Source of the DNA: Candidatus Hermodarchaeota archaeon
Lineage (GTDB): Archaea; Asgardarchaeota; Lokiarchaeia; Sigyniarchaeales; SOKP01
Direction: 5' to 3'
Assembly (NCBI GenBank): GCA_048885925.1
Contig: JBHLLG010000005.1
Coordinates: 26,867-90,866 of the forward strand
DNA length: 64,000 nucleotides
The notes beneath the pieces are model-generated. The model ran no database searches, was not told the DNA's origin, and saw nothing but the letters and a program-made list of their open reading frames with translations. Each line of letters starts with the position of its first letter. The stretch's first letter is position 1. Below, one piece after another: positions 1-64,000 of this stretch. A program made the position numbers and the translations under genes.

Positions 1-458
1 TTCATAATTTTTTTGAACTTCTTATTTTCTATCTCCTTTTCTTTATTTATATATTTGTGGTTCTTTATTTTTTTAACTTCCTTAAATAAGATCGATTTGG
101 ACCGATGATTCCGTATATTTTCTAATGATTTAATTATACTTACTAAGCAATTATAATCTGTTTCATTTTTAATCGCCCACTTTAAAGGTACTAATGCTTT
201 ATTTAAAAATCGATTATTTATAAATTGTATCGCAGCATTTCTTATTTTTTCGTTTACTTCAGAGATGATAATATTTTCTAAAATTGTAAAAAGTGAATCG
301 TTAAACACACAAATTTTATCTAATATCTGTATCGCATCAAATCTAATACTATCGTCTTCAGAATTCTCTATAAAAGAGACTAGCTGCTCAAAAGCAGCAA
401 ATTTATTGATTTCATTTCCTTCGAATTGCTTAAAAATCTTTTTTGGAGTTAGACTCAT
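1..458 (-). CDS. HEAT-like N-terminus of a probable HEAT+LRR protein (runs off window start)
   Basis: Manual translation from ATG at 458 gives MSLTPKKIFKQF...LENIIISEVNEKIRNAA...ALVPLKWAIKNET, paralogous to the N-termini of 11093-12595 and 16494-17993. Confidence 0.8.
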   Translation of the reverse strand, partial: MSLTPKKIFKQFEGNEINKFAAFEQLVSFIENSEDDSIRFDAIQILDKICVFNDSLFTILENIIISEVNEKIRNAAIQFINNRFLNKALVPLKWAIKNETDYNCLVSIIKSLENIRNHRSKSILFKEVKKIKNHKYINKEKEIENKKFKKIM

Positions 459-679
459 TTTTAAAATTGAATAGATTTGTTAATTTATGGTTAAATGTCA
501 ATTTATTAAATTTAAGAGATATTATATATTTATCTTTTAGCTAACATCGTATATTTGGTATCAATTGAAATAGTCTTTTCAAATAATCCAAACAGTTTAT
601 TCAAATATATTGTATGATAAGGATTAGTTATAAATAATCAAAGTCCTATTATAAATATAATAGATATTAGGGGTTAATT

Positions 680-3004
680 ATGAAAAAAGTATTGAAGATT
701 TCAAACATAGTATGCTGGTTTTTCATCTTAATAGGAATTTTATCTATATATAGTAAAGCAACTCTAAGTTTATCTTCAGATAAAATCCATTTGTCTCAAG
801 AGCAGGAGTTTACTTTTTCAGGAAATTATAATGGAAATATTTCAGTAATGTATTTTGATGAAGGTTCAACATTAAATTCATGGAATAATACTGATTCTGT
901 AACTCAAATTATTCCATTCAATTTCACGAGACATGGTTATGATTATGAATATCAAGTAAGTAGATTAGATATTCGAGCAGATGTTGAACTAGGGGAACTT
1001 CAAAATTTTACAATTGCTAAGAATACATCTCAACAAATAAGTTTAAAACCTGCCTATAGAATTGCCCAAGAATTTACTGCTCCTGAGAACATTACAAAGA
1101 TTGAAGAATTAATGATTTATTTGACGTTCAATTTAAGTTCTACAAATGTAACTTCGTACTACTTAGATCTTTTTATTTATGACGAATTTCTTCAAAATCG
1201 TCTCGATTGGGTATGGGTCTACGATACTAGAAAAGTTGTTGATGATTGGATAATATTTCACCCAAATTATAATAAATTTGAACCTAATAAAAAATACAAT
1301 ATTGCTTTCAGATTCTATCATTTAGATTACCCTAAAAGTCTTTATTGGGATTTTCAATTTGATTTTTGGAAGGCTGAAAATTATACTAATCCTAGTTTTA
1401 ATAAAGGGATTACAAGATACTATAATACTACTAGTGAAAGTGAAGCATATTGGACTCCATTTTCAAACGATACTACGATAGATATGTTATGCAATTTTAC
1501 ATATAAAGAAGAAATTGATTGGACTGAAGTAGGGTTAGAATTAAATATAAACGATGAAAAAGTTATTCCAAATTTTCAAGAGTCTTATTTAACTTTAACC
1601 TATTATATAGATCATCCATTAAGCGAAGATATTAACTTAACTCTTACAAGTAAACAATTATTTAATTTGCTAACACTCTCGATTAATATTTATTATATTT
1701 ATTTAATTAGCGTTAATGGAAGTTATAACGTTGGTGAAGATGGTATTGAATGGACTGTTGAATATTATTATGAGAATATACCATTTGGTTATCCACCTCC
1801 ACAATTTTTATTTGAGAGAGATTGGGATCTTATAAAATTAGAGGATTCTGATGAACAAGAATTGAGAAATATATATTTTGGCCCTACATCATTATATAAC
1901 GAATCCTATTATGGAATTACAACATTTTTTGGTCCCGTCTTAGAAGAAGGGATCTATACAGGATATTTTAATTCACCAAATTATTGCCATTTGATTAGTG
2001 CAAAAGTTAAATCTGGCAATAACTTTGTAATGAAGCCATCTATAGAGTTAGGGCAAATAATTAAATTAGAAGCAGAAATAATAGATCCCTTTAATCAACA
2101 GGTATCTGGAGGAACTGGGAATCTTATGTTATTATCTCCCTCTGGAGACATAATTTATAATGAGACTGGTTTAACATCTATAAATGGAAGTGTAAGTAGC
2201 TTGGAAATACCAATTTCATCAAACTTCGGTAAAGGAATATATGAAGCAATAATATTTTGGACAAATGGAAAAGAAATAGCGTATCACACTATACAAATTA
2301 TCGTTGTGGCTCCTGTTAATATTATATTTTGGGTGATTTTATCAATAATTATAACTGCAGCTTCTACTCCTCTTGCTCTGGTAGCTCGAAAGTATATTAG
2401 ACAAAGAAATTGGCAAAAATCCTTGAGAAATTTATTTGTCTTTACCAAAGATGGTTTGAGTTTATATGAATATTCCTTTGGTATTGAAATACAAGATCCT
2501 GCTCTTATTTCAGCTATGATTTCCGCATTAACTAATTTTGTGAGGGAAGCAACGGGAAGCAAGGAAGCATTAAGAGCAATAGATCAAGAAGATAAAAAGA
2601 TGATTTTATATCATGGTAATCATACTACAATAGCCATGATGTCCGACAAAGACCTACCAATAATCCATAAGCGTGTAAAAAAATTTTCTGAGATTTTTGA
2701 AGGAGAATTTGATTTAAAATTGAAACATTGGGATGGAGAAACAACTGCTTTTAAGGGTGCTGAAATTATGGTCAATAAATGCTTTCCTATAGATGTTGAG
2801 CGCCAAATAATTCATGGTGTAAGAGGGAAACTTATTGAATTTAGAAATATACTTGAAACAATGGCCGAATCGAGGGAAATTATATCATTAATACGTGAAA
2901 TAACAGACTTTATTTCCCGGTATCGAGCAATTGTAAATACATATTACATTGATTACTATTTTGAAATAATTAAAATTGCTGAAGAAAAAATATCAGTAGC
3001 TTGA
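680..3004 (+). CDS. Single-pass membrane protein: signal/anchor, large extracellular region, TM helix, cytoplasmic longin/roadblock-like domain
   Basis: Hydrophobic N-terminus, many N-x-S/T sequons, TM IIFWVILSIIITAASTPLALV, C-terminal LFVFTKDGLSLYEYSF...LISAMISALTNFVRE pattern typical of Asgard longin-like domains. Confidence 0.7.
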   Translation: MKKVLKISNIVCWFFILIGILSIYSKATLSLSSDKIHLSQEQEFTFSGNYNGNISVMYFDEGSTLNSWNNTDSVTQIIPFNFTRHGYDYEYQVSRLDIRADVELGELQNFTIAKNTSQQISLKPAYRIAQEFTAPENITKIEELMIYLTFNLSSTNVTSYYLDLFIYDEFLQNRLDWVWVYDTRKVVDDWIIFHPNYNKFEPNKKYNIAFRFYHLDYPKSLYWDFQFDFWKAENYTNPSFNKGITRYYNTTSESEAYWTPFSNDTTIDMLCNFTYKEEIDWTEVGLELNINDEKVIPNFQESYLTLTYYIDHPLSEDINLTLTSKQLFNLLTLSINIYYIYLISVNGSYNVGEDGIEWTVEYYYENIPFGYPPPQFLFERDWDLIKLEDSDEQELRNIYFGPTSLYNESYYGITTFFGPVLEEGIYTGYFNSPNYCHLISAKVKSGNNFVMKPSIELGQIIKLEAEIIDPFNQQVSGGTGNLMLLSPSGDIIYNETGLTSINGSVSSLEIPISSNFGKGIYEAIIFWTNGKEIAYHTIQIIVVAPVNIIFWVILSIIITAASTPLALVARKYIRQRNWQKSLRNLFVFTKDGLSLYEYSFGIEIQDPALISAMISALTNFVREATGSKEALRAIDQEDKKMILYHGNHTTIAMMSDKDLPIIHKRVKKFSEIFEGEFDLKLKHWDGETTAFKGAEIMVNKCFPIDVERQIIHGVRGKLIEFRNILETMAESREIISLIREITDFISRYRAIVNTYYIDYYFEIIKIAEEKISVA

Positions 3005-3025
3005 TTTTTTTTCTAAATATATAAT

Positions 3026-5506
3026 TTAGTCTAAATCAATATTGAAAGAAAGATAATTAGTGAATTGTACATTGATATTCCAAAGATTTTCTTTTGGTTC
3101 GATTTGGTAATATTTATAATCTGTTTTAATAATTTTCATACCTTTTGGAAGCTTTACTATAATAGTTCCTTCTCTTTTTCCTTTTAATTCAATTTTAATT
3201 TTCAGTTGTTTCAATTCAAAATTATACTCAAATTGTTTTATTTCACAACATCCCTGAGTTATGTGCAGGTTTGAAGATATTAAAATGGGAGAATTAATTT
3301 TTCTTTCGTTTACAGGAATAATTGTTAAATAGCTGCAAGAATGTGGATTTATTCCTCTAATTGTAAAAATGTCATCATAATTAATTTCTCCAAGAAATTT
3401 ATTATTCCAAAAATCATAGAGATAGAATATTCTTTCGTTTTTCAATAAATTTGGAATTAAGTCTAAGATTTTTAATTCTTTAAAGGCTATACTATCGTCC
3501 CAATTTATTATTGCTACAAGATATCTTTTTCCAATAATCTCTTTTGTTTCTAGCATATAGATGGTTGGCAATTCTGAAATAAAGGCATCAATAACAATTG
3601 GATCATTGTCTTTCGGATTGTAAGGGGGGATAAGAAGCTTAGCATCATTAATTTCATCTCTAGATAATTTTGTCATATCATCAGATATTAAGATTTGTCC
3701 CCCAGATAATCCAAAAATAGTCATTTGTAATCGAATTTCATCAATATTTAATTTTGTATCACTTCTCCTAATCATTAAACAATCGGGATCATTTATCCAA
3801 AAATATCTATGCATAAATGACCTATATAATGTGTTTAATAATGCTGCTTTTAAAGAAATATCTGCGATCCCTCTACCATTTTCAAATTTTTCGATAAAAT
3901 CAGAATTCCAAAGAGGAGCCGTATCACAACTTATACGCATAGCATTAACTAATCCTACACAAGGTCCCAAAGGTGCACCACATCCTAATAAAAAGGAATT
4001 ATCTGAAATTGCGTCTCTTATTATTTTTACAGCGTTGTATAATAGTTGTGCTCTCGTAAATTTTGGATTTGTATAATCAGCACTATAAGGGGTAGCAGCG
4101 TGAAGAAAATCAATCTTGAAGAAATTAATTAGTGGATTATTATTATCAGCCTTACCCTTTTTAAAAGCATTTAAAAGATTGGAAAAAAAAAGTTTCAAAA
4201 AATCCAATACTTCCTCGTTTGATAAATCAATAGTGTATTCAAACGAATTCCAATTAAAAAGTACGGGGAGTAAGTTATTATTTTTTGTTAAAAACCAATC
4301 TCGGTGTTCTCGAAAGAATTGAGATCTCTTAATAGCAATAAATGGTGCTGTCCAAATACCACCTTTAAATCCTAACTTTTTTATATATTCGAATAACCAA
4401 GGTAATCCATCAGGAAATTTTTCATTTAAATTTGCAAAATCGCCAATTTTAGTGAAATATCCATCATCTAATTGAATAAAATCGATTGGCATATCAGTAT
4501 GGTGTTGAAAAAATTCCAAGTTTTTGACCATTTCGTCTTGTGAGATATTGGTAAAATAATAATACCAACTGCACCAACCTATAGGTATTTTTTGGATTAT
4601 AGTTTCTTTCAGATTTTTATTAACAACTTTAGCATAATCAATTAATCCATAATAACCATTATTATTCTTTTTAAAACAAATGAATAATTCCTCTGAAGAA
4701 TTGATATTACTTTTATTAAAACTAATGTTATCCATACAGCCAAATGCAATTAATAGGCGTATTTCATTCATTCCACCATAATCAAGAATTATTCTTGAAA
4801 ATTGATCTTTTAATGACACAAAACCAAGAACCAATGAATTTTTTGAATTAGAATCTGTAATGACAGTACAATATTCGCTGTAGAATCTTCCTTCAATTTT
4901 GTAATCTTGATTGTCATAAATCATTTTAAGGATTTCTGTAGATGAACCTTGAGTATCTTTTTCTTTCCCAAAAAACAATCCACAAGAACTCCAACTTTGC
5001 CACCCATTTTTAAACCAAGTAATATTATGTAAATTTGTTGGTTTAGAACCTCCAAACAGCCATAATAAACCATTTTTCATTGTTAATGGAGATATACTGT
5101 GTACAGATAGTTGGTTTTGGCTTTTATCTAAAATATCAATTAATTTTACCAATATGAAATCTTTATTTTTATAAATTTTAAACTGAATTTTAAATAATAT
5201 GTCGTGAATTTCATTATTTATAGGTTCAAAGGTAATCTTCAATCCATTTCCTAACAGATCTTTGATATTTTCAATATTGCTTTTAAAATTATACGTATTT
5301 GAGGTAACTTCTATTAAAGTTTCTTGTTTTTGAGAATAAAAGTTTATTGAAGTATAACAATCTTTAATTTGACATTCTACTAATTTTTTGTTCGTTAAGA
5401 TTATCTCATATTTCCCTTTATTTTCTCCTTTTTTATAAAATTTTATTCCAATTATACCATTAAAGGCTTCAAATGTTTCTTCATTATCGTTGATTGTCTC
5501 AATCAT
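3026..5506 (-). CDS. Alpha-galactosidase, glycoside hydrolase family 36
   Basis: GWCSWYYY, IQLDDGY, FKIDF, MRISCD and WINDPDCL motifs. Confidence 0.88.
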   Translation of the reverse strand: MIETINDNEETFEAFNGIIGIKFYKKGENKGKYEIILTNKKLVECQIKDCYTSINFYSQKQETLIEVTSNTYNFKSNIENIKDLLGNGLKITFEPINNEIHDILFKIQFKIYKNKDFILVKLIDILDKSQNQLSVHSISPLTMKNGLLWLFGGSKPTNLHNITWFKNGWQSWSSCGLFFGKEKDTQGSSTEILKMIYDNQDYKIEGRFYSEYCTVITDSNSKNSLVLGFVSLKDQFSRIILDYGGMNEIRLLIAFGCMDNISFNKSNINSSEELFICFKKNNNGYYGLIDYAKVVNKNLKETIIQKIPIGWCSWYYYFTNISQDEMVKNLEFFQHHTDMPIDFIQLDDGYFTKIGDFANLNEKFPDGLPWLFEYIKKLGFKGGIWTAPFIAIKRSQFFREHRDWFLTKNNNLLPVLFNWNSFEYTIDLSNEEVLDFLKLFFSNLLNAFKKGKADNNNPLINFFKIDFLHAATPYSADYTNPKFTRAQLLYNAVKIIRDAISDNSFLLGCGAPLGPCVGLVNAMRISCDTAPLWNSDFIEKFENGRGIADISLKAALLNTLYRSFMHRYFWINDPDCLMIRRSDTKLNIDEIRLQMTIFGLSGGQILISDDMTKLSRDEINDAKLLIPPYNPKDNDPIVIDAFISELPTIYMLETKEIIGKRYLVAIINWDDSIAFKELKILDLIPNLLKNERIFYLYDFWNNKFLGEINYDDIFTIRGINPHSCSYLTIIPVNERKINSPILISSNLHITQGCCEIKQFEYNFELKQLKIKIELKGKREGTIIVKLPKGMKIIKTDYKYYQIEPKENLWNINVQFTNYLSFNIDLD

Positions 5507-5604
5507 AATGGAAAATATTATATTTTTGTTTCTAATTGAATTAATTAATAGTTAATGAATATAACTAATTTATGGTAAAAAAAACCTTGAAATGAATAAG
5601 AAGT

Positions 5605-6789
5605 TTAATCAAAATTAAAAGGAGGGAATTTCTTTCTTTTAGAAAATTTTTCCTTTAAAGTGTTCTTTAACTCATTAAAGGGTTTTAAGTTACCTGAAAA
5701 GGCATTATTCGCCTTTTCATTAATATCAGAATCTAATATTTGTTCAACTTGGCTTATATTTCCTAGATTTCCCTCTGAGAGCATTGAAAGGAAATAATCA
5801 TTTTGATATTTCTTAAAAGTTAAAAATCGATATCTTTGAAAACCCAATTTCACTGCTATCCACCTAGGTATAGCACCCGTATTTCCCTGTGTATTAGCCG
5901 CAATTGCTTCGATCCTTGCAGTGAGCATTGATTCCTTCATTTCTTTTTCTTCATCTGGATCATCAAATTTACCAAGAGAATCAATTTTTAAGTTTTCTTC
6001 ACCTAGTAAAAGTGATATTACTCCGATAGACATTGATGATAATCCAATATAATCTATTCTTATCGTATTTTCTACATATGGGATTTCTTGATCAGTAAAA
6101 ACCTCCTGTAATTTTACATATTGTTCCAATATAAATTTCGTTCGTCGTTTAAATTCTAGTTCAATATTATGTTTTTCAAATTTTTCTAAATTCTCTACAT
6201 CTTTACCGTCCAGTATTTCTGAGAAGTGATTTGACATCTGTTCCAAGACCCATTTTCCTTTCTTATCGGGAAATTTTCCATAAACAAGATAAATTATTTT
6301 GTTTTTTTCATAAAATTGGCATTTTTCTTCTTTCTGTTTATCTATGGAAATCAAAAGCATTTTATCGAGGTCCCCTTCTAGAACACCTGTAGCTATGAAA
6401 TCTAAATTATTTGTTAATTCCAATAAATAGGAATACTTATCATTGCTACAATAAAGTTGAGTTCTTTCTACAGAAGTAATACCCATTAATTTTATGTATT
6501 CTCCTCTCTTTAGTTTAATCTTATCAATTTCCAATGAAATATCTAAAGGTTTTTCTTTTACTTTCACTTTACCTTTATATTTTGAAGATAACGTTGTTGT
6601 CGTGGTTTCAAATTCTTTAGGAGTAAGTTTTTCATCTTTTTCTGTTGTTAAATCAAATAATTCTACTATAAATTTCTTACATTTGGGGCATAACTGATCT
6701 TTTGGATAAGGTTTTGCTATTATATATCTGCAAAATGGACATTCAACCTTATCCTGGCGTTTATTTGAATGGAAAAAAATGTTAGAAAT
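5605..6789 (-). CDS. Zn-ribbon plus probable tandem longin/roadblock-like protein; start probably ATT at 6789 (track starts at GTG 6567)
   Basis: Frame stays open upstream of 6567 through CPFC-x12-CPKC to ATT at 6789, bounded by TAA; AGGTGAG lies 9 nt upstream. Confidence 0.6.
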   Translation of the reverse strand: MSNIFFHSNKRQDKVECPFCRYIIAKPYPKDQLCPKCKKFIVELFDLTTEKDEKLTPKEFETTTTTLSSKYKGKVKVKEKPLDISLEIDKIKLKRGEYIKLMGITSVERTQLYCSNDKYSYLLELTNNLDFIATGVLEGDLDKMLLISIDKQKEEKCQFYEKNKIIYLVYGKFPDKKGKWVLEQMSNHFSEILDGKDVENLEKFEKHNIELEFKRRTKFILEQYVKLQEVFTDQEIPYVENTIRIDYIGLSSMSIGVISLLLGEENLKIDSLGKFDDPDEEKEMKESMLTARIEAIAANTQGNTGAIPRWIAVKLGFQRYRFLTFKKYQNDYFLSMLSEGNLGNISQVEQILDSDINEKANNAFSGNLKPFNELKNTLKEKFSKRKKFPPFNFD

Positions 6790-6835
6790 TTATATCAACT
6801 CACCTAGTAATTAGAGTTATATTAAAATAAAGAGA

Positions 6836-7921
6836 TTATAAATATTTATTTACTATTATCCGAAATGCACCAAGAAATTTATTATTATCTTCCTTAGTTC
6901 CTATCGTAATTCTTATATAATTATATAAGCCAGGTTTGCTTAAATGTCGAACTAAAATTTTCATTTCCTTTAATTCCCATACAAATTTTAATGTTTTAGA
7001 TTTATCATCAAATTTTAAAAGAATAAAATTTGCATCAGAAGGTAGAACACTAATTCCATTATATTTATTTAATTCTTCAGTAAGTCTTTTCCTTTCTTCC
7101 AATATTGATTTATTTTGTTCAATTATCTTTTGATTATACTTAATACTTGACAAAGCTGCAACTTGCCCTAAATAATTAGTATTATATGGCAATTTTACCT
7201 GATTCATTTCCTTGATTATTTTAGGATCGGCTAAAGCATAGCCTATTCTTAGAGATGCTAATGAGAAGCTTTGAGAAAAAGATCTATATACAATTAAGTT
7301 TTTTGTTTTTTTCAACAACGGTAAACAAGTTTGGGTTGAAAAATCTCCGTAAGTTTCATCAACAACTACTATACCTTGAAAACTACCACAGAGTTTTAAA
7401 ATTGAGGCATTTCCAAAGGATTTTCCATTTGGATCATTGGGCGAATTAATAATCATTAATTTTCCTTTAGTGGAATAAGCATTATCAGGTATAGAAAAAT
7501 CCTCATTAAGTTGAATTTCATTAATTTTAGCATTATAAAGTGTTGCTAATACTTTATTTAAGCCATATGAGGGGTAAAATATGACTATTTCATCGCCTGG
7601 GTCAATAAAAACTTTGAAAATAACATCTAAGATTTCATCTGAGCCATTTCCAATAAAAATTGAATTTCGATTAGTAAGTGTATCTTTATCTCTTAATAAA
7701 ACATTTAAAATCTCTTTTCGTAGTTCAAAAGAAGTATTATCTGGATAGAGTCTAATTTTATCATTAACAGCGCCTTTTATATCATTCAATACCTCTGGTA
7801 TAGGTGGAAAGGGATTTTCATTAGTATTTAATTTAACCCATCCATCTTCTGTTGGTTGTTCAACTGGTTCATAAGCGGAATATTTTCTGAGATGTTCTCT
7901 TATCAATTTATTTAATTCCAT
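6836..7921 (-). CDS. hisC: Histidinol-phosphate aminotransferase (HisC)-like protein with Gln at the PLP-lysine position
   Basis: KLNTNENPF, GNGSDE, PSDANFIL and YIRITIG motifs; RSFSQ instead of R(T/S)FSK. Confidence 0.75.
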   Translation of the reverse strand: MELNKLIREHLRKYSAYEPVEQPTEDGWVKLNTNENPFPPIPEVLNDIKGAVNDKIRLYPDNTSFELRKEILNVLLRDKDTLTNRNSIFIGNGSDEILDVIFKVFIDPGDEIVIFYPSYGLNKVLATLYNAKINEIQLNEDFSIPDNAYSTKGKLMIINSPNDPNGKSFGNASILKLCGSFQGIVVVDETYGDFSTQTCLPLLKKTKNLIVYRSFSQSFSLASLRIGYALADPKIIKEMNQVKLPYNTNYLGQVAALSSIKYNQKIIEQNKSILEERKRLTEELNKYNGISVLPSDANFILLKFDDKSKTLKFVWELKEMKILVRHLSKPGLYNYIRITIGTKEDNNKFLGAFRIIVNKYL

Positions 7922-8225
7922 TTCTGTACCCTTTTGTAAATTTTAAAAATATGATTATTTAAGTGAATTTCTCAAAAAAATAATAATTTAAATATTTATT
8001 TGTTAAAATTTATTCTTTATCTTTTAATTTCTAGATTTTAGGTTTTATTATAATTTATAAATTTTAATTACCAAATCTCAAATTTTTTTTTTTAATAAAA
8101 TCTTAAATTATATGAAAATCTAAATTATTTCCTTCATTCAAAAAAAAACTTCGAAAACTCAATTTTTAAATTTATTAACACTATTTTATTTATAATATAA
8201 AGTAATGATAAAATATATTGAATAG

Positions 8226-9116
8226 GTGATTAAAATCGCTTCATACGCGTTAATGTTCGATGCTCGCCCAGGAGGAGAAATTGTTCCAATCCAGTGGAGT
8301 AAAGACAGTTTCATGCCGGAAACATCAATTATCGTTTTGGATGAGGATAGTGAATCTGTGTTTCTCTGGCATGGCACTAAGCAAGGATTAGTTGCTAGAA
8401 GAACAGCTCTTAGGCAAGCAGAATCTCTTAAGGGTCATGGATATACTGTTGGCAAAAGTATAATAGGTCGTGATATAAAATATATAAAAGAAATTGATGC
8501 TCGAAAAGTCGGAAAAGTTCCAGAAGATACACAAATGAATGATGAACTTCAAGAAATTTTAAATAGAAATTACACCGCATTAGATAATTTCATTGTAACT
8601 TTTCAAGTTAGAGAAGTTGCGCCTGTAGCTGTGAAAAAACCAGCCCCTAAAATGGAAATAAAACCTGCTCCAAGTCCTATTGCAACAAAGAAGGAAGAAG
8701 TAAAAACTACTCCAACCCCTGCAGTGGCACCTACACCTAAGCCTGTGACTACAACACCTGCTATTCCAGCAAAGATTAAAGAAGCAGGTTCAGAATATGA
8801 TGTGTCTGAACCATTGCCTTCAATTAAACCAGAGACAAAAATAGCTCCAGCAATAAAAATTTCACCCAAAGATCTAATTACTGATGCGAAAGTAGCTTTT
8901 GTCTTTAGTGCTATATTAGAACATTATGATGATATTTGGATTTCAAAAAAATCTGATGGAAGTTTTGCGGTTGAGCAAATGGATGGTCCAATTTGCCAAT
9001 TTTCAATTAAGGAAGGTTCAAAATTGAATTTTACGGCAAATTCCTTCTCCGGAGTGGACCCTAAGATAAAGACAGCAATACAAAAGAAGTTTATTGAGCT
9101 AAGTAAATTATTATAA
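8226..9116 (+). CDS. Asgard gelsolin-domain protein (single gelsolin-like domain, P/A/T/K-rich linker, C-terminal domain)
   Basis: IIVLDEDSESVFLWHG...RRTALRQAESL resembles the gelsolin/villin core; low-complexity linker follows. Confidence 0.65.
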   Translation: MIKIASYALMFDARPGGEIVPIQWSKDSFMPETSIIVLDEDSESVFLWHGTKQGLVARRTALRQAESLKGHGYTVGKSIIGRDIKYIKEIDARKVGKVPEDTQMNDELQEILNRNYTALDNFIVTFQVREVAPVAVKKPAPKMEIKPAPSPIATKKEEVKTTPTPAVAPTPKPVTTTPAIPAKIKEAGSEYDVSEPLPSIKPETKIAPAIKISPKDLITDAKVAFVFSAILEHYDDIWISKKSDGSFAVEQMDGPICQFSIKEGSKLNFTANSFSGVDPKIKTAIQKKFIELSKLL

Positions 9117-9202
9117 TTTTTATTATATTTTTTATTATATTCTTTTTTATTATTTATTAGATTTGAGAAGAGAATTTCGTCTTTATTTTAAATAATATTA
9201 AA

Positions 9203-10969
9203 GTGTTAGAAATGAAATTCAATAAGTTAGCAGATTTGTTTTCAGAACTAGAAAGTACTACAAAAAGGCTTGAAATGATTGATCTTTTAGCGAAATTTTT
9301 TGAAGAAATAAAAAATACGAAAAATTTTGAAGACTTAGATAAAGTTGTTTACCTCTTACAAGGTTATTTAGTACCAAACATTAAAAAGTTTCCAAAAATG
9401 GGATTAGCTGAAAAAATGATAATCGAAGCATTATCAGTCCATTCTGGGATTGATGGAAAAAGAATTAAAGAAGTTCTAGTAAAAGAAGGGGATATTGGAG
9501 CTGCTGCAGAGTTAATATTAGCAAAAAAAAAGAAGCAAAAATCATTATTTGACTATAATTTATCAAATGAAAAAACAAGTATTTCGATAGAAATCTCTGA
9601 ATTATATTCAGAATTAAAAAGAATAGCATTAAGCGAGGGTTCTGGTTCCCAAGATGCTAAATTAGGGATATTAAGAGGATTAATGAGGAAATGTTCTCCA
9701 TTAGAGACAAAATATTTACTGAGAATAATTACTTCCACATTAAGAGTAGGGGTTCAATCACCAACAATTATAGAAGGCTTAGCTCTCGCTTTTACGGGTA
9801 TAAAAGCAAATAAAGAGTTCATTGAAAGAGCTTATACTTTATATCCTGATCTTGGTGAAATAGCTAAAATATTAGCTGAAAAAAGTCTTGAAGAAGTTAA
9901 AAAGATAGATATACAATATGGAACTCCAATTCTAAGTATGCTTGCTTCTCGAGAAGTTTATACAGAATTTATAAGTAGATTGGGTGTTCCTTTCATAGCT
10001 GAACATAAATTAGATGGAGAAAGACTTCAAATCCATAAAAGGGGAGATGATATAATCTTATTTTCAAGACGTTTATTAGATATTTCAGACCAATATCCCG
10101 ATGTATGTCAAGTTTTAAGAGAAAACATTCATGCTGAAAATGTAATCTTTGAAGGAGAGGTTGTAGCTATGGATCCATTTTATGAAAAGATGCTTCCTTT
10201 TCAAGTTTTGAGCCAAAGAAGAAGAAAATATAATGTTGATGATATATCTAAAAAAATACCCGTGTGTTTATTTGTATTTGATCTTTTAAAGGTTGAGAAT
10301 GAATCATATGTGGATAAGCCGTTACCAAAGCGTCGTAAAAAATTAGAGGAAATTATAGAAGAGAGAGATGAGTTGCGACTTGTTAAATCGGTAATTATAA
10401 ATACTACTGAGCAATTACTCGAATTCTTTCATAAAGCTAGAGAAGAAGGAACTGAGGGAATTATGGCAAAATCACTACAGGATAATTCAATATATCAAGC
10501 AGGGAATCGTGGTTTTTTGTGGCTTAAGCTAAAAGGTTTAGAAGGGGGAAAGTTAAAAGATAGTATAGATGTTGTATTGGTTGGTGCTTTTTACGGAAGA
10601 GGTCGCAGAAAAGGATGGTATGGAACTTATATAGGAGCTGTTTATGATCCTGATAACGATAGATTTGTAGCATTTTCACGTGTATCTTCAGGATGGACAG
10701 ATGAGATTATGGAAAGTCTAACAAAAGAAATGAAGCAATATGAAATAGATAAAGTTGCATCTAATGTTATATGTGAGGATACTCCTGATACATGGCTTCA
10801 ACCTGAAGTAGTAATTGAGATAATAGGTGATGAAATAACAATAAGCGATAAATTTTCAACTTTAGGTTATTCTATGAGATTTCCCGTTTTTCAGAGATTA
10901 CGTCCTGAAAAAGGACCGAAAGATGTAACAACTATTCAAGAAATTCAAGAATTATATGAAACCCAATAA
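9203..10969 (+). CDS. lig: ATP-dependent DNA ligase
   Basis: EHKLDGER adenylation motif, EGIMAK, WLKLK, MRFPVF. Confidence 0.97.
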   Translation: MLEMKFNKLADLFSELESTTKRLEMIDLLAKFFEEIKNTKNFEDLDKVVYLLQGYLVPNIKKFPKMGLAEKMIIEALSVHSGIDGKRIKEVLVKEGDIGAAAELILAKKKKQKSLFDYNLSNEKTSISIEISELYSELKRIALSEGSGSQDAKLGILRGLMRKCSPLETKYLLRIITSTLRVGVQSPTIIEGLALAFTGIKANKEFIERAYTLYPDLGEIAKILAEKSLEEVKKIDIQYGTPILSMLASREVYTEFISRLGVPFIAEHKLDGERLQIHKRGDDIILFSRRLLDISDQYPDVCQVLRENIHAENVIFEGEVVAMDPFYEKMLPFQVLSQRRRKYNVDDISKKIPVCLFVFDLLKVENESYVDKPLPKRRKKLEEIIEERDELRLVKSVIINTTEQLLEFFHKAREEGTEGIMAKSLQDNSIYQAGNRGFLWLKLKGLEGGKLKDSIDVVLVGAFYGRGRRKGWYGTYIGAVYDPDNDRFVAFSRVSSGWTDEIMESLTKEMKQYEIDKVASNVICEDTPDTWLQPEVVIEIIGDEITISDKFSTLGYSMRFPVFQRLRPEKGPKDVTTIQEIQELYETQ

Positions 10970-11092
10970 AAGTTAATTCAGTTTTTACTTAATATTTATA
11001 ATTATTGCTAGGAGTTATATTCATTATTCTAAGTAAATTGCTATTAAATCTTTAAATTACTAATTTCAATTATATATTCCCTATACTAGTAA

Positions 11093-12595
11093 TTATTTAT
11101 ATATTTTCAATCCCTTATTTTGTAAAATTTTAATCGATTCCGGAATCTTTCTAATGTATTTATTAAAATTTAGATTAAGAATTTTTAATGAAGAAAGATA
11201 ACCCAATGAACTTGGTAGTGATTTTAGATTATTTCCCCATAAATTTAATTCTTCCAATGAAGAAAGAGAATCAATCCATTCTGGAAGAGTATTGAAATTA
11301 TTCCAGCTTAAATCTAATCTTTTGAGATGCTTTAAATCTTTAAGTGATTTAGGTAAATTTGTAAGTTTATTATTCCTCAATATTAAATTTTCTAATGATT
11401 TTAATGATCCTATTTCATTTGGAAGTTCTTTTATGTTATTATCATAAAGATTTAATTCTTTTAACGAGACTAATTTTCTTAGAATAGAAAAATTAAATGA
11501 TATTTGATTACCACCTAATCCTAGGATTTCTAGTGATTGTAGATTTTCTATCCATTCTGGAAGGACAATAAGCTTATTTAAACCTAATTCTAATTGTTTT
11601 AAAGAGTTAAATCCATTAATTGATTTAGGTAAATAGTTCAGTTGATTTCCATGTAGATCCAGAATTTCTAATGATTTCAAATCATAGATTTCTTTGGGTA
11701 GTGATTTTAAGTTGTTATGCCTCAAATCTAATTTCTTTAATTTCTTTAATCTTCCAATAATACTTGGAATCTCACTAATTTTATTATATTTTAAAATCAA
11801 ACGTTCTAATGACATTAAAGAACCAAAAGATTCAGGCAAACTTCTAATGTTATTATTGCTAAGATCTAGATATTTAAGATATTGAAGGTTACCAATCTTT
11901 TTAGGTAGATTTACAATTCTATTGATCTTCAAATCTAATTTCTCAAGATATTTAAGAACTATTATGAACTCTGGTAACCTTTTTAAAATTTTCCAGCCAA
12001 GAACATTGGAGCTGATTCCCGATAAGTCCAATGATATTACCAAACCATTCTTTAAGATATACTCTATATCTTTAAATTCCCTTTTAAAGTACCTAATGAT
12101 GATATAATTATTTAATATTTCAGAAAGTCTTATATTCGTAAATTTATAAATTTCCCCGGTTTTGAAGGTTTTTTGAAGACTTTTATTGAATTGATGGATA
12201 TCTATGTTTTTTATTTTATCAATTAAAAATGTTTTAACTTTATCGTTTATTATGTCCCCCATAGTAGAAACAATTTTAACCAAACAAATTATTGAAGTTT
12301 CATGATGAAACGCCCATTTCATAGGATTAAATGCCTTTTCTATAAAATTTTGATGAATAGCTTTAATTGCTGTATATCTAATCTCTTCGTGAGAATCAGA
12401 AATTAAAAGATTTTCAAATAATTTAAAAAACTCTTCACTTTTTGAACCAATTTTTATTAATATTTCAATACTTTCAATTCTTTTTATGGTATCATCGGAA
12501 TTGTTAACTAAAGCAATTAATTTATCTACAACAAACTGTTTCTCTAGATTTCCATTTAAAAATTCTTTGTAAATTGAATTTGGGGATAATTTCAT
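11093..12595 (-). CDS. HEAT-like N-terminus + leucine-rich repeat protein
   Basis: Many LxxLxLxxNxLxxLP repeats. Confidence 0.92.
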   Translation of the reverse strand: MKLSPNSIYKEFLNGNLEKQFVVDKLIALVNNSDDTIKRIESIEILIKIGSKSEEFFKLFENLLISDSHEEIRYTAIKAIHQNFIEKAFNPMKWAFHHETSIICLVKIVSTMGDIINDKVKTFLIDKIKNIDIHQFNKSLQKTFKTGEIYKFTNIRLSEILNNYIIIRYFKREFKDIEYILKNGLVISLDLSGISSNVLGWKILKRLPEFIIVLKYLEKLDLKINRIVNLPKKIGNLQYLKYLDLSNNNIRSLPESFGSLMSLERLILKYNKISEIPSIIGRLKKLKKLDLRHNNLKSLPKEIYDLKSLEILDLHGNQLNYLPKSINGFNSLKQLELGLNKLIVLPEWIENLQSLEILGLGGNQISFNFSILRKLVSLKELNLYDNNIKELPNEIGSLKSLENLILRNNKLTNLPKSLKDLKHLKRLDLSWNNFNTLPEWIDSLSSLEELNLWGNNLKSLPSSLGYLSSLKILNLNFNKYIRKIPESIKILQNKGLKIYK

Positions 12596-12655
12596 ATAAG
12601 TTTAATATCTATTTTTTAAAAATCTTAATTTAGATGAGAAAATTTAATTAAAAAT

Positions 12656-13741
12656 TTAAATTAATCCAGCAACATTAATAATTTCATTAGCAATTTCTTT
12701 TGGTTTGGTTTCCTCAATAAAATGCCCAAAACCTTTAAAAACTCTAATATGCTCATTAAGTTGTGGTAAATATGTTAACCATTGCCTAATTACTTCTGGT
12801 TTTGCGGATGGATCCCAATCACCAAGAATTGCTCTAATACCAATGCTTTGACCATTAGGTCCCCAGATATCACTAATATTGTCCTGAATAAAACGATAAA
12901 ATGATGAAGTGTCTCTATTGCCAAGTTGAGGTTCTAAATATATATTTCCATACCCCCATACAGGTGTTTGAAGAACTAAACGCTTTGAACTAAGTACATT
13001 TGATATTGATTTAAATTGTTGTTTAAATATCTTTTGAGCAATTTTCTCTCTTTTACGAAAAATACCAAATTCTTTTGCTATTATTGAGAAAATCATTCTT
13101 ATAAATAATGTCGTAGGGTTTGTAGGTTTACAAAAAATTGAAAATGAGGCAAATGAACCCCATAAACGGTTAGGAATTATTTTTGGACCTTTAGCCCAAT
13201 TTACCCATGAACCTGGAAAATTTTGATATGTTATTCCTTCTTCTGGAATAGGAAAAACTGTACTATTTAATATAATCAAGTTGGTTAATCGTTCGGGTTC
13301 TTTCAAGAAAGCCCCAATACCAATAGGACCTCCCCAATCATGTATAACGAGAGTTACATTTCTCAAATCCAAGTATTTTATGAGTTGTAATAAATTATTA
13401 GCATGATCCATGCATACCATTTCATAGGTTGCTTGATCTGACAAGCCAAATCCAATATGATCCATTGTCACGATCCTAAACGGTTTCTTGGCGTAATCGA
13501 TAATATATTTTATGACTTTTCTATAAGTATATGAATTTTCGGGATTCCCATGAATGAAGACAATATTAGATACTAGATTTCCTTTACCATGTGTACTATC
13601 CCTGAAAAATAATTTTTTTCCTTTATCTAGTCCTTCTGGTAGTTCAAACCAGAATCCACATTCTTCAGGGTAGTAATCATTAGGTATTTTTTTTATGGGT
13701 GTATTTCCGGGAGATCTTCTAATCTTTAAATCTGAGTTCAT
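12656..13741 (-). CDS. Alpha/beta hydrolase, haloalkane dehalogenase/OleB-like
   Basis: HGNP, DHIGFGLSD, HDWGG nucleophile motif, C-terminal GHF. Confidence 0.85.
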   Translation of the reverse strand: MNSDLKIRRSPGNTPIKKIPNDYYPEECGFWFELPEGLDKGKKLFFRDSTHGKGNLVSNIVFIHGNPENSYTYRKVIKYIIDYAKKPFRIVTMDHIGFGLSDQATYEMVCMDHANNLLQLIKYLDLRNVTLVIHDWGGPIGIGAFLKEPERLTNLIILNSTVFPIPEEGITYQNFPGSWVNWAKGPKIIPNRLWGSFASFSIFCKPTNPTTLFIRMIFSIIAKEFGIFRKREKIAQKIFKQQFKSISNVLSSKRLVLQTPVWGYGNIYLEPQLGNRDTSSFYRFIQDNISDIWGPNGQSIGIRAILGDWDPSAKPEVIRQWLTYLPQLNEHIRVFKGFGHFIEETKPKEIANEIINVAGLI

Positions 13742-13778
13742 TTAAATACCCAAAATAGTTAATATTATTTTAAAAAGG

Positions 13779-15617
13779 TTAAAAGGCAGATGCGATTGTT
13801 TGTTTTTTCAGACCTTTTATTATATGTTTATCCAATCCACTGTCACCTTTACTGGATTGTAATTTAGATAGAAAGCTTAGAAAGCGAGAGCGCTGCTTGA
13901 ATTTAAATTTATTCCATTTCAGATCAAATGGCCGTTTTGAAAGTAATTCAGTCTTATAAGGAATATCTCCTTCAGTTAATTTCTTATTTTTAAGATACAG
14001 ATATCTTTTTGCAGGTTCTTCTTTAGGATATCGATTAATTGGATCAAGGAAATTTTGAATCTTGAACTTTTTTGCTCGTTTTTCCATGTTTCTGGATAAA
14101 ACTCGTTGGATTGCTGTAGGTTCACCAATTAACTCACGATATTTCTGATCTATTTTGGTAACTCTCCGTCTTACAACTCCATTTGGAGCAAAACGATTCA
14201 TAGCTCCACACATACTTTGCAGTACTGCAGCTTGTTGTTTAAAGAATTTGGATTTATGTTCTCGTAATATTGGATTGTCTGAATTCAGACAAAATTCATA
14301 ACCTCTCAACAATACATCAAGTTTTCTTAGGATTGAAGGTCCCCATGTTTTATAAATTAAATCATAACCATATTCAGTTAAATTTAGAGTTTCATGAATT
14401 TCTAATGCTACATTTTCCTGAGAACCACTCCAAAAATGTACATCTTCCCAAGGAACATCCTTTAAACGTCCACATTTTTTCATCTTATTATATAGAGCAG
14501 TTCCAGGAAATGGGCTTAATCTTGTGAGTTGCTCATAGGTAGGGTAGCAAGCTACGAAATAATTAAGGTCTTCATATATATTTGAGTGATCATGAAAATC
14601 CCATCCACAAATCCAAGCACCAATAGTGCGTATTCCCATGTTATGAAGATTATTAAACACTTCTCGAGCATCTGCTTCTTTTACTTTAGTATAGCCATGT
14701 TCCCCAGCAAATTTTGATTCAACACCTATAAAAATAGCACCTATTCCGATTTCAGCTATAGCATCCCATCCATACTTGTCAGCGAAGTTCCAAATATGAT
14801 CTACTGAACCAAATGCGAACCAATCAAGAGTTTCCACTACTTTAGGGTTGCTTTCCCAATACTCCTTAGTTTTTATTAAATATTCGGGATATCGGAAGTG
14901 ATCTTCTTCAATTACAAAAATCTGAGATAAATCTGGGAAATATTTATGATACAAATGCATATGTTTTACCAATTCTTCTGGTGATAGTAATTGTATTCTT
15001 TTGTACCCAAACATCTCAGTAGTAGAACAAAAATCACAAGCACCTGGACATCCTAAACCCGATACTAAGAATCCAATAGTTCCTCTGGGATATTTATCTA
15101 TAAACCAAAGAGAGCCCCCACATTTCGGCATTAGTTTTTGTACAATAGGACGATTTGAATCTTCACCAAGTAGTTCACGCATAAATTTCACTCCTTCACC
15201 CTTCACCGCGAAATCTACATATTTCTTTTGAGTCTCCTCATCATATTTCGCTTTAAATGCTTGTGCACCATATGAACCAATCATTAGCTTTGTTTCGGGA
15301 CTATTTTTTCGAACATATTCACACATTTTTAATACATTATCCAGATGTACTGGAAAACAACTAATTCCGATGTAATCATATCCCTTATCTACTTCTTTTG
15401 TAAAATGTTCCCATCTAGGATATTCAAGTAAAGTGGTGGGTTCATCAATATTTTGTGCCAAAATATGATTCCCAAAACAATGTGTATGAGAAATTATTGT
15501 AAAGATATCATCCCCATGAGTAAAACGTTGTCCAGTAGCATCTGTTAAAGAATCATTTGCTGGAAGTGTTGGATATGGATACGTAGGAGTAGTTAATAAA
15601 ATGCGAGGATCTTTCAT
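13779..15617 (-). CDS. B12-binding-domain radical SAM protein
   Basis: GCPGACDFC (CxxxCxxC), IGVES, PFPGT; N-terminal cobalamin-binding-like region. Confidence 0.85.
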   Translation of the reverse strand: MKDPRILLTTPTYPYPTLPANDSLTDATGQRFTHGDDIFTIISHTHCFGNHILAQNIDEPTTLLEYPRWEHFTKEVDKGYDYIGISCFPVHLDNVLKMCEYVRKNSPETKLMIGSYGAQAFKAKYDEETQKKYVDFAVKGEGVKFMRELLGEDSNRPIVQKLMPKCGGSLWFIDKYPRGTIGFLVSGLGCPGACDFCSTTEMFGYKRIQLLSPEELVKHMHLYHKYFPDLSQIFVIEEDHFRYPEYLIKTKEYWESNPKVVETLDWFAFGSVDHIWNFADKYGWDAIAEIGIGAIFIGVESKFAGEHGYTKVKEADAREVFNNLHNMGIRTIGAWICGWDFHDHSNIYEDLNYFVACYPTYEQLTRLSPFPGTALYNKMKKCGRLKDVPWEDVHFWSGSQENVALEIHETLNLTEYGYDLIYKTWGPSILRKLDVLLRGYEFCLNSDNPILREHKSKFFKQQAAVLQSMCGAMNRFAPNGVVRRRVTKIDQKYRELIGEPTAIQRVLSRNMEKRAKKFKIQNFLDPINRYPKEEPAKRYLYLKNKKLTEGDIPYKTELLSKRPFDLKWNKFKFKQRSRFLSFLSKLQSSKGDSGLDKHIIKGLKKQTIASAF

Positions 15618-15690
15618 TATTTAGCCTTTAATACTTTTTTTATCAGTTTACGTGTTAATTTATATTTGGGTTAAAATCAATATATAAATA

Positions 15691-15705
15691 TTGTGCAATA
15701 CACAA
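15691..15705. promoter_or_regulatory. Palindromic operator candidate TTGTG-N5-CACAA beside a TATA-like box
   Basis: Perfect 5-bp inverted repeat just downstream of TATATAAA (15681-15688), between the divergent radical SAM and regulator genes. Confidence 0.45.
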
Positions 15706-15741
15706 CAATTGATCAGAGCATGTAATTAAAGTAATAATTTT

Positions 15742-16431
15742 ATGATGGATTTAGCTAAAAAAAATGATTATAAATCAAAGATATTAGAAACTTTAGATGA
15801 TTTTCCATCTGGATTAACTATATCAGATATCTCTGATAAAACGGGAGCTCATCGCAATACGGTATCAAATCACTTGAGGTCATTGGAAAATGAGGGTTTG
15901 GTCTTAAAGAAAGAGATTGGTTCAGCGCATTTATACTTTAGCAAGAGGAGAGAATATTTGAATAAAAATTTAGTAAATTCATTCCTCCAAGCTCTCTTAT
16001 TTGGTTTAAAAAATAAATTCCCCCATAAAGAAGAACTATTTAAAGAAATTGGTCATGAAATTCTTAAAAAATTTAAATTTCCTATTGGTGAGGCTTATAT
16101 TGAAGAATTTAAGAAAGCTAGAAAAACGAATGATCCAATTGCTCAGTTGAAATTATTTGAAAGGTTTTATAACTCTTATGATTTTTTTCAAGATGATATC
16201 TATATTTCAATACAAGAGCTTTCTCAAAATAAGGCTGTATTTCGATTAATTAATTCAGAATATTTAAAAGATAAGGATGAGTTTATATATTTCTTTTATA
16301 TTGCTTGTGGGATTACGGAAGGAATATATTTAGAGAATCTTAATAAAAAGGTCTTATGCAACGTTGAAAAGGTCCATATATCAAAAAATGAAGATGATTC
16401 GTATATTGATATTTCTTTAAAAATTCTATAG
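15742..16431 (+). CDS. Winged-HTH (ArsR-like) + V4R-like transcriptional regulator
   Basis: LTISDISDKTGAHRNTVSNHLRSLE HTH; C-terminal ACGITEG...CNVEK V4R-like region. Confidence 0.8.
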   Translation: MMDLAKKNDYKSKILETLDDFPSGLTISDISDKTGAHRNTVSNHLRSLENEGLVLKKEIGSAHLYFSKRREYLNKNLVNSFLQALLFGLKNKFPHKEELFKEIGHEILKKFKFPIGEAYIEEFKKARKTNDPIAQLKLFERFYNSYDFFQDDIYISIQELSQNKAVFRLINSEYLKDKDEFIYFFYIACGITEGIYLENLNKKVLCNVEKVHISKNEDDSYIDISLKIL

Positions 16432-16493
16432 TAAGTTATAGGTTATATTCTAATTCTTTAAGAGCATCCTATTGTGGATTTCCAGTGTTTTAA

Positions 16494-17993
16494 TTATAAT
16501 TTTATAACTAGATCACTTTTCTTTTTAAAATCACTTAAAAATGTTGGTAATTGATTCAATCTATTAAAACTTAGATCTAAGACTTTTAGATTAGATAATA
16601 AGCTTATAGATTTGGGGAGGGTTTCAACTTGGTTTCCCCAAAGATTTAATTCTTCTAATGAATTAAGTTCGCCGATCCATTCTGGTATTTGAGTAAAATT
16701 ATTCCAACTTAAATTAAGTTTCTTAATTTTACGTAAAAATTTAAATGTTTCTGGTAAATGTGAAAGTTGATTATTTCTTAAAACCAATACTTCTAAAGAA
16801 TATAAATTACCCATCGATTTTGGCAATGCAATTATATTATTGTCATATAGATCCAATATTTTTAATAATTGAAATGAACAAATCCATTTTGGAATCATTT
16901 TTAATTTATTTCCACTCATACCAAGACTTTCTAATGACTTAAGCGATTTTATAGTAGTTGGGACCTCTAAAAAGTTATTCCACCCTAACTCTAATTCTTT
17001 AATTGAATTTGGCAGTTTAAATTCTATTGAATTTATTTTATTCCCATGCAGGTTTAAGTTCTCGAGGAATTTGAGAGATTTAATTGATTTAGGTATTTTG
17101 TTAAGCATATTATTCCTTAAATTGATTGTTTGAAGTAGTTTTAAACTACTTAAAGATTCAGGTATAGATCTTAATCGATTAGATTTCAAATTTAGATGTT
17201 TTAGAGAGGTTAAATTTTGAATAGATGTTGGAAGGTTAATTATTTTATTATAACTCAAATCTAATGAAATAATTGAATCTAATTTTTTTGAGATTTCTGG
17301 TATATACATTAAATTGTTAAATCTTAAATCAAGAACCTCAAGATGCTTTAAAGAACTTATTATTTCGAGGAAATCTGGTATAAAGATTCCTTGAGGATCT
17401 ACATTCGTTAAATCTAACGTAGTAACATAGCCGAAATTATCAAATTCATATTTTAAATAGCCAAAGCGAATTTTTAAAAATGAGATAAAATAATAATTTA
17501 TCAAAATTTCAGCAAGTTCTTGAGTGGGAATATTTTCAATTTTTCTTGCTCTAAAGGAGTTTTTTAAATTATATTTGCATTTTTGATTATAAAGAGTGTT
17601 TAATTTCTCCATTAAGATAAATCTAGATTTTAGATTATTGATTTTAGATAATGTGGAGATGGCTGTAATCATGCATCGTAAGGATGTTTCATGTTCAATA
17701 ACCCATTTCATTGGTTCTAAGGCTTTATGTAAAAAAAATTTTTTCATGTAAGATGCTGCGATATTTCGTATTTTTTCATCTGAATCAGAAACTAGTAGAT
17801 TTTCTAAGAGTTTAAATACTTTTTCATCTTTACTTTGGATTTTCTTTAGGATTTGAAGGCACTCTATTCTAATATCAATATTATCAGTATTTTCTATAAA
17901 AGTAATCAGTAATTCAAGAGCAGAAGAGTAATCTAAATCTTTATTTCTTAAATTCTCGTAAATTGCTTTTGGAGTTAAAGACATATTATTCAT
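16494..17993 (-). CDS. HEAT-like N-terminus + leucine-rich repeat protein
   Basis: LRR repeats; close paralog of 11093-12595 (e.g. LNLSWNNF..PEWI..L.SLEELNLWGN). Confidence 0.92.
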   Translation of the reverse strand: MNNMSLTPKAIYENLRNKDLDYSSALELLITFIENTDNIDIRIECLQILKKIQSKDEKVFKLLENLLVSDSDEKIRNIAASYMKKFFLHKALEPMKWVIEHETSLRCMITAISTLSKINNLKSRFILMEKLNTLYNQKCKYNLKNSFRARKIENIPTQELAEILINYYFISFLKIRFGYLKYEFDNFGYVTTLDLTNVDPQGIFIPDFLEIISSLKHLEVLDLRFNNLMYIPEISKKLDSIISLDLSYNKIINLPTSIQNLTSLKHLNLKSNRLRSIPESLSSLKLLQTINLRNNMLNKIPKSIKSLKFLENLNLHGNKINSIEFKLPNSIKELELGWNNFLEVPTTIKSLKSLESLGMSGNKLKMIPKWICSFQLLKILDLYDNNIIALPKSMGNLYSLEVLVLRNNQLSHLPETFKFLRKIKKLNLSWNNFTQIPEWIGELNSLEELNLWGNQVETLPKSISLLSNLKVLDLSFNRLNQLPTFLSDFKKKSDLVIKL

Positions 17994-18017
17994 GGTTAAA
18001 TTAAAATTTGTATTAAG

Positions 18018-19586
18018 TTAGACTCTTTGAATCACCATACCTCCTAACCTTATTGGACCACCGCTAGCATTGTATATTTTTTCTGCCTTTCTTAATTTGG
18101 ATTCACTATGAGAGTAAACTTTAAAAACAAGATCTCCCTTTTTAATTTTTGCTCCTTGTTTTTTAATTATTTCTACACCAGAAACTTTAGAACTTGGACA
18201 TCCTGCAGCTTTAGCAATCTGATTAATTATTGAATTATTTACTTCAACAATATATCCATCTTTAGTGGCAAAGAATTCTTTTATGTGTGGTCCTAATTCA
18301 ATATCTTCTGGAGTAATTTCCGGATCACCGCCTTGAGCTTCAATGATTTTTTTCATTTTTTCGTAAGCTTTTCCAGAACTTAAGATGTCTTTAGCTAGAG
18401 TTTGACCCATACCTTTCTGAGCTTTACCACTCATTTCAAGAAGAATACCTGCCAAGTCAGTAGATTTTTCTATTAAAGAATTTGGGCCAGCAGAATAATC
18501 GCGTAATAGTGTAAGAGCTTCTTTAGCTTCTATAGCAGGCCCTACAGCATGACCTATAGGTTGATGAGCTAGTGTGAGGGCGCATTCAGCTTCAATACCT
18601 ACATTTGCAGCAATTTCTTTAAATAAATAGGCGAATTGTTTTCCCTTATCAGCGGTTGTAAATTTAGTTCCTTCACCCACAGGTATATCAAGTACAAGCT
18701 TTTTTACTCCTAGAGACAATTTTTTTGTAAGGATTGAGGGTATCATAAGACCAATAGGATCCATATGTAAGGGGCGTTCGATTTCAATTAATATGTTATC
18801 TGCAGGTGCTGTTTCAAGCGCTCCACCCCATATTATACAAGCATTTTCTTTGGATACAATTTCTTTTAATTCTGTCGGTGTGAACGCAACAGGGGCTAAT
18901 ACTTCCATAGAATCTGCGGTTCCAGATGGAGATGTTATTGCTCTTGTAGAAGATTTTGGAATTGTTAATCCTGCTGCTGCAACAATTGGTACTATAATAA
19001 GAGAGACTTTATTTCCAGGAACGCCGCCTTTTAACAAAACTTACGAAATGTAAATTTTTGTGCTATGTTTATCATAGACATCCATTCCAAAATAAAAAAT
19101 CTCTCCACTTCGTGTTTCTGCTAACGTTAAAGCTGTCATCTCTTCATTATCCATTCCATTAATTGCAACTCCAGTTATAAAAGCAGCTAAATCGATTCGT
19201 GACAAGGAACCTGAGACAGCATCAGATACGATCTTACCTATTTCTTCACTTGACAATCTATTTCCTTTAACCTTTTTTTGAATATATTTAAATGAATCTG
19301 GTGGATCTGCCGGTTTAACTGAAAGTATCATATCATCTTTTAAATTTCTTTTTTCCCGCAATATATTCAAAAATATACCAATTTCACCTTGTTTAACAAT
19401 AGAATCCGAATAATCTATTTGTAATATTGCTACCCAGTATTTTTCTTCAATAGATTTTGTCTGCGGATTTTTAATAATGATCCTTTCTCCTGCCTTTTGC
19501 CCGAGTTCTTGAGCATCTTTAATGTTTACAACTACATCTTTAGTATTTCCTGTTTCAAAATTTATTTTTTTTACTTTAAGTTTCAT
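18018..19586 (-). CDS. deoA: AMP phosphorylase, intron-interrupted: complement(join(18018..19029,19060..19586)), 512 aa
   Basis: The two track ORFs are in the same frame; removing 30 nt yields DKHSTGGVPGNK; KSSTRAITSPSGTAD, APAD and DIPVG motifs; N-terminal extension typical of archaeal AMP phosphorylase. Confidence 0.9.
19030..19059 (-). other. Candidate 30-nt BHB/BHL-type mRNA intron
   Basis: RNA: UAGC-AC^A-AAAAUUUAC-AUUUC-GUAAGUUUU-GUUA-AA^A-GGC; 4-bp helix UAGC/GUUA, 3-nt bulges, 9-bp intron stem, contains in-frame UAA. Confidence 0.85.
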
Positions 19587-19637
19587 ATCACTTTATATCT
19601 TTTTATTTTGAGATAGAAATATATAAAAAAAAAAAGA

Positions 19638-20936
19638 TTATAACTTTATTGAAATAGGGAATTCTTTGATTTCTTCAATTAAGTTTTGGTCAGGATCCTT
19701 AAATCTTGCCTCTATTTTGATAGAATAGTCTTCTGCTTCAATTGGTTTAAGATTGATTTCCCATTTAATATTCTCATTTGGTTTTAGTGAATATATTTGT
19801 TTATTTAATGTTCCTCTCATTACTTTAAGGTTCTCTGGGAATTCAATTTCTATATTAAGATCTAAAGCTTCTCCCTCACTTTTATTCTCTATAAGTATTT
19901 CTAAGGGAAAGGTTTGCCCAATGAGAGGAGGTCTTAAAGTTTTCATTGAAATATCTAATGTTGGAGGAGGAGATATTAGAGTTGGATACATAATTTCAGA
20001 AATTTCGTAGAAAAATTTTAAACTTCCATTTAATTCAGATGTTAAAACAATTGGTCCAATATAGGATTTTTCCATTTGAAAATGAGGTTTAATTAAAAGA
20101 TTTATAAGATAATTTTGACCAGGTTCTATTAAAATAGGTAAACCAGGTTTTTTAGCTGTTGTAAAGTTATCAGAAAGAGTTAATCCAATTTTTGTTATTT
20201 TTAATTCATTTATATTATAATTATAAAACTTATTGTTTGAAATATCTAATAGGTTTTTAGTATTAATATCTAATGTTAAATTTATGGTATCATTAGTTGT
20301 ATAAACGTTTTTATCAAAACTTAATTTAGTATGTAAATTGATAATTGTTTTAGTCAAGACAATTGCCTTTTTTGCTAAACTTATTTCACCCTCATAAAAT
20401 TTAAAACTTTCAAAATCTTTTTCAATCTGTTTTACATAATTCTCGTTCTTATCTTTTGTTGCTATAGTAAAGTTTTTTACTAACCTTATCATTGGATTCT
20501 CTTTAAAATAAGCATCATTAACATAAGTTTTGTATTTTTTTATTAAATCTAAACCTTCTTCTTGTTTTCCTTCTAGAAATAAGCATAAATAAGATAAACT
20601 AGTGAATAAAATATATTGATAACTTCTCTCGGAAGTATTTCTTAAACTGGGGACATAATTTAGTGCATCTTTGAAAAATTCATAAGCTTCTATAAAATTA
20701 TCATTATAGAGAGAAGCAGTTCCTGCATTTCTATAGAATTCTAATCCATTTATGTATTTTTCATCATTCATAGCACATTTTGCGGCATTAAAAAAACATT
20801 CTTTAGCACGGTTATAATCACCTATATTCAAAAAACTTTTTCCAACGGTGTTAAACAATTTTGCTGCTCGTTTTAATTGCATTGCTTTATAAAGTTGCTC
20901 TGCTTTTTTTAGCTGTTTTTCGATATCTTTTCCCAT
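19638..20936 (-). CDS. TPR/SNAP-like helical repeats + C-terminal Ig-like domains
   Basis: AAKLF...AKECFFNAAKCA helical repeats; C-terminal beta-rich LEILIENKSEGEALDL...LKPNENIKWEINLKP. Confidence 0.6.
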   Translation of the reverse strand: MGKDIEKQLKKAEQLYKAMQLKRAAKLFNTVGKSFLNIGDYNRAKECFFNAAKCAMNDEKYINGLEFYRNAGTASLYNDNFIEAYEFFKDALNYVPSLRNTSERSYQYILFTSLSYLCLFLEGKQEEGLDLIKKYKTYVNDAYFKENPMIRLVKNFTIATKDKNENYVKQIEKDFESFKFYEGEISLAKKAIVLTKTIINLHTKLSFDKNVYTTNDTINLTLDINTKNLLDISNNKFYNYNINELKITKIGLTLSDNFTTAKKPGLPILIEPGQNYLINLLIKPHFQMEKSYIGPIVLTSELNGSLKFFYEISEIMYPTLISPPPTLDISMKTLRPPLIGQTFPLEILIENKSEGEALDLNIEIEFPENLKVMRGTLNKQIYSLKPNENIKWEINLKPIEAEDYSIKIEARFKDPDQNLIEEIKEFPISIKL

Positions 20937-21082
20937 CTTAAATTCACATTAATCATAACTAATAATAAAATAAAAAATTAATTTTAAAATAAAAAGTTAA
21001 AAGAAAGATATAAAATTTTTAAATAAATTTAATTATATTTTTAAAAATATAATCATCTAATACCGAAACCTTTGCAAGGTAA

Positions 21083-21119
21083 GTCTCTTTTCAACTAATA
21101 TTTTTTTGAAAAGATCATT
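21083..21119 (-). promoter_or_regulatory. Eukaryote-type SECIS element in the vhuD 3' UTR
   Basis: AUGA-UCUUUUCAA-[AAAAAUAUUAG]-UUGAAAAGA-GA immediately after the stop codon: AUGA/GA core, 9-bp stem, apical A run. Confidence 0.85.
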
Positions 21120-21599
21120 CTATTCGGTTTTTTTCATTTTTAGGTTTTTCGATTCCTTTTCTTCTTTTTTAGAAGTATTCGAATCTTTTAAAGGATTGCT
21201 GCCTAGTTTTTTGATAGTCTCTGATATACGAGTAGCTTCTTCTTGAAACTTTTGTCCTTCAGCAGCACTACAATGAAACATCTGTATTCTTTCTGGTGAG
21301 AGGCCGACTATTTTCAAAATTTCTTTTGCGTAATTAACGTTCCTCTCAGCAACTAAATTACCAGTTTCATAATCACATTCACCTTGGTATCAAGCTCCAA
21401 TAACAACTCCATCAGCACCTTTACCTATCGCTCGCATCATTAAAGATGGAGTCACTCTCCCAGAACAATTAATTCGAACTGGTCTCAATGTGGCAGGATA
21501 TTGCGCTCGAATAGTTCCTGCCATATCACCTGCACCATAACCTCATTTCCAACAAAGGAATGCTAGAATTTTTATATTTCCATTTGTTATTTCTGTCAC
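21120..21599 (-). CDS. vhuD: Hydrogenase delta subunit MvhD/VhuD, selenoprotein (U19, U70), 159 aa
   Basis: GTG start after AGGTGG; FLCWKUGY and GVVIGAUYQGEC with TGA at 21543-21545 and 21390-21392 at conserved Cys sites; INCSGRV, CSAAEG. Confidence 0.92.
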
Positions 21600-21612
21600 T
21601 AATCCCACCTCT

Positions 21613-23592
21613 CTATATTTCTTCTAAAATTGCATCTATTTGTTTTTCATATTGAGGTTCTCTATAATATCGAAGAGTTATAGCTTCTGAAGGACAATTG
21701 GCCAAACATGTTCCGCATCCTCTACATAGGATCTCATTAACTTCAGCACCATCTTCAGCTAATTTTATTGCATTATAAGGACAATTTAATTCACAGAGTC
21801 CACATTTTGCACAACGATCCTTATCAACAGAGGCTCTAATCAGTAGAATTCGATATTTATCTTTAATCATAAGTCTTGCAAGTGAAGAAGCAGCGGCTCG
21901 TCCTTGAGCTATTGATTCTACGATAGATTTTGGACCCTGACTGACGCCTGCAAGAACGATTCCAGGAATTTTTGTGTCGATGGGGTTCAATCGCGCATGA
22001 AATTCTTTAAAAAAGCCATCCTGACTAGTTTCAAGCTTAAGCATTTTTTGAATCGAATGGATACCGATAGCAGGAACCATCGATGCTGAAAGCACAACTA
22101 AATCGTATTCTAGCTCTTTTAATCCACTTGAACCTAATGTATTTTGCATGACTATTCTTAAATTATGAGTTTTTGGATCTTCTTTTATTCTACTAACATT
22201 TGTTCTTATATATTTGATACCCTCCTTCCTTGAGAGTGTGAAATATTCCTCATAGTCTTTCCCAGCAGCTCGCATATCCATATAAGCAACAGTGATATCT
22301 GCCTCTGGATAGTGTTGTTTGATTAACTTACTATTTTTTATAGAGATCATACAACATACACCAGAGCTGCAATAAGTATTCATGTTTAAATCTCTTGAAC
22401 CAACACATTGAATGAATAATATTTTTTTAGGTTCTTTCCCATCAGAAGGTCTTACCAAATGTCCAATTGTGGGGCCGTTGGGAGCTAGCATTCTTTCAAG
22501 TTTTAATTGTGTTATTACATTAGGATATTTTTTATATCCTAAATATCCTGTTGGTGGCTCAAATTCATCCCAACCAGTCGCTACTATAATAGATCCTACC
22601 TGTACTTCTACGATTTCGTCTTGTTGTTCGAAATCAATCGCATTCACTTCACAAGCTGCCTTACATAATTCACATTTAATGCATCTTTCCATGTCAATTT
22701 GGGCTAGTGATGGGACTGCTTGAGCAAATGCTACATAAATCGCTTTTCTGGAATCCATTCCTTCGTTGAATTCATTGTAACCATAAGCTGGACATACTTC
22801 AAAGCATGCTCCACACCCATTACAATCATTTGTTACATACCGTGCTTTTTTCCTTATTTTTACAGTAAAGTTACCAACAAATCCAGTGACTTCTTCAACC
22901 TCACTGTATGTATATAAATTAAGACCTGGCGTTCTTGCTGCTTGTAACATTACGGGTCCTAATATTCATATACTACAATCATCTGTAGGAAAAGTCCTAT
23001 CCAGTTTAGCCATTTTGCCTCCTATAGTTGTACTTTTTTCAACTAAGTAAACTTCAAAACCTTCTTCGGCAAGATCAATCCCTGCAGATAATCCCGCTAC
23101 GCCACCACCAATAATTAAAGCCTTTTTTGTAATATCAACTTCTTTAACTATAATCTTCTCTAACACAGACGCTCTTGCTACTGCAGACCGAATTATATCC
23201 TCAGCAACTTTTTGAGCTCCAATTTTATCTTTTTTATGCACAAAACTAGAATGTTCTCGTATATTAGCAAATTCTAGGTAGGATGAATCAAGACCCATCG
23301 CGTCTAAAACACTTTTAAAGACAGGTTCATGAGTTTTAGGAGTACATGAGCCTACAACCAGTCTATTTGCATTACTTTCAACCATTTTTTCCTTAATGAA
23401 CTCCGCTCCAGGTTCAGTTCAAAGACTTATATAATCTAGTGCTTCAACAACATTGGGAAGACTTTTTGAAAATTCTACTAATGCTTTCGTATCAATTATT
23501 TCAGCGATATTTAAGCCTCATTGACAAATGAACACGGCAATCCTTGGAGTTTCCTCGTCGTATTGAACTGTTTTTTCTTTAGTTTCTACCAT
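21613..23592 (-). CDS. hdrA: Heterodisulfide reductase subunit A, selenoprotein (U25, U58, U209), 659 aa
   Basis: One continuous frame if TGA at 23518-23520 (FICQUG), 23419-23421 (SLUTEPG) and 22966-22968 (FPTDDCSIUIL) is read through; GGGVAG, IQCVGSRD and ferredoxin motifs. Confidence 0.93.
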
Positions 23593-23800
23593 TGCATATT
23601 ACCTTTTACTAAATATTTTTTAATTTCCTCCAAATTAATTATTTTATTTTTATTGCTAATTATAATGTTATATTCTAATCAATTAAATTTAAAACTAAAA
23701 TGTTTCTTATATCTTTTATAATATTATTAATTAAAAATTATTTCAAATTAAAATTATATCTTTATAATTGAAAACCCTTTCTATATTCTGAGTAAAAGTT

Positions 23801-24205
23801 ATGTTATTTCAAATGCCTGATATGCAAGAATTAGGACCAATTATTGCTACAATAGCACTAATACTCTTTGATATATTACTTTTAAAATTAGCTTTACTTA
23901 TAACTAAAGCTCAAGAAAAAAAAAATATGAAATGGGTTGCGATTAGTTTTGGTATTCAATTTGGAGTAATTTTTTTTGTAGGGTCTCCTTTAATAATATA
24001 TGGAATGGTTGGGAGATTTCAAGGAGACCCGGGAATCATAATACCCGTAGTTATATTCTCTGTTTTTATAGATTTAAATGTTATAAATCTGATTCATAAA
24101 ATTGGTTTAAAAAGATCTTTTGTCGTTATGTTTTTTGTCGTAGGACCAATAATAACAGCTCTATATCTTCTTGGTTCCGCTCTAGGAGGAACTTTAATAT
24201 ATTAA
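23801..24205 (+). CDS. Small multi-pass membrane protein
   Basis: About 4 hydrophobic segments. Confidence 0.7.
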   Translation: MLFQMPDMQELGPIIATIALILFDILLLKLALLITKAQEKKNMKWVAISFGIQFGVIFFVGSPLIIYGMVGRFQGDPGIIIPVVIFSVFIDLNVINLIHKIGLKRSFVVMFFVVGPIITALYLLGSALGGTLIY

Positions 24206-25131
24206 TTCATTATTTCTTCATTGATTTTTCTATTCATATCAATTATCTCCTCTCTAGCTGCTTTATCAAAATTTTCCTGGGAAAATTTTTTATTTTTATG
24301 ATAAGCATAAATTATGTTTCTTGAAGAGTTAACAATTCCACCTAATCCATTCTCATAAAATCCATCTTTAATGTCTTTCGCTTGAGCACCTTGGGCACCA
24401 TATCCTGGTATTAAAATAAAAGAATGTTCCACAATTTCTCGAACTTTTTTTAATTCTTGAGGATAAGTTGCCCCAACTACAACACCTAAATTAGTAAAAT
24501 TAGAAAATTGTGCTAAATCAATACTCCAATCACGTATTAGCTCAGCGAGTCGAATATAATTTCTCTTTAAAATCTGATTTTCTACTTTATATTCAATAAT
24601 ATCATTAGAAATCTTATCTAATCTCACACTAAATAAATCTTGAAATTCTGAACTGCTAGGGTTAGATGTTTTTATAAGTATGAAAAGCCCTTTTTCTTTG
24701 TATTCTAAAAAAGGTTTAACTCCATCAAATCCAAAATATGCATTAATGGTACATGCATCTGCATTAAAGTTATTAAATATTGAATAAGCATATGCTTCAG
24801 AAGTAGAACCAATATCATTCCTCTTTGAATCTAAAATAACTAATATCTCATTTTTTTGAGCGTATTTTATTGTCTCTTTTAAAGCATTTAAAGCCTCATA
24901 CTTTTCATAGAAAGCAATCTGAGGTTTTACAACAGGGATTAAATCTTTAGTATTGTCAATTAGGATTTTGTTAAACTCTAAAATAATCTCGTTTGGATTA
25001 TCAAGTTCTTCAATGAGATATTGAGGAATTTCTCCTTCTTTATCCATTCTAGGGTCAAGCCCCATACAGACAACGCTTTTCTTTTCTTTTATTGATTTGA
25101 TTAAATCTTCGATAAAGTTCATAATTAGCAA
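24202..25131 (-). CDS. pyrF: Orotidine 5'-phosphate decarboxylase (subfamily 2)
   Basis: GLDP, KPQIAFYE, DSKRNDIGST, VVGAT, PGYGAQG, NSSR. Confidence 0.95.
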   Translation of the reverse strand: MLIMNFIEDLIKSIKEKKSVVCMGLDPRMDKEGEIPQYLIEELDNPNEIILEFNKILIDNTKDLIPVVKPQIAFYEKYEALNALKETIKYAQKNEILVILDSKRNDIGSTSEAYAYSIFNNFNADACTINAYFGFDGVKPFLEYKEKGLFILIKTSNPSSSEFQDLFSVRLDKISNDIIEYKVENQILKRNYIRLAELIRDWSIDLAQFSNFTNLGVVVGATYPQELKKVREIVEHSFILIPGYGAQGAQAKDIKDGFYENGLGGIVNSSRNIIYAYHKNKKFSQENFDKAAREEIIDMNRKINEEIMN

Positions 25132-25183
25132 AAACTATATTTCTGTTTTTTAATTAATATTAGCAATAAATTTAGTAATTGTT

Positions 25184-26388
25184 GGCAATGAATGATCCAA
25201 ATTTTAGAAATTTTTGGCAATGGACTCATATCCAATTTTACTTTTAATTTGGTTGTTATATGAATAATTTTTTAAGAATTTGAATTTGATGTTTTCTTTT
25301 CTTTAAATTCTTTACTCTCTAACACCTAAAGCAATTGAAGCTCTTCTTTCAGCGTAATTTCCAATTGCACTTATTGTCGCTTGATATTTTCCCTCTCGTT
25401 TTACAGAATCAACTCTAAGTGTGCTTTCACCATTATTCTGAGTTAAATGAAAATTAAATGGAACTTTTTTCCCAATCAATAATTTAAGGACAACGGGTGC
25501 AACCACAAAATGCAGTTCGTAAAAAACAAAAGCAAAAATCAGAGAAATGCTAAAATTCAAAGTTCAAATTTAGACCCTTAACGAGCCACGGAACCCCCTA
25601 ACGCCATAGAAAGAGGGCGCACTGTTATGATAAAAGAAGACATGGCCATAGCGGTAATCAGCAAAGATAGCGCCGCCGAGTTTTCTAATATCAGAAGGAG
25701 TTTTCACCCAGCTCGACGTCTTCATATCGAAATTTCCAAGTTTCTGCAACTCTCGATATTGTTCTTCCGTTAAAAGCTCAATGCCCATGTTAGCTGCCAT
25801 ATCAATAGCGTTACCTTCTGGATGCACCCCTTTCTTTTCCCTCGCCTCCTGGCCTTCGCGGTCGTAACATACATTTCTGCGGCCTTTAGGACTTTCCGCT
25901 GAACAATCATAAAAAATGTATTCCCCCATCTTTTTATCATGACCAACAACATCCGGCTCACCGCCAGTTCTTTCCATTTCATTGAGTGACCACAATTTTT
26001 CAGTATTAGATTCCAGCTTTGCTTGTACTTTAGCCCATTCAAGGGATTTATGGCGATTCATGTTTCTCTCAAAACGGGCTTTCAATACTCTTAGTAGTTC
26101 TTCACGTTGTTCTGGTGACAAATCTTTTTTAAATGCGGTAATTGATGGTTTGCGCATAATCATAGTATTCATCCTGAGTTTAAAAAATTATTTAGGCAGG
26201 AAAGGATTTTTTTTATACGAACTGCGGCGAAAAATTAGAAAACAATCGAAGAAGAATTAATTAGAAGTATCATATGAAATTATATTCATTCGAAAACCAA
26301 TTAATTCCTATTGTCAACATTTTTGAGCAAGATATAAGTTTCTTAAAATATCATTGCCGAAAATTTCTCAAAATATAGATCCATTGCC
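25184..26388. mobile_element. Possible non-autonomous element bounded by imperfect ~38-bp inverted repeats, carrying a DUF4256-like gene
   Basis: Left end ggcaatgaatgatccaaattttagaaatttttggcaatg; right end (reverse complement) ggcaatggatctatattttgagaaattttcggcaatg; the cargo gene is visibly more GC-rich; no transposase or clear TSD. Confidence 0.45.
25570..26172 (-). CDS. DUF4256-like protein, bacterial-type
   Basis: SLNEMERTGGEPDVV, DCSAESPKGRR, KTSSW, RKLGGA, RGFRGSL recognised; atypical GC and codon usage. Confidence 0.8.
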   Translation of the reverse strand: MNTMIMRKPSITAFKKDLSPEQREELLRVLKARFERNMNRHKSLEWAKVQAKLESNTEKLWSLNEMERTGGEPDVVGHDKKMGEYIFYDCSAESPKGRRNVCYDREGQEAREKKGVHPEGNAIDMAANMGIELLTEEQYRELQKLGNFDMKTSSWVKTPSDIRKLGGAIFADYRYGHVFFYHNSAPSFYGVRGFRGSLRV

Positions 26389-26534
26389 CTTTTTATGAAT
26401 GTCAAGAATTTCTAGAATTTTATAAGTAGAGACTATCTACTGATAGATGTGAAAAATAAATATTGCTATTATTTTTCAAAATTTACATTTAATCTTTAAA
26501 TAATAAATCTGATACCATACCATAGAAAATTTTA

Positions 26535-27896
26535 TTAATCAAACTTATTATCACTAAATTCATCCAAAAGAGTGTAAATCTCTTCAATAATATCATTACA
26601 ATCAACAGTTTTTTGTTCTTCAGAAACCATATTCCTAATTGTTACTGTTCTTTCTGCCAACTCCTCCGATCCTATAATCAACACTATATTAACCCCTAAT
26701 TCATTAGCTTTACTTAGTTGATTTTTGAGATTTTTAAATCTATAATCTATTATACAGGGAAAATCTTCATCTCGAATAACCCTTGCAAGTTCAAATGCAT
26801 AGGTTGACATATCTTCATTTATAGATGCTATATATATTGTATCACTATAATCTTTCTCTTTAATTTCTTCTGGAATCAAGTTGTAAGTTTTTAAAAATAG
26901 GGAAAGTGTATAAACTCCCATCCCAAATCCAGTACCAGTGATCTTTTCATCTGAAAATAATGATAAAAGATCGTCATAGCGACCCCCTCCAAATATACTC
27001 CTTATATTTTCTTTTCCAGTATCGAATACCTCATAAATGATTCCAGTATAGTAATCAAGGCCTCTTACCGTTCCAGAAGAAAAAGTGCAATAACTAGAAA
27101 GATTTACTTCATTTAATAATTGGTTGAAATTAACTATTTCGAGATATCCTTCAGATTGGTAAAAATCTTCTGAAATTTTATCAAATTTATTTAATAATTC
27201 CTTAATACTTTTTGCATCTTTAAGTTTTAAAATACTTTGAATGATAAATTCATCTTGAAATGCATCTATAACATACTTTTCAAACTCATTATCTTCCATT
27301 TTGTCTGATTTATCTAATGCTTTAAAAACAGAGGGGATTTTATCTTCACTTAGTTTAAGAATATATTTACAAACTGAATCCATAAATCGTCGACTATTAT
27401 AAAAAATTTGAAACTGTTCAGCAGTGGCTCCAAATTCTGTAAATATATCTACAATTATATTAAAAATTTCAAGATCAGCATAAAGACTTTCTTCACCCAA
27501 TATATCTACATTAGGTTGAAAGAAAGCTCGACGACGACCTCTTTGAGGTCTTTCATATCTAAAGCACATTGGAACAGAAAACCACCGAATAGGTTTTTTT
27601 AATTCTTGACACTTTTTAGCAACCATCCTTGCTAAAGAAGGTGTAAGTTCGGGTATTAAAATTAGTCTCTCTCCTTCCTTTTTCTCAACAATAAATGATT
27701 GTTCATTGACTAATTCATCGGAGGATTTTGCAGCAAATAATTCAACTGGTTCTATGGGTGGAGTTGCATATTCTTCATAACCATATCGTTCTATTACGTC
27801 TTTTATGGTTTCAATTATCCAATTAACTTCACGTAAATCAGCTGGGTAATAATCATCCATTCCTCTAAGTGGTTCTTTAGAAAATTTTTTAGACAT
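26535..27896 (-). CDS. hisS: Histidyl-tRNA synthetase
   Basis: PELTPSLAR, FRYERPQRGR, RGLDYYTG, GGGRYD. Confidence 0.97.
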   Translation of the reverse strand: MSKKFSKEPLRGMDDYYPADLREVNWIIETIKDVIERYGYEEYATPPIEPVELFAAKSSDELVNEQSFIVEKKEGERLILIPELTPSLARMVAKKCQELKKPIRWFSVPMCFRYERPQRGRRRAFFQPNVDILGEESLYADLEIFNIIVDIFTEFGATAEQFQIFYNSRRFMDSVCKYILKLSEDKIPSVFKALDKSDKMEDNEFEKYVIDAFQDEFIIQSILKLKDAKSIKELLNKFDKISEDFYQSEGYLEIVNFNQLLNEVNLSSYCTFSSGTVRGLDYYTGIIYEVFDTGKENIRSIFGGGRYDDLLSLFSDEKITGTGFGMGVYTLSLFLKTYNLIPEEIKEKDYSDTIYIASINEDMSTYAFELARVIRDEDFPCIIDYRFKNLKNQLSKANELGVNIVLIIGSEELAERTVTIRNMVSEEQKTVDCNDIIEEIYTLLDEFSDNKFD

Positions 27897-28056
27897 CTAA
27901 TCACTTGCTTTAGAATATATAAACTATTTTTAGAAAAGAACCTTAACAAATATTTTTTTCGATTTAACAATAAGGTTTTTCTAATTTATTATATGTAAAT
28001 AAATAATATTTGATTTGAATTTAAAGTGATTTAACAAGTTATTTGGAGAGATATAA

Positions 28057-28704
28057 GTGTTAAAGGGGGACATTTATAATGAAATATCTGAGGCTATCGT
28101 AAATCTAGATGAAGAAAAAGCTTTTAAATATGCAAATAAAGCTATTAATGAAAATATGAATTTACTCGATGTTATTGAGAAAGGATATGCTGCTGGGATA
28201 AGGCGTGTTGGAGAATTATGGGAAGAAGGAGAATTTTTCTTACCTGAGTTAATGAAAGGTGCACAAATAATGCAAAATTGTTTAGATCTTCTAATTCCAC
28301 ATCTTCAAAGGGGATCTGGGAAAATTTCACGTGGAACAATTGTAATAGCTACAATTGAGGGAGATATTCATTCAATTGGAAAAACGATTGTTGGTACAAT
28401 GTTAAGAGCTTATGGTTATGATGTTTATGATCTAGGTGCTGATGTTCCTGCTGAAAAAATTGTAGAGGAAGCAATTGAAAAAAGAGCAGATATTATTGGA
28501 GTTTCCGCTCTTTTAACAACTACAATGATTAATCAGAAAAAAATTATTGATCTTTTAAAAGAAAAAAACCTAATGGGTAAATTTAAAGTCATTTTTGGCG
28601 GCGCTCCTGTAACTTCTGCATGGGTAGAAGAATGTAATGCTGATGGTTTTGCTGATAACGCAATCGAAGCTGTTAAACTAGTTAAATCTCTTCTAAAGCA
28701 TTAA
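28057..28704 (+). CDS. Methyltransferase corrinoid protein (MttC/MtbC-like)
   Basis: GDIHSIGK (DxHxxG), SALLTTT, GGAPV. Confidence 0.92.
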   Translation: MLKGDIYNEISEAIVNLDEEKAFKYANKAINENMNLLDVIEKGYAAGIRRVGELWEEGEFFLPELMKGAQIMQNCLDLLIPHLQRGSGKISRGTIVIATIEGDIHSIGKTIVGTMLRAYGYDVYDLGADVPAEKIVEEAIEKRADIIGVSALLTTTMINQKKIIDLLKEKNLMGKFKVIFGGAPVTSAWVEECNADGFADNAIEAVKLVKSLLKH

Positions 28705-28735
28705 AAATTGAATTTTTTAAAGAGGTAAATTACTA

Positions 28736-29614
28736 ATGTTATTTAATGGCTGGTTAAAGGATGATTCTAAGATTATCTTATTTGATGGTGCTATGGGGAC
28801 ACAATTAATTGAAAAAGGATTAACAACAGGTAAAATCCCAGATATCCTGAACGTTGAATATCCAGATGTTATTTCTAGCATTCATAAATCCTATTATGAT
28901 GCGGGTTCAGATATGTGTCAAACGAATACATTTGGCTCAACTCCTTTGAATTTAAAGCGTCATAAGCTTGAAAATCGAATTGGAGAAATTATTGAGAATG
29001 CCTTAAAAAACATAAAAGAAGTTCGCCCTTCTGAATGTTTGATTGTAGGTGATATAGGACCTACAGGTGAATTTAGACCACCCGTTGGAAATGCTTCTAG
29101 TGAAGATTGGTATTCAAGCTTTTTAACCCAAGCAAAATTATTAGAAAAGGGTGTTGATCTTTGGCATATCGAGACAATCTCAGATATAGAAGAGATGCTA
29201 ACAGCAATAAAAGCAGTTCGAGAAGTTTCTAAGAAACCAATGATTGCCTCAATTACATATAAAAGGACTAAAAAGGGTTTCTTCACAATAATGGGAGATT
29301 CACTTGAAAAATGTATAAATATGTTGGATAAAGAAAAAATAGAAGTCATTGGAGCAAATTGTACCTTAGGATCGCATGATATGATTGATTTATTAAAAAG
29401 TGCTATTAATTTAACTAATAAGCCAATTTCTGTAAAGCCTAATGCGGGTCAACCTAAAATAGATGGCAATAAAACATTTTATGAACAACCTGTTGAAGAA
29501 TTTGTCAAAGATATCAAAGAAATGATCGAATTGGGAGCAAAAATAGTTGGGGGTTGTTGTGGTACCTCTCCCATAACTATAAGAAAAATTCGAAATGTAA
29601 TTGATTCTTTCTAA
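28736..29614 (+). CDS. Homocysteine S-methyltransferase (stand-alone MetH N-terminal domain)
   Basis: DGAMGT, TNTFG, GANC, PNAG, GGCCGT. Confidence 0.92.
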   Translation: MLFNGWLKDDSKIILFDGAMGTQLIEKGLTTGKIPDILNVEYPDVISSIHKSYYDAGSDMCQTNTFGSTPLNLKRHKLENRIGEIIENALKNIKEVRPSECLIVGDIGPTGEFRPPVGNASSEDWYSSFLTQAKLLEKGVDLWHIETISDIEEMLTAIKAVREVSKKPMIASITYKRTKKGFFTIMGDSLEKCINMLDKEKIEVIGANCTLGSHDMIDLLKSAINLTNKPISVKPNAGQPKIDGNKTFYEQPVEEFVKDIKEMIELGAKIVGGCCGTSPITIRKIRNVIDSF

Positions 29615-29641
29615 AAATATTAAAATAAGGAGTTTATCTCA

Positions 29642-31069
29642 ATGCCAATTATTAGGCCAAAGATAAGGTTATTAGATGATGAACATAAGAACAAAATTTT
29701 AGAAGAAGCTAAAATTATTCTTGAAAATCAAGGTGTCTTCATCGAGAATAAAGACGCAATTAATTTATTTGATCAAAATGGTATAAATCATGAGGGTTCG
29801 CGTTATTTTTTTCCACCTGAATTAATTGATAATTGCTTAAAAACAGTTCCTCATGAAATTACCTTATATGATAGAGAGGGCAATGAACAAATATCATTAA
29901 AAGAAGATAATGTTTATTTTGACCCTGGATCTGCAGCGATTTTTATATTAGATGAAAATAGTGGTGAAATTAGAGAAGCTTTATCTAAGGATTTTATCAA
30001 ATTTTCGAAAATAGTTGAAAAATTAAAATATATAGAAGCTCAAAGTACTGCTTTAATCTATAAGGATGTTCCAAAAGAAGCTCAAGATTGGCATAGGTTA
30101 TATATTGCTTTATCAAACTGTTACAAACCAGTTATAACTGGCACTTTTCGAAAAAAAAGTTTTTCAATAATGAAAGATCTTCTATTAACTTGTAGATTGT
30201 CTGAAGATGACTTAGCAAGAAAGCCATTAGCAATATTTGATGCTTGTCCAAGTCCCCCTCTTAAATGGTCTGATCTTACAACTCAATCATTAATAGATGC
30301 TGCAAAAAGTATGATACCCTCTGAATTTGTTTCAATGCCATTAGCAGGTGCTAATGCTCCAATTACATTAATAGGATCCATTACTCAACATTGTGCAGAA
30401 TGTTTAGCAGGGATCGTAATTGCTCAATTAACAAAAAAAGGAGCTCCATTAATATGGGGAGGATCACCAGCTATATTTGACATGAAATATGGAACAACTC
30501 CCATGGGTGCAATTGAGACTATGATGATTAATTTAGGAGATATCGAGATGGGAAAATACTTGAATTTACCTACCCATGCGTATATGGCACTTAGTGATTC
30601 TAAAGTTCCTGATAGTCAAGCAGGATTTGAAGCAGGAATGGGAGCTTTACTTGCAGGTTTATCAGGAGTTAACATGGCTTCCGGTCCTGGAATGCTTGAT
30701 TTTGAATCTACACAGAGCATAGAGAAGTTAATTATTGATAATGAAATTGCAGGTATGGTAAAGAGGTTTCTTCAAGGAATCGAGGATTATGGTACCCCAT
30801 TTGCTTCAGAAATCATAAAAGATTATAAGGATAAAGAGGAACTTTTATCTCATCCTTCAACTTTGAAATATTTTCGAAAAGAATTGTTTTTTCCAAGTCC
30901 AATAATAGATAGAATGACACGAGATATGTGGAGGGAGAATGGATCTAAATCTGCTAGAAAAAAAGCAAAAGAAGAAGCATTTAAATTATTAGAAAAATCA
31001 TCAGCAAAACCTATCGATGACTCATTAGCAAAGGAATTAGAAAAAATCACTAAAAGTTCATTAAAATAA
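29642..31069 (+). CDS. MttB-superfamily methyltransferase, non-pyrrolysine
   Basis: SPPLKW, GANAPITLIG, ALSDSKVPDSQAGFE (Leu at the position equivalent to Pyl), no in-frame UAG. Confidence 0.88.
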   Translation: MPIIRPKIRLLDDEHKNKILEEAKIILENQGVFIENKDAINLFDQNGINHEGSRYFFPPELIDNCLKTVPHEITLYDREGNEQISLKEDNVYFDPGSAAIFILDENSGEIREALSKDFIKFSKIVEKLKYIEAQSTALIYKDVPKEAQDWHRLYIALSNCYKPVITGTFRKKSFSIMKDLLLTCRLSEDDLARKPLAIFDACPSPPLKWSDLTTQSLIDAAKSMIPSEFVSMPLAGANAPITLIGSITQHCAECLAGIVIAQLTKKGAPLIWGGSPAIFDMKYGTTPMGAIETMMINLGDIEMGKYLNLPTHAYMALSDSKVPDSQAGFEAGMGALLAGLSGVNMASGPGMLDFESTQSIEKLIIDNEIAGMVKRFLQGIEDYGTPFASEIIKDYKDKEELLSHPSTLKYFRKELFFPSPIIDRMTRDMWRENGSKSARKKAKEEAFKLLEKSSAKPIDDSLAKELEKITKSSLK

Positions 31070-31204
31070 TCATATAATCTTTTTATCCGAAATTCCTTTT
31101 ATCAAATTCTAAACATAACTAAAAATCTTATAATAATTTAAGTTGAAATTAATAATAATTAAACAATTTATTTAGATTAATTAAAGATTAATTCAGTTAA
31201 AACT

Positions 31205-31480
31205 ATGCCAAAATTAATAGAAAACAAGGAAAAAAAGTTTAACTTATTTCTAAATAAGGATAGATGTGGTGGTTGTGAAGTGTGTATAGCTGTATGCCCC
31301 ACAGGAATATTAGAAATAAGTAATGAATTAAATTATAGAATTGCTTATATTCCAAAAGTAAAAGAGGATAAAGCTAAATACTGTACAGGATGTCGTAGAT
31401 GCGAATTATGCTGTCCTGATTGGTGTATTTATGTTTTAGAAGAAGAACAAGAAATTCAAATTAATAATTTAAAAAGATAA
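31205..31480 (+). CDS. korD: 2x[4Fe-4S] ferredoxin, 2-oxoacid:ferredoxin oxidoreductase delta subunit
   Basis: CGGCEVCIAVCP and CTGCRRCELCCP. Confidence 0.85.
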   Translation: MPKLIENKEKKFNLFLNKDRCGGCEVCIAVCPTGILEISNELNYRIAYIPKVKEDKAKYCTGCRRCELCCPDWCIYVLEEEQEIQINNLKR

Positions 31481-31481
31481 A

Positions 31482-32672
31482 ATGGTGGAAGTTATGGAAA
31501 ACAATAAGAGGTTTTTACCAGAAGGTAAATATGTAATGATGGGGAATGAAGCAATGGCGGAAGGTGCCTTAGCTGCAGGTTTGAGCTTTTTTGGTGGATA
31601 TCCAATTACACCTAGTACAGAGGTTATAGAGCATCTAGCTAAAAGATTGCCAGAAGTAGGTGGATGCTGTATGCAAATGGAAGATGAGTTAGCATCGATA
31701 AATGCTGTAATTGGTGCTTCACTAGTGGGGGCAAAATCTATGACCGCAACCTCAGGTCCAGGACTTTCTTTAATGGTTGAGACGATTAGTATGGCTGCTA
31801 ATCTTGAAGTACCTTTTGTAGTCTGTGATGTGCAAAGAAACGGTCCCGGTACCGGCTTTGTCACAGAACCTCATCATAATGACTTAGGTTTAATTAGATT
31901 TCCAGGAAATGGGGAATTTGGAGTAATAGCTTTAGCTCCCATGAATTGTCAAGAATTATATGATTTAACAATTACAGCTTTTAATTTTGCTGAAACTTTT
32001 CGTTGCCCCGTATTTATCATTTCAGATGCTTATTTAGGCCATCTCCATGAAGCTGTAAATATACCCTCAAAAGAAGAAGTAATAAAGAAATTAATCTATC
32101 GTGAAATACCTAAAGATATTGAGAAAAAATATACATATAAAGATGCTACTACTAATGAATATATTGTCCCTAAACCTCCAATAATGGGAACTGATTATGT
32201 TCCAGTTATGTTTCTTCATCAACCTCATGATTATAACGGATTTTCGAGACGTGCTTATTCATTAGAATTTACAAAAATGCTCATTGAAAAATTAAATTCT
32301 AATATAGAAAAAATATCTATTACTGAGAAATATAAATTAGATGATGCTGAAATTGTTATTATTGCCTATGGATTATCTGTAAGAACAAGCTACTATGCTG
32401 TCGATATTGCCAGAAAAGAAGGGATAAAAGTTGGAATATTTAGATTAATAACAGTTTGGCCATTCCCAGATAAAAAAGTAAAAGAAATTGTTAAAGATGT
32501 AAAAGCAATAATCGTACCAGAATTAAATTATACGGGATTCATTGCTGAACAAGTTGAAAGGGTTACCCATCTTGATATACCGATCATAAAAATTCCAAAA
32601 GTGTGCGATTTTCATCACCCAGATGAAATATTAAAAATAATTAGAGAGGTAGATACAAAATGTCAGGACTAG
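31482..32672 (+). CDS. korA: 2-oxoacid:ferredoxin oxidoreductase alpha subunit
   Basis: GYPITPSTE, MEDE, TATSGPG; substrate not determined. Confidence 0.9.
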   Translation: MVEVMENNKRFLPEGKYVMMGNEAMAEGALAAGLSFFGGYPITPSTEVIEHLAKRLPEVGGCCMQMEDELASINAVIGASLVGAKSMTATSGPGLSLMVETISMAANLEVPFVVCDVQRNGPGTGFVTEPHHNDLGLIRFPGNGEFGVIALAPMNCQELYDLTITAFNFAETFRCPVFIISDAYLGHLHEAVNIPSKEEVIKKLIYREIPKDIEKKYTYKDATTNEYIVPKPPIMGTDYVPVMFLHQPHDYNGFSRRAYSLEFTKMLIEKLNSNIEKISITEKYKLDDAEIVIIAYGLSVRTSYYAVDIARKEGIKVGIFRLITVWPFPDKKVKEIVKDVKAIIVPELNYTGFIAEQVERVTHLDIPIIKIPKVCDFHHPDEILKIIREVDTKCQD

Positions 32673-33577
32673 GTCCAACATATCCTGGTGAAAAGCCAGA
32701 AAATCCTTACCTTTTTGTTTCTTTTCCAGGTCATTTATTCAAAAAATATTCTTCTCTTTTTTGTGCAGGTTGTGGTTATGGTATAATAGGGCAAATTTTT
32801 AATCGCGTATTTGAAGATGAAAAATTAAATCCCAAATTATATCCTGTTATTCTCGGAATAGGATGTTATAGTCAAATGCTATTAACATTGCACTATGCTT
32901 CACAAAGAATATTAGCTCTTCATGGACGTGCCCCTGCATTAGCAACAGGCATGAAAATGGCAAATCCTGCAATGAAACCTATCATCTTTTCAGGAGATGG
33001 TGATTGTTTAGGAATTGGTGGAAATCATTTTATACATACATGCCGAAGAAATCTCGATTGTATTATTTTAATATTTAATAATAGCATTTATGCTATGACT
33101 GGAGGGCAGGGTGCCCCTACAACTTTGTATGGAGCTAATAGTACAACAACACCTTATAAAATGTTTGAAAATAGAACTGATGGTATAAAACTTGCTCTTG
33201 CTGCTGGAGCAACATATGTTGCAAGGACGACAGTTGCACATCCTAGAACTTTAATAAAGTATTTTAAAAAAGCATTAAAGCATAAAGGTACTTCCGTAAT
33301 TGAAATAATTACTCCTTGTATTACATATTTCGGTAAAAAAAATTTGGATAAATTGGGAGCGGAATTTCTAGAAATTCCTGGTGAAAAAATGGAAACTACA
33401 GGTAAAATGATTGATTGGATAAAAAGAAATAGTATACGTATAAATCAAGCGAAATTCATGACAGAGGACGAATTATTTAATAAATATATAATCGGGGAAT
33501 TTAATTTTGAACCAGACAAACCAGAGTACTCTGAAGAATATGCTAAAATCAAAAAAATTGCGATGGAGGAAAAATGA
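32660..33577 (+). CDS. korB: 2-oxoacid:ferredoxin oxidoreductase beta subunit
   Basis: CAGCG, GIGC, HGRA, GDGD...GGNH, NN.IYAMTGGQ. Confidence 0.9.
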   Translation: MSGLGPTYPGEKPENPYLFVSFPGHLFKKYSSLFCAGCGYGIIGQIFNRVFEDEKLNPKLYPVILGIGCYSQMLLTLHYASQRILALHGRAPALATGMKMANPAMKPIIFSGDGDCLGIGGNHFIHTCRRNLDCIILIFNNSIYAMTGGQGAPTTLYGANSTTTPYKMFENRTDGIKLALAAGATYVARTTVAHPRTLIKYFKKALKHKGTSVIEIITPCITYFGKKNLDKLGAEFLEIPGEKMETTGKMIDWIKRNSIRINQAKFMTEDELFNKYIIGEFNFEPDKPEYSEEYAKIKKIAMEEK

Positions 33578-33580
33578 AGT

Positions 33581-34177
33581 ATGACTAGATATGAAATTCA
33601 TATTTCCGGGTTTGGAGGCCAAGGAGTAATAACTTTAAGTAAGATGATAACTACTGCTGCTGCGTTATATGAAGATTTAGCCTCAACTCAAACAGAAGCT
33701 TACTCTGCTTCTGCTCGTGGAGGTCGATGTTGGGCTGAAGTTGTTGTAGATTTAAATAAGGATATTAAGATCATCGATTACCCTAAAGCTTTAAGACCAT
33801 ATGACTTTTTAATTATTCTTTCTGAGGAAGCTGCTGCTAGTATTAATCCTGATTATGTTAAAAAAGATGAAAACACAGGTTATTTAATTTGGGATCCTTC
33901 AACAATCAAGAATTTTAAAATAGTGAATAATATTCATAAAGCTTTAGGCGTTCCCATACAAAAAATAGCAGTTGAAAAATTTGGGGATATAGTTTTTGGA
34001 AATTCAATTCTTTTTGGTATATTTACTTCTCTATCAGGGATTATCTCTGAAGAGTCAGCGATCGAAACAATCAAAAAGTTTGTTCCAAGCTCCAGTTTAA
34101 GTAAAAATTTAGAGGCATTTGAAATTGGCAAAAAAGAAGCGCAGGAATTTATTAAAAAATTAAAAGAGGAAAAATGA
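33581..34177 (+). CDS. korC: 2-oxoacid:ferredoxin oxidoreductase gamma subunit
   Basis: SGFGGQG, ARGG, NLEAFEIG. Confidence 0.9.
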   Translation: MTRYEIHISGFGGQGVITLSKMITTAAALYEDLASTQTEAYSASARGGRCWAEVVVDLNKDIKIIDYPKALRPYDFLIILSEEAAASINPDYVKKDENTGYLIWDPSTIKNFKIVNNIHKALGVPIQKIAVEKFGDIVFGNSILFGIFTSLSGIISEESAIETIKKFVPSSSLSKNLEAFEIGKKEAQEFIKKLKEEK

Positions 34178-36000
34178 ATAGCATGCATATTGACAAAATC
34201 AAAAAGGGATGGCAAGAATTAGATTCTGAAATTATTAAAACTGGCAAATGTGTTTATTGTGGAGCATGTGGGGCATTCTGTGCAAATATTAAGTTTGATA
34301 AAGAAAAGGAGATACCTATAGAAGATGGTTCTTGCAAAGATATTAGTACTTGTAGAGATGGATTTGGTGTATGTTATAATGTTTGCCCTAAAACGGGAAT
34401 TGATCAAATTCCACTTTCTTTGCTAGATAAATGGACATTTGGGAAGGAGCAGAATAAGATGCTTGGTCACTATATTGAAATTGTTTCTGTGAAACTTACA
34501 GATTCTGCTGAACAAAACCTTCCTATAGAAGCTGGTCCTTTAACAGCATTATTACAAACTGCAATGAAAGAAGGATTTATTGATTGTTCTATTATAACCG
34601 AGAAGGATGAGAATTTTAGACCTTATCCAATCCTTGCATCAAGTGAGAAAGAATTATTTAGGGGTGTGGGTTATAAACCTTCTCAAAGCCCCACACTCTC
34701 CTTAGTAGGAGAAGCTATTAATAAAGAAAATGTTAATATAGCAGTTGTAGGAACGCCATGCCAAATACAAGCACTTAGGAAACTTCAGAATCATCCTAGA
34801 TTTGATTTTGAAGCATATGATTTAGTTAGTCTAGCGATTGGTACCTTTTGTTTTGGTACATTTTATAACCAGCTTTTGAATGAATGTCTTAAAGATAATA
34901 AAATAAATATAACCGAGATTCAAAAGATTTCGACAGATAAAAATAATTTTAAGCTAAAAATAAGAACGGGTAATAGAACGAAGGAAATACCATTGAATTT
35001 TATTTATAATAAATCAATAAGGAATGCTTGTTTTGCTTGTTCGGATTATACTGCCGCTTTTGCTGATATTTCTATTGGAAATGTAGGAAGTGAAGACGGA
35101 TGGAGAACATTCATTATTAGGACAGAAAAAGGTAAGAAAGTTTATGATCTTGCAATTCAGAAGGGAATTTTTGAGGAAAAATCACTTTCGAAGGATAATG
35201 AAGAATTGATATTAGATATTACACGTAATAAAACAGATATGGTAAAAATAGAATCTGTTTTTACCCATTCACCTGAAATTAAAAGTTTCATATTAAGAAA
35301 TGAAAGAATCGCAAAAGCTTACCGACCTGGTATGTTTGTTATACTCTGGCTTCCTGATATTGATTTTTTACCTATGTCAATTTCGAACATCAAGGGTAAT
35401 TTACTTGAAGTTACGGTTCAAAAAATAGGTGAAGGAACAACTAAACTTTTTGAATTAAAAGAGGGTGATAAGATTGGAATACGAGGTCCCTTTGGAAATT
35501 CATGGAATTATGAAGATGCAAGTAAAATTTTGATAGTCGGAGGAGGGATGGGAATTGCAGCTCTTACGTCTCTAATTGAACCCCTAAAGCACAATAAGAA
35601 GAATATTATAGTGACTATCGGAGCTAAAGACGAGACTTCTCTAATTTTTGCGAATAGGCTTATTGATTTAATTCCAAGCACAATGTGTAGTACTGATGAT
35701 GGATCTGTAGGAAGAAAATGTTTTGTTACCGATACAATTGAAGAGATCTTAGCAAAAAATAAAATTGACTTAATAATCACATGCGGTCCAGAGATTATGA
35801 TGAAAAAGGTTCTTGAAATTGCGGAATCAAAAAAAATCACTATTCAAACTTCCTTAGAACGTAAAATGAAATGTGGAATTGGTTTATGTGGTTCATGTTG
35901 CATAGGAGAAGACAATAATATTACTGTGTGTAAAGATGGACCAATATTCAATTCTGAACAACTAAAGAAATTTCCTCAATTTGGAAGTTATATAAAATAA
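34174..36000 (+). CDS. FrhB/FpoF-like F420-binding domain fused to a PyrK-like FAD/NAD(P)/[2Fe-2S] domain
   Basis: N-part CVYCGAC, VVGTPCQ, GTFC, ACFACSD...DISIGNVGS; C-part RGPFGN, GGGMGIA, TDDGS, CGPEIM, ERKMKCGIGLCGSC, VCKDGP. Confidence 0.88.
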   Translation: MNSMHIDKIKKGWQELDSEIIKTGKCVYCGACGAFCANIKFDKEKEIPIEDGSCKDISTCRDGFGVCYNVCPKTGIDQIPLSLLDKWTFGKEQNKMLGHYIEIVSVKLTDSAEQNLPIEAGPLTALLQTAMKEGFIDCSIITEKDENFRPYPILASSEKELFRGVGYKPSQSPTLSLVGEAINKENVNIAVVGTPCQIQALRKLQNHPRFDFEAYDLVSLAIGTFCFGTFYNQLLNECLKDNKINITEIQKISTDKNNFKLKIRTGNRTKEIPLNFIYNKSIRNACFACSDYTAAFADISIGNVGSEDGWRTFIIRTEKGKKVYDLAIQKGIFEEKSLSKDNEELILDITRNKTDMVKIESVFTHSPEIKSFILRNERIAKAYRPGMFVILWLPDIDFLPMSISNIKGNLLEVTVQKIGEGTTKLFELKEGDKIGIRGPFGNSWNYEDASKILIVGGGMGIAALTSLIEPLKHNKKNIIVTIGAKDETSLIFANRLIDLIPSTMCSTDDGSVGRKCFVTDTIEEILAKNKIDLIITCGPEIMMKKVLEIAESKKITIQTSLERKMKCGIGLCGSCCIGEDNNITVCKDGPIFNSEQLKKFPQFGSYIK

Positions 36001-36025
36001 ATAATTTTACCACTTTTTTACTTAA

Positions 36026-36847
36026 TTACTTCCCTTTCTTTTTTTTCTTTTTTTCTTCTTTTACTATATTATTTGGTAGTTCTTCTCTCCAAGCTAATAA
36101 ATCTTCGATTTTTGAAACACCCATTATTTTTAAATAAGCATCTTCTAAATCCTTTGCATTAACAGAATCAATTATTTCCTTTGGGCTTCCTTCAACTTTT
36201 ATTTCTCCTTTATCGATAATCCCAATTAAATCACATAATTCTTCAGTAGCATCAAGAAGGTGTGTACATATAAAAATAGTTTTATCTGCTTTTTTAGCAA
36301 GATCTGAGATCAAATCTTTTACCATTCTTGCAGCAGCAGGATCTAAATTGGAAGTAGGCTCATCTAAAAAAATAATTTTAGGATCTTGAATCAAGGCAGC
36401 ACATAAGCAAACCTTTTGTTTCATCCCCCTTGAATAACCTTCTAAAAGATCATTTTCTCGACCTTCTAAAGCAAAAATTTCTATTAATTCTTGGATGCGA
36501 GTTGAAATAACTTCTTTGGGCAAATAGTATAACTCCCCAATAAATTCTAAAAATTCTTTAGCCGTTAATTTTTGATATAAACCAGGTGATTCTGGTAAGA
36601 AACCAGAGTTAATTTTAACTTGCTTACTCTCGGTAATTATATCATAACCTACTACTTTTGCATCTCCTGAAGTTGGAGTAATTATTGCGTTTAACATTCT
36701 TACTGTTGTTGTTTTTCCCGCTCCATTTGGACCTAACAATCCATATGTAATCCCATAAGGAATCTTTAAGTTTAAATTATTTACAGCTATAAGATTCCCA
36801 AACTTTTTAGTAAGATTATTAGTTTTAATCGCATAATTATTTGAAAT
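36026..36847 (-). CDS. ABC transporter ATP-binding protein; real N-terminus lies upstream of the track start (ATT at 36847?)
   Basis: GPNGAGKT, YSRGMKQK, LDEPT; upstream in-frame ISNNYAIKTNNLTKKFGNLIAVNNLNL is the standard ABC N-terminus. Confidence 0.85.
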   Translation of the reverse strand: MSNNYAIKTNNLTKKFGNLIAVNNLNLKIPYGITYGLLGPNGAGKTTTVRMLNAIITPTSGDAKVVGYDIITESKQVKINSGFLPESPGLYQKLTAKEFLEFIGELYYLPKEVISTRIQELIEIFALEGRENDLLEGYSRGMKQKVCLCAALIQDPKIIFLDEPTSNLDPAAARMVKDLISDLAKKADKTIFICTHLLDATEELCDLIGIIDKGEIKVEGSPKEIIDSVNAKDLEDAYLKIMGVSKIEDLLAWREELPNNIVKEEKKKKKKGK

Positions 36848-37087
36848 TTTTTTTCACATCCAATTATCTTAATAATCTTTTTTTTAAATTTTCCTAATCA
36901 ATTAAATTTTTCTTAATAAATTCAGAGATATAGTTAATTATAAAAAACATCAAAAGCCTGATTTCTAAATTTTAAATGTCTTATTTTCATAAAATTAATC
37001 CAATTTTGAAATAAACGCAAGAAAAACTTCTAATTACATGCTAAATTTTCACTTAATACATTATTTTCACTTAACAAAATTAATAGT

Positions 37088-38041
37088 TTGACTGATAAGA
37101 ATCTTAAAAAAGGACTAATAACTGGTTTTGTAGGGATTATTTTTGTAGGATTACAACCGATAGTAGCTCTCTTAAGACCTGCAGCTGTTGATGCTTATCT
37201 ATCAGGAGCAATGACTTGTTTAGTGGAGGTTATAATCTTTTTACCAATTATGTTAATTGAAATAAGATTAATGCATTCAAAACATGAAAAATTTAATAAT
37301 ATAGAGCATAAGGTTTTTAATGACCACCTTTTTAGAGGGTGGAAAAAAAATTTCTTTTTATTAATCGGAATTGGTTTGCTCTTCGCAATAAATCAGGTAT
37401 TGTTTTTTGTAGGATACGATTTAGCAGGAGCCATAAATGGATCGTTAACACAGAAAACCACAGTCTTTTTTTCTTTAATCTTAGGTTATATTATCTTAAA
37501 AGAAAGGATTACAAAACTTCAAATAATGTTTTCCATTTTACTATTTATTGGATTAGCAATTAGTGTTACTCAATTCTTTACATTAGTTGAAATCAATTCT
37601 CAGATTATAGTTGGAGTTGGAATTATCCTTTTAATTTCTTTTATGTGGATTTTTGGTCATACATTAACAAAGCCTTTATTTAATAGGGAAGAAGCAACAC
37701 CAATACAAATGGTTTTTATAAGAAATATTGTTTCCGGTGTAATTTTAATTTCTTCATACCTAATCTTTTTTACGCCGGATATTAGAATTTTTCTTGAACC
37801 CGATAATTTATCTTTTTTCCTTTTAATGGGAACTGTTTACGGAGCTGGATTAGTATGCTGGTATAAGACTCTATCATATTTAGATGTATCAAAAGCAACC
37901 ACAATTTTTGCACCAACTCCAATATCTTCAGCTATATTTGCTACGTTTATTCTTAGAGAGCATTTTACAATTGCGCATTTATTTGGAACAATTATTATAA
38001 TAATCTCAATAATAATAATTGTTAATCAGAAAAGAGATTAA
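37088..38041 (+). CDS. DMT/EamA family transporter
   Basis: About 10 TM segments in two repeats, ILKERIT and ILREHFT motifs. Confidence 0.85.
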   Translation: MTDKNLKKGLITGFVGIIFVGLQPIVALLRPAAVDAYLSGAMTCLVEVIIFLPIMLIEIRLMHSKHEKFNNIEHKVFNDHLFRGWKKNFFLLIGIGLLFAINQVLFFVGYDLAGAINGSLTQKTTVFFSLILGYIILKERITKLQIMFSILLFIGLAISVTQFFTLVEINSQIIVGVGIILLISFMWIFGHTLTKPLFNREEATPIQMVFIRNIVSGVILISSYLIFFTPDIRIFLEPDNLSFFLLMGTVYGAGLVCWYKTLSYLDVSKATTIFAPTPISSAIFATFILREHFTIAHLFGTIIIIISIIIIVNQKRD

Positions 38042-38103
38042 AAAACTTTAAATGTATATTAAAAATTTCACTTGAACTTTATATATATCTATATATATTA
38101 TAG

Positions 38104-38138
38104 AAACACCTTTTTCTTAGTGCTTATAGGTGTTTTTT
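38104..38138. terminator. Inverted repeat followed by a T run (terminator or operator)
   Basis: aaacacct-N16-aggtgttt then ttt, between the DMT and ABC genes. Confidence 0.3.
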
Positions 38139-38249
38139 AATAATTTAAAAATATTTCATAACATTTAAATATAATAATATATGTTGGTATATATAGAAAT
38201 ATATTATCGTAATGTAATAAAAATTAAGAATAATTATCAATTTTAATGA

Positions 38250-39053
38250 GTGAAAATGATAAATCATGAAATAATTTCAGTTAAAAACTTAAAAAAGTAC
38301 TTCGATGAAGTAAAAGCGGTAGATGGTGTTTCATTTAATGTTCATGAAGGAGAGGTATTTGGACTTTTAGGGCCCAATGGAGCGGGAAAAACCACTACGA
38401 TAAAACTTTTATTAGGGCTTCTTGAACCAAATGAAGGAGAAATGAATGTTTTTGGAATGAATCCAGAACGAGAAGAAGTTCAAATAAAACGTCGTATAGG
38501 ATATGTAAGTGAAGAACCATTGATTTTCAAATCACTAACACCGAAAGATTTATTTAATTTTATAGCCTCTGTGCGTGGATTAGATGCAGAAAAGACTACT
38601 GAGCTTGCTAGAGAATATATGGAGAATCTAGAAGCAATTGAATATTATGATCAATTAATTGCTACTTTATCCCATGGCAATAAACAAAAATTGCAAATTA
38701 TTGCGGCAATAATTCATGAACCAGATTTACTAATTTTAGATGAGCCAATTGCAGGTCTTGATGCAAAATCTGTAAGAGTAGTGAAATCTATACTAGAATT
38801 GCATACACAGCGGGGTGGTTCAGTTCTTTTTTCAACACATATAATGGAGATTGCTCAGGAATTATGTGATCGCATAGGGATCATACATAAAGGTAAAATG
38901 GTTGGAATCGGAACACTCGAAGAACTCCGCCAGCAAGCCAATAAATTAGGAGCAAGTCTAGAAGATGTGTTTTTAAGATTAACTGAACAAGATACTTCAG
39001 TTAATGAGATTATTAAAAAATTACGTGCATCTTTTAAAATGAAAAATCATTAG
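38250..39053 (+). CDS. ABC-2 type transporter ATP-binding protein
   Basis: GPNGAGKTT, LSHGNKQK, LDEP, STH. Confidence 0.93.
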   Translation: MKMINHEIISVKNLKKYFDEVKAVDGVSFNVHEGEVFGLLGPNGAGKTTTIKLLLGLLEPNEGEMNVFGMNPEREEVQIKRRIGYVSEEPLIFKSLTPKDLFNFIASVRGLDAEKTTELAREYMENLEAIEYYDQLIATLSHGNKQKLQIIAAIIHEPDLLILDEPIAGLDAKSVRVVKSILELHTQRGGSVLFSTHIMEIAQELCDRIGIIHKGKMVGIGTLEELRQQANKLGASLEDVFLRLTEQDTSVNEIIKKLRASFKMKNH

Positions 39054-39063
39054 TGATTTTAAA

Positions 39064-41622
39064 ATGGATGAGGAAAAGCTTAAATATTACAAACTTGCCC
39101 GTTATCCCGTTTATGAAGTTTTAATGGAAGGACAAATTGCTAGTGCTGGCGCTCATCAAGCAAAATTGCTTGAGAAGTTTAGGAAGAACAATAAGTACAT
39201 AAAACATCAATATTTAGCACTTAAATTTGTTTTTGCATTTCTTTTTGTATTTTTGCCTATATTACCATTATTTGTTTTTTTAGAAAGTGCAGATTATATT
39301 AATGATGGAATGCATTCAATAAATACAATTTTTTTTGTATCCTCCTTTGCTTTAATGATATTTTTTGGGATGACAGTATTGTATATGCTAATGCTTGGTA
39401 TGGTTTCAATTAGTTCCTTTATGTCAGGTAGTGCGTTCAAGTGGTTGCAAACGCTTCCTTTTTCTAAGAAAAGCTTGAAAAAATTAGGTGTAATGACAAT
39501 CTTTCGTAGTTTAGATATCCCATTAATAATACTCATTGCTGGCTTTCCTATAATTACACTTATCGCTACACAAGACATATTGACATTTTTAATTTCTCTA
39601 CCAGCATCAATAGTAAGCGTTATTTTCAGTTTTAGTATTCTTGTTATAATTGGAGAAAAGATGAGTTATATTTTTTCAGAATCGAAAGCAAAGTCAAAAA
39701 GAGCTAGTTTAATTAGAACCATAACAATGCTAGGATATTTCATTGTAATGTTTACTACTGGATTCATTTTCACCTTGGGAATAAATGCTGTTGATGGTCT
39801 TTTCAATACTTTTTCTACATCTGAACCTCCATTTGTTTTAATTATAATTTTAAGTTTGATTCCTTTTCTATTTGCACCCGCTTTTCTAGTATCATTATCT
39901 ACTATTCAATTTCAAGTCCACCCAATTTTAATACTTACTACACTTACAGGATTTGCGTTAAGCATTATATTAGCATGGGTTTTATTCAAGACTACTCAGC
40001 GAGCTTTAAATAGTGCCGTTTCAACTGAAATAAAAATAGAAAAAGTGAAAAAACGAGAAATTGATTTCGAAATAAAATCCGTTTCACCAATTAAAGCATA
40101 TATACGCAAGGATCTAGTTTCATCAACCAGGGATATCCAGTCTTTTATGTTTTTGTTTTTTCCCATTTTTTATCCATTAATAATGTTTTTATCAATGATA
40201 GGGTTATTTAAAACGTTAACGTTCTCAATTGAGGTAATAATGCTTATATGGTCAATTCTTCTTCTTTTCTATTTAATCATTCCAGTAATGTTAGTTGTAG
40301 GTTTTTTCAATATTGAGGAATCAGGTAGTTCAACATTAGCATCATTACCAATAAGTCCACGAGATCAAATAAAAGCTAAATTAGTAATAATGTTATCAAT
40401 TCAAGGATTTTCTCTTATTTTTACTTCGATAATTCTTACTCTCTTAATAAGTTCATTTACAGTAATAATACTTCTTCTAATAACACTACCGATTGCTTGG
40501 AGCTTTCTAATATTTATGGTTGTATTGAAGATTAAATTTTTCGGACAAATGAAATATAAATATGTAATAGAGGAAGTAAACAAAAGAAATAAACCTATAA
40601 AATGGATCATAATGATCCTGTCCGAATTTGGGCTTTATTTTACAATTCTAATAATTGGAGCCAATCTAATCTTCTTTTTTGGGTTTATCATTTCATTAAT
40701 CGTTATTGGGATAATTGGTATCATAGGTTTATCAATTTTAGTATTTATTATTACCAGAATGTTCCCAAAAATCGAAAAAGTAGCAGAATATAAAACTGGT
40801 GGATTTTTGAGAGAGCATGTTAATGTTGCAACTGCTGTATTACTCATCTTATACACAATTTTTTTACTTTTACCTGGCATTATTTTTTCTCTTATAATAC
40901 CCCTATTCGCTAATTTACCGATTATTGCAATTAATTTTATATATTTTTTTATGAATGTTGGATTTTTAGTTTTATTATGGCAGATAATTGTGCCTTTTAG
41001 TTTGAAGCTTCCAAATGGGAAAGAAACTTTCAGAGAGCACTCTCGATCCATTGGGTTAAGTAGAGTAAAACCATTATCAAGAAATTTGCTAATTGGAATT
41101 GGTAGTATCATAATTTTTGGATTTTCAGCGATACTATTTGGAATACTACTTGGTAAATACTACTTTATTCCAGAGACATTATTCGGAGGATATAACTGGT
41201 TAATCTTTGTTTTTGCATTTTTACCTGGTATTTGGGAAGAGATTGCTTTTAGAGGTGTCATCTTAAATTTACAGCTCCAAAAATACAACAAATATACAGT
41301 TGTGTTTTTAAATGGCATATTATTCGGACTCTACCATTTTGTGAATATGCTTCTTGGACAGGAGTTAGTTCCAACGCTTTTTCAGGTATTTTACGCATCA
41401 TTTTTGGGATTTTCTTTTACTTATATGTATATTAAAACCCGGAGCCTACTTCCCAGTATAATTGTTCATTACTTATTAGATTCTTTAGGATTTTTATTCC
41501 AAACAGTCGTTTTCGAAAAGGGAGTGTATGAAGCTTTGTTTATAATCTTTGGACTAACAATTATTCCTTCGATCTTAATGATATTATTAACCAAACTAAT
41601 TGCTAAAAGAGATAACTTTTAA
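39064..41622 (+). CDS. ABC-2-type permease fused to a C-terminal CPBP/Abi (CAAX-like) intramembrane protease
   Basis: Polytopic; C-terminal WEEIAFRG, FGLYH and HYLLD CPBP motifs. Confidence 0.8.
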   Translation: MDEEKLKYYKLARYPVYEVLMEGQIASAGAHQAKLLEKFRKNNKYIKHQYLALKFVFAFLFVFLPILPLFVFLESADYINDGMHSINTIFFVSSFALMIFFGMTVLYMLMLGMVSISSFMSGSAFKWLQTLPFSKKSLKKLGVMTIFRSLDIPLIILIAGFPIITLIATQDILTFLISLPASIVSVIFSFSILVIIGEKMSYIFSESKAKSKRASLIRTITMLGYFIVMFTTGFIFTLGINAVDGLFNTFSTSEPPFVLIIILSLIPFLFAPAFLVSLSTIQFQVHPILILTTLTGFALSIILAWVLFKTTQRALNSAVSTEIKIEKVKKREIDFEIKSVSPIKAYIRKDLVSSTRDIQSFMFLFFPIFYPLIMFLSMIGLFKTLTFSIEVIMLIWSILLLFYLIIPVMLVVGFFNIEESGSSTLASLPISPRDQIKAKLVIMLSIQGFSLIFTSIILTLLISSFTVIILLLITLPIAWSFLIFMVVLKIKFFGQMKYKYVIEEVNKRNKPIKWIIMILSEFGLYFTILIIGANLIFFFGFIISLIVIGIIGIIGLSILVFIITRMFPKIEKVAEYKTGGFLREHVNVATAVLLILYTIFLLLPGIIFSLIIPLFANLPIIAINFIYFFMNVGFLVLLWQIIVPFSLKLPNGKETFREHSRSIGLSRVKPLSRNLLIGIGSIIIFGFSAILFGILLGKYYFIPETLFGGYNWLIFVFAFLPGIWEEIAFRGVILNLQLQKYNKYTVVFLNGILFGLYHFVNMLLGQELVPTLFQVFYASFLGFSFTYMYIKTRSLLPSIIVHYLLDSLGFLFQTVVFEKGVYEALFIIFGLTIIPSILMILLTKLIAKRDNF

Positions 41623-41728
41623 ATTATTTTAAATCTTTGATCTTTTTTTTTCCTTAATTTTCAAAATTTTTTGATTGAGAGAAATTATAGAGTTAATGCA
41701 TATATATAAAAAATATATGAAAATCTGA

Positions 41729-43033
41729 TTATTTAGTATAAGATTCATTTAATAAATATCCTATACATATTTTTAAAGTGTCCTCTAAGGCTCCTCTTTC
41801 AATTTTATCAAGAGAGTCGGTATCTTGATGGTAGAATTGTAATATGTTAAATAAATTTAATCCTGTAATGCTACTTGCCTTAATATTTGATTTTGAAAAC
41901 GCTATTGCATCCGTACCTCCTCCTATTTGTCCAATAATTTTTTCAAGAATGCTTCCTCCTCCTAAACTAGCTATTTTTGCTTTAACACTAACCAATTCTG
42001 CAGCATTAATAAGCTTTTGAACTACTTCTTCACTATGAATAGTTCTTGTAGTTGGTTCTTTATTTGAAAATGTGATATCATTTCTACTTTGAATTGCGTC
42101 TAAATTAATACATTCAGCATTGTATTTTTTTAATTCCTCTAAATGAGTTTCTACATAACGATAAGCACCCCTTAAAAAAGCTTCCTCACAGCCAAATGAA
42201 ATTAACCGAATTTCGATATTTTCTGGTATTAAATCTTTATGTAATTTAAGATATCTGCCAATTCCTAAAATTATAGCTATAGCACTTAGATTATCAACCG
42301 CACCAGGAACCTTATTAGCTCTTTCTCCAGGCATTACAAAAAAAAGCAACAATATAAGTGGTATAATCCCGATTATTAATAACCAAACAACTAAATTGAA
42401 AAAAACTCCATAAATTACACTAAGATTTATGGAAAACGTGATTAAGGCTAAAAAGAAGAAAATTATAGAGGCAGAGAACCAAATAAATAAAATTCCTAGA
42501 CCAATAAAAATCACAATTGGATAACCATATTTCAAATATTTTAAAAGATTAAATTGTAAAGCGCTATCGTGATGTCCAGAAAAAATTATAACTTTTTTTA
42601 TTACTTTCTTAGGTCTTATCTTACCAATAACGTTTTGCGACTCCTTTTCTTTAAATAAAGGATCAATAAATTCTTTATAACAAAAGAATTCCTCCCATGT
42701 GATCAAAAGCGCAAAAAGCATTAATACTGCTGATAGTGCTGCTAAAAAAAATATCCAAAATGATTCTAAAAAGACTTGGATTAAAAAGAATAGAGAAAAA
42801 GATACAAAACCCATCAAAATTACAATTTTTATCCAGCCAAGAGCAGCTCTTGGGTGACATTTAAAAGGCTCAATTTCTACATCATCACATGTTTTTTCAA
42901 GCTCTTTTTTAATAATTTCAGCGCTTTTAGCTTCTTGAGGACTACAGGGCATTCGTGGACCGCACTCATCAATTATCTTTTGTATAAAGTTATACATATA
43001 CTCTGAATCTTCTTCTAGTATATTAATTTCCAT
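41729..43033 (-). CDS. Membrane-embedded M28 family peptidase
   Basis: GHHDS, GAVDN, GCEE, LD, GTD, YHQ..D; inserted TM hairpins. Confidence 0.85.
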   Translation of the reverse strand: MEINILEEDSEYMYNFIQKIIDECGPRMPCSPQEAKSAEIIKKELEKTCDDVEIEPFKCHPRAALGWIKIVILMGFVSFSLFFLIQVFLESFWIFFLAALSAVLMLFALLITWEEFFCYKEFIDPLFKEKESQNVIGKIRPKKVIKKVIIFSGHHDSALQFNLLKYLKYGYPIVIFIGLGILFIWFSASIIFFFLALITFSINLSVIYGVFFNLVVWLLIIGIIPLILLLFFVMPGERANKVPGAVDNLSAIAIILGIGRYLKLHKDLIPENIEIRLISFGCEEAFLRGAYRYVETHLEELKKYNAECINLDAIQSRNDITFSNKEPTTRTIHSEEVVQKLINAAELVSVKAKIASLGGGSILEKIIGQIGGGTDAIAFSKSNIKASSITGLNLFNILQFYHQDTDSLDKIERGALEDTLKICIGYLLNESYTK

Positions 43034-43116
43034 AAAATCCGCTTAGAAATATTTGAAATACAATTTTTAAAAGTAAATTTAAATGTAAAAGTAATTAAAA
43101 TTTTAAAAAGCTATTC

Positions 43117-44397
43117 TTAAGATTTTGATTCATTTAATAAGAATCCTATACAAATTTTTAATGCATTTTCTAAAGTTCCTTTTTTAATTTTATCTAAAGT
43201 GTCTGAAGATTGATGGTAATAACTGGAACGTGTTTTCCAATCTGCTGAATTTAAAAAACCAGCTTTAAGTCCTGCTTTAGAAAATGCTGCTGCATCAGAT
43301 CCCCCACTTAAACGTCCTAATGTTTTCTCTAATTTTCCCGCACCTAATCGCTTTGCTTTAATATCAACTAATTCTGTTGCTTTTAATAATTTTTGAATTA
43401 TTTCCTCTGAATGCCTAGTTCTTGTAGTTGGTTCGTATTCTATTATATGAAAGCCATCAGACGTCTCTAGTCCATCCATATTTACTACTTGGGTATCGTA
43501 TTTATTTAACTCATCAAGGTGAGCGTTTACATACCTAAATGATCCCCTTAACCCAGCTTCTTCACAACCAAAACTTATTAGTTTTATTTCTGTGTTATTT
43601 GGAATTATTTCCCTATGATCTTTAAGATATCTTCCTATTCCTTGAACTACAGAACAACTGCTGAGATTATCTACCGCACCTGGAACTACATTACCCTTAT
43701 CTCCTAAAGGTACAAAAAAATACAGTCCAATAATACAAGGGCTTCCTATTATAAGAGTCCAAATCATTACTATTAAAAATATTGACTTCAAATTAAAAAA
43801 ACCAATAAGAATAAAGATTAAATTCAGAAATGATATAACCAACCACATAAATATTATAAATATCCCTCCAAATGCAATAGGAATAAATTTCCATCCTAAA
43901 TATTTCAATAGTTTAAATTCTATAGCTGTATCCATATGACTTGAAAAAATAATAATTTTTTTTAATTCTCCTTTTGGCTTAAACGTCCCAATTATATTTT
44001 TAGAACGCTTTTTGCGAAATAGCGGGTCAATAAACTCATTATAGTTAAAAAATTCTTCCCACATAATCAAAAATGGGAATAATACTAGTAGAAAGGAAAT
44101 TATAGCTATAATTAATAACCAAAAATAGCTAGTAAAAAGTTGATTCAAAAAGTATAAAAAGATCGATATTAAGATCATAATCATATCCAGCTTAATCCAT
44201 CCTAAAAATGCTTTTGGATGACAAGTAAATTCTTCTTCTGAAACTTGATCACAATGCTTTTCAAATTCTAATTTGATAATTTTTGCTGCTTCTGCTTCTT
44301 GGGAACTACAAGGTATTCTAGGACCAATTTCATCAATGATCCGCTGAGCAAAACTATGCATATATTTAGCATCATCTTTAGAAACTTCAATATTCAT
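43117..44397 (-). CDS. Membrane-embedded M28 family peptidase (tandem paralog)
   Basis: SHMDT, GAVDN, GCEE, MD, GSD, YHQ..D. Confidence 0.85.
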   Translation of the reverse strand: MNIEVSKDDAKYMHSFAQRIIDEIGPRIPCSSQEAEAAKIIKLEFEKHCDQVSEEEFTCHPKAFLGWIKLDMIMILISIFLYFLNQLFTSYFWLLIIAIISFLLVLFPFLIMWEEFFNYNEFIDPLFRKKRSKNIIGTFKPKGELKKIIIFSSHMDTAIEFKLLKYLGWKFIPIAFGGIFIIFMWLVISFLNLIFILIGFFNLKSIFLIVMIWTLIIGSPCIIGLYFFVPLGDKGNVVPGAVDNLSSCSVVQGIGRYLKDHREIIPNNTEIKLISFGCEEAGLRGSFRYVNAHLDELNKYDTQVVNMDGLETSDGFHIIEYEPTTRTRHSEEIIQKLLKATELVDIKAKRLGAGKLEKTLGRLSGGSDAAAFSKAGLKAGFLNSADWKTRSSYYHQSSDTLDKIKKGTLENALKICIGFLLNESKS

Positions 44398-44501
44398 GAT
44401 TTATCTAATTTTTTGTATAAAAAAATTTTTAATGTATTCAATAAGAAATAATCAAAAAGAAGTTTTTTTAAAATATGTTAATCCAAATTTAGGAGAAAGA
44501 A

Positions 44502-45224
44502 ATGATCTCATTAGAAGGACAATTTGTGTGTCAAAAGTGTGGGTATAATATGATAGGGTATTACCCTAAATTATGTCCTTTCTGTGGGACCTCAAACGAA
44601 AATTTTATTACCGCAGAAGAGTGTTCTAAGAGATATAAAATTATGAGTTCTAAAGTAAATGATAATATAAGCCGTTTAAACTCATACCCCCCTTTAGGAC
44701 TTGAGCATTCTGCTTATTGTATTAAAGTTAATAATAGCAGGATTTGGATTGATTGTCCATCTACGTTTAAAAAAGATTTAGATCCAATGGATAAGATATT
44801 ATTTACGCACCATCATTTTCTTGGAGCCTCTAATCTTTATAGAGGATATTATACAGCATTTATTTGGATTCATGAAAATGATTCAAAGCATTCACTTGTA
44901 AAGAATTATCATTTTGACAGAAAATTTACCCAAAATTTTAAGCTTTCTGGAATTGAAGCATTTCATATTGATGGACATACATCAGGTTTCACCTTTTATA
45001 TTTTTGAAAATGTTATTTTTGTATGTGATTATTTAATAAAAATGGGGGATAGCCTTTCTTTAAATCCTTACTCTCCATTACAATTAATAAGAGAAGGAGC
45101 GATGAAATTAAGAGAAATCATTAAAAACAGAGAAACAGAGATAGTTTGTGGTGTTAATTACGTAATGGAGTATCAAATTTGGAAAAATGAGTTTATTAAT
45201 CTGCTTGATTTCAAAAGCTCTTAG
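44502..45224 (+). CDS. Rubredoxin-like Zn/Fe ribbon + metallo-beta-lactamase-fold protein
   Basis: CQKCG...CPFCG; THHHF, GHTSG, CD. Confidence 0.7.
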   Translation: MISLEGQFVCQKCGYNMIGYYPKLCPFCGTSNENFITAEECSKRYKIMSSKVNDNISRLNSYPPLGLEHSAYCIKVNNSRIWIDCPSTFKKDLDPMDKILFTHHHFLGASNLYRGYYTAFIWIHENDSKHSLVKNYHFDRKFTQNFKLSGIEAFHIDGHTSGFTFYIFENVIFVCDYLIKMGDSLSLNPYSPLQLIREGAMKLREIIKNRETEIVCGVNYVMEYQIWKNEFINLLDFKSS

Positions 45225-45462
45225 TATTAAAAAAATTAGTACTTATCGACTAAATTTGATCAGAGAATTTATTAGGCGTAATATTTCAGAAAATTTAGTT
45301 TCAAAAATCAAGAAGAGAGTTGGAGAATTCTTAAGTATTATTTAATTATCTTAAATTGAGTTTGCTTATTTGTTTTTTATAGGAAAAATAAAATACCGAT
45401 CATTAATTATTTTAAAAAAGCAAATTAAAATTGTAAACTAATTTAGATGGAGTGGTCTAAAA

Positions 45463-46257
45463 ATGGTGGTAGTAGGTGATTGGGGCTTTCAAAATAGATT
45501 AAATAGGATTATCAAGCCTAAATCAGGAAGATGTGTTATGTTTGCAATTGATCATGGTTATTTTGGAAATATACCAGGGCAATTGAAATGCTTTAGTGAT
45601 ATGAATCCCTTATTTGAATATGCTGATGCCTTAATGCTAACAAGAGGAATGCTTAGAAATTGTGTACCTGCTGAACTCGATGTTCCTGTTGTTTTAAGAG
45701 TTTCTGCTGGTGCAAGTATGCTTAAGGAACTTTCAAATGAAGAAATTAATGTTTCAATAGAGGACGCTATAAGATTGAATGTATCTGCTGTTACATGTTC
45801 GATTTTTGTAGGTGGAGAATATGAAAAGCAAACACTTATGAATCTATCTAAACTCGTGAATGAGGCAAATTCTTACGGCATTCCTACTCTCGCAGTCACA
45901 GCTGTAGGTAGAGAAATGGTAAGAGATGCCCGATACCTTGGCATGGCAAGTAGAATGGCAGCAGAATTAGGTGCTACATTTGTAAAAACATATTATTGTG
46001 AAAATTTTGAGGAGGTTACAAGCATATGTCCAGCACCCGTAGTTATCGCAGGTGGGAAGAAGATCGAGGAGAGAGACGCATTACAAATGAGTAAGAATGC
46101 TATCGATGCTGGAGCCGTAGGAGTTGATATGGGAAGAAATATATTCCAAAGCGATTCTCCTATAGGAATGATTAAAGCGGTTCGAGCTATTGTTCATGAA
46201 AATACTTCAGTAGACGAAGCTTATGAAATTTATAAACAAGGTCCTAAAGGTTTATAA
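45463..46257 (+). CDS. lsrF: LsrF-like class I aldolase/thiolase
   Basis: FAIDHGY, AELGATFVKTYY, VIAGGKK, GVDMGRNIFQS. Confidence 0.85.
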   Translation: MVVVGDWGFQNRLNRIIKPKSGRCVMFAIDHGYFGNIPGQLKCFSDMNPLFEYADALMLTRGMLRNCVPAELDVPVVLRVSAGASMLKELSNEEINVSIEDAIRLNVSAVTCSIFVGGEYEKQTLMNLSKLVNEANSYGIPTLAVTAVGREMVRDARYLGMASRMAAELGATFVKTYYCENFEEVTSICPAPVVIAGGKKIEERDALQMSKNAIDAGAVGVDMGRNIFQSDSPIGMIKAVRAIVHENTSVDEAYEIYKQGPKGL

Positions 46258-46401
46258 TTATTTTTTATTTTCTTTTTTTCTATTAATGATCAATTTTCCT
46301 ATTAATCCTAATATCAAAGTGATTTGTATCTTTTTATATTAGGGAAAATAATTATTCAAGATTATTAATTTAAAAGAAATCTATAAAAGGTGTTATAAAA
46401 A

Positions 46402-46806
46402 ATGACTGAAGAAATTCAAAAATTCACAAAATTAACTTTTATAATCCATTTTGTAATAGCACTTATCTTTACAATCTTATTTTTTATGCCTGATATCTCT
46501 GTGCCGATATACGGAATGACTGTAACAGATGAGGTTCATGCTATAACTTTAACATTAGCTTCTGCTTTTGTGGGATTTACGGTGAGCTCTCTATTTGGAA
46601 TCATGGCTAAAGAATGGAAACAAGTTAAAATTGTGGTAATTCTTGAAATTGTTTGGCTAGTCGCTAATTTAATTACAATGATTATTAGTTTTAGCGTATA
46701 TGACGTATTGATGGCCGTATTAACACTTTTAATCACAATAGTCTTGCTATTACTTTTTATATTGACTTTTCTCCAACAGGAAGATAAAATGAAAGTACTA
46801 TTATAG
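46402..46806 (+). CDS. Small 4-TM membrane protein
   Basis: Four hydrophobic segments; AAGGTG upstream. Confidence 0.7.
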   Translation: MTEEIQKFTKLTFIIHFVIALIFTILFFMPDISVPIYGMTVTDEVHAITLTLASAFVGFTVSSLFGIMAKEWKQVKIVVILEIVWLVANLITMIISFSVYDVLMAVLTLLITIVLLLLFILTFLQQEDKMKVLL

Positions 46807-46973
46807 CAGAACATAGAAAAATACAATTTTTAATTAAAATTTTTTTTTCTTATTTATAATTTTCAAAAATCCTATTATATTATTAGAAATTTAGCTTTTT
46901 TTAGAGTCAACTTATTAAATTTTACTTTATTTTTTAAAGCAATTGGGTCAAGATATCAAGATTAATTATTTCG

Positions 46974-47939
46974 ATGCCCCTTATAAGAATAGATAACCTT
47001 GAAATTAGAAAAGTAACAAAAGATATTTTATTAATACATCAAATAAAAGTACCATACTTATTTTCCTGCTGTGATGGACTTCTTATTTTACCTAGAAAAG
47101 GTCGAAATAAACATACAATATCACTTGATTTAAATATCGAACCTAAATATATTGAAATTATAAATAATAATTTTGGTCCTGTTTCGAATCATGTTTGCAC
47201 TCATGCGCATATAGATCACACTTCTCATGTGCATGCTTGGGAGAAAAGTGGAACAATTATTCATGCCCCTCAACCTGAAGCAGATTACCTATTAGATCTT
47301 CAAAATTTTTACAAAGGTTTTGGTTTTGATGAAGCAATGGATTATATTTCTGTAGAAAAATTTGGTGAATTAAATGGATTTCAGAATTGTAAAAATGTAC
47401 AACCTTTCGAACCAGGTAAATTACTTGAATTTGAAAATTTTTGTGTTAATACTATCCCGTTTCCAGGACACTCAAAAGCACATATTGGTTTTTTCTTACC
47501 TACCGAAAAAATATTACATATTAGTTGTTTAGGATTTGATAAGCCAAAACCTGAAATTGATGGTTTTGGTCCTTGGTATGGATTCAAACAAGCCTCAATT
47601 GAACAATACATCGAAGATATTAATCTTGCAGAATCTATTTTTTTGAATGATGCAAAATACTTAACTTCAAGTCATTCTTATATTGTCAAAAATCCAGATA
47701 TATATCCATTTGAATATATGAGAACGAAGATTGAGGAAAACCAACAAAAAGTCAATAAAGCTTTAAGTATCTTAGGGTTTTTAAATATATCTGAAGATGA
47801 TGCTGTTTCTCAATTACTTAAGATGGATATATTTTTTCCAAAAAGAAAGTTAAAAGGCTTTCTATTGGAAATATATACTTTATGGGAATCTTGGATAATT
47901 CGGAAGCAAATTCAGAGAAGTGAATTCTTCAACAAATAG
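46974..47939 (+). CDS. Metallo-beta-lactamase-fold hydrolase
   Basis: THAHIDH, PGHS, SSH. Confidence 0.85.
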   Translation: MPLIRIDNLEIRKVTKDILLIHQIKVPYLFSCCDGLLILPRKGRNKHTISLDLNIEPKYIEIINNNFGPVSNHVCTHAHIDHTSHVHAWEKSGTIIHAPQPEADYLLDLQNFYKGFGFDEAMDYISVEKFGELNGFQNCKNVQPFEPGKLLEFENFCVNTIPFPGHSKAHIGFFLPTEKILHISCLGFDKPKPEIDGFGPWYGFKQASIEQYIEDINLAESIFLNDAKYLTSSHSYIVKNPDIYPFEYMRTKIEENQQKVNKALSILGFLNISEDDAVSQLLKMDIFFPKRKLKGFLLEIYTLWESWIIRKQIQRSEFFNK

Positions 47940-47951
47940 AAATTTTAAGAA

Positions 47952-49001
47952 TTATTCTTCTTCAAATTCCATAATAACTTTAATAGATTCACCCGCTTCA
48001 CATACTACTTTAAAAGCTTCGCCAACCTTACTGAGTGGAAATCTGTGAGTAATTAAATCTACTACATTAATTCTTTTAGAAAGTATCCAATTGTAGGCTT
48101 CATCTAAATCTTCGGGAGCCGCACCATAAGAAGTCATAATGGTAATCTCATTTCTCCAATATTGATTTATAGGTACATTGAGGAAGACCGATGGTTCTGG
48201 AACCGCAAAAAAAATAATTTTACCACCAGGTGCAGCACATTCTAAAGCTTGGTTTGCTGCTGATACAGCTCCAGTACATACTATGACAACATCGGCTAAT
48301 CTATATTTATTAATCTTTTTTATTTCTTCAGGTATATCTTTTTTTGCGCGAAAAATTTCATCAGCCCCAAATTCTTTTGCTTTTTGTAAGCGGAATTCAT
48401 TAATATCGGTTGCAATTACTTTGTCAGCCCCTCTAAGTTTTGCTAATTTTATGTGTAATAATCCAGATACGCCACATCCTAATATTAAAACTGTTAATCC
48501 TTTCTTAATATTTGCTAAACGTTGTGCGCGACATACACACCCTAAGGGTTCGACAAAGACTGCTTCTTCATATGAAACACTCTTATCTAAAATATAAACT
48601 CCCTTTTTTTCTATATTGATATTTGGTATTCTGACATATTCAGCAAAACCACCAGGATCGAAATTTGTGTTATGAAAAAGATGACAGGCGGTATAATGAC
48701 TCATTTTACAGAGATGACATTCAAAACAAGGTACATGGTGGGAAACAAATACACGATCTCCAACTTTTAGATGCTTTATAGATTCACCTTTCTCTACAAT
48801 ATCTCCTGCAATTTCATGACCCAGAATTAGAGAATTAACTCCTAATTTTTTCATTTTAGCCTTTCTATAATATTCTAGGATGTCAGATCCACAGATACCG
48901 GATTTTTTTACCTTAACTAAAAATTCATCTGAGCCAATATTTGGTGTAGGTATTTCGTCTATTCTTACATCTTCATTACTATAATATCGTGCAACTCTCA
49001 T
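47952..49001 (-). CDS. Zn-dependent medium-chain alcohol/polyol dehydrogenase
   Basis: GICGSD, GHE, CFECHLC...C, GCGVSG. Confidence 0.92.
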   Translation of the reverse strand: MRVARYYSNEDVRIDEIPTPNIGSDEFLVKVKKSGICGSDILEYYRKAKMKKLGVNSLILGHEIAGDIVEKGESIKHLKVGDRVFVSHHVPCFECHLCKMSHYTACHLFHNTNFDPGGFAEYVRIPNINIEKKGVYILDKSVSYEEAVFVEPLGCVCRAQRLANIKKGLTVLILGCGVSGLLHIKLAKLRGADKVIATDINEFRLQKAKEFGADEIFRAKKDIPEEIKKINKYRLADVVIVCTGAVSAANQALECAAPGGKIIFFAVPEPSVFLNVPINQYWRNEITIMTSYGAAPEDLDEAYNWILSKRINVVDLITHRFPLSKVGEAFKVVCEAGESIKVIMEFEEE

Positions 49002-49168
49002 AATACAACTATTAAATACTAATTATTGAGATCGATTTAATGTGTGATTAATTATAACTTTTAAATTAAAGTTATTTTATAGGTTTATCTATTAACTAAA
49101 GCGAAAAAGTCCACATCGAATTAATTAAAAATGAAATAGAAAAAATAGAAGGATTTCGATTAAAGCTA

Positions 49169-49807
49169 TTATCTTGCAAATCTTCTTCTTAATAATTTAA
49201 ATGCGATATCAGTTCCCATACCTTGATTATAAGCTAACTCAATCCAGAGCATAGCAAGGGGTTCTGTAAGTCTAGCATTTTTAAGTGGTCCAACATCGAT
49301 AACATCAAACCCAAGATCGATTCCTAATTGCCTTACTTTTGATTTTGCTTCTTTATCATCTCCACAAATAAATAAACTTGCGTTTTGGGAACCAAATTGT
49401 ATTTTATCTAAACTTTCTACTCCAATTGTATGAACTGCCTTTATTACTTTCGCCCCTACTGCCCATTTTGCCACTTTTTCTGCTGCAGATGGAGTGGGTT
49501 GTATTAGAGGTCCTCCTAAATGTGGTGCCGCAGTAGTAGTAGAATCTATAATAATCTTTCCATTTAAATCTCCTGCTGTTTTAATTGAATCTTTTGCTCC
49601 TGACCATGGGACTGCAAGAATGATAACTTCTCCAAATTTAGCAGCTTCTTGATAACTTCCGCCGCTTGCATTAGATCCGATTGAATTAGCAAACTTTTTT
49701 GCTTTCTGAGGATCCTTAGAACCAAACATTATTATATGCCCCTTCTCTGCCCAAATTTTACCTAAGGTAGTTCCTAATCTTCCTGTCCCGATAATTGCTA
49801 TTTTCAT
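49169..49807 (-). CDS. F420-dependent NADP oxidoreductase (Fno) family protein
   Basis: IAIIGTGRLG, LAVPW, ICGDD, DVGPL. Confidence 0.82.
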   Translation of the reverse strand: MKIAIIGTGRLGTTLGKIWAEKGHIIMFGSKDPQKAKKFANSIGSNASGGSYQEAAKFGEVIILAVPWSGAKDSIKTAGDLNGKIIIDSTTTAAPHLGGPLIQPTPSAAEKVAKWAVGAKVIKAVHTIGVESLDKIQFGSQNASLFICGDDKEAKSKVRQLGIDLGFDVIDVGPLKNARLTEPLAMLWIELAYNQGMGTDIAFKLLRRRFAR

Positions 49808-49927
49808 TATTTTTACCTTTATATCTATTTTTGTTATATGAATATAATTTCCGAATTTCTTTTTTCTAATTGTAAATAAACCAGTTGACTATTTATATCT
49901 TAAGTTATATATTAGTCATCTTAGAAA

Positions 49928-50521
49928 TTAAGAAAATTCCTTAACTAGTGTGTTAAGTATTTGCACAGCTCTTGATAGATTGAAAATTCCGCAAACACAA
50001 GGTTTTTTTAATCTATTTGCAGCATTTTCTACCGAAATTTTTCCGTTTTTAATTAATTTTACATAATATTCAATAGATTGTGGTGAGATACAATGATGTC
50101 CACACATAGTTGTAATTTCTAAGATCTTTTCACTGGGTAATAATTCTTTTTTCCCGAAAGTACCTAAAGAGAGATGAATAGTATGTAAATCTAAGTCAAT
50201 TTCTTTGGCAATTTTTTTAATTTCAGTTATCAATCCACTTACTACAACTGAAATACCTAAATTATTTTTCTTTAGAAGTGTTAGAGCCTTTTTCACTGAT
50301 TCTATATTATTAAAATTCGCTGTTATTATAGGAGAAACCTTCCATAACTCTTTTGCCAGCATATTTATTGGATTGCATTCTTCTATTAATTCCCCAACTC
50401 TCAACAATTTAGAGCGTGAGTCTGGATATTTATCGTTAATGTCTGCTGCTAGCATAGCTAAAATTACATAATCTGCATGTAAATCTTCAACGCTTCCTTT
50501 TCTGTGTAATGTATGAGTCAA
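49928..50521 (-). CDS. Cys/His-containing conserved protein, partner of the adjacent Fe-S protein
   Basis: MTHTLHR, TMCGHHCIS and PCVCGIFN motifs. Confidence 0.7.
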   Translation of the reverse strand: MTHTLHRKGSVEDLHADYVILAMLAADINDKYPDSRSKLLRVGELIEECNPINMLAKELWKVSPIITANFNNIESVKKALTLLKKNNLGISVVVSGLITEIKKIAKEIDLDLHTIHLSLGTFGKKELLPSEKILEITTMCGHHCISPQSIEYYVKLIKNGKISVENAANRLKKPCVCGIFNLSRAVQILNTLVKEFS

Positions 50522-50541
50522 ATTCTTACCCTCTCTTTTTT

Positions 50542-51243
50542 CTAAGGTTTCCCTAATCCAATATTAATTTTTGCATTGGGTCTAATATTAAAGCCCTCTT
50601 GATTAATTGAATCGATTATTGGGATTTCTCCATTTTCTCCCACTCTTGAAATCATACCTACTGAAAAAACAGTATCAATTTTTTTATCTATTTCTTTAAT
50701 AATTCTTAGAACCTCACTCACTTTGTTTTCAGATATCTTAAATTCTATATTTGTTGAAAGAACTTTTTCATTTTTTATATCATCTCTAATATAACCACTG
50801 TCATTAATTAATAACTCAGTGATTGGATTTTTAGGTTCAAACTTTACATCTAATTTTACCAATTCTTTTGTAAACAATTCGATATTTCTAAGTTGAGTTC
50901 CTATACCAGGACGACCGATTTCAATAGAAACTCCAAGTTCACCAAAATCATAACGATTAGTAACATCATTTGTTTTCATTTCTTCCGTTCCTCTCCCAGG
51001 AATACCAGTAATTTTATGGGGTGTAATTACATTACTAAAGGGACTTCGAATTATTCGGGGCCATTTTAATCTACTATATCTAATTGCTTTTACATTGCAT
51101 TCAGCATCGCGATAACAAACTCCACATTCAACACATAGATTTTTTTCTATAATTGTTCTATTATCTACTAGTTTTATGGCTTGAACAGGGCAAATAATAA
51201 TGCATTGACCACAACCTGTACATAGATCAGCTTTAATTTCCAT
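50542..51243 (-). CDS. 4Fe-4S dicluster domain protein
   Basis: CTGCGQCIIICP, CVECGVC...C, GRGTEEMKTNDVT. Confidence 0.82.
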   Translation of the reverse strand: MEIKADLCTGCGQCIIICPVQAIKLVDNRTIIEKNLCVECGVCYRDAECNVKAIRYSRLKWPRIIRSPFSNVITPHKITGIPGRGTEEMKTNDVTNRYDFGELGVSIEIGRPGIGTQLRNIELFTKELVKLDVKFEPKNPITELLINDSGYIRDDIKNEKVLSTNIEFKISENKVSEVLRIIKEIDKKIDTVFSVGMISRVGENGEIPIIDSINQEGFNIRPNAKINIGLGKP

Positions 51244-51275
51244 AATCTTTTTTTAGTTGAGAATTAGTTGTTTAA

Positions 51276-52553
51276 TTACAATTTATTTGATTTAATACTC
51301 TCAATATCTCGTGGTAATAATTTTAAAATAGGAATAATGATTAACGTACATAAAAACGCCATTATTGATAAAATTAGATACCCAGGACTATAAAGGTTGT
51401 TAAAAGCCACAAAGAATTGGCCAAGAAGTAAAAGGCTTATGCTTCGCCCAAACGTATAAGTTAGATAATTTATAGAATAAATTGTAGATCTTATTTGTGG
51501 TGGGTTGATTGCCAAGGTTGCTTGGGTTAAAGGATCGATTCCACCAAATAAAAAGGCTCCACATATAGTAAGAATAATAAATATAATAATTAAAATTGAA
51601 TTGGTAGAAATAAAAAAGAGTGAATACGCTGCTATATAAAATAATGAACCACTAAAAAGACATATCAATACTACTTTAATCCTACCATTATTTTCAGTCT
51701 TATATTTCTTATCTCCCCATTTTCCGAATAGTGGTCCTGCTGGAACCTGAGATCCAAAAACTAAAATCAAAAAAGCTGTTGCTAAAGTAGAATTAAGTTC
51801 ATAATCATTTTTAAGCATTGAAATAAAAAATGAAGATATTGCCCCAATAGATATAAACATAGTGAAATTTAAAAGTAAAATCCATAATGTTGACTTATTT
51901 TTCCAAATTTCTTTTAGGGCGTCTTTTTTAATTTTATAATCTAGGTCAGAAGTATTTTCATTCATAATTTTATAGAGCTCATCTTTACCTCCTCTTAATG
52001 GTTCTTCAATTGTAAAGAGCAAACCTGTACATACAAATCCACCTATAGATATTATTAAGATTGGTACTTGCCATGTGTAGTAATCAATCAAGAAACCTGA
52101 GAGTATTTGTCCTAAACCATTCCCCAATACGTAAACTGCACTTAGAGCCCCGAAACGTTTACCTCGAGTTTTAGGATCAGCTAAATCAACAGTTAACGAG
52201 AATATTAAAGGTAAAGCAGCTCCAAATCCTATTGCAGTTATCAATTGAAATCCTAATAATGAAATAAAATTAGTGGAGAGAAGAGTAAGTAATGTAAGAA
52301 CTGACCATTCGAGCGTAGATATAATAAGTAAATATTTTCTTTTGAATTTATCTCCTAAAATTGCCCATATAAGAGAACTTATAGCACCAACCATTAAAAA
52401 CATTGAATTAATGAATGCCACTTGACTCTCATTAAAATCCAAAGCTGTAGAAATCTCTTCTGCCATTGGAGTTATTATACTAAATAATGCGCTTGAAAAA
52501 AGTGTAAGCAATGTTAGTATCTGTGTTGATTTTAAATTCTTCATATTTTTCAA
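51276..52553 (-). CDS. MFS transporter
   Basis: About 12 TM segments, GDKFKRK motif A-like. Confidence 0.9.
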   Translation of the reverse strand: MKNMKNLKSTQILTLLTLFSSALFSIITPMAEEISTALDFNESQVAFINSMFLMVGAISSLIWAILGDKFKRKYLLIISTLEWSVLTLLTLLSTNFISLLGFQLITAIGFGAALPLIFSLTVDLADPKTRGKRFGALSAVYVLGNGLGQILSGFLIDYYTWQVPILIISIGGFVCTGLLFTIEEPLRGGKDELYKIMNENTSDLDYKIKKDALKEIWKNKSTLWILLLNFTMFISIGAISSFFISMLKNDYELNSTLATAFLILVFGSQVPAGPLFGKWGDKKYKTENNGRIKVVLICLFSGSLFYIAAYSLFFISTNSILIIIFIILTICGAFLFGGIDPLTQATLAINPPQIRSTIYSINYLTYTFGRSISLLLLGQFFVAFNNLYSPGYLILSIMAFLCTLIIIPILKLLPRDIESIKSNKL

Positions 52554-52695
52554 ATGTAGTGTGATATAACTTATAAAATAAGTTATGCTGTTGTCCTATT
52601 TAATTCTTAATTTCTTATTGATTCATCAAACACTTATAACAAAAATTAAGACAATGCTTTGGAAATTAGTCAATTAAATAAGAAAAAAAAATTTA

Positions 52696-52908
52696 TTAAT
52701 TTTTTTTGTTTAACTTGCTCCTAATTAACATTTTAAAACTTTCGTCATCAAGATCCTTATACATTTTTAATTCTTTTGTTAAAAAATCGTCTAAGGCAAT
52801 TCTTATAGCCTCACTTCGAGAGGGATAAACACCCATATCATTTAATATTTGAATAGCTTCTAAATACTTTTCTGGTAAGTTAATAGTAATTATCTTCATT
52901 TTTATCAA
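52696..52908 (-). CDS. Ribbon-helix-helix (CopG/Arc/MetJ) regulator
   Basis: ITINLPEKY...[12 protein letters not shown]. Confidence 0.88.
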
Positions 52909-53131
52909 CCCTTTTATTTAAACTTTACATGTAGACTAATTTTCGAATCTTATATTGCAAATATTTTGTCGGATGTTTTATAAATTCATTATATTAATCC
53001 TTTAATTCTATTAATAGCTTAACTGCTGACGAATATAATTTTATAATTCATCAAATTAATGAGTTAATATTGTTAATACAGTAATATTTTTTTTTTACAA
53101 ATTTAGAAAATTAAAATAAAAAAAAAATTCC

Positions 53132-53887
53132 TTAAGGTTTATTAAATGATTTCACATGTAATATTAATGAGAAGGCTGATTTGTAGAGATCAGCATGACT
53201 AACTTCCTTAATACCATCTAAATACTTAAGGGTGTAATCTTCTTCTCTTTTTAGGTATGTTTTATTTCTTGTTTTATGGTCTTTATCAAAAAAAACATCA
53301 ATTTTTAAAACTTTTTGATCAATTCGAGAAGGTATCTGGGGCATCATATTAAATGTGAAGATTAAATCAGCAGCTGCGTCATTAGGAGCATTTAAAACAA
53401 ATAATAAGTTTGGTTCAGCTATACCAATGAAACTTTCTAATGAATGGAATAAATCATCAACTTTTATATTTATAATAGAATTTTGGTCATCGTCTAAAAT
53501 ACTGCAATCACTAAGTTTCGGTAGAAGAAATTTTTCTTTCCCTCTAAAAGCGAGGCTCATTTCATTAGCATTAAGATATTTTTTTATATTTGGATCATCC
53601 TTTTCTAAAACGAAATTATTTGTAATAGGTTCATTTTTTACGTAGACTATTAACGAACCTGCTGAAATTAAATTAATTTTTTGATAATATATGTTAAAAA
53701 TTGGATTATATGGTAAACTAATAATTTCTTTATTACCCAATCCAATTTGAGCTAAGATGTTTGTTGGAACTTGACTAGTTAAAGTAAATAATAAAAAAGA
53801 CCTAAAATCATTCAATTCAATAAAGTTAGAGAAATTCCCGAAAATTTTATGAATATTTTGTATTTTTTGTTCTAATTCATCAGACAT
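53132..53887 (-). CDS. Hypothetical protein
   Basis: 251-aa ORF with host-like composition, no recognised motif. Confidence 0.65.
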   Translation of the reverse strand: MSDELEQKIQNIHKIFGNFSNFIELNDFRSFLLFTLTSQVPTNILAQIGLGNKEIISLPYNPIFNIYYQKINLISAGSLIVYVKNEPITNNFVLEKDDPNIKKYLNANEMSLAFRGKEKFLLPKLSDCSILDDDQNSIINIKVDDLFHSLESFIGIAEPNLLFVLNAPNDAAADLIFTFNMMPQIPSRIDQKVLKIDVFFDKDHKTRNKTYLKREEDYTLKYLDGIKEVSHADLYKSAFSLILHVKSFNKP

Positions 53888-53952
53888 TTTTATTACTTTT
53901 GAGAGAATAAGTTGAGTTAGTTAGATCATTGAATTAAATATTATAATTAAAT

Positions 53953-54375
53953 CTAATCCTCTAAATATTTCACAAGAAATTCCTCTAATGAATCTTTAAC
54001 ATCTCGAGTAATATGATGTTCTATTTCACAAGATAAATTTTCAATAACATCTGGATCATCTATTTTTAGCACTTTCGCGAAAAATTTTTGGAGTAGTCTA
54101 TGAGTTTCACCTAATTGTTTTGCTATTCTTTTACCTTCTTCAGTTAATCTAATAGCTTTTCTAGGTTCCCAATTGATTAAATTCTTCTTTTTCAATTTTT
54201 CTAGCATTCCTGACACTGAAGCGGGTTCTACCTTAAGACTTTCAGCAATTTCTTTATTTGTGACCCATCCACCTTTCTTTTTTTTTGAAATATTGTGAAT
54301 TTCATCTAAATATCGCTGATAACTCTCGGGTATATCTGAAATCTTTGAACGTATTTTTTGGTTTTTTTTTGCCAT
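53953..54375 (-). CDS. DtxR/MntR family metal-dependent regulator
   Basis: EIAESLKVEPASVSGMLEKL, LTEEG, HRLL, CEIEHH. Confidence 0.9.
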   Translation of the reverse strand: MAKKNQKIRSKISDIPESYQRYLDEIHNISKKKKGGWVTNKEIAESLKVEPASVSGMLEKLKKKNLINWEPRKAIRLTEEGKRIAKQLGETHRLLQKFFAKVLKIDDPDVIENLSCEIEHHITRDVKDSLEEFLVKYLED

Positions 54376-54607
54376 TTTTAGATTACAAAAATTTAGCTTA
54401 TTTGATTTAAAAATTACTTTTCCATTAAAGAAAGTTATGTTAAATTAATTTAATAATTTTATTCGCTTTCTTTATTTTTAATTTTCATTTTTCAAATTAT
54501 AATTAAAAATAGAAAAGGATCTAATTATTTAAAGAAATTATTGTCCTTATATTTGAATTGTTTTTTATATGAAAAAAATTAATTTAATTTGTTAAATCTT
54601 TAAATAT

Positions 54608-55189
54608 ATGGTGAAAAGTTTTCTCGGAACTTTATTTTTGGTAGTAGGGAATTCAGGTTCTGGAAAAGATTCAATAATTTCAGGGATAATTGAAAATTAT
54701 CCTTCTAGTTTGAAAAAAATTTATGCTCCAAAAAGATATATCACAAGATCCCCCTCTAAATTTGAAAAAAACATTTCATTATCTACTGAAGAATTCAGAG
54801 AGCTAGAAAAGAAAGGAAAGTTTGCGTTGACGTGGCATATTTATGGTTTAGATTACGGAATTTCTAAAGATATAGAGGATTATCTTAAAAAAGGACACCC
54901 GGTTATTATTAATGTTAGCCGTACAGTAATATATAAAGCTAGAGAAAAATATGAAAATGTCAAGGTTGTTTTTATTGAGGTTCCTTTTGAAATTACTTAT
55001 CAACGAATAAAAGACCGAAAAAGAGAAAGTGAAGATTTTTTAAAGGAGAGAATAGAGCGGGCAAGAAATAATCCAAAATTTCCAGAAGCAGATTATATAA
55101 TAGATAATTCTGGAAAACTAGATAGTGCTATAGATCAATTTATTAAGTATATAATTTCTGTTATTAAAGAAAAAGAGAAAGATAATTAA
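54608..55189 (+). CDS. phnN: Ribose 1,5-bisphosphokinase PhnN-like (guanylate kinase fold)
   Basis: VVGNSGSGKDS, RYITR, FALTWHIYGLDYGI, NVSR, IDNSG. Confidence 0.8.
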   Translation: MVKSFLGTLFLVVGNSGSGKDSIISGIIENYPSSLKKIYAPKRYITRSPSKFEKNISLSTEEFRELEKKGKFALTWHIYGLDYGISKDIEDYLKKGHPVIINVSRTVIYKAREKYENVKVVFIEVPFEITYQRIKDRKRESEDFLKERIERARNNPKFPEADYIIDNSGKLDSAIDQFIKYIISVIKEKEKDN

Positions 55190-55238
55190 ATTTTTTTATA
55201 AACAAACATTTAGATTTATTATCATAATATAAGTTAAT

Positions 55239-55341
55239 GGCTCGGTTCGTATAGTGGTTAGTATTGGGGACTAGTTTAGTAAGGTATACTAAAATCCCTA
55301 CTGTGAATCCCTAGAGACGGGTTCAATTCCCGTACCGAGCC
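55239..55341 (+). tRNA. tRNA-His(GUG) with encoded G-1 and a 30-nt intron at 32/33
   Basis: Acceptor GCTCGGT/ACCGAGC, D arm GTAT-AGTGGTTA-GTAT, anticodon stem GGGGA/TCCCT with loop CT-GTG-AA after splicing, T arm ACGGG-TTCAATT-CCCGT; no encoded CCA. Confidence 0.92.
55272..55301 (+). other. tRNA intron, BHB type, non-canonical position 32/33
   Basis: GGGG-AC^U-AGUUUAGUA-AGGUA-UACUAAAAU-CCCU-AC^U. Confidence 0.85.
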
Positions 55342-55377
55342 CTCCTCATTTTTAAACAAACTGAATAGGGTAAGAAC

Positions 55378-55833
55378 TTGGTAAAGATCGATTCTAATAA
55401 ACTTAGAGACCTTCCAGGATGGGAAAATAATGCCCCTGTACCATTATGTATGGGTGGAGATTATCGTGCATTAACGTTTTGCTGTAAACCAGGCTATTCA
55501 TTGGCTTATGTTTTTAAGTGTAAAAGAGATGAAAAGTTAGAAGAATTGCAGCTAAGCCCTAAAGATTTTATTACAATTAAAGAAAACTTTTCAAAGGAAA
55601 ATGATTGGGATTCTAATTATGTATGTTTTGGATCACTTTCGTACTGTTGCATGAGACGAGATGGATGTTCAAGAAGAGATTTAGCTTTAGTAGAACGTTA
55701 TCTTAACTTAGCTTTAGAAGATATTATGGTAATTTACTTTCAAAAAAAGAAAGAACTGTCAAAAAGAATCTTGGAATGTGTTAAGAATAAAGAAGGGAAA
55801 GAACGAATTAAACCATTCTTACAATTATTTTAA
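55378..55833 (+). CDS. Methanogenesis marker 9-like Cys-rich domain protein
   Basis: WENNAP..LCMGGDYRALTFCCKP...CFGSLSYCC...C.RRD. Confidence 0.72.
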   Translation: MVKIDSNKLRDLPGWENNAPVPLCMGGDYRALTFCCKPGYSLAYVFKCKRDEKLEELQLSPKDFITIKENFSKENDWDSNYVCFGSLSYCCMRRDGCSRRDLALVERYLNLALEDIMVIYFQKKKELSKRILECVKNKEGKERIKPFLQLF

Positions 55834-55935
55834 ACAAAATATTTTAAGAGAATTATATCTCGTTTTAAATGAATTTCATAATTTTCATGTGAAAATGGGA
55901 AATTTTTTATATCACTCATTTTTTCCTTATTTAAG

Positions 55936-56094
55936 ATGTATCTTGAACAAGTTCTGCCTCATCCTCATCGGGATGATATCTATATTAATGAGATAATAAC
56001 CCCTCATAGTAAGATAACACAAAGCGACAAACAAATGGTAAATCGTATTCTTCTAAAAGAAGTCGCTAGGAAAAAAGTAGAAGTGGTAAATTAG
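55936..56094 (+). CDS. Possible 52-aa small protein or gene remnant
   Basis: MYLEQVLPHPHRDDIYINEIITPHSK...VEVVN*, not in the track; no recognised motif. Confidence 0.25.
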   Translation: MYLEQVLPHPHRDDIYINEIITPHSKITQSDKQMVNRILLKEVARKKVEVVN

Positions 56095-56132
56095 AACTTA
56101 AATTTTTATTTTAAAAATAAAAAAATTATTTA

Positions 56133-57161
56133 TTATTTTTTATTGATTTTTGTGCAAATCAATGGAATTACATAGGTTAAAATAAATGCAAGTATTGCGT
56201 ATCGTGTAAATCTATAAAACACGCTATTAATTTCCAGCACATATTCAAGGGGAATAAAGATAATCAAAGCTATCACAAGTCCTATTATTACATTTATAAT
56301 TCTCCTTTTGATTGTTAATTGAGTTGGATCGTATTTAATATATTCATGTTCTAGTATGTATCCTACACCAAAACCTAATAGAACACCTCCAACAGTACCG
56401 AAAGCCCCCTCATCAGGATAGGAAGGAGGTGTTGGTGAAATATATATTCCTGCGCCAGCATTAGGAAATAAAAGTGTTCCGATAAGAAATAATGCGATTG
56501 ATACAACTACAGCGATTATTATTTTAGTAATAAAACCAAGCTTATTAAATTGTTTGGAAAGGATTGGTTCTAAGTAGATAAAGGCTAATAAAAATCCTAT
56601 ACCAATTAATAAACCTCCTATAATATCTTGTAAGTCATGAACACCGATTATAATTCGAGAGATAGCCACGAGAAAGATTAGGACTGAAAGAATAACTGGA
56701 ATGATTGGTATATTTTTATACTTAGATTTATCCTTGAATTCATTACCTAGATATCCCCAAAATGCAACTGCATTTTGTGAATGACCAGATGGAAAACCGA
56801 AACTTGATTCTATAACCCCATAATCCTCTGTTGGATCAATATTTGTCGCTGGTCGTGGATCTTGAAAGATTTCCTTAGTAAGTTCTACGAGATAATGTGA
56901 AAATAATAAACTCAAAGTTAGATTTTTAGCGAATCTCTTATTATATCCTAAATATAGAACTGCTATAATTATTATGAAGACAATATTTTCGCCTAAGTAT
57001 GATATTGCTTTAAATACTGATTGGACAGAACTCCTCCCATCATAGAATGCCTCATTTTGATCAGTGAAATATAGTATCAAACCAACTATTAATATAATTA
57101 ACCATGTAATTCCTATTACCATTAAACCTCTTTTTGATAAGTATCCCTTCGTTTCAGACAT
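56133..57161 (-). CDS. PAP2 family membrane phosphatase
   Basis: KEIFQDPRP, FPSGHSQ, SRIIIGVHDLQD. Confidence 0.92.
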   Translation of the reverse strand: MSETKGYLSKRGLMVIGITWLIILIVGLILYFTDQNEAFYDGRSSVQSVFKAISYLGENIVFIIIIAVLYLGYNKRFAKNLTLSLLFSHYLVELTKEIFQDPRPATNIDPTEDYGVIESSFGFPSGHSQNAVAFWGYLGNEFKDKSKYKNIPIIPVILSVLIFLVAISRIIIGVHDLQDIIGGLLIGIGFLLAFIYLEPILSKQFNKLGFITKIIIAVVVSIALFLIGTLLFPNAGAGIYISPTPPSYPDEGAFGTVGGVLLGFGVGYILEHEYIKYDPTQLTIKRRIINVIIGLVIALIIFIPLEYVLEINSVFYRFTRYAILAFILTYVIPLICTKINKK

Positions 57162-57306
57162 TTTTTAAACCAATTTAAAATTGATTAAAGTTTTATGGGT
57201 TAAAGAAATTAATAAAGGTTTATTCAAACTTATTGAAGTTTTTTGACAAATTTGGAAAATTTACCTCAATTTGTAGATGATAACTTACTAAAACAAGTGA
57301 AAAATT

Positions 57307-57972
57307 TTATTCAATCTTAATATTTGTGTGCTTTTCATCTATCTTTTTTAATTTGACTTCCAAAATTCCATTAGTGTATCTAGCTTTCGCATAATCGGAA
57401 TTAATTGGCGCAGGTAACTCAATTTCCTTATAATAATTCCTAGCTTTATCTTGAATCTTTGTTGAAATAGTCAATGAATGTGTTGTTGCTTTCAGTTCAA
57501 TGTCTTCTCTCGTAACTCCAGGCATTTCACAAATAATAATAATATTATCACCTTCTTCACTAACTTCCGTTAGAGGTTCTCTTACTTTTTTGACTTCTGG
57601 TTTCCCAGAATAAGGCTTTGGGCGAAGATTTCCAAATGAATCTATGGTTGGCTTACCATCAGGTCCAATATTTATATTAAAGCCATACATTATAGGAAAA
57701 CCAAACTTAGATCTATTTTTCATGAACTCTTTTGCAACATCTTCTGGAGATAAGTTTCGTAATTCTTCTGGTAAGTTTTCCATAATTTTCTGAAACACTT
57801 CTTTAAATAAACGTTGAAAATCTTTAGATCCAAATAGTTTTTTTGGATCTAGTAAAAATTTATTTGGATCACTAAAAAACTTACTTGGGTCTCCAAAATA
57901 CTTAAAAAAATCAAAAGGATCCCCTTCTTCCTCATCATCCTCTTCTTCATCATCTGGATTATTCTTCGGCAT
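57307..57972 (-). CDS. hsp20: Archaeal small heat shock protein Hsp20
   Basis: YGFNINIGPDGKP..FGN, REPL, EMPGV, ARYTNGILEVKL. Confidence 0.92.
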   Translation of the reverse strand: MPKNNPDDEEEDDEEEGDPFDFFKYFGDPSKFFSDPNKFLLDPKKLFGSKDFQRLFKEVFQKIMENLPEELRNLSPEDVAKEFMKNRSKFGFPIMYGFNINIGPDGKPTIDSFGNLRPKPYSGKPEVKKVREPLTEVSEEGDNIIIICEMPGVTREDIELKATTHSLTISTKIQDKARNYYKEIELPAPINSDYAKARYTNGILEVKLKKIDEKHTNIKIE

Positions 57973-58176
57973 TTTTTTTCTCCATTAAAATGTTATTGAA
58001 TCTACATATATCAATTAAATTTAATAAACAAAATTTTTAATTAAATAGTATAGCAATTAAAAACTAATTAGCTTATATTCTAGAAAAAATTGTTTAAATT
58101 AATAAATTTATTCCACATAAAAAATTATTCAAGATTAAGTAAAATACTATAATTACAGATAATGGTTTGAAATTTT

Positions 58177-59994
58177 ATGTATAGCGAGCTGTCTGATGAT
58201 GATAAAAATATGTATTTGGACGTTCTACGCGAAGCACCTTTACTCCCTTTTTCAAATTTTGTCTCACGTGGAGATATCGCAGATCCTATAGATATATCGA
58301 GGCCAAGAAGTCATATTGATCGAGAAGTCTATAGGCTTGTACAACAAACCTTTCGCGATAGATCATCTCGATTAATTCCTATCCTTGGATCTGCAGGTAC
58401 AGGAAAAACACATGCTTATCATTCATTTAAAGATAAAGAAAGAGAAAATATAAAGAAATTAGAGAGTGCTGAAGAGTTAGAAGAGATTGATGCGAGTAAA
58501 GCTGCTACATCTGCTGACTGGACTATCGTTTATGTTCCAAGTCCTCCGGCAAGTATTCGTGTTTTATTGCATGTTTATACATGTATAATAGAGGAACTTG
58601 GTGCAGAATTACTTGATGTCGTATCTGAAAAATTAGTTAAAAAATGGGGAGGAAGTAAAAAGGGTATTTTCCAGAAACCTAGACCTGAAGAAGTAATCCA
58701 GATGGGGATAAGAGAATTTCCTGGAGTCTTTGCTGATTGTGTTAAAGCGCTTGTCACTTACCAATTAGATAAAAATAAGAAACCATTGGCAGAAAGATGG
58801 TTACTTGGAGAGGATTTAGAAGATGAGGAGTTAAACGAGTTAGGGATCAATTCTGTGCTCGAGGAAGATGATGTGTGCTTAGCCCTTATTAAAATTATTA
58901 CAGAAAATTTAGATAGAGTACTTATTCTTTATTTCGATGAGCTGGAAAGTCCATATAGGATGCTAGGAGAATCTGCAGAAATGAAATTTCTTGAAATTTT
59001 AAAGAGATTGTATAATGAGGTAAAAGGTTTAGTAATTACTATCGCTGTTTTAAAAGAAATTTGGCCAAGAATTATAGAAATTTCGGATGCGCCATTACGT
59101 TCAAGAATGGAACCTGAACAGGAATTAAAACCATTTAGCTTAAATGATTTAAAAATTTATTTTTCAAAATCTATGGAAGTCTTCTGGGAAGATAATAATT
59201 TAAATCCTCCATTATATCCACTATTTCCATTAAATGAAAAATTAATAGAATTGATATATGAGAAAACTAAAGGAAACCCAAGAAATTCTATTAAACTCTG
59301 TAGAAGATTCATTGATAAAGTTGTTATGGAAGAGATGACTGTTGATCAATTATTGGAAGTTGGGGCTGAGATTGAACCAACTGCTAGACCTCCAGCTGTC
59401 ATCGAAGAAGAAGTAGTAATTGATTTTTCTAAACCGAGAGAAGTTATTAAGAAAACAATTGATGATATTTTAGCAGAAGAAGAATATTCTATAGAGGTAA
59501 ATCCTCAATCTGTTGCAGGCGCCAGTTTAAAATGTATAAATATGGTGGGCGAAAACAAAGGAAAGAAATTCAAAACCCAAATGGAATTTAAATTCATGTT
59601 AGGAAAAAGATCTCAAACTCTAGCTGCCTTAGTTGAGGTTAAGGGTAAAAAATGGGGTTTAGAAATTCCGTCAATTAAAACATTTGACAGGAGTGCAGGA
59701 GTAGCAGGGTATTATGCCGCTAAAAGATTGAAAGATGCTTTAACGGAAAAAGCTATTGATGCTGCAATTTTAATTGTACCCACTGGGAGTAGCGGCGCAA
59801 AATTCGAATCAATATTAAATAACACTCCAGAAATTCATAAATTCGAAATAGATAATGAAAGCGGAGAGAAGTTAATAGAAAGTGCCTTAACTTATCCTAC
59901 AAAAGAAGGGTGGGAAATAGCAAAAATAGTTTTTCCAGATATTGGAGAGTATATACCACCTGCGGTTGAAGAGACTCCTCCCACTGAAGATTAA
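58177..59994 (+). CDS. P-loop ATPase (AAA+/STAND-like) with an extra C-terminal domain
   Basis: GSAGTGKT Walker A, LYFDELE Walker B, TKGNPR. Confidence 0.8.
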   Translation: MYSELSDDDKNMYLDVLREAPLLPFSNFVSRGDIADPIDISRPRSHIDREVYRLVQQTFRDRSSRLIPILGSAGTGKTHAYHSFKDKERENIKKLESAEELEEIDASKAATSADWTIVYVPSPPASIRVLLHVYTCIIEELGAELLDVVSEKLVKKWGGSKKGIFQKPRPEEVIQMGIREFPGVFADCVKALVTYQLDKNKKPLAERWLLGEDLEDEELNELGINSVLEEDDVCLALIKIITENLDRVLILYFDELESPYRMLGESAEMKFLEILKRLYNEVKGLVITIAVLKEIWPRIIEISDAPLRSRMEPEQELKPFSLNDLKIYFSKSMEVFWEDNNLNPPLYPLFPLNEKLIELIYEKTKGNPRNSIKLCRRFIDKVVMEEMTVDQLLEVGAEIEPTARPPAVIEEEVVIDFSKPREVIKKTIDDILAEEEYSIEVNPQSVAGASLKCINMVGENKGKKFKTQMEFKFMLGKRSQTLAALVEVKGKKWGLEIPSIKTFDRSAGVAGYYAAKRLKDALTEKAIDAAILIVPTGSSGAKFESILNNTPEIHKFEIDNESGEKLIESALTYPTKEGWEIAKIVFPDIGEYIPPAVEETPPTED

Positions 59995-60025
59995 AAAGAA
60001 AAAGTTAAAATTGTTAAGACATGCT

Positions 60026-60949
60026 TTAAATTTTATTAATTAATTCCTTTATTTTGTTATCAAAACCATATAGTTCTTTTGCTAATTTTATAGCTCTTTC
60101 TATATTATTTTTTAATTGAGTTAGAATATTAGTTGTTTCCTCTTCTTCAAAATTAGTTGAAATTTCAATTAATCTATCTATTGGATCAGCTAAATCATTA
60201 TAGAGATATAATCTTTCTTGATCTAATTCGCTTATGGATTTATCGAATTCTTTATACAATATTTCACGTTCCTTAATTAAATCAGGAAAGGTTCCTACTT
60301 GTTCTCCTTTGTTTTCTAAGAAGGAAGCAATTTCTGTTTCTTGAATAAATGCTGCTAATTCTGCTGCTTTTAAAAAACTTTTCTTAGCTTTTTTAAATTG
60401 TTTATCATTTAATAATCCTTCAGCAATTTTTACCTCAGCAGCTAGCTTTTCTGGAATTTCCTCGCCAAGATCAATTAATTCTCTTGCTTCTTGAAGCATT
60501 CCATCGTCCAACATCTTTTTAGTTCTTTCATTCATTGTCTCTTTTATTATTTTTGGTTCTTGTAGCTTTTGTATCAAACTCAAAATATCATTTAATCCAT
60601 TTTTTAAAATCTCAGTCATCTTCTTCTTATCACTAGAAAAATCCTGAATAACTTTTTCTTCTATGTTTTTAAATGCACTTTTTAGTGATATAAGGTCCTC
60701 TCCTTCTTTTAACAGGAAACATAGATACAGATTTTCTTTATTAATGGATTCTGCGTTGATTTTTCCAGAATAATAGCGATCATTATCTTTACGAATAGTT
60801 ACATTCAAAAGCTCTTTTTTTCCATGTTTTTCAGAAAATTCCTTTAGAATTTCTGATGGAATTTTGTCATCTTGCTTTAAATAATATTCACCTAATATAT
60901 TTGGTCCAAAAGATGGATCGATCTCATATAGAATTATTGCACTTGGCAT
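60026..60949 (-). CDS. uDENN/longin-like N-terminal domain + helical region
   Basis: IILYEIDPSFGPNI matches the (F/I)DxxxGP longin/uDENN start. Confidence 0.6.
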   Translation of the reverse strand: MPSAIILYEIDPSFGPNILGEYYLKQDDKIPSEILKEFSEKHGKKELLNVTIRKDNDRYYSGKINAESINKENLYLCFLLKEGEDLISLKSAFKNIEEKVIQDFSSDKKKMTEILKNGLNDILSLIQKLQEPKIIKETMNERTKKMLDDGMLQEARELIDLGEEIPEKLAAEVKIAEGLLNDKQFKKAKKSFLKAAELAAFIQETEIASFLENKGEQVGTFPDLIKEREILYKEFDKSISELDQERLYLYNDLADPIDRLIEISTNFEEEETTNILTQLKNNIERAIKLAKELYGFDNKIKELINKI

Positions 60950-61194
60950 AACATAACATCTCTGATTAGTTCTAATTTCTATTTATTTTAATACTATTGA
61001 TTTAGTAAGCAATTGATTTTAAATTTTTATTGATCAAAATTAATAAGCTAAAATGGAAAAAAAGGGATAGGCAACCTAGATAAAAATAAAACTTAATAAC
61101 CAATTAAGGCGATATTTGAGATTTGTTTGTTATTACGAAAATGAGGGTTAAAAGAAATGTCTTTTTATTAAATTATTCACAGTTCTTAATAGCT

Positions 61195-61878
61195 TTATTT
61201 ATCTAGAGATAAAGGTTCTTTTCTAATGGGTTTCATAAAATTTTTCGGTGAATTACTATTATACCATTTTGGATATTTTTCAGTAAATATTTGATCAATT
61301 TTCTCTCGTGGGACATCTACATAAGTACCCCAGTCACCTATATATTCTACAAAGAGATTCCCCTCTGTATCATACGGGGCGAATAAAGCATCATTTTCTC
61401 CATCAAATTCTACCATAGGAAAGAAATTCCCCTTTATACAAGTTTTTTGATCGAAAATAGGTGCTGCTTTTACCCATTTCCCCTTTAAATAAAGTTCACT
61501 ATAAGCATGGCAATGGAACGCCTTTGTACCCATTAAGTCAACTAGTCTTTGAGAAATTTTATGATTAATAATGTCAACCATATGAATACGAGCAGGAATA
61601 CCAATAGCTCGTGCTAAAGTTGATAGTAATGTAGATTTCGACATACAAAATCCATATTTTCTCCGCATTGTGACAGAGGCTTTAAGATTTGCTTTAATTT
61701 TAGGATAATATGAAAAAGCATTATACTTAATTTCATCTCTTACCCAATAAAATAGAGCAATTGCTTTCTCCTTTTCGGATTTCAAATCTTTAGTTATTTC
61801 AAAAGCTTTTTTACTTACTAGTTTTTTATTAAAATCAAAAAACTCTGTAGGTTTTAGATAAATCTCCATATCCTCCAT
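61195..61878 (-). CDS. Transglutaminase-like protein
   Basis: WVRDEIKY, GFCMSKS, ARAIGIPAR, HAYSE. Confidence 0.88.
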   Translation of the reverse strand: MEDMEIYLKPTEFFDFNKKLVSKKAFEITKDLKSEKEKAIALFYWVRDEIKYNAFSYYPKIKANLKASVTMRRKYGFCMSKSTLLSTLARAIGIPARIHMVDIINHKISQRLVDLMGTKAFHCHAYSELYLKGKWVKAAPIFDQKTCIKGNFFPMVEFDGENDALFAPYDTEGNLFVEYIGDWGTYVDVPREKIDQIFTEKYPKWYNSNSPKNFMKPIRKEPLSLDK

Positions 61879-61936
61879 AATAAATAAAAAAAAGGAAAAT
61901 TCTTAAAGATTTTTTTAATTGGATATAAGTTATTGC

Positions 61937-62587
61937 CTATTTTTTATTAAGTGTCTTAATGCCTTTTTCTAATACATATTTGTAATATTTCTTTCTTATG
62001 ACCTTATCCATTTTTTCATAAGGAAGATCAGCAAATACACCTCTATCTTTTAAATATTCAATGAAAAGATTGCCATCCGGGTCATATTTTGAAAGGATTC
62101 CGTCATTAATTCCATCGAATTCAACAAGAGGTAAAAATCCAGCTTTGGAAGCAGTATTTTTATCAAATACGGGTGTTACTTTTATCCAATTATTATTAAT
62201 AAATAATTCACTATAACCATGGAAATAGAATTTATTAGTTCCTAACAAATCAATTGTTTCTTGGGTTACTTTATTATTTCTAATGTCTGCCAAATGAACA
62301 CGTGCAGGGATTCCCACAGCTCTAGCAAAGGAGGATAATAAAACTGCTTTTGAAACACAGAATCCATAACCTCTGCGTAATGTAACACTTGCTTTGAAGT
62401 TGCTCTTTATCATATAAAAAGCGCTCATATTATACTTTATTTTATCTCTCACCCAATAAAATAAAGCTATAGCCTTTTCTTTTTCTGTTTTTAAACCTCC
62501 AGTAATCTCAAAAGCTTTAGTGCTAACTGATTTTTTATTGTAATCTAAAAACTCAGTTGGTTGCAAATAAATGTTCAAATTTTCCAT
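61937..62587 (-). CDS. Transglutaminase-like protein (tandem paralog; likely start ATG 62587)
   Basis: MENLNIYLQPTEF aligns with the neighbour's MEDMEIYLKPTEF; GFCVSKA, HGYSE. Confidence 0.88.
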   Translation of the reverse strand: MENLNIYLQPTEFLDYNKKSVSTKAFEITGGLKTEKEKAIALFYWVRDKIKYNMSAFYMIKSNFKASVTLRRGYGFCVSKAVLLSSFARAVGIPARVHLADIRNNKVTQETIDLLGTNKFYFHGYSELFINNNWIKVTPVFDKNTASKAGFLPLVEFDGINDGILSKYDPDGNLFIEYLKDRGVFADLPYEKMDKVIRKKYYKYVLEKGIKTLNKK

Positions 62588-62730
62588 GATTAGTAAAAAA
62601 ATCAATAATTTTAGAAGATTACTTTTAAAATTCTTTAAGAAAGGATCCAATACAACTACTATAAAAATATATTTAAATAATTCTATTATTACTTTAAAAT
62701 TGAGATTTTTCATCAGATTTGTGAATAAAT

Positions 62731-64000
62731 TTGACTGTTTCTTTATTGTTGATTCGCTTTGATCCCTATTATGGTCCAAAAATAGTATTAAGAGCACCAA
62801 AATCATTAGATGATGATCTAATTCAAGATATTCCTTCCTTAATTGAACTACAAACTGAGGGTGCTTTTATTCATATATTTAAGGAAATAAAAACAGCAAA
62901 TTTATTTTTTAAAATACCAAATAAGTATGCACGAGGAGGTTATGAAAGCTTTCTAGTGAGTATAATTACAGAAATTGATAGTACCTTAAACCTAATGCTT
63001 GCAAACAAATTACTTGAAGGCTTTGCTGAATATATTATAAATCTTGAGAATGCTTTCCTTGCTTTCGACTATGAACCTAAAGATATTAAAGCAGATCCCT
63101 ATAAATTGAAAGAAGTCGAGAGGTTTTTTTTTTCCTATTTTGAATCAATTAAACCGACAATCAAAACATTGGAAATGGCGGAGCATCGATATCAAGCACT
63201 ATTTCAAGCTGCCCGGGATGCAATTTTCATAGTTAATCGCGACTCAGGATTAATTATTGACGCTAATTTAGAAGCTGAAAAACTAATAGAAAAAAGCAAA
63301 GAAGAAATTATTGGCTATAAAGCATTAGATCTTGATCTATTTGATGAAGGTTTGGCAGATCCAAGTATAGTTGAACATTTAATTGATCAACCACCTCCTA
63401 TCATTTCAAGAATAAAAAAATCGACTGGTAAACAGTTATATCTTGAAGTTAGTGTGAATAAGATCCAGTTAGGTGATGAAAATTATATTCAATATCTATT
63501 TCATGATCTTTCTGATATCCATATAGTAGAAGAAAAACTTAAAGAACATGCCAAAAAGATTGACACCTTGAATAAGTTTATTAGTCTAGCTAATCAAGCT
63601 AATAATTTGAAAGAGTTATTCAAAAAGACAATAGACTACCTAATTGATTTTCTGACCTTAAAAGGTTGTTGTATTTATCTTGTAAATAAACTTCAAAAAA
63701 TTGCTCAAATTAAAGCCCATAGAGGACTACCACAATTCTTTTTTGAACAAAACAATAATTTAATAATTTATAAACATCCTTATGAAATTGTTTATTCTCA
63801 AGGAGTTGCATTATTTAATAAAAATTTTCCAGAGATCATTAAGAGATTTCTTATAGGACATGAATCGAGTTTTGGTGCGGTTATTCCATTATTTTCCAAA
63901 TTTGAGATTATTGGTTCGATTACTATGCTTTTTGATGATAGAACATCTCTTTCTACTGAAGATATGGAATTAATAGTCTCAATTGGATTAGAATTGGGAG
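62731..64000 (+). CDS. uDENN/longin-like + PAS + GAF signalling protein (partial, probably a sensor kinase)
   Basis: Manual translation from TTG: MTVSLLLIRFDPYYGPKI...ARGG; EHRYQALFQAARDAIFIV...DAN.EAEKL (PAS); KGCCIYLV...AVIPLFSKFEIIGSI (GAF); open to window end. Confidence 0.8.
   Translation, partial: MTVSLLLIRFDPYYGPKIVLRAPKSLDDDLIQDIPSLIELQTEGAFIHIFKEIKTANLFFKIPNKYARGGYESFLVSIITEIDSTLNLMLANKLLEGFAEYIINLENAFLAFDYEPKDIKADPYKLKEVERFFFSYFESIKPTIKTLEMAEHRYQALFQAARDAIFIVNRDSGLIIDANLEAEKLIEKSKEEIIGYKALDLDLFDEGLADPSIVEHLIDQPPPIISRIKKSTGKQLYLEVSVNKIQLGDENYIQYLFHDLSDIHIVEEKLKEHAKKIDTLNKFISLANQANNLKELFKKTIDYLIDFLTLKGCCIYLVNKLQKIAQIKAHRGLPQFFFEQNNNLIIYKHPYEIVYSQGVALFNKNFPEIIKRFLIGHESSFGAVIPLFSKFEIIGSITMLFDDRTSLSTEDMELIVSIGLELG

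What the first reader, a model, noticed from the sequence alone, without database searches (positions are those of the whole stretch)
19018..19088. Candidate bulge-helix-bulge intron in the AMP phosphorylase mRNA of an Asgard archaeon
Seen: the two deoA halves are in frame, separated by 30 nt (KIYIS*VLLK) inserted in the middle of the conserved DKHST-GGVPGNK phosphate-binding motif. The RNA reads UAGC|ACA|AAAAUUUAC-AUUUC-GUAAGUUUU|GUUA|AAA|GGC. That gives a 4-bp helix (UAGC/GUUA), a 3-nt bulge, a 9-bp intron stem and a second 3-nt unpaired segment; the exon side closes further out (UGUC/GGCG, GGAAUG/CGUUCC), so it is a relaxed BHL-type motif. Cutting after the 2nd nt of each bulge (AC^A, AA^A) removes 19030-19059, including the UAA, and gives AGC ACA GGC GGC = S-T-G-G in a 512-aa enzyme. 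Established: archaeal tRNA splicing endonuclease (EndA) cuts at these positions, and mRNA BHB introns are known in crenarchaeal cbf5. Inference: this is an endonuclease-spliced protein-gene intron; I know of none described in this gene or lineage, and annotation pipelines would call it a split gene or pseudogene.
Basis: partly seen in the sequence, partly recalled or inferred. Interest (0 to 1): 0.95.

Follow-up and report, generated by a model that had tools for sequence, protein, structure and literature searches.

The report
Spliced mini-intron in Lokiarchaeial AMP phosphorylase gene
A 30-base insert that breaks an essential-looking enzyme gene of an Asgard (Loki-type) archaeon has the conserved fold of an intron cut out by the tRNA-splicing enzyme, and several other protein genes of the same genome carry similar inserts, though no RNA data were available to show the splicing directly.

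Summary
On the minus strand, 19586..18018 encodes one AMP phosphorylase. It is interrupted by 30 nt (19059..19030) carrying an in-frame TAA, inside DKHST|GGVPGNK.

Comparative data support the intron reading:
- The same-site insert (30 nt, or 31 nt in 2) occurs in 27 of 87 distinct related Promethearchaeota (Lokiarchaeia) genes. The other 60 are uninterrupted.
- Removal at the bulge-helix-bulge (BHB) cut positions gives a stop-free frame of 509-540 codons in all 35 insert-bearing loci.
- The proposed 4-bp central helix and 9-bp intron stem pair in 98.0% of cells (29.6-49.3% when slid). 10 of 13 pairs show compensatory changes, including exon codon changes matched by intron changes.
- Both halves are under purifying selection (dN/dS 0.11 and 0.08).
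- The genome encodes an EndA catalytic subunit with the broad-specificity loop residues, and RtcB.

The motif is the relaxed HBh' form, with no helix closing the 3' bulge.

No RNA run held the locus, so splicing is inferred. No EndA beta subunit was found.

A scan of the same genome found six more protein genes with 30-34-nt BHB inserts: aEF-2, CODH, ACS, CdhA, a ferredoxin-like protein and a JAB protein. All have uninterrupted orthologues in congeners.

Nine literature searches found no description of such introns in Asgard archaea.

The parts
19060..19586 (-). Exon 1 of the AMP phosphorylase gene (ATG at 19586..19584; ends with AC of the Thr codon)
   Evidence: NCBIfam TIGR03327 positions 1-165 and Pfam Glycos_trans_3N
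19030..19059 (-). 30-nt intron as defined by the BHB cut rule (the cut one base further 3' at both sites gives the same product here)
   Evidence: same-site insert in 27 of 87 distinct related genes
18018..19029 (-). Exon 2 (starts with A completing ACA = Thr, then GGC GGC GTT...; stop at 18020..18018)
   Evidence: TIGR03327 positions 167-500, Pfam Glycos_transf_3 and PYNP_C
19062..19065 (-). Central helix H, 5' strand (UAGC; exon: His third base plus Ser codon)
   Evidence: Pairs with 19035..19032 in 27 of 27 sequences; U:A to C:G in 7, C:G to U:A in 1
19059..19061 (-). 5' bulge ACA; predicted 5' cut after 19060
   Evidence: Geometry; 3 nt unpaired in all aligned sequences
19050..19058 (-). 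Intron stem h', 5' strand (AAAAUUUAC)
   Evidence: 9 bp with 19044..19036; 97.1% of cells paired and 8 of 9 pairs changed on both sides
19045..19049 (-). Intron loop AUUUC (6 nt in the two 31-nt variants)
19036..19044 (-). Intron stem h', 3' strand (GUAAGUUUU); holds the in-frame TAA at 19043..19041
19032..19035 (-). Central helix H, 3' strand (GUUA; intron 3' end)
19029..19031 (-). 3' unpaired triplet AAA; predicted 3' cut after 19030; not closed by an adjacent helix
19077..19083 (-). Possible distal outer helix, 5' strand (GGAUGUC); weak evidence
   Evidence: RNAalifold columns 21-27 with 79-85; only one-sided changes and 2 broken cells
19019..19025 (-). Possible distal outer helix, 3' strand (GGCGUUC); weak evidence

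Best explanation
The 30 nt at 19059..19030 (minus strand) are an archaeal bulge-helix-bulge-type intron of the relaxed HBh' form, sitting inside the only AMP phosphorylase gene of a Lokiarchaeial genome. In the pre-mRNA the last exon bases UAGC pair with the intron's 3' end GUUA to form the 4-bp central helix. A 3-nt bulge (ACA) and a 9-bp intron hairpin follow on the 5' side, and a 3-nt unpaired AAA follows on the 3' side. The splicing endonuclease EndA cuts after the second base of each triplet. RtcB joins the exons and probably circularises the 30-mer. This removes the TAA and recreates ...DKHST-GGVPGNK... in a 512-aa enzyme. Shown here: the anatomy, its conservation and covariation, frame restoration, selection on both halves, and the presence of the enzyme genes. 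Inferred: the cleavage, the ligation and the exact cut register. The intron is old in this lineage and has been lost, or moved by recombination, repeatedly among close relatives. It is one of at least seven such mini-introns in protein genes of this genome.
For: (1) Same site, same size. Of 111 fetched loci with the gene, 76 have no insert, 33 have 30 nt and 2 have 31 nt. After removing duplicates that is 27 insert-bearing and 60 intronless distinct genes. Within the genus, 12 of 34 full-length places have the interrupted 340-aa frame. (2) Cutting at the BHB positions gives a stop-free frame of 509-540 codons with DKHSTGGVPGNK in 35 of 35 insert-bearing loci. This includes the two 31-nt inserts, which would otherwise shift the frame. 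(3) Covariation. On 27 distinct sequences, 98.0% of 351 cells pair, against 29.6-49.3% for partners slid by 1-3 columns. 10 of 13 pairs change on both sides (38 cells), and 0 of 500 shuffles reach the observed values. The 12-sequence set gives 98.7% and 6 of 13 pairs. RNAalifold finds the same helices unprompted. In the central helix, synonymous exon changes (CAU AGC to CAC AGY) are matched by intron changes (GUUA to GCUG). (4) The Ser codon that forms the helix is AGY in 27 of 27 intron-bearing genes, but AGY in only 27 and TCN in 33 of the 60 intronless genes. (5) Purifying selection: median dN/dS is 0.109 (exon 1) and 0.076 (exon 2) among intron-bearing genes, against 0.101 and 0.063 among intronless ones, with median dS above 1.3. 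(6) It is the sole copy in G000 (1 match). It is also the only full-length copy in all 5 diverged intron-bearing genomes checked. (7) Machinery: an EndA catalytic subunit aligns end to end with PDB 3p1z_B (E 5.5e-38). It keeps the K and R that align with K44 and R46 of the Crenarchaea-specific loop, residues that passages of PMC3241643 tie to cleavage of relaxed motifs. RtcB is present. Passages of PMC5829648 state that Asgard archaea have (alpha-beta)2 EndA with this loop. (8) The genome is intron-rich: ARAGORN flags 19 tRNA predictions as intron-bearing. Six other protein genes carry 30-34-nt BHB inserts with uninterrupted orthologues. (9) The insert is not a dispersed repeat, since blastn-short finds only itself, and it matches no Rfam family.
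Against: No RNA evidence exists here, so cleavage and ligation are inferred. The 3' site is not a true bulge: no helix adjoins it. The only outer helix predicted lies 11 nt and 6 nt away and shows no compensatory change. Cleavage therefore depends on a broad-specificity endonuclease. Only the catalytic subunit of EndA was found in this 95%-complete assembly; five queries found no second subunit. The single-sequence minimum-energy fold pairs UAGC with an upstream CUAUG instead. Motif plus ORF-joining alone has no genome-wide enrichment over wrong-geometry controls. In 19 of 27 sequences an in-frame TTG inside the insert could start a separate C-terminal polypeptide. The sequence cannot tell the cut register from the one a base further 3', because both give Thr.
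Confidence: 0.85

Rival explanations
1. It is a split gene. The two halves are translated separately: the N half ends at the TAA, and the C half starts at the TTG at 19037..19035. They then assemble into an active enzyme, and the hairpin is only an intercistronic structure.
For: the ORF listing finds a TTG-started 339-aa ORF. An in-frame TTG lies 2-3 codons before GGVPG in 19 of 27 sequences.
Against: In 8 of 27 sequences the first possible start lies 2-40 codons downstream of the junction, which would delete part of the conserved loop, yet the helices are still kept. The TTG is itself part of the paired stem and central helix. The printed 14 nt upstream of it show no purine-rich ribosome-binding sequence. 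A split gene does not explain why the pairing between exon 1 and the insert's 3' end covaries. It also does not explain the fixed 30-31-nt size. The break lies inside a loop that is contiguous in the solved homologue 4ga5.
Confidence: 0.05
2. The RNA insert is removed, or the break is bypassed, by something other than EndA and RtcB. Candidates are another nuclease with a ligase, or ribosomal bypassing or hopping over the hairpin.
For: No beta subunit of EndA was found. The 3' site is non-canonical. A stop codon followed by a hairpin resembles known bypass signals (recalled: phage T4 gene 60).
Against: Matching take-off and landing codons are not conserved. For example, L020 reads ACA GAA ... 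GAU UGG, and L100 has UAA directly after ACA. The in-frame stops vary in number and kind. The geometry of 4 bp plus a 3-nt bulge, which is specific to EndA substrates, is kept in all 27 sequences.
Confidence: 0.05
3. It is a pseudogene: an insertion has inactivated the gene, which is now decaying.
For: There is an in-frame stop, and annotation by ORF calling gives two fragments.
Against: dN/dS is 0.08-0.11 on both halves, equal to that of intact orthologues, at saturated dS. None of the 35 loci has any other lesion. It is the sole copy. The insert's own helices are conserved.
Confidence: 0.02
4. It is an assembly or sequencing artefact, or a small mobile hairpin repeat (MITE-like) inserted by chance.
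For: The genome is a metagenome-assembled draft of 181 contigs with 4.4% contamination.
Against: The insert is found in many independently deposited assemblies (record titles) and in sequence-diverged forms. Elsewhere in the genome there are only chance matches of 19 nt or less.
Confidence: 0.01

Closest known systems
BHB intron in the cbf5 (pseudouridine synthase) pre-mRNA of Crenarchaeota (Desulfurococcales, Sulfolobales)
   Same: Both are short introns in a protein-coding gene that carry the tRNA-type BHB motif. In both, removal restores the frame, and presence is patchy with lineage-specific loss. Passages of PMC2738675 call cbf5 the only archaeal pre-mRNA splicing confirmed at that time and link it to hetero-oligomeric EndA.
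   Different: This is a different gene (AMP phosphorylase) in a different phylum (Asgard/Promethearchaeota). The motif here is the relaxed HBh' form. The intron is not alone: at least six other genes in the same genome carry similar inserts. Splicing has not been shown experimentally here.
Non-canonical (HBh') archaeal tRNA introns cut by (alpha-beta)2 or loop-bearing EndA
   Same: Both have a 4-bp central helix, a 3-nt 5' bulge and an intron helix h', with the 3' site in a loop instead of a bulge. Both depend on the Crenarchaea-specific (L1) loop of EndA (PMC3241643 and PMC5829648, passages).
   Different: The host RNA is an mRNA with no tRNA body. The exon half of the motif is constrained by codons for His-Ser-Thr.
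Ire1-dependent HAC1/XBP1 mRNA splicing in eukaryotes, with RtcB-type ligation in metazoa
   Same: Both are non-spliceosomal, protein-enzyme splicing of an mRNA at two stem-loop sites, followed by tRNA-ligase joining that changes the reading frame's product. (Recalled; only the reference title of Tanaka et al. 2011 was seen.)
   Different: The nuclease (Ire1) and its recognition motif differ. That system is regulated by stress, and no regulation is known here.
BHB processing sites flanking archaeal 16S/23S rRNA
   Same: The same enzyme and motif act on a non-tRNA substrate (listings and abstracts).
   Different: Those sites release and circularise rRNAs. They do not restore an open reading frame.

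Membership tests
Archaeal BHB (EndA-type) intron, canonical hBHBh' | [quoted passage not shown] | tested here: inconclusive
   The 4-bp helix and the 5' 3-nt bulge are present and conserved. The 3' triplet is unpaired but is not bounded by an adjacent outer helix.
Archaeal BHB (EndA-type) intron, canonical hBHBh' | Outer exon helix h directly flanking both bulges | tested here: not met
   The bases 5' of UAGC (..AAACA) cannot pair with GGCGG. The only helix predicted is distal (columns 21-27 with 79-85) and shows no compensatory change. It is therefore not a canonical member.
Relaxed BHB intron, HBh' type | Central helix H, one well-formed bulge and intron helix h' | tested here: met
   H pairs in 100% of cells and h' in 97.1% across 27 sequences; 10 of 13 pairs change on both sides.
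Relaxed BHB intron, HBh' type | Excision at the second/third base of each triplet gives a functional product | tested here: met
   In 35 of 35 loci this gives stop-free frames of 509-540 codons that restore DKHSTGGVPGNK. The register one base further 3' is equally compatible.
Relaxed BHB intron, HBh' type | Cleavage by the splicing endonuclease, giving 2',3'-cyclic phosphate and 5'-OH ends | not testable with these tools
   Only the genes were checked. An EndA alpha subunit with the K/R of the specificity loop is present. No beta subunit was found.
Relaxed BHB intron, HBh' type | Exon ligation by RtcB | not testable with these tools
   An RtcB gene is present (569.6 bits).
Relaxed BHB intron, HBh' type | A spliced RNA exists | not tested
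   No listed RNA run held the locus, and laying four metatranscriptomes gave nothing, so there are no data either way.
AMP phosphorylase (TIGR03327; archaeal DeoA of the AMP/RuBisCO pathway) | Full-length match to the equivalog model | tested here: inconclusive
   The halves match positions 1-165 (108.8 bits) and 167-500 (446.7 bits). The rough sum of 555.5 exceeds the 535-bit cut-off, but the joined protein was not scored. An intronless orthologue hits PDB 4ga5_B at E 1.7e-124.
Group I/II self-splicing introns, inteins | Ribozyme core of hundreds of nt, or an in-frame protein-splicing domain | tested here: not met
   The insert is 30 nt with in-frame stops and has no Rfam match.

The most novel reading that the evidence does not exclude
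Lokiarchaeia carry a living population of endonuclease-spliced mini-introns (30-34 nt) in protein-coding genes. This genome has at least seven, including translation factor aEF-2 and three CODH/ACS subunits. They sit in highly conserved catalytic motifs and are present or absent among species of one genus; one (CODH) was seen only in this genome. If so, enzymatic mRNA splicing and ongoing intron gain and loss in protein genes operate in the closest archaeal relatives of eukaryotes. Standard gene calling would then systematically mis-annotate core genes of these organisms as fragments or pseudogenes.
Probability: 0.7. Interest if true: 0.92.

Novelty: new member of a known kind. Interest (0 to 1): 0.85.

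Why it matters
Only one archaeal protein gene, crenarchaeal cbf5, had confirmed BHB-type mRNA splicing according to the 2009 paper whose passages I read.

This report adds a well-supported case in a central metabolic enzyme of an Asgard archaeon, together with signs that it is one of many in the same genome.

Three things follow:
- Gene calls, pathway reconstructions and completeness estimates for Lokiarchaeia will miss or break real genes such as AMP phosphorylase, aEF-2 and CODH/ACS.
- The presence/absence polymorphism among congeners offers a natural system for studying how enzyme-spliced introns are gained and lost in protein genes.
- The origin of eukaryotic introns is usually framed around group II introns. 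Asgard mRNAs that need the tRNA-splicing machinery bring a second splicing system into that discussion.

Tried and rejected
**RNA evidence.** The look-up of sequencing runs listed no RNA holder. It listed six metatranscriptomes only because they share a study with DNA holders. Read laying on four of them at 85% likeness laid nothing. This says nothing either way.

**EndA beta subunit.** It was not found with any of five queries:
- PF01974 at E up to 10;
- phmmer of the alpha subunit against 6,929 stop-to-stop ORFs;
- PF02778;
- TIGR00324;
- Pfam scans of five weak phmmer candidates, which turned out to be FmdE, a HAD hydrolase, ribosomal protein L13, an unassigned protein and an RNA methyltransferase.

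**Genome-wide motif statistics.** The scan gave no enrichment of 3-nt-bulge geometry over bulges of 2, 4, 5 or 6 nt: 492 against 479, 514, 499 and 513 hits. Short high-quality subsets were also not enriched. The scan therefore serves only to nominate candidates. One top candidate, on contig C75, proved to be two separate genes, an arginase-family gene and deoxyhypusine synthase. Three others (on C17, C1 and C23) stayed unresolved. One further nominated candidate, on contig C61 (fetched as L129), was never scanned.

**Kinship of the diverged intron-bearing genomes** could not be obtained.

**Rejected readings:**
- stop-codon readthrough or recoding, because stops vary in kind and number and two inserts are 31 nt long;
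- bypassing, because no take-off and landing codon pair is conserved;
- group I/II intron, ribozyme or intein, because of the size, the stops and the lack of an Rfam match;
- dispersed repeat.

**Not attempted.** I did not search public collections for the spliced junction, because that would have meant typing a joined sequence.

**Supplementary files** of papers were closed. Those of PMC5829648 and of the 2026 preprint may hold EndA subunit tables for Asgard genomes that bear on the beta-subunit question.

**The literature claim 'not found'** rests, over the held library only.
Full report
**What is there.** On the minus strand, 19586..18018 is a single reading frame for a thymidine-phosphorylase-family protein, broken once. 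After ...GMDVYDKHST come ten codons, KIYIS*VLLK, and then GGVPGNKVSL....
- The N half (175 aa) matches the NCBIfam AMP phosphorylase model TIGR03327 at positions 1-165. The C half (336 aa) matches positions 167-500.
- Pfam gives Glycos_trans_3N for the first half, and Glycos_transf_3 (from profile position 11) plus PYNP_C for the second.
- An uninterrupted orthologue from a congener aligns with PDB 4ga5_B at E 1.7e-124. There the site reads dvydKHSTGGVPGNK against imDVHSIGGVPGNK, so the insert lies in a loop that is contiguous and conserved in a solved structure. That this loop binds phosphate is my recollection of the family, not a result of a call.
Removing 19059..19030 gives AGC ACA GGC GGC and 512 codons.

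**One sequence alone proves little.**
- The 86-nt fold has z = -1.72. Its minimum-energy structure forms the intron hairpin but pairs UAGC with an upstream CUAUG.
- I scanned the whole assembly (3.9 Mb) for a 4-bp helix, a 3-nt bulge, a hairpin of at least 6 bp, the second strand of the 4-bp helix and a second 3-nt unpaired triplet, whose removal joins two interrupted frames of at least 60 codons each. This gave 492 hits.
- The same scan with bulges of 2, 4, 5 or 6 nt gave 479, 514, 499 and 513 hits. The motif by itself is therefore no evidence.

**Relatives decide it.**
- Searching 60 related genomes with the C half found the gene in 57. Among 34 full-length places in the same genus, 12 have the interrupted 340-aa frame. 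The rest have open frames of 391-528 aa.
- A scan of species-representative genomes added 80 loci. Their record titles name Promethearchaeota/Promethearchaeia MAGs, with a few labelled Hod-, Odin- or Thorarchaeota.
- Across all 111 loci, 76 have no insert, 33 have 30 nt and 2 have 31 nt, always between the second and third base of the Thr codon.
- After removing duplicates between the two locus sets there are 87 distinct genes, 27 with the insert and 60 without.
- Cutting at the bulge-helix-bulge positions gives a stop-free frame of 509-540 codons with DKHSTGGVPGNK in all 35 insert-bearing loci. This includes the two 31-nt inserts, which would otherwise shift the frame.

**The structure covaries.**
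- On 12 sequences of the window's genus, the proposed helices pair in 98.7% of cells, and 6 of 13 pairs change on both sides.
- On all 27 distinct sequences, 98.0% of 351 cells pair, against 29.6-49.3% when the 3' partners are slid by 1-3 columns. 10 of 13 pairs (38 cells) change on both sides, and no shuffle of 500 reaches the observed values.
- The intron stem is wholly different in the diverged sequences (for example UAUAUUGAA/UUCAAUAUA) and still pairs.
- The central helix pairs in 100% of cells. Its U:A becomes C:G in 7 sequences and its C:G becomes U:A in one. In these cases synonymous changes in the His and Ser codons of exon 1 are matched by changes at the intron's 3' end.
- RNAalifold, given only the alignment, predicts the same two helices.
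- The Ser codon is AGY in 27 of 27 intron-bearing genes. Among the 60 intronless genes it is AGY in 27 and TCN in 33. This fits a pairing constraint, although related sequences are not independent.

**The gene is alive.**
- Median pairwise dN/dS among intron-bearing genes is 0.109 for exon 1 and 0.076 for exon 2. Among intronless genes it is 0.101 and 0.063. Median dS is above 1.3.
- G000 has one copy. In five diverged intron-bearing genomes the interrupted gene is the only full-length copy.
- Two RuBisCO-large-family genes are present in G000. By my recollection of the archaeal AMP pathway, the enzyme's pathway partner is therefore available.

**Distribution.** On a quick maximum-likelihood gene tree of the 87 proteins, the insert needs 14 changes by parsimony. 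Well-supported branches force at least 7. It is still clustered (shuffled mean 23.3; 0 of 500 shuffles as low). This is a gene tree with no root, so it cannot separate losses from gains or from recombination. Homology of site and structure makes one old origin with repeated precise loss or allele replacement the simplest reading, as was proposed for cbf5 (PMC2738675, passages).

**Machinery.**
- G000 encodes one EndA with both Pfam domains (198 aa). It aligns end to end with the Aeropyrum pernix catalytic subunit 3p1z_B (E 5.5e-38).
- The alignment has no gap through the Crenarchaea-specific loop, and K and R stand at the positions of K44 and R46. Passages of PMC3241643 report that this loop confers cleavage of relaxed (BHL) motifs and that K44 is needed.
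- Passages of PMC5829648 say that Asgard archaea have (alpha-beta)2 EndA with this loop. Passages of a 2026 preprint say that 44 of 60 Asgard genomes hold two paralogues.
- I found no second subunit in G000. The assembly is 95% complete.
- RtcB is present.
- ARAGORN flags 19 tRNA predictions with introns. Some of these calls look doubtful.

**Which kind of motif.** The 5' half is canonical. The 3' triplet AAA follows the central helix, but no helix follows it. The nearest predicted closure is 19083-19077 with 19025-19019, across an 11-nt/6-nt internal loop and without compensatory change. This is the HBh' relaxed form, not hBHBh'. The cut register cannot be fixed from sequence, because a shift of one base 3' at both sites also gives Thr.

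**Rivals.**
- *Split gene.* An in-frame TTG lies in the insert in 19 of 27 sequences. In the other 8 the first start is 2-40 codons past the junction, and the helices are kept all the same.
- *Readthrough or bypassing.* Stops vary, two inserts shift the frame, and no take-off and landing pair is conserved.
- *Pseudogene.* This is contradicted by selection on both halves and by the absence of other lesions.
- *Artefact or repeat.* The insert occurs in many independent assemblies and has only a self-hit in the genome.
- No Rfam family matches the site.

**Beyond the finding.** The best-scoring scan candidates turned out to be real split genes.
- *CODH/Prismane gene (C4).* It has a 32-nt insert with a full hBHBh' motif (6-bp outer helix). 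Exon 1 matches profile positions 3-457 and exon 2 matches 458-512 of 513. An 80-aa window across the predicted junction aligns without a gap in 24 same-genus orthologues and is split only in G000.
- *ACS beta subunit (C16).* It has a 30-nt insert, with ACS_CODH_B_C positions 1-154 in exon 1 and 156-242 in exon 2. G027 shares the insert. G004 and G017 carry a different 30-nt insert about 15 nt upstream.
- *aEF-2 (C2).* It has a 30-nt insert between GTP_EFTU profile positions 35 and 49. The interrupted 694-aa frame occurs in 9 genomes, against 750-760 aa in most others. The inserts show compensatory changes.
- *JAB/MPN protein (C15).* It has a 31-nt insert whose removal recreates what I recall as the JAMM motif, HxHx7Sx2D. 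The interrupted frame occurs in 6 genomes.
- *Ferredoxin-like protein (C31).* It has a 32-nt insert with an 8-bp outer helix, and removal recreates CxxCxxCxxxC. Orthologues have continuous frames of 184-188 aa.
- *CdhA-like CODH (C6).* It has a 34-nt insert. The frame is 733 aa, against 783-792 aa in most orthologues.
- These six were followed only this far, with no covariation statistics and no RNA data.

**Literature.** Nine full-text searches found no paper describing BHB introns in protein genes of Asgard archaea. The closest items were:
- the cbf5 papers;
- EndA papers that place Asgard with the loop-bearing enzyme;
- a 2026 preprint on Asgard tRNA introns, in which 'mRNA' does not occur and 'protein-coding' occurs once, about neighbouring genes.

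The library lacks most subscription journals, and supplements were closed.

**Verdict.** The kind of element is known (cbf5). The gene and the lineage are, as far as these searches show, new. So is the evidence for a whole set of polymorphic mRNA mini-introns in one Lokiarchaeial genome.

Noticed in passing
L121 (G000:C4:36656-38592), insert at C4:38336-38367, plus strand: A CODH/Prismane-family gene is split by a 32-nt insert with a full canonical hBHBh' motif (outer helix GCUCCA/UGGAGC). Pfam Prismane positions 3-457 lie in exon 1 and 458-512 in exon 2. 24 same-genus orthologues are colinear with no gap, and the insert was seen only in G000. The exon hairpin is already present in the intronless orthologues.
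   Followed up: partly
L123 (G000:C16:1353-2834), insert at C16:1839-1810, minus strand: The acetyl-CoA synthase beta subunit (CdhC) is split by a 30-nt BHB-type insert at GGG|KQ, shared with G027. G004 and G017 carry a different 30-nt insert about 15 nt upstream in the same conserved stretch, so there are two intron positions in one motif.
   Followed up: partly
L122 (G000:C2:54790-57090), insert at C2:56880-56851, minus strand: Elongation factor aEF-2 is split by a 30-nt BHB-type insert just before the EEQERGIT stretch of the G domain. The interrupted 694-aa frame occurs in 9 genomes of the 40 searched, against 750-760 aa in most others. The inserts show compensatory changes. A 43%-identical paralogue lies on contig C14.
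   Followed up: partly
L125 (G000:C15:17897-18899), insert at C15:18569-18539, minus strand: A JAB/MPN-domain protein is split by a 31-nt insert that shifts the frame unless removed. Removal recreates HSHPGFKVMMSHID, which I recall as the JAMM motif. The interrupted frame occurs in 6 genomes of the 40 searched. The central helix shows a G:C to A:U change in one relative.
   Followed up: partly
L120 (G000:C31:18713-19299), insert at C31:18988-18957, minus strand: A ferredoxin-like protein is split by a 32-nt insert with an 8-bp outer helix, the best canonical BHB in the scan. Removal recreates CNGCAFCIRAC. Most orthologues have continuous frames of 184-188 aa. Frames of 87-89 aa in G023, G016 and G004 suggest further interrupted copies.
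   Followed up: partly
L124 (G000:C6:5327-7715), insert at C6:5548-5581, plus strand: A CdhA-like CODH subunit has a 34-nt BHB-type insert in a Cys-rich stretch (PICDMCCLCT after removal). Its frame is 733 aa, against 783-792 aa in most orthologues. Frames of 731-733, 746 and 716 aa in other genomes hint at the same insert or other inserts.
   Followed up: partly
G000 whole assembly: ARAGORN found few tRNA genes for a 95%-complete genome and flagged 19 of them as intron-bearing, some with implausible introns (146 and 1335 nt). Many tRNAs are probably missed because of non-canonical or multiple introns.
   Followed up: no
G000:C22:7600-8214 (L031): Only one EndA gene (the alpha type, carrying the specificity-loop K/R) was found. 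No beta subunit was found with five different queries, although passages of the cited papers report a two-subunit EndA for Asgard archaea and two paralogues in 44 of 60 Asgard genomes.
   Followed up: partly
L012 (G034:C103) and L033 (G034:C128): One related assembly holds both an intronless and an intron-bearing AMP phosphorylase gene on different contigs. The two differ in sequence and the assembly has 9% contamination, so these are probably two strains or species binned together, not an allele pair.
   Followed up: no
G000:C5:25466-26308 (L252), about 560 bases before the window's first base: A RuBisCO-large-family gene (165.8 bits) lies on the same contig, about 20 kb from the AMP phosphorylase gene. 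A better-scoring one (309.7 bits) lies on contig C30.
   Followed up: no
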